A DNA stretch of 23,762 bases from Tubiluchus corallicola (Eukaryota; Animalia; Priapulida): positions 1 through 23,762 of the forward strand of contig JAQGDQ010001834.1 in assembly GCA_030141605.1 (NCBI GenBank), in the 5' to 3' direction. Under the pieces are notes generated by a model. That model saw only the letters and a program-made list of their open reading frames with translations. It did not search any database and was not told the DNA's origin. How positions within the stretch are numbered: position 1 is the first letter of the stretch; the number at the start of each line of letters is the position of its first letter. Made by a program: the position numbers and the translations under genes. Positions 1-23,762 of this stretch are shown here, piece after piece.

Positions 1-25
1 CTAAATAAAGATAAAACTGAAGAGT

Positions 26-50
26 ATTCAATTCAATTCAATTCAATTCA
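26..50. repeat. (ATTCA)5 microsatellite, possibly the 3' tail of a minus-strand retroposon
   Basis: Five perfect ATTCA units. On the minus strand they follow AATAAAC, a layout common at LINE/SINE 3' ends. Confidence 0.7.
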
Positions 51-112
51 AAAGGTTTATTTATCTCTAATATAATATTTTTAGCGCAAATGCAACAATA
101 AAGTATCACATA

Positions 113-690
113 AAAAGAAAATGCAAATACTTAGGCAGTCTTCTAGCAACAGATGAACGTATGTCAAGAACTAGCTGCGTATTAACAAAAAAATTTGAAA
201 GTAAGAGGATCAGTCTAAAAACAAAAATAAGAATCCTTGCTGCACTTGTGGAAACTGTCTTTCTCTACAACTCAAAATAATGGACAATCAAAGCACAAAA
301 CAAATCAGAAATTAATGCATTTCAAAAAAGAAACTACAGGAACATTATTGGAATAAAATGGCCAAACAAGATATCAAACCGGGATTTGCATAATAAAGTC
401 AATGCAGAAGAATGGACAGTCAAAATCGAAAGGAGAAGCATAGGACTAGTTATATGACTACCAGATGACAGCCTATTAAAGTTAACTTTCAAAGAAGCAC
501 GGTGTCAAGAAAAGAAACTGCAAGGAGGACAGCTGCTGACTTTCATCAGTTTCATCCAAAAAGAACTTATCAACGCACCATTAGATATAAAAAATACAGA
601 GACATGGGAAGTTGCACGTGACAGGGCAGCATTTACTAAAATGATTGCAGGGGTCATGTCAGAGGACGTGTGACTCCAGAGATGATGATG
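113..690 (+). mobile_element. 5'-truncated, degenerate RTE-clade non-LTR retrotransposon (C-terminal part of the RT ORF plus tail)
   Basis: Manual translation gives KCKYLGSL...ISLKTKIRILAALVETVFLYNSK*WTIK...INAFQKRNYRNIIGIKWPNKISNRDL...WEVARDRAAFTKMI. This matches the KYLGS and post-RT 'LYxxExWT...F...R.I..I.W...ISN' pattern of RTE LINEs. It has an internal stop, a terminal TGA at 671-673 and a short (GAT)n tail. Confidence 0.8.
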
Positions 691-812
691 GTTTCTGTAA
701 TAATGATCTATTGTCACCATCATTGAAGATCAGTGCATTCTTTTGAAGATACCTGTCAGGTTATCTACTATTTTTGTATCATATATGACATGCAAATATG
801 TGGTGAAAAAGA

Positions 813-814
<2 letters not shown>

Positions 815-872
<58 letters not shown>
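815..872. repeat. (AT)29 microsatellite
   Basis: Perfect dinucleotide run. Confidence 0.97.
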
Positions 873-875
<3 letters not shown>

Positions 876-969
876 TGTCTATTTTATGTCTTATTACTCT
901 CCTCTTTCTCTAATATTATAATGTATCAATCCAGTTCGGCGAGTTGTGCAACAAATTCAACTTGAATGC

Positions 970-979
970 ATGACGTCAT
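970..979. promoter_or_regulatory. Palindromic CRE/ATF site ATGACGTCAT, candidate element of the SNX13 promoter
   Basis: Full TGACGTCA consensus, with a half site (GTGACGT) about 35 bp downstream. It lies upstream of the SNX13 5'UTR acceptor. Function is inferred only. Confidence 0.3.
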
Positions 980-2098
980 CAGTTTTATCGTACACTGTGT
1001 GACCATGGTGACGTTTTTCGCAGATTAATTTGGCAGAAATTTGCCTAATTTGTGATTAAAACAGATAAAGCATTTTGTGTTGTTTATTATAATTATTATT
1101 TGTTTGGATGGTTTTCATAGCAGCTTGTGCACACTTCACGTTCTATGTATGCTTTGAACATATCACTCTGCCTGGTAAAATTGCGTAAACTCAGTACAAT
1201 ATATTATTAGAAAGTTACAGTATTAATACTATAGATTTACTAATTATGTATGATACGAAGCTGACTTATAACATATCAATTATTTTCAGAAGAAAAATCC
1301 TGGGATGGTAATGAGGTTATTTTTAAAAACTACGAAAAAAACTATAACTTAAGTGACAGATTACATGACAAACACAAATAAAACAGATTGAATAATGCTT
1401 ACAATGAAAAAACGTAAAAGAAGAAGAAAACCTACCAAGTGAACACAATAATATTTTTGCAAGATTATTTAGAAAAATCAAAAGATGCTGAAAAATCTGA
1501 ATCTGAACAACTACACTGAATAACAATCTGAACAACAACTAGGCCTAGATTCCTAATCAAAACAAAATTGAAAGTAAAAGCCTCGTCACTTTTTATGCAT
1601 ACGTGAGGAAGAGAAATAGTGAAGTCAAATTCCAACACTTACACGTGAGATCTATCTGTATTTACAAATTCTGCACTTGACAAACCTCACCTGTGTAGCA
1701 TAGTTTGGTGTCATCAATAAAGATATTAGTAAAGTCAGCATATCTCAACAAGACCGTCTTTGGGGAAATGAGCATAGTTAGATATATTTACCTTATAGAG
1801 CTAACAAAAATTTAATCACGTATCTATTTACTAGCAGATTTATTGGAATAAAAAGTTTAGAAGTTTTTAGTCACAATAATAAGTGTTTAAAAGAAAACTG
1901 GACGATTGTGTCAGCATTAGTTCACAATAAAGAATGCCCGAAAATATTGAAAACTACAACAGCTTTTTTTAAATCAAAATTTTAGATTAAATAATAATTA
2001 TCTCAGATACAGATAATCAAATTTTGTTAAACTTTCAAAGCTACGCGCGGCTCAGAACGATGCCCTATTATGTTTAAATGGTTCTTAGACATTGTTAC

Positions 2099-3358
2099 TA
2101 GTGTTGCTCCGGATAGCGAATATCCGATGTTATTGAATATTTCCTCAAATTGACTTCCGGATTCGGATTATATCCAGATAGGTTAGCTATATTTGGATCG
2201 AATATACAGATCGGTTTGGATAATGAAAAATTAGTAAATGTTTGCAGACTTTAGCATTTTCATTCAGTCTGTCAAAAAAGACTTTCATCTTAAAGGATCT
2301 TGCCCAAAGATACACCATATTGCCACACGCAAACGAAAAAAGATAAAGATGTGTGTAAAATTTTCGTCTTGAAAACTCAAACATAGGCTAAAACAATCTA
2401 AGTTTTTTGGTAATATTTTGTGTAGATATTTTCGGCTGTTAAATTATGCGAAAACCGTTTTCAATTGCACATAACATAAACTGGATAGGGAATATTTGCG
2501 AATATCAAATTTTTAAAACTACTGGATAATATCGGATACGAATACTCGTAGAATCTCGCGAATACCACCTGTTGGGAGCCGAGTGGACCACTGCGCCAAG
2601 TAGACCACTTGATGCGCTAAAAGTAGTGTCCTACATGGGCAGCCCAAGTAGGACACTAGCGATTTTTGTCGAGAATCGGTAATTTTGTCAAATTTTTGAA
2701 AATTCTGTGAAAGTTTCTTCATTTTATTATTTACAGAAATAATTGCAAATTTAAAAATAAGACAGATGCTGCTAAGCCGTCACAACACCAAAAAGTAAAT
2801 TTTAACATTTAAGAAAAGCAAGGATAATTAGTTTTAATATTATCAGTAGTATTGTAACATGTAGGGCACTGTCCTACATGGCTCGCTAGCCCATGTAGGA
2901 CACATAGATCGCTAGAACGTTTACTTATAAGAAAACAATTATTTGCCCAAGAGGTAGTGGAACCGATCACCTGTTTGTGAAGTGAGACAAAATCAAAAAT
3001 GATATACCTTAAACAAATTTTGTATTCGCAAAAAAGTGGTTTTTTTTCACTTCAACAACATTAATATCGAAACCAAATTTAATATTGTCCTTTCTACCAG
3101 CTCAGAATAAAATTCTTTTATTTTATTAGATGTATAATAAATTATTCAACGTGTACTAACGTTTTTAATTATTATTATTACATAAACAAGCACAACGGAC
3201 GGTGTCAGTACACTTAACGACTCAATTCCCGACCTGTCTCTAGTGTCCTACTTGGGCAGCCCAAGTAGACCAATTGGTCTACTTGGCGCAGTGGTCCACT
3301 CGGCTCCCAACACCACCATTTTCGGATACGAATCGGATATCCGGTCGGAGCAACACTA
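2099..3358. mobile_element. Non-autonomous hAT-type DNA transposon (MITE), interrupted by a nested element
   Basis: 13-bp TIRs TAGTGTTGCTCCG (2099-2111) and CGGAGCAACACTA (3346-3358). 8-bp TSD ATTGTTAC (2091-2098) / ATTTTTAC (3359-3366), 7/8 match. Many subterminal CGGATA/TATCCG motifs. Confidence 0.8.
2570..3312. mobile_element. Non-autonomous TIR element with TGT...ACA ends and a 5-bp TSD (Ginger-like), nested in the hAT MITE
   Basis: Perfect 38-bp TIR TGTTGGGAGCCGAGTGGACCACTGCGCCAAGTAGACCA and its reverse complement ending at 3312. TSD CCACC at 2565-2569 and 3313-3317. Internal palindromic GTCCTAC..GGC..GCCC..GTAGGAC motif near 2626, 2870 and 3243. The superfamily call is inferred from the ends only. 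Confidence 0.85.
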
Positions 3359-3595
3359 ATTTTTACTAAGTCCTTAGGGGTTTTATTGACAAGAAATTAT
3401 TAGTAATTCTGCAATATGTATAAGAAAAAAATTAAAAAAAAACAAAATGAAAAATATTTGTTTGTTTGATGATTGTACGTTTTTCTGTTTTGATGATTGT
3501 GTGTTTGTCTGTTTTTCAGTTTAGGTGTAACTGATGTATCTCTCCAACAACTATGTCATCAATAGCTACATGATGTGAAATGCTGTCTAAGTGGC

Positions 3596-4963
3596 ATGTC
3601 GTCATATTTTGCAAATATTTCTTTTCTTGGCTGGATTGGCCTGTTTTTAGCACTTTTTCTGAGTTCTTTTGGCTTATCTACGTTCTTGCGCATTGTTGCG
3701 GCTCTCTGTGCTTTTTTAACTGGTTGCGGACTGCTACTATATAGTGGAACAGAAAAGGTTTTGCCACTTCTTAGAGAAAGATTAATGTTTAATCCTTGGG
3801 GCGCAGTCCGTGTCGGCGTTCCTATATCTTCCGTCGGCGATTCCCGGTCAAAGTATGTTAAACTCGACCGGCGCTTGACCGGTTCTTCACTGATAGATGA
3901 ACCTCTCCGAGAGGTTCTACATTATGCATTCCGAGACTACGTGCAGACTTGGTACTACACGAACATTAGCGACGACCAAAAATTTCTGCAAGATTTAAGA
4001 AGCACGGCTCAGCAGATTATCGTCAGGTCAGCAGATCTGTCGAAAAATGTAGACTGGGTCTCATACCTGACCACTCGTCTTGTCGACGACTTTGCTACTC
4101 ATTTGAGAATATACAGGAAGTCGGAGCTGAAGGTGAGGGAGCATCGAACAGATGAAGTGAAGCCTCCGTTAGTGAGTGTGTTTTTCGACACCGAATTAGA
4201 GTTGGAGAATTACAGCTTGTGTCGAGACCGAATTTGTTTATCCGGCGAACACGAGCGCGAATATCTGCGCACTCTTGCCGAAGTTTTGCTCTATTTACTT
4301 CTTTCTGCTGATGATTTCCAGAATAAGCCGTTTCGCTTGCTAGCCAGGGAACTTTTAGTGAACAAAATACTCATACCAATGGTTGAGTTGCTTTCAGATC
4401 CCGATTACATAAATCAAAAAATTATTTATTTCACCAAAGAACAGTCGCTGATTCCTGATGCTTTTGTTGATGCCCTAAGATTGTCAAACAACATTGATGA
4501 GGCCGAATCCATAAGAATCATAGTTAACCACGAAATTGCGCTGCAACGTTCAAAAGATTCTCGGGACGATGACACTAACATAAAAGAACAACTGCAGAGT
4601 TTGCTGTTCGTCAAAAATACTGTAGAAAGTCAGATACGTCGCATGGCTGAGGGAGACGAAACAGATTCCATTGGTTTGCCCTCTAGCGTCGATATGAATC
4701 GTTTGTTAGTGCCGGGAGCAAGGCTGTTTAATCTGTCTCTAGAAGCCGTCTTAAGCAACAGTTTAGCATTGTCATACTTTATTGACTATATGAGCAGCAT
4801 TGGCTGCCAACAGTACATATTCTTCTACCTTACTGTGGAAGGTTATCGAGTCACGGCCGAGCAACAGTTGTCTGCTGCACATTTAAATAAGGTCACCGAT
4901 CCATCTGCTCCGCCTATGAGCACGCTTCCACTCAGCGAGGCTGCTAAGACTATATGTGATCAG
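3596..4963 (+). CDS. SNX13: Sorting nexin-13, coding exon 1 (TM segments, PXA domain, start of RGS domain)
   Basis: First in-frame ATG at 3596 (MSSYFANISFLGWIGLF). Hydrophobic N-terminus; LDRRLTGSSLIDEPL...RDYVQTWY...YLTTRLVDDFATHLR (PXA); LSNSLALSYFIDYM...FYLTVEGYRVTAEQQL (RGS). Donor CAG|GTAAGA at 4963/4964, phase 0. Confidence 0.93.
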
Positions 4964-5413
4964 GTAAGATGTTGTGCATTGTAACCTTTGTGGTTATACT
5001 GTTATGGATGTGCGAAAGTTCACATTATTGTAGCCATTAGTAAAGATATCAGCGTAAGAAGTTTGATCAAAAACTTTAATAGTACTGTTCACTTTATTTA
5101 TTTTGAGTGCAAACCGTAGTTAAGTTTATTTAAATTGGACAGACAGTTAAAAATTTGAAATATAGTTATGTATTTTTAACTTTCTAAAAAAGGAATAATT
5201 TTCACTAGTTTTAACTAATATGGTTAAGTAGGTTTAAAAATCCAGTTTGAGATCAGGTAGGCAAGTTTGACTAATTCTGACATTAGATTTCATATTTCAC
5301 AAATTTCATGGGTTACATTTAACCCCTCAATTATATAACATGAATTCTGTTAGATTTTTTTGGTTCCAAATGGTTATTGATTATTGCTACTTTTTGCATT
5401 TTAGTTATACAGC

Positions 5414-5877
5414 TTTTGTTTATCCGTAAACAAGGATGATAATGTAACATTTAGTTGTTTATAATTCCTAGATGCCGTTATCTGAGCCATATTACAATTT
5501 GTTTGTTTTGTTTATCCGTAAACAAGGATGATAATGTAACATTTAGTTGTTTATAATTCCTAGATGCCGTTATCTGAGCCATATTACAATTTGTTTGTTT
5601 TGTTTATCCGTAAACAAGGATGATAATGTAACATTTAGTTGTTTATAATTCCTAGATGCCGTTATCTGAGCCATATTACAATTTGTTTGTTTTGTTTATC
5701 CGTAAACAAGGATGATAATGTAACATTTAGTTGTTTATAATCCATAGATGCCGTTATCTGAGCCATATTACAATTTGTTTGTTTTGTTTATCCGTAAACA
5801 AGGATGATAATGTAACATTTAGTTGTTTATAATCCATAGATGCCGTTATCTAAGCCGTATTACAATTTGTTTGTTTT
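5414..5877. repeat. Intronic minisatellite, 5 x 92 bp near-identical tandem copies
   Basis: TATCCGTAAACAAGG recurs at 5421, 5513, 5605, 5697 and 5789 (period 92) with only a few substitutions and no unique spacers. The array ends 9 nt before SNX13 exon 2. Confidence 0.95.
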
Positions 5878-5886
5878 AAACTGCAG

Positions 5887-6024
5887 TATCTGTCGGAGAA
5901 AGCTTCTCCTAAACTCAAACTTGATGAAGCCATGGTGAAAAGATTGTTGACAACTATGAATACTCAACCTGTAACAGAAAACTTATTTGACGAAGTACAA
6001 TCCCGAGTTTACGACGTACTTCAG
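5887..6024 (+). CDS. SNX13: Sorting nexin-13, coding exon 2 (RGS domain); absent from the ORF track
   Basis: CTGCAG| acceptor. Translates YLSEKASPKLKLDEAMVKRLLTTMNTQPVTENLFDEVQSRVYDVLQ, matching the SNX13 'YLSEKASP...FD..Q..VY' segment. Donor |GTAAAG; 138 nt, phase 0/0. Confidence 0.92.
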
Positions 6025-6365
6025 GTAAAGTAGTTTAGCGTATGAGTGCTAACTATGTAATAATTCACTGTAGAGCATTTGAAACGGCTGCGTTAATTAG
6101 TTTCTGTTCGGGGCATTAATGAGCTAAATTAAAGAATTTGTGTGATGCGCTAAATTTTGTTTATTGTCAAGCTTGGGAACATGATGGCTTCTCCAATCTG
6201 CTGTCCCAAGTTTTTGATAAGGTGGTTTTATCTTCTCATGTTTATGATCTAGCCAGGTGCACTTCTTTAGGTTTTGCTGATAGGAAGTTAAAACTAGCTA
6301 ATTTGTTTAAGCCATATATGAAGAAGGATATTCTTACACTGTTTGATAACAAAACTGATAATATA

Positions 6366-6826
6366 CAGTCAACCTCGGGTATAAGGTACTCGCTTATAAG
6401 GAACCACCAACACCGGTCCTGATTTTTCGTAACGTTTTTCCTATGTAAATAAGGTAGTCAGATATAAGGGACTTTCGGTTATAAGGGACGATGTCTTCAG
6501 GTCCCGCGTAATAGAAACCTACGTAAATTACCTCGCATATAAGTGACCCTATGATCAAAGCGAAATTGATCGATTGTTAACTTCAATTTTTCACAAACTC
6601 GGCCTTCGAACAGCTCGGTTTCCCCGGTCACATACATCTCGCATTACTGAAGGAGCTTCCTACATACCGTTTGCACTGAATGTGTAGCAATAATCCATAA
6701 AAATATGGATAAAAGTACAGGTCTAGATACACCCTTGGTCTGACTCAACTTCGGCTATAAGGGACATGTGAGATAAGGGATGGTTTTTCCCGGTCCGTGG
6801 GTATCCCTTATATCCCAGGTTGACTG
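6366..6826. mobile_element. Tc1/mariner superfamily (pogo/Tigger-like) MITE
   Basis: TA|CAGTCAACCTCGGGTATAAGG ... CCTTATATCCCAGGTTGACTG|TA. TA TSD, imperfect ~21-bp TIR, internal ATAAGGGA repeats. Confidence 0.85.
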
Positions 6827-7183
6827 TACATATAGAAAACTTCTATTCACTCACTGTAATAACGGCTTAATAGCAGAGTCATTTCTGAGTAAATGATTTA
6901 TGTATTTAAGTTCAGCCGCTCTTAACAAAACAAATAGCTATCATTTGCTCTACAAAGGCCACCCAATACGTGTCGTTGTTGTCTGTTCTTGCCTCTGAAT
7001 ACAGGAGAACGGCAGACAAAAGAAGTGTTTGATTATATAGTCATTGTCCAATTCAACTGGAGAACTGGGTTTATTTATTCTTCTGGTTCTGGTTCGAAAA
7101 AATAATTAAAGGATTGCAATAGCTTTTATATATCGTTTTATTTAAGCTCGAATTTTTCTTTGCCTTGTTTGTAATACATAGTA

Positions 7184-7578
7184 CAGTCGACCCTCGTTAA
7201 ACCGGACCCCGTTAGCCCGGATATCGGATAAGACGGACGTCATTCGTGGTAAAGGAAACTGACCGATTTCCGAGCTGGAGCGCTAAACACAACACGGCCT
7301 ACAACTCACCACGAGCCATTGACGGGCCGAAATTCAGTTTGCTTACCCCATCAAAAGCACTCGCTAATTTCTTTATGCTCTCAAAGGTTAACTATTTTAA
7401 TGTAATATACAGTATAGTATATAGTGCAATGTATATAGGCCTTATTAAGGTGATTATTCCTGTATAATAATATAGAGTCTATATTATAGACCATATATAG
7501 GCATATCGGATAAATCGGACAATCGGCTAAACCAGACCACCCCCCCCCCCATTTGTCCGGCTTAACGAGGGTTGACTG
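7184..7578. mobile_element. Tc1/mariner superfamily (pogo/Tigger-like) MITE
   Basis: TA|CAGTCGACCCTCGTTAAACCGGAC ... GTCCGGCTTAACGAGGGTTGACTG|TA. 24-bp TIR with 2 mismatches, TA TSD. Confidence 0.87.
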
Positions 7579-7736
7579 TATTTGGCTATTCATCCGCAGG
7601 TGGATCAAGCTTGTAAGTTTGTACATGCTGAACTATCAATTTCCTTCAAAATATTACTAATTTGAGCAACTCTTCAAATAGAAATGGGCTCTTTAACTTG
7701 TATTTTGCTGTTAAAGTACCTTGTGCAATGTGTGCG

Positions 7737-7898
7737 GTAAAGCAAACTGGATATTTGCATTTTCTCATAAGCGTATGTATGTTTTTATCAGGAAGACAGA
7801 TTTTTCCCAGCATTCACAGTAAAGCAAACTGGATATTTGCATTTTTTTATAAGTGCATGTATGTTTTTATCAGGAAGACAGATTTTTCCCAGCATTCA
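7737..7898 (+). repeat. 82-bp tandem duplication spanning the SNX13 exon 3 acceptor
   Basis: GTAAAGCAAACTGG...TTTTTATCAG|GAAGACAGATTTTTCCCAGCATTCA starts at 7737 and at 7819. Four mismatches, all in the intronic part. Confidence 0.93.
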
Positions 7899-7989
7899 AA
7901 CGAAGTCAGATGTACATTAAACTCCTAGCAGAATTAGACTTGCTCAAAGATTCGAGTAAATCAGAGGATGAAGATGATGCTTCGTCCAG
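7874..7989 (+). CDS. SNX13: Sorting nexin-13, coding exon 3 (end of RGS domain and linker); absent from the ORF track
   Basis: TTTTTATCAG| acceptor. Translates EDRFFPAFKRSQMYIKLLAELDLLKDSSKSEDEDDASS, matching SNX13 'RF.P.F....Y...LAELD.LKD'. Donor AG|GTAAGA, phase 2. Confidence 0.92.
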
Positions 7990-9065
7990 GTAAGATCGAC
8001 ACGAGCTGCAGCAGTTAGCGATAAACTAACGTCATTGCACTAGAATCAAGCATATGGCATTGCCAGAGTAATTTAGTACTCTGGTATCATAGTCTATGTG
8101 CAAAGATTTCTCTTTAACACAAGTGCATGGTTTTCGGGCACACCTGCTTCTGTAAAATGGCCAGAAAACTAATCAATTATAGAATCAATTTCAAATCTGA
8201 TTAATCAATTATGAAAATGCAACTGATGTCTCACCACTATTTTATTATGGAAATTATTTTGAAGTTACTGTCCTGATTAGTATGTTTTTGTAAATTTATT
8301 AGAGTCATTCATGTAACAAAACAAAGATATTATAGTAATATTGAAAATATATAACACTTCAATTAAAAAATTTGCACAAGTACCATCTTCCACAATATGT
8401 GTGTTTTGGTATACTATTTTTTTTTGAAGTCGTTTTTGTCTGAGTGTCTTTTTAGAGAGAAACATTTTGTTTTGCTGACTAAACATAGACATAGAACATT
8501 TATTTTCTCCAATGAGTTTAACATCAAAAGTTTTTTAAATATTACGTAGTTATAATCATGGAGCAGGGCAGGGAAGGACCATAGGGTCAACTAGTCTCCT
8601 GCCCTTTCTTAATATAAATAGATTAGTCATATTAAAAATTAACGGTGATGCTGCAGATAACAAAAACAAAAACAAATAAGAAAAAATACAAATAAAAATA
8701 GTATAAATGATGCAAATTATCCAAAAAGAACTGAAAACAAAAAATAATAAAGTTGGATACCAAAATCTAAACAAAACAATACAATTATTCAGTAATTAGG
8801 ATTATCATATGTAGTAGTTTCAAATTGGCTCTATTAATAGGGGAATTTGACCAAGGTTAGTGAGTAAAGTTAAAAAAACTGAGAGTATGGAAAGATAAAA
8901 TAAGTATCAAAAAAGTGTAATATAGAAAAAATTAAGAGAAAAAGTAAGTATGAGAAAGAGCAACAATTACTTAGGAGATGAGGAGAAAAAAAACTAATGT
9001 GATTAACGTGAATGCAGTTTTCTCTAGTTGAAGAGTTTGCATATTGATTACTGTGTGTTTTGCAG

Positions 9066-10344
9066 GGGTAGTAGTTTGCAAGGATCTGCTGAAGACTTGA
9101 GCAATTTAATGGAGGCAAGTGAGAGTGAAAGTTCAGTACTTGACACAACTTTAACTGCATCTTCAAGTGACACTGATAACAGCTTACCTATAACTGCCCA
9201 CATAATTCAAGCTGGGATTGTAAAGAGAACTTCTAAACCTTACGCGGTCTATAAAATAGCCGTAACTTGTTATGAACCGAAAGAAGAATCGTGGCAGGTG
9301 TTGCGCCGCTATAGTGACTTTCACGGTCTCAACACGAACGTCAAGAGTCGTTTTCCAAGTACGTCTAATCTGAATCTGCCCGGCAAAAAAACGTTCAATA
9401 ACTTGGATAAAGAATTTTTGGAGAGAAGACGAAGAGAGTTGAATATTTATTTGCAGAAACTGTTGAACCCTGATCTGCTGAAAACAAATGATGGGCTTTA
9501 TGAACTCGTTTTGCAGTTTTTTGAACAGGGTTCGTACGAAAAAGGGAGAGGTCAGTTTTCCCGGACTGTGGACACTTTTGTCAATCCGCTAAAGAACTCT
9601 GTGAGTAAAGTTGGTCGTGTTGTGACTTCGGTGCCGGAAAATATTTATGGTGGGGTGACTAGAGTGAGTACTGAAATCGGACGAATGAGCGGGACCATGA
9701 AAGACGGGTTAAGCAAGGTGCTGAACCTTCAAGTTTTGAAATCCGGTTCTTATTACGACGTTTGCAAAGTGGCGGCAAGTGTTGACATGGAGTATGACGA
9801 CAACATTCCCTTGCGAATTCTTTTATTGCTCATGGATGAAATGTTTGACTTGCAGAATCGGAATCAGTGGCTCAGGCGACGCATTGTCCTCTTCACTCGA
9901 CAACTCATCAATGCCACGTTCGGTGACATGATCAATAGGCGTATCGTTGACTACGTTGAATGGATTACGTCTCCGCAACTAATATCGGTTTACTTGAAGT
10001 CATTCCGAGATGCATTTTGGCCTAGCGGGCGTCCTGCCGACAGGTTACCTCCAAGGGACCAAAACACAAAGATGCGTACGCGCGTCATAGCAAGAACAAA
10101 ACTGCTCGGCAGCATGCCGGACGAACTAAGGACGCTTGTTGGGAACGAAACCACAAAGCATGGCGTGCAACGTGTTTCTGACATGTTTCAGATTCGTGAG
10201 TTAAACCGCAGGCTCGTTTATGTGCTTTTGGAAGGTTTACTCGAAACGCTGTTTCCAGAAAATAATTTTCACGAGCTTTTTCTGACTATTCATTCCAAAT
10301 CGCCGCGCGTGAAAGGCAAAACGCAGCAGGCCAATGTTAAATAA
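9066..10344 (+). CDS. SNX13: Sorting nexin-13, last coding exon (PX and PXC/Nexin_C domains)
   Basis: TTTTGCAG| acceptor at 9065 fits phase 2 (AG+G = Arg). PX motifs WQVLRRYSDF and LPGKKTFNN...FLERRR; PXC motif DDNIPLRILLLLMDEMFDLQNRNQWLRR...FRDAFWP. Stop TAA 10342-10344. Confidence 0.94.
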
Positions 10345-10345
10345 G

Positions 10346-10351
10346 AATAAA
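10346..10351 (+). promoter_or_regulatory. AATAAA, candidate proximal polyadenylation signal of SNX13
   Basis: Canonical hexamer 1 nt after the stop. A longer AT-rich 3'UTR is equally possible. Confidence 0.25.
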
Positions 10352-13096
10352 GTTTTTCAAACTAGTTTCACTGATTAACAGAATTAACTCCTGTATAAGA
10401 AAATGCATGTTGTGTTCAAATGTTATTCGTACAGTACTTACCATGATTGGTAGTGCTTCATTAAGTGACTTTTGTAAGTTTTAATTTTTATTTCCTCAAG
10501 GTTCTAGAGTTCCATTATAATGTAAGAAAAAAATTGATGTTTCTATGCTGTAAGGCGAATTTGCCGGGATTTCAATAATTTGTAACATCTCTCTCAAAAA
10601 AACTTGCACAATTCATGCATTGCACAGTCACATGCACAGTTGAATCCATTCAAAATCTAAAAAATGTTTGTATTTTTCCTTGTTAGTTTGTGATGTTGGA
10701 TAACGAAATTTTTTGGTATCTCACAAAATGAGACTTGTATTGCTAGTCATTTTTATCTTACCTGTACTAAAAATCCCAAATAATTCAAGTTAAGTTGACC
10801 AGAATCTCCAATGTACTGTTGCCATCTTGCAAGTCTATAGTTGACAATGGGTGGCTTTGCTTACTCTTCATGTACTATTAAAAATCAAATTGATAGCATG
10901 TCACGCTGACTTTTCACTCGTATGATTTTGATTGAGCGTTGAGCGTAGTAGTCTTCGTAGTTACGAAATTGGACTGACCCAGCTGGGATAGCTTTCATTG
11001 TTTACTAGAGTATGCTACTGTATAGCTATCCTGTAAATTATATCTATCCCGTTTTTGACATAGTGTCTATGTGCTCATTTTCACTGAGTGTTAGTTAAAA
11101 TTCCTGTGGAATGTTATGAAAAATCATTATTTATCTTTTTGCATCTTATCGTTAATTAACTGGAATCATTTATTGCTTAAAAGCTGATGTGAATACAATT
11201 TATTTTTATTAACTTTTGTGTTGGCCTTTTTTTGTGTATAATTTGTCATACTGTGAAAAGGAGAATTCTGATCTGAATCATAATGCATAATAAGATCTGA
11301 GCCTCTTATAAGTAGATTATATTGCCCCATTTTCTAGAGCTTGTCTGTAATTCATAGCTATAATACGTAGCTGTGTTAAAATGTATGATTCATGTGTCGC
11401 TTAATTATTCTATTATTACCATAATATATTGTATGACTGTTCGTGTGACTGCCTAATGAGACAAACTTCCCTCCTCGCACGATGTAAACGTCTCACCTTG
11501 CACAGTAAGAGTTGTTGTTATTTCGTTAGCTTAAGACCTTATCTAAGTGGATACAGCGGAATATTTGTTTTGTACAAATCTTAGATTTTTTTTATCAGTT
11601 TTGCTGCTACTGTTTGTTGATTGTTGGCACAGTATTTTGTCTTGAACCAAGCTTAAATTGGTTTAATTGTATTGTGATTTTACGAGAAATAATCTATGAC
11701 ATAAAATGTGTGTTAGTGTATGATACACCGAGTATGCATAATGGAAACAAAAAATATCAAAAATAACATTCCTGCAGTGCTGTATTAAAATAATAGCCAA
11801 ATAATTTAACACTGTTTATGCTAGTCTGTGATAATGTTATTTGAGGATTAAAATAGAGTGATACGTAATGTTGATTGTTTTTAATTTTAAGTGTTAAACA
11901 TTTTTATGGCTTTTAATTATTTTCATGATTGAAATGGAACTAACATGTTTTTTTGGTCATCCCGTTTTGGATATGAGTTTGGTCATCCGATGTATGCTGA
12001 TGATTAACTTTTCCGTATGAACATCTTTTAAAGATTTGTCATAATTATAGTGCACTTTCCTGTCTTTGCATTCCACTCTGCAATAACATTGCATTGCAGA
12101 CGTTGCAGTCTGTTATATTGAGGAATCTGTGTCAGTATACCATGACTTTATTAATAATAGAAATTTGTGAAACAAATTCTGTTATTGGTATTGTTGTCGT
12201 AATTTTGTAATGATGAATTGTAACATACTATTGAATACTTTGTAATTGCACGATAGAAAATAATAGTAATTATTCTTATAAGTTATAACCACATAAGAAA
12301 GGACACACATTTGGTCAGTAAATTCTTATAGTCTAGTAACTGAAATACATTTTTATCTGAAATGGGGAAAAGTCCAAAAAACTATTGAGTTCAAATACTT
12401 CAAAAATGTTATTATAGGTTGCATTGTTCAAGTTACAATAATAATATATATTTTGACTGAGCTGGAAGCAACTTGTGTTAGGTAGCAGGAAAAACAATGT
12501 CAAAAGAATACAGCATTTAATTATAGTTTGATATTTTGAATTGTTTCTCATCAGGCATACTGCCAAAATAGAAATATGGCTGGAAGAAGACGGGTAACAA
12601 AAGTTTCACACGACACGTACAATTAAGTGAACAAAATTTCAGTTTTGGCCTAACCTCTGTATCATAGGCTGATTTCTGTTTCTGATTCTTCAACTGTCTA
12701 CGTCTGTTTTGTGCAAATCATCTTTTAATTTAATTGTTACCTCCTTTTTTATTGGCTGGCTGCTGCTTTTGTTGTTATCACTATGTCACTCTTGCTGATG
12801 GACTATGTTGGTGGTGGTTGTCTGGTTGATGTCATTACTGTTGTCATTATATTTGTAACTGTATTTGTCGAGAATTAGATGTGCAGTGATATTTTATCAA
12901 ACTCAAACATAATTAAACGGGTGCAGTTGATGTATATGCACTGCTGGCTACGGCGGACAGCCATCAATCAAAACGGGCGTAGCGAGTGCTAACTGGTATG
13001 TTCTTGACGATGCATTTGAACGAAAGAAATCATACAACTGCCCTGTAGTTAAGTATGGCGTTTTTGCCACTTTGTGATTATAATTTTTGACCAATT

Positions 13097-13268
13097 ATGG
13101 AGGAAAATACTGATGAACCCACCCAAGAAAAAATAACTGAAAATACAAGAGAGCCGCCAGAGTTAGTATGTGCGTTTTGCAAAGGAAGTTTTTACAATAG
13201 AGAGCCAAAGCTTTTACCTTGCCTGCATACATTTTGTAAGGCGTGTGTTTTGGTGGAAACCGGAGAAA
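13097..13268 (+). CDS. TRIM33: TIF1-family TRIM protein (TRIM24/TRIM33/bonus-like), exon 1: N-terminal part of the RING finger
   Basis: MEENTDEP...CAFC...REPKLLPCLHTFCKAC; 'EPKLLPCLH.FC..C' is characteristic of the TIF1 RING. Donor A|GTACGT at 13268/13269, phase 1. Confidence 0.88.
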
Positions 13269-14300
13269 GTACGTATCATGTTGAAAGCGAGTTTTAGAGT
13301 TTTGTTCTCCATTATGTTCAGAAAGTCACTATATATGACTTTATATGAGTCATTTCACGTGCAGTTAGCTAATTTGCGCGTCAAGCATTCAATGATTCGT
13401 CGTATTTTTGCAAAAAATTTTGAATGTCGTATCAGTCAGAGTTTGTAATACAGTAAGTATAATCCACGGAAAACGAGTTCAAAGAAAAAATGCTGAAGTT
13501 TAGCAAGGGTTTCAACTGTGTCATTCAAGCTAACATGTTTTTCCCGTCTGAATCATCACCCTCGTGTCATTGTGATCATAAGAAATTACAATTACACTTA
13601 CAGCAGTGCTTGAAGTTGCTAAGCCGATTCACCCGCATGTCGGCATGATTGCGTCGTACTTGATGTACATGACATTATTGTGTAAGCACGATCAATAAAT
13701 TCAGCGCCACAGTGCACCGTGATCTTGGTAAATGGTGTCCATTTTGCCCCTTGTTTTAGAACTTTCTCTCGTTATATGCAGAGTATCACCGGGTTGGAAA
13801 ATACCCTTGTAATAAGCAAGATCTCATAATATCAGGGCTTGCTTTAAGCAAAGTTTAAATATATTGTTTAAGCGTAAGATTTGGCTGGACTTTGAAATTT
13901 GCTCGTGGTAACCAGAGCCTCGTTATAAGTGGATTACGCTGCATAATCTATATCCTTTTCTCCATTATGTTTTTACATTTGAGGAAGCCTTCACTAAGTC
14001 TTTCATATTCAAGGTGTCATTTTTCCACGGAAAATGACCGTATTGAGACATGCTATTTTCCCTCTGTTTAACTGAATTTGCTCTAATTGGGAAGTTTATA
14101 AGAAAGATTTATAAAAAATGTCGTACTGGTTATTACTGTATCATTAAAGTACCAAATCTATCATTTATACATCACCATTCTTTGGGATATTTTAAAAAAT
14201 TAAGGGATAAAAACAAAATGTAAATCGCAAACCATATACGAGATAAAATCTCCTTTTTTAATTGACATCATTCTACATTTTGTAGTAGAGTTACTATAGG

Positions 14301-14713
14301 CAGTGGCATATTTAGGGGTTGGGTCCAAGGGGCCTGGCCCCTCCCTTGCCCAGTAACTGTTACAACACACCAAATTAATATTTTCTCTGAATTATAAGCA
14401 TTAGAACAATTTGCTAAATCCTAAAGGTGCCGTGAATTTGTCAAAATCATATATCACAAGTTATGTGCATAATGTATGTTGTATAGTGTATATCAAAACA
14501 ATGGTATTTTTGAGTCAAAGGTGAGGTGACACCTGTTCTAAACTAGTGAGCTTCCTTGAAGAAATGGATTCTAGAAGGCAGAAAAGTGTCTATGATGGAG
14601 TGAAATGTATTGTTGTCCGGGTGGACCTCGCTGGGGAGGTTACACCGCCCCCCGACCCTCTAACTGCTTTTGTTTTGGGCACACCGTTGTTCTGAAACCT
14701 GTATCTGCCCCTG
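14301..14713. mobile_element. Degenerate MITE with CAG(T/G)GGC-type termini
   Basis: Starts CAGTGGCATATTTAGGGG and ends CCTGTATCTGCCCCTG (imperfect TIR), with GC-rich subterminal blocks. No clean TSD. Confidence 0.55.
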
Positions 14714-15499
14714 ATAGATGTCCAGTTAGTGTCACTGACAGGTTGTTTAGTAGTTCAGCGTTATGACTCAGGTATTAAATAAACAAATATACCTGTAACT
14801 GCCATGTCCTACATGAGTAAAACAGAACTTTCAAGTTGCTTGTGCTACCTTCTTATAAAAAAACTCCAACAACATAATTGTGTAGCTTGTATCGTTTAAA
14901 CTGAAAACAAATAAGATAATTTTATATAATTTTGCTCAATTTTACGGAGAAATCTAAACCAAATTGATCTAATTAACTTTAACAAACTTTTACGCAAATT
15001 ATAAAATCTAATCTCTAGTCTTTTTAATAAACAAAGGTTCAAGATTTAAGAAATTAATAAATCAACTTACATGGTGATCTTCTATAAGTGTAGTTATGAA
15101 ATTATAACAACGAATCAATGAATTACGCTAAACAATCTGTAACTGCAGTGTGTGAATACCTGAGTTACTCCAATCTACAGGTAAGTGTACAGGTAAAAGA
15201 CAGGTAAAAGGAAACCAGTTTATAACAGAAAAGAGGGGGCAACACAAGTTTAAATCAGCACATTGTTGAACTTCCAAAGATTGAGTTTCCAGCCACAACA
15301 GGTTAAAATGTTTCCCAGTGGAGTTTGGGAAGTTTCCTAGAAACTAATGCCTTTTCAGCATTTTAGAGTTTTTGTAGCTGTTCAGTAATGTATAATAAGA
15401 ATATACTTCTTATTAAATTTTACCTTTCTATTGAAAAATTTTGTACAATGAATGAAATAATTTAACCAATAAATGTTTATGTATTTCAGTTAGGTATCA

Positions 15500-15717
15500 T
15501 ACATAAATATATGTAAAATTTATATACATAATATATTATATTATATAATTAAATATATATATATATAATATTATATATATTATATAATTTAATATTTAAT
15601 ATTATATTATATTATATTAAATTTATATATAACATATTTATAACAAATATATATATATATTTATCAAGATTTATATTATATATATATAAATATATAATAT
15701 ATATAGTACAATATATA
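15500..15717. repeat. AT-only low-complexity / degenerate (TA)n tract
   Basis: Almost only A and T. TA repeats continue on the other side of the MITE (16675-16720). Confidence 0.85.
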
Positions 15718-16672
15718 CAGTAGGCGCCGCTTAATAGACTCACTTTGGGACCGACGTGTTTTGACCCAATTAACTGGCTGAACCTATTAACCGATGGATG
15801 GTATTGTTACAGGTATGGAAGTATGAGTCTCAGCTTAACATGCGCTGCAAAGGTTTTAAATGAATTTTAGAAATGAAGTAATGCCTAAATTCCTTCGTGC
15901 AGTTAAAAATTAGGAAAAATATTTTAAAATATTAATTTACATGTGAATTAGCAACGAATTAAAAAGTATATTTTTCTAAATCACACAAGTCTGTTTATTC
16001 GCCAAAATAATGGAAATACATCCAAAATTGGTTGATTCATTTTTTGTGACAAGTTTGGTCAGAAAGTTCTCATAGTGATAAAAATGCTTAAAACTGTTGT
16101 TGTATGATACGCAAGTATGTGCTGGAACTGTTGGTGTAGACCGTATTTCTCCGCAGGAGGCTTTGTCTCTAAGCTTCCACTTGCCATCGTGACGTACTTA
16201 TTGTACTGTACCTGCATACGTGGCATAACAGCAATGGCAAACTGATTAAACTTTCGGGGAAAGACAGCCAGGGCTTCAAAAGCAAACCGCTAGACAAGTG
16301 ATTAAATGTTTAGCTTCCAGGAATTCTTGGGTAACGAGATTAATTGCAGTAGAGAGGCAGGTCAAAGCAAACCATTAGGCTATCATATTAGTGCGTGATA
16401 AACCTTCCTGCTTACACATAAAACGGTACTTAACAGGATTCTTTCTATTTATGTTATAGGACAAAAGCCAACTAGAATGATATAAAAGTCATAAAAGCTT
16501 ATTAGTCACACAAAAGTGTCTTATTGAAGCATGTGAAGCAAAAATATTGTGTCAATTATGCGGAGTTATGTGAGTCAATCACCAACAGTTTCTATGTACA
16601 TTTGAATAGAAGCGGCCCGTACCAGGCATTTTTGAGTCAATTAACCGACTGAGTCTATTAAGCGACACCCCC

Positions 16673-16674
<2 letters not shown>
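15718..16674. mobile_element. Tc1/mariner superfamily (pogo/Tigger-like) non-autonomous element inserted in a TA tract
   Basis: TA|CAGTAGGCGCCGCTTAATAGACTCA ... TGAGTCTATTAAGCGACACCCCCTG|TA. 25-bp TIR with 4 mismatches, TA TSD, subterminal (C/T)(A/T)ATTAACCG repeats. Confidence 0.82.
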
Positions 16675-16719
<45 letters not shown>

Positions 16720-16753
16720 TATAATTTCTTACCACATATATACACTTTTACAG

Positions 16754-16860
16754 ATGGAATACTTAAGTGTCCAGCTTGCAAATCTGAGTGGCGACATAGC
16801 CAAATCATTGACAACTATTTTGTATCAGAGCACACCAAACAGGCGGATTCAAATAATGAG
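16754..16860 (+). CDS. TRIM33: TIF1-family TRIM, exon 2: end of the RING finger
   Basis: TTTTACAG| acceptor, phase 1 (A+AT = Asn). GILKCPACKSEWRHSQIIDNYFV supplies the last CxxC and the TIF1-type 'I.DNYFV'. Donor GAG|GTAACT, phase 0. Confidence 0.9.
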
Positions 16861-18097
16861 GTAACTTTATATAACTTTATCAATTTTTTCCAAAATTTGT
16901 GCATAAAGGAATAAATACCTTATTTAGGTATATTTAAACATGCACATTGTAATAGTATTTTTATCAGTTTGTGTGAAAGTTATTTTTGAAGTTGTTGTTC
17001 AGTCACTTTGTTATGATTGAGTTTAGGCACAGAGAAGTATGAATAGGAACCAAAAATCTATAATAAATATTTGCACTGCACACAACAGAAAAGTGTTTAT
17101 TGAACTACACAAAACATGAGTAGCAAAACTGCTGCACTGAACATTGAGCAAAAACTAGAAAGCAAAAACAGTCAGTAAAACCTGTTTCACACCCAGTATA
17201 CAGGTATAGAACTTGACCTATGCAGACTTGCACAGGCTTCACAACAATTATTAATTTTAGATAGGGAGAGGACCAGTGTGTATGTAGTCACTGGACCATA
17301 CAATTATACTGAAGGTAAGTCAGCTGGTAGAATGTAACAAGATTAGCACATAGATGGCAGCACCTAACTACAATGTACAATTCCAACTTCCACAGTTTGA
17401 ATAGCTTTCAAACTCAGGAAATTGAAATCACATTTTTACTCCTCCAAAGTCAATTTTCCAATATATGTCATTGTTTAAGATCTGCACCGTTCTGCTTGTA
17501 ATTTACTATGCTGCAGACAATCAGTAATATGATCTGTTTTTAAATCCCCTGTGCAGACTTTGTTAAACATCGCACTGACTGAGTTAGAAAAAACGTATTT
17601 TATATCGCAAAATTGTTAAATAATCGTATTTGGTCTTTAGTGAGGTTTTCGTTCAAGCTAAACGGACATTCATTGAGTTTACGGGTTCAGCATTGTTTTG
17701 CACGGGAATATATTTCTTCATGTTTGTATTACACTTGAGATTTGCCATCATGGTTAATGTAAATGTATTTAACTGTAATCCAGGTTTTAGCACTGGACAG
17801 CTTCTGGTAGTAAGACAATGGATAATTGTGTTCCATAGAGCTAGAAAATGGTAGCACATTTGACTGTGTACAGTAATACATCACGGAGGTTTCAGGCCCC
17901 ACTTGACTCTTTGAAACTTGACTTATATAATTTCTGTATGATGCTTGGACACTGGGTGTAATTTTCATCTAAATTTTTGGATACTAGATTGAAACCTTAG
18001 TTTGCGTCTCTTAGGTTGTACGTATTTTTGTACTTTTCTTACGTGTGATATTGTGTTACATGTTTTTATTCAGTGTCCGACTGTATTTAACTTTCAG

Positions 18098-18220
18098 GGT
18101 GCTGAAAATACAGAGCGAACGTGCACTAACTGTGATGACGCTGCAGTGGCGACATCTTGGTGTGTAGAATGTGCGGAATGGATGTGTGATGCTTGTGTAC
18201 AGGCACACAAACGTGTCAAG
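18098..18220 (+). CDS. TRIM33: TIF1-family TRIM, exon 3: B-box 1
   Basis: CTTTCAG| acceptor. GAENTERTCTNCDDAAVATSWCVECAEWMCDACVQAHKRVK. Donor AAG|GTAAAT; 123 nt, phase 0/0. Confidence 0.92.
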
Positions 18221-18711
18221 GTAAATAAACGTTGCGAAGTCTAATTTAACGTTACTGAATGAATAGTAGCTTTAATCTCACTGGTGCATTGGCAAAAGAC
18301 AATAACTTAGAGTTCGCCAAAATCTTTATAATGTAATTTATTGACGATTTACAATCAATACAATTACAATTGCAATTACAAGTTACAAAACTGTACATGA
18401 ACAATGCATTACATTACAAGGAAGAAAAAACTACACAGACAGAATCCCGCACCTGGGGTATAATCATCAACACAATACACAATAAAACACAATAATAATA
18501 ATAATAATAATAATCGTAAACGGTATTTACAGTGGTTAAATGTTTCAATTATATTATATTAAGTTGTTTAACAAAGTTTAGTACGCAACTTTATATGATG
18601 GGTCCAATACATTTCAGCATATTAATACATTCATCGTTTACAATATAATATAATAATAGTAATTATAGTGTTATAATATTAAACCTGTCTGTAGTTTCAT
18701 AGGTTCGCATG

Positions 18712-18933
18712 TATTTCACAGGTCACCAAAGGTCACACTGTACAGGATAAGTCACAAGGTTGAGTGTGGCACCGTATTAATATATCACATTATATTTCAC
18801 AGGTCACCAAAGATCACACTGTACAGGATAAGTCACAAGGTGTGAGTGTGGCACCGTATTAATATATCTCAATATATTTCACAGGTGACCAAAGATCACA
18901 CTGTACAAGATAAGTCACAAGGTGTGAGTGTGG
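18712..18933 (+). repeat. Triplicated acceptor plus exon start (periods 81 and 82 bp) at TRIM exon 4
   Basis: TATTTCACAG|GT(C/G)ACCAAAG(G/A)TCACACTGTACA(G/A)GATAAGTCACAAGGT occurs three times, with the AGs ending at 18721, 18802 and 18884. Confidence 0.93.
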
Positions 18934-19030
18934 ATGCAGGAAAGTCTGCAGACAGGTTGCTTATATGCCATATTCATCGACAGGAACCACTTAAACTTTT
19001 CTGTGAAACTTGTGACACTTTAACGTGCAG
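18885..19030 (+). CDS. TRIM33: TIF1-family TRIM, exon 4: linker and B-box 2
   Basis: Third acceptor copy. VTKDHTVQDKSQGVSVDAGKSADRLLICHIHRQEPLKLFCETCDTLTC(R); 'TKDH' and 'LKLFCETCD.LTCRDCQL' are TIF1 signatures. Donor AG|GTAACA, phase 2. Confidence 0.92.
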
Positions 19031-19241
19031 GTAACATCACAGTTAGAAATTACCAACATGTTTTACATGCCTAAACATTTGAAATTTACTAGTACTTGCA
19101 TATTTCATATATAAATTTGTTTCTTGAATACAACAGTTTGCTAAAATCAAAACTGAAATTTGATGAGTAGGTCATGGAAATGGCAATAAAAATTTAAATT
19201 TTTTTTAGTTAATTTACTGCTATAGTACTTACTAAATTATC

Positions 19242-19244
<3 letters not shown>

Positions 19245-19336
<92 letters not shown>
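19245..19336. repeat. (TAA)n microsatellite, about 30 units; probable 3' tail of the adjacent minus-strand SINE
   Basis: Near-perfect trinucleotide run. On the minus strand it follows AATAAAG. Confidence 0.93.
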
Positions 19337-19589
19337 CTTTATTTAAAGTCGGCTTTTGGGTCAACAATTAACATTAGCTCAAAGAGCTATTATCGCCGAC
19401 TGTAAATAACAACCTACAACTATATAACAGAGACTATTATTACCCCACTTTTACCCTAAATACCGCGCGTCAGGCAGGGCAAAAGCAGGTACCATTTTTA
19501 AAGTCTTTGGTATGACCCGGCCGCTGGTTCGAACTCACGACCTCCCAGACGGAAAGCAGACGCATTACCACTAGACTAAACTGTCTGGT
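19337..19589 (-). mobile_element. tRNA-derived SINE
   Basis: On the minus strand: A box TAGTCTAGTGG (19578-19568), B box GAGTTCGAACC (19536-19526), then GGGTCATACCAAAGACTTTAAAAATGGTACC. That segment resembles, from memory, the conserved Meta/MESC SINE core. It is followed by a GTCGGC...GCCGAC stem and an (ATT)n tail. Confidence 0.8.
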
Positions 19590-20703
19590 TGAAATCTACC
19601 CTTAGTTTACATGCTGGAAGATTTCACCAGTTTTAATGGATATAGATTATACTGTAATTCTCACAATTATGGGCAAGCTATCTAAGAAACTTACTAGTCT
19701 TTTATAATTTTTACTAATCTATTTGATTACTGAACATCACAGTAGCTTATCGTGTAGCTAATTTATGATGCGAGTTTTTGTGTCACATTTTGAAACAAGA
19801 ATTGATTTTCCACGGTTTACAATAAAACAATTGGTGGGTCTGACTTTGCTGGCAAGAATTGGTTTGAGGACCAGAACTAAAGATCAGAAGTTGTGGTAAC
19901 AGTGCAGTTGTTTTTAAATAGTTCAGTAGAGTGTAGATGTAGACATCAGGTCCACGGTGGAGGTGTAGTGGCCTGTAGATGTGGACTTTAGGTCCATGCC
20001 GGTCTGAGTGGCTTGCTGGAGACTTGGGCATATTTTCACGGTCGGTGCGTCCCATTAGTGGCATGTCGATAGAGTAATTTGTGCCGTGAAAGTTTTGCTG
20101 AATTTCCCAGCAGTTGTGGATCTGCACTTGCTCTGCCAGGAGGAAGCCTGCAGGAATCACAAAAAGTGCTTAAGAACGTGCTAAAGCTTATTACTATTTA
20201 GACAAAATGAAAAGTTAGATTTAAGAAGACTGAAACACAAATTATTACTTTATGATTCTAGACATTTGAAGCAATTCTAACCAATTTAAACTATTAACTA
20301 ATTATTAAAGTAGATGGTGACTTACATTTACTGGTGACAACTTTGGCTTGAAAATACAACTAGTGTCTGTTAAATTGCAACAAAATAGACAAAGCAATGC
20401 AAGTATCGCCAAACGGCATGACCAGCATAGCGGCAACAGAAAATGTAACTACGTGTAAAAACAAGTGTGATTGATAGGTGGCGTATACTACTAAAGCTTA
20501 GGTCACATGACTAAGGCTGGCTTTGTTTTAAACAGTCTCAGAAAATTCATGTTTGTAAAAATGCGAAAAGAAAACAAATAATTATAGAATGCTAGATTAA
20601 ATGGCTTAACACCAACATTTTTTATGACGGATTTGTGGGTCATTTTATGAGTATTTTCAGCTTTTGTTGCTTTTAGAAACTTGTGTTGTTCTTGTATTCG
20701 CAG

Positions 20704-20860
20704 AGACTGTCAGCTTGTCATGCATAAAGATCACAAGTATCAGTTTATCGGAGAAGCGGCTACGCAACACAAACAGTGTCTAGCTACTCTTATACAAAAA
20801 ATGATTGAAAAGAAATCTTACATTGAAAGTGCACAGGCTCTGATTAATCAACGGAATCAG
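20704..20860 (+). CDS. TRIM33: TIF1-family TRIM, exon 5: end of B-box 2 and start of the coiled-coil
   Basis: TTCGCAG| acceptor fits phase 2 (AG+A = Arg). DCQLVMHKDHKYQFIGEAATQHKQCLATLIQKMIEKKSYIESAQALINQRNQ. Donor CAG|GTAAGA, phase 0. Confidence 0.92.
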
Positions 20861-21054
20861 GTAAGATAAGATTTGTGAGGCAACAGCCATTTTGAAATTA
20901 GCAAATCTAATGATGCTAAAAGTTTAGCATTAGGTAAAACGATGATTCATTAATACCAACCATTTATATCGTTATCATCGTTGAGGAAATGTTTTGGCTT
21001 AGTTATGAAGAAATTGCTCATAATTTTTGTGATTTATTTTTGCTTAATTTTGAT

Positions 21055-22149
21055 TTAGCTTTGTAAAGCTGCTTGACGTTGTTGTTGAAGGCGCTGTATG
21101 TGAGCTTCCTGTTGGGCTTTCATCTTTCGCTCCATCTCCGACTTCTGCCGTAGCAGAGTCTCCAACGACTCCGCGTAAGTCGACTGCTTGCTCGGACTCG
21201 GCTGAGGAGCCGATGGCCTGCTTGGACTCGGCTGAGGAATCGCCGGCCTGCTAGGACTCGGCTGAGGAACCGACGGCCTGCTTGGACTCGGCTGAGCAAT
21301 GGATGGCCTGCCCGGACTTATTGACGCTGGCTGATGCATTCCGCTTAGCATGGAAGATCTTTGCGGAGAAGGTGGAGGCATGCGCGAAGCCATGCTAGCA
21401 CTCAGTGGGTTGGAGAGGCGCTGCAACAGCTGTGAGTTGTGTCTGGCTTGCTGTTGCTGCATCCTGGGATCAATGTTCTGCTGGTTTCGTGGCAACATCT
21501 GGATCTGCTGCATTGATTGTTGCTGCTTTGCTTGCTGTGCTGCTGCCTGTATTTGTTTTGCTATCTGCTGTTGCTGGTGTTGTTGCTGCTTCATTTGCAT
21601 TTGCTGTTGGTGTTGTTGCTGCTGTTGCTGCTGCTGCTGCATCTGATTATGTTGGTGGTGTTGCAGATGTTGCTGCTGCTGCTGTATTTGTTGCTGTTGT
21701 TGCTGAACGTGATGTCCCGGTTCTTGGCGACTCACATTAACCGAGACGGATGGTTCGCTCGTCTGATTCACAAAACTAGGATTTGAGTTGTTATCACCAC
21801 TGCCAGATGAACTGCTAGTAGGCGGGCGGGAAACAGTCGGCTTTGCGTAACTCTGGTAAACCTGATTGTCCACAATCAACATCCCAAGATTTTGTATTTG
21901 TTGATTCAAAAATGCAGCTTCGTAAAAGAAACGGATATCCACCTTGTGGTGCGGATTCGGAACTTCGCATCGAGAGCGCAGAACATTTCTCAGTTGGTTT
22001 TGTATAACATGTTTACTGTATAAGAGCGCAGAATCGGTGCCAGTAAGCAAAGCGTGCTGGGCGAACTGCATACAATACTCTAGCTGCACAGAGAGCTCCA
22101 TCAACTGATCTTTCTTTGTAGTCAGCTGCGATTTCTTGTTGTTACAAAC
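21055..22149 (-). CDS. TRIM33: TIF1-family TRIM, exon 7 (inverted relative to exons 1-5): end of the coiled-coil, poly-Q and Pro/Ser repeat region
   Basis: Minus-strand acceptor TTTTTATTTGCTTAG| at 22150. VCNKKSQLTTKKDQLMELSVQLEYCMQFAQHALLTGTDSALLYSKHVIQNQLRNVLRSRCE...IRF...NLGMLIVD matches TIF1 'ALLYSK..I..QLR..L..RC...IRF...NLG.L'. No good donor precedes the TAA at 21057-21055, which probably arises at the inversion junction. Confidence 0.88.
   Translation of the reverse strand, partial: VCNNKKSQLTTKKDQLMELSVQLEYCMQFAQHALLTGTDSALLYSKHVIQNQLRNVLRSRCEVPNPHHKVDIRFFYEAAFLNQQIQNLGMLIVDNQVYQSYAKPTVSRPPTSSSSGSGDNNSNPSFVNQTSEPSVSVNVSRQEPGHHVQQQQQQIQQQQQHLQHHQHNQMQQQQQQQQQHQQQMQMKQQQHQQQQIAKQIQAAAQQAKQQQSMQQIQMLPRNQQNIDPRMQQQQARHNSQLLQRLSNPLSASMASRMPPPSPQRSSMLSGMHQPASISPGRPSIAQPSPSRPSVPQPSPSRPAIPQPSPSRPSAPQPSPSKQSTYAESLETLLRQKSEMERKMKAQQEAHIQRLQQQRQAALQS
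21186..21320 (-). repeat. Coding minisatellite, about 4.5 x 30 bp, encoding (PQ)PSPSRP(S/A)x
   Basis: On +, GCCTGCT(T/A)GGACTCGGCTGAG recurs with period 30. Confidence 0.9.
21500..21706 (-). repeat. CAG/CAA-rich poly-glutamine coding tract
   Basis: QQQQQQIQQQQQHLQHHQHNQMQQQQQQQQQHQQQ... within exon 7. Confidence 0.9.
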
Positions 22150-23373
22150 CTAAGCAAATAAAAAGATGCAAAAAAAGTTACACACTTTGAAGCCAATCAA
22201 CTTGCCAACAAAAGACAAGAAGCTGTTCTAATTTACAAAAATTAGTCAGTTTCATTTGAAAATTATCAACCTGGCTTCAGTTCAAGCCGCTTATAATTTC
22301 CACTTGTGCTGGAAACTTCAGCCTGTTGATGCTACTCTAACTTTATGACTGTATAAAGAGCAACTTTGCAGCTTTGTCCGAGTCAACCAGTACAAACAAA
22401 GTAAGCGAAAAATAATCTTTGCAACACATTAGCCACAGGTATTTAATTTTGTATGACTGCAAAATCACGCAACACATAATGTAAATATTTGCAGCTATTG
22501 CTAATTGTAGAAAATCTACAAATTATGCTCGCTCGACACAAGAAAACCCTCCACTTACATAAAGCTTAAAAAATTCGTCTTGAAATTTTATACCACTTAC
22601 ATACTACCTTTTCGTACGCATGGCTTGCATCGGCCGTAACGCTGTATAAAACTTGTAAATTTAAACTCCCGTGATGACTGTTAGACGCAGCCATTTTGAT
22701 GGTAGGTTCTTTGAAACAAGTTTAGATAACATTTAAATAAAGTTTGAAAAAATAATCAGAGCATTCGTAGCATACATGTTGCTAATTAAGTAAAATTTTA
22801 AATTACTGCATCTTGACAATAAGATTAAAAATACGTTTTTGGTTAGTGAGTGGCGCACCCTGCAGGGCGAGTCAACGACATTTTACCAATTGTCATAAAC
22901 ATTTAAATTAAATTTTAAAGTAATATAGATTTGCACGGAAAGTGTTTTGGGTCATAATCTAGCATTTGCTTTTCTTCCCCTGATTTACGTGGCGTAGTGA
23001 CGTCATGTAATGGCGCCGTCGGAACAGTATTGCGAGAGATTTAAAATGAAAAAAACAAAAATTCCTTTCAACTCGAATACGATATGTGCATAAAATTGCT
23101 GTAAAGTAGTATAATTTTTTAAGGCGATTTTTCTGAAACCTACTTCAGTGCCCTTTTTCTTGTCCTTTAAGCAGAAAACACAAAATGAAACTTTCTTATT
23201 AATAATAGCAATCCATATATATCTAAGTATGAAGAAGTTTGGAAAGCTAGAATAAATCTTTAATGCTGACAATATGAAATATAAATGTGAAAGTTTACTC
23301 ATCTATTTACAGTCGTGTTTGACGGTGCTGCCACCTTTCAACACTGATTTATGAGACCTTTAATGCTACATAC

Positions 23374-23484
23374 CATATTCAAATCGTTTAGCAGTAATTT
23401 GCCCCGCTTGTTTATTTCTGTGATGAACTTTACAGCAAACATTTTGATGTCATTGACAACACTAACTTCTCTGTCAGAAATCTC
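23374..23484 (-). CDS. TRIM33: TIF1-family TRIM, exon 6 (inverted): middle of the coiled-coil; absent from the ORF track
   Basis: Minus strand CCTTTACTGTAG|GAG...ATG|GTATGT; 111 nt, phase 0/0. EISDREVSVVNDIKMFAVKFITEINKRGKLLLNDLNM matches TIF1 'V...IK.....I.EINK.GK.LL..L' and fills exactly the gap between exons 5 and 7. Confidence 0.9.
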
Positions 23485-23588
23485 CTACAGTAAAGGAATA
23501 AACAATAACAACCATAATAATAATAATAACAACCATTACATACACCACAAGTCGTGCCATATAATTCAAAAACCATATAATCATAAAA

Positions 23589-23752
23589 CTAAACTAAAAG
23601 AACTCAGTAGAGTGCAGAGTGCCAGAAAGGGCATTTTTGCCCCTGTTCCTCCTAATGGCCCAGATCAACACTTAAATTTAATGCGCTCAACCTTGCCCCG
23701 GAAATTTATTAAAGGAAAACCGGACGATTGTTTAGAGTCAATTTTGTTTTAA
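23589..23752 (+). CDS. Probable continuation of TRIM exon 7 beyond the right inversion breakpoint
   Basis: Open frame (T)KLKELSRVQSARKGIFAPVPPNGPDQHLNLMRSTLPRKFIKG..., with higher GC than the flanks and no acceptor in front. It joins exon 7 in frame if 21060..23588 is flipped. The 3' end is uncertain. Confidence 0.5.
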
Positions 23753-23762
23753 TTTATTGTCC

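Follow-up and report, generated by a model that had tools for sequence, protein, structure and literature searches.

A TIF1/TRIM33-type gene written on both strands of a Tubiluchus corallicola contig likely reflects an inverted chimeric join at a single junction

The exons of one protein lie on opposite strands in Caenorhabditis elegans eri-6/7 and in Drosophila mod(mdg4). Isoforms of mod(mdg4) join exons from opposite strands, for which trans-spliced mRNAs have been shown, and the eri-6/7 product is encoded by one contiguous gene in C. briggsae (PMC4667647). Inverted joins are also a well-described laboratory product. Joins of nearby segments in opposite orientation are given as the commonest chimera of multiple displacement amplification, with chimeric distances usually below 10 kb, a peak at 250-300 nt, and overlaps of 5-8 nt (PMC9984789). 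For long-read data, 5,124-7,604 false inversions per amplified library have been reported, together with thousands of misassemblies (10.64898/2026.06.11.730069). Few chimeric contigs were described for two amplified small animals (PMC11660948), suggesting that such joins are not inevitable.

Here we analyze a stretch of 23,762 nt from the priapulid Tubiluchus corallicola (assembly GCA_030141605.1, contig JAQGDQ010001834.1), referred to in full as the window. Like members of the TIF1 family (TRIM24/TRIM33 and Drosophila Bonus), the gene that it carries has a RING finger, two B-boxes, and a coiled coil in that order, with a Q-rich linker next. Unlike them, it is without PHD and bromodomain exons in the window, and its exons 6 and 7 read on the opposite strand. 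It shares with eri-6/7 and mod(mdg4) the placement of one protein's exons on opposite strands, but whereas trans-spliced mRNAs were shown for mod(mdg4) (PMC4667647), the junction here is contradicted by contigs of two studies. With inverted chimeras it shares a single opposite-strand join of nearby segments from which the piece between is missing (PMC9984789), an arrangement that has been found to turn up in assemblies as a false inversion (10.64898/2026.06.11.730069), although the jump here, of at least 2.7 kb, is above the reported peak. The neighboring gene, for sorting nexin 13, has its best match in Priapulus caudatus, at 65% and 594 bits versus 440 bits for the next, which gives no more than a hint of lineage. 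The TIF1-type gene is laid out in the window as follows.

13097..13268, + strand: exon 1 of a TIF1/TRIM33-like gene, with the ATG and the first part of the RING (Pfam zf-RING_UBOX, E 2e-6)
16754..16860, + strand: exon 2, end of the RING
18098..18220, + strand: exon 3, B-box 1 (Pfam zf-B_box, E 2e-7)
18885..19030, + strand: exon 4, first part of B-box 2 (Pfam zf-B_box, E 1e-5; TRIM33 matches)
20704..20860, + strand: exon 5, end of B-box 2 and start of the coiled coil, with a phase 0 donor
20861..21060, + strand: 5' portion of intron 5, truncated at the junction (GT donor at 20861, G+C 0.28, depth present in data set X1)
21060..21061, no strand: single strand-switch junction, likely a chimeric join (X1 record 4, X3 record 20, G+C step)
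21061..22149, - strand: exon 7, rest of the coiled coil, polyQ, and a 30-nt repeat, its 3' end cut by the junction
22150..23373, - strand: intron 6, with a high-copy repeat at about 22537-23170
23374..23484, - strand: exon 6, coiled coil, phase 0/0, AG/GT
23485..23762, - strand: likely 3' part of intron 5, unbroken up to 23721 and leaving the window inside a high-copy repeat (X1 record 8, depth of the last bin)

On the + strand, exons 1 through 5 are bounded by GT donors and AG acceptors, with phases 1, 0, 0, 2, and 0. On the - strand, exon 7 starts at 22149 with an AG directly upstream. The phase-0 splice sites of exons 5 and 6 are intact. The exon coordinates, splice sites, and phases agree with the preliminary description of this DNA, which had placed exons 1 to 5 on the + strand and exons 6 and 7 on the - strand, and its conclusion that the gene as written cannot be cis-spliced stands as well. 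Its statement that nothing is missing and that all splice sites are intact does not hold: the end of exon 7 in the window has no donor-like site, the contigs of other data sets diverge at 21061, and a tblastn search of the window with five TRIM33 proteins found no PHD or bromodomain exons. Joined by script, exons 1 to 7 gave 636 codons and a stop. That stop lies at 21057-21055, on the AT-rich side of the junction, where the G+C content is 0.20 (21031-21060) versus 0.40-0.67 from 21061 onward. Since the stop is located across the junction, the 636-aa protein would be a product of the join, and the RBCC plus polyQ protein of this length that had been proposed as a natural product finds no confirmation. 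The + strand just left of the junction resembles a splice acceptor; acceptor-like sites occur in these introns once per 233 nt.

The pieces on both strands belong to one TIF1-type gene, as judged from domain content and protein alignments. Matches above the Pfam cut-off identify a RING finger on exon 1 (zf-RING_UBOX and zf-C3HC4) and two B-boxes on exons 3 and 4 (zf-B_box). We gathered 112 TIF1/TRIM33-like homologues, 11 of them by way of exon 4 and 101 by way of the start of exon 7, and the first 376 residues of the model matched every one. Alignments that span the exon 5/6 joint were free of gaps within 10 residues in 75 of 76 cases, as were all 92 that span the exon 6/7 joint. When the two halves were aligned separately, exon 6 began one residue past exon 5 in 56 of the 57 homologues covering both, which bears out the earlier view that the pieces make up one TIF1-type protein; the joint alignments also place the coiled coil contiguous with B-box 2. 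Identity was about 39% to fish TRIM33 over some 360 residues. It reached 43-47% for the 12 best homologues, named TIF1 proteins of chelicerates and nemerteans among them; the named homologues are TIF1-alpha/TRIM33-like proteins from fish, chelicerates, and nemerteans. Exon 7 matched TRIM28 structures weakly (E 0.03), a word-index protein search with its start passed none of 16 candidates, and the protein atlas gave no match at 0.9. Among 10 long homologues that we scanned, a PHD was present in eight and a bromodomain in seven. The last 135 residues of exon 7 had no significant match among the 112 homologues, so the homologues do not indicate where the exon properly ends.

Four public runs, representing two samples and two studies, contain the stretch, all as Logan contigs rather than raw reads, and we compared these contigs with the window over 19400-23762. 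Logan contigs omit rare variants and are evidence for presence, not for absence. Exon 7 runs past 21061 into other DNA in two data sets, and the exit falls exactly at the drop in G+C. In X1, record 4 (297 nt, depth 234) matches 21283-21061 with no differences, after which come 74 letters that are unlike the window's sequence. Contigs of a single haplotype have depths of 79-118 in X1, so that the depth of record 4 corresponds to roughly both haplotypes. In X3, from the second study, record 20 (354 nt, depth 12) agrees with 21340-21061 apart from three differences and likewise has 74 letters left over. As the contigs of both studies leave the window sequence at the same position, exon 7 is cut at the junction.

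The contig table gives the end on which leftover letters lie only indirectly, and we deduced their placement from other records. If positions are taken to run along the strand of each record, what is left over of record 5 and of record 21 extends, from the two sides, into a repeat that was skipped (21564-21653). The long leftover of record 24 is then placed past the repeat end at 23170, where long loose ends lie. From these three records we conclude that the leftovers of X1 record 4 and X3 record 20 almost certainly lie below 21061. This reading needs one coincidence, an end of X2 record 10 precisely at the limit of the stretch, whereas the opposite reading requires records 5 and 21 to stop exactly at mask edges. 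In that opposite case, X1 record 4 and X3 record 20 would both stop at 21061, a pattern that would point to a branch at this position. We infer that the 74 letters are identical in X1 and X3. The total for the X3 bin at 20860-21005 is too low to contain them, and an exact 21-nt search beside the junction in metagenome contigs yielded 10 loci, all of them chance matches of 21-28 nt.

X1 record 6 (323 nt) is unbroken over 22022-22344, across the acceptor of exon 7, and exon 7 is therefore joined to intron 6 as in the window. X1 record 8 (376 nt), from the other haplotype with 19 differences and 21 gaps, covers 23325-23721 in a single piece. The preliminary description had envisaged a two-ended inversion with its far end near 23588; since record 8 is unbroken there, that second breakpoint is absent. 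There is one junction only, at 21060/21061, and no 2.5-kb inverted block. For a candidate breakpoint at 23588-23597, the + frame after 23597 is protein-like for 50 codons, but this frame has no Pfam match, the site shares no inverted repeat with the junction, and record 8 crosses it. The best match of the junction to 23490-23700 covers 7 nt and lies off site.

None of the listed contigs links exon 5 to exon 6 or 7 in either orientation. In X1, exon 5 (depth 146-216) and exon 7 (about 190-240) are covered to a similar extent; the depth left for 21006-21060 is about 151 per base, a value that cannot show a piece bridging the junction. X3 is without cover at 22028-22319, a hole that proves little, and its listed pieces fully account for the bin totals in all four bins checked. 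Three of the eight listed X1 pieces are identical to the window, as are none of the four unique X3 pieces. Because of these identical X1 pieces, one of which is a half-depth haplotype contig found beside a second haplotype with 12 differences, X1 probably carries the haplotype of the window. It may be the window's own sample, in which case the case for an artefact would be stronger, not weaker. The X1 contig passes 21061 at about the depth of both haplotypes, and the window's junction is therefore probably missing or rare in X1, since in a de Bruijn assembly a contig would normally be broken at 21061 if a second path were common there.

Taken with the gene structure, we consider it most likely that the strand switch is an inverted chimeric join or assembly artefact and that the real gene is collinear, in line with the mis-oriented assembly that had been put forward as the leading explanation. 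The test suggested at the time, that reads all supporting a collinear arrangement would mark the switch as an artefact, is answered in part, at the level of contigs. In the proposed sequence of events, the 5' part of intron 5 would have been fused at 21060/21061 to a segment from farther downstream in this gene, taken as its reverse complement and itself cut at or within the 3' end of exon 7. The + strand would thus enter intron 5 for 200 nt and then switch to a segment at least 2.7 kb downstream, and past the junction the window would read backwards through exon 7, intron 6, exon 6, the 3' part of intron 5, and a repeat. Such a join could have arisen as the DNA was amplified, as the library was made, or in the assembly itself, and a chimera from library making or a mis-join by the assembler would leave the same picture as one from amplification. 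The animal itself would have a collinear, cis-spliced gene in which exon 7 is followed, beyond the window, by exons for the PHD and bromodomain.

Two traits of inverted chimeras are present at this locus. The strand switches once, between segments that lie close together, with no break at 22149 or anywhere up to 23721, and other data continue differently at the join, as seen in X1 record 4 and X3 record 20 on the exon 7 side only. A fold-back duplication across the junction was absent among eight minus-strand self matches, and no segment occurs on both strands. An inverted repeat of 11 matching letters in 12 links the junction to the exon 7 acceptor and was counted against a chimera.

The best of the competing explanations is a real and recent inversion allele in the source individual, with breaks at 21060/21061 and beyond 23721, that truncates or nulls the gene. 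From the window alone, a chimera and a real inversion of which one end is seen cannot be told apart; the junction has clean sequence on either side, and X1 need not be the window's own sample. X1 nevertheless seems to carry the window's haplotype, yet passes 21061 into other DNA at about the depth of both haplotypes, and X3 exits at the same point. We regard a private inversion as unlikely.

Less probable still is that the species truly has facing half-genes, split within the coiled coil, with exon 5 trans-spliced to exon 6 and the PHD-bromodomain exons between the halves lost from the assembly at 21060/21061. The intact phase-0 sites of exons 5 and 6 would permit such splicing, ordinary genes split into trans-spliced halves have been documented (PMC4667647), and the orientation of exon 5 relative to exons 6 and 7 is read in no independent contig. 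This scenario, however, would take both a fixed inversion and, at the same position, a deletion artefact, each of them rare, where one chimeric join explains everything. The minus-strand half is not a complete unit with its own end, exon 7 being cut at 21061, and a 636-aa trans-spliced product in the form first proposed is excluded because exon 7 passes 21061 in two studies. Among the titles and abstract openings listed from the literature on TRIM33/TIF1/bonus with trans-splicing and on trans-splicing and inversion in priapulids, we found no trans-spliced TIF1 gene. Although we rate it as very improbable, obligate trans-splicing of a conserved chromatin regulator would, if true, extend to another animal lineage and fall inside a structural domain, and it would offer a direct model for a gene surviving an internal inversion.

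A reversible DNA switch was also considered, in which exon 7 flips between inverted repeats at 21055-21066 and 22142-22153 and a broken state alternates with one that splices exon 5 in frame to exon 7 with exon 6 skipped. The two sites, the latter at the exon 7 acceptor, match in inverted orientation at 11 of 12 letters, a level that 25 of 2,000 random 12-mers reached anywhere in 21061-23762, and the flipped state, built by script, has an open frame of 364 codons that follows an AG and is in phase with exon 5. This imperfect 12-nt pair around exon 7 is the only inverted repeat seen at segment ends, and it was noticed post hoc. At the right-hand repeat, X1 record 6 is continuous and has the arrangement of the window; at the left-hand site, one contig each of X1 and X3 leads without a break into other DNA. 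Skipping exon 6 would, in addition, delete 37 residues that adjoin exon 5 in 56 of 57 homologues. The DNA did not show both orientations, as single unbranched X1 contigs extend over 21061, 22149, and 23588, although contigs would drop rare states. We give the switch almost no credence. Like trans-splicing, which had been listed with it among the earlier explanations, it gained no support from contigs that carry exon 7 past 21061 into other DNA in two studies and that, in X1, are also unbroken over 23588 and 22149.

Finally, two tail-to-tail TIF1 paralogues, with the window joining the first part of one to the interior of its neighbor, could account for best matches that are not the same for the two halves (bit scores over 57 homologues have a rank correlation of only 0.41), but this is extremely improbable given that the window has no duplicated exon, the halves abut exactly, the similar X1 depth over exons 5 and 7 gives no sign of a near-identical second copy, and Drosophila is described as having one TIF1 gene (PMC10672805).

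The single inverted chimeric join thus favored here has consequences for the use of this assembly. The contig likely holds a chimeric inversion, and its TIF1 gene model would come out split or truncated. Other findings of inverted exons in the same assembly need a prior check against reads.

The gene encoding sorting nexin 13, whose closest named protein comes from Priapulus caudatus (65%), lies in the same window as the TIF1/TRIM33-like (TIF1) gene, together with three elements that carry terminal inverted repeats at both ends and are likely non-autonomous DNA transposons. High-copy repeats were recognized from contig depth in X1, a public sequencing run whose assembled contigs were aligned to 19400-23762; their summed depth ranges from 10^4 to 10^6.

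Features of the window (element ends are approximate)
2570-3312, element with terminal inverted repeats
3566-10344, +, sorting nexin 13 gene, two very large exons
7182-7580, element with terminal inverted repeats
15722-16675, element with terminal inverted repeats
19400-19590, intronic high-copy repeat
20130-20600, intronic high-copy repeat
21180-21318, -, coding tandem repeat in exon 7 of the TIF1 gene, 30-nt unit, 4.6 copies
22537-23170, intronic high-copy repeat
about 23690-23762, intronic high-copy repeat within which the window ends

Tandem duplication also covers the starts of exons. The acceptor and 5' part of TIF1 exon 4 are duplicated by an 82-nt tandem repeat (2.7 copies, 18712-18933), in which the last copy carries the full exon and the preceding copies supply additional acceptors. 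Another tandem duplication (7737-7898) takes in the beginning of one exon of sorting nexin 13 together with the acceptor before it; the unit length is the same as in the TIF1 gene, 82 nt, but the sequence is different.

Around the junction, where the TIF1 gene switches strand (21060/21061), the sequence shows an inverted repeat (21057-21070) whose 6-bp arms, 2 nt apart, straddle the switch point and could mark a fold-back point. The + flank also carries an acceptor-like sequence, and 21055-21066 matches 22142-22153, at the exon 7 acceptor, as an inverted repeat in 11 of 12 letters. Exon 7 inverted between these two sites was not seen among the contigs of the public runs.

The 30-nt repeat of exon 7 encodes a Pro/Ser-rich peptide repeat. 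A 165-aa homologue, P0132, matches the start of this exon at 62%, and because its similarity is lost exactly upstream of that start, the comparison suggests that a relative has an intron at the same position.
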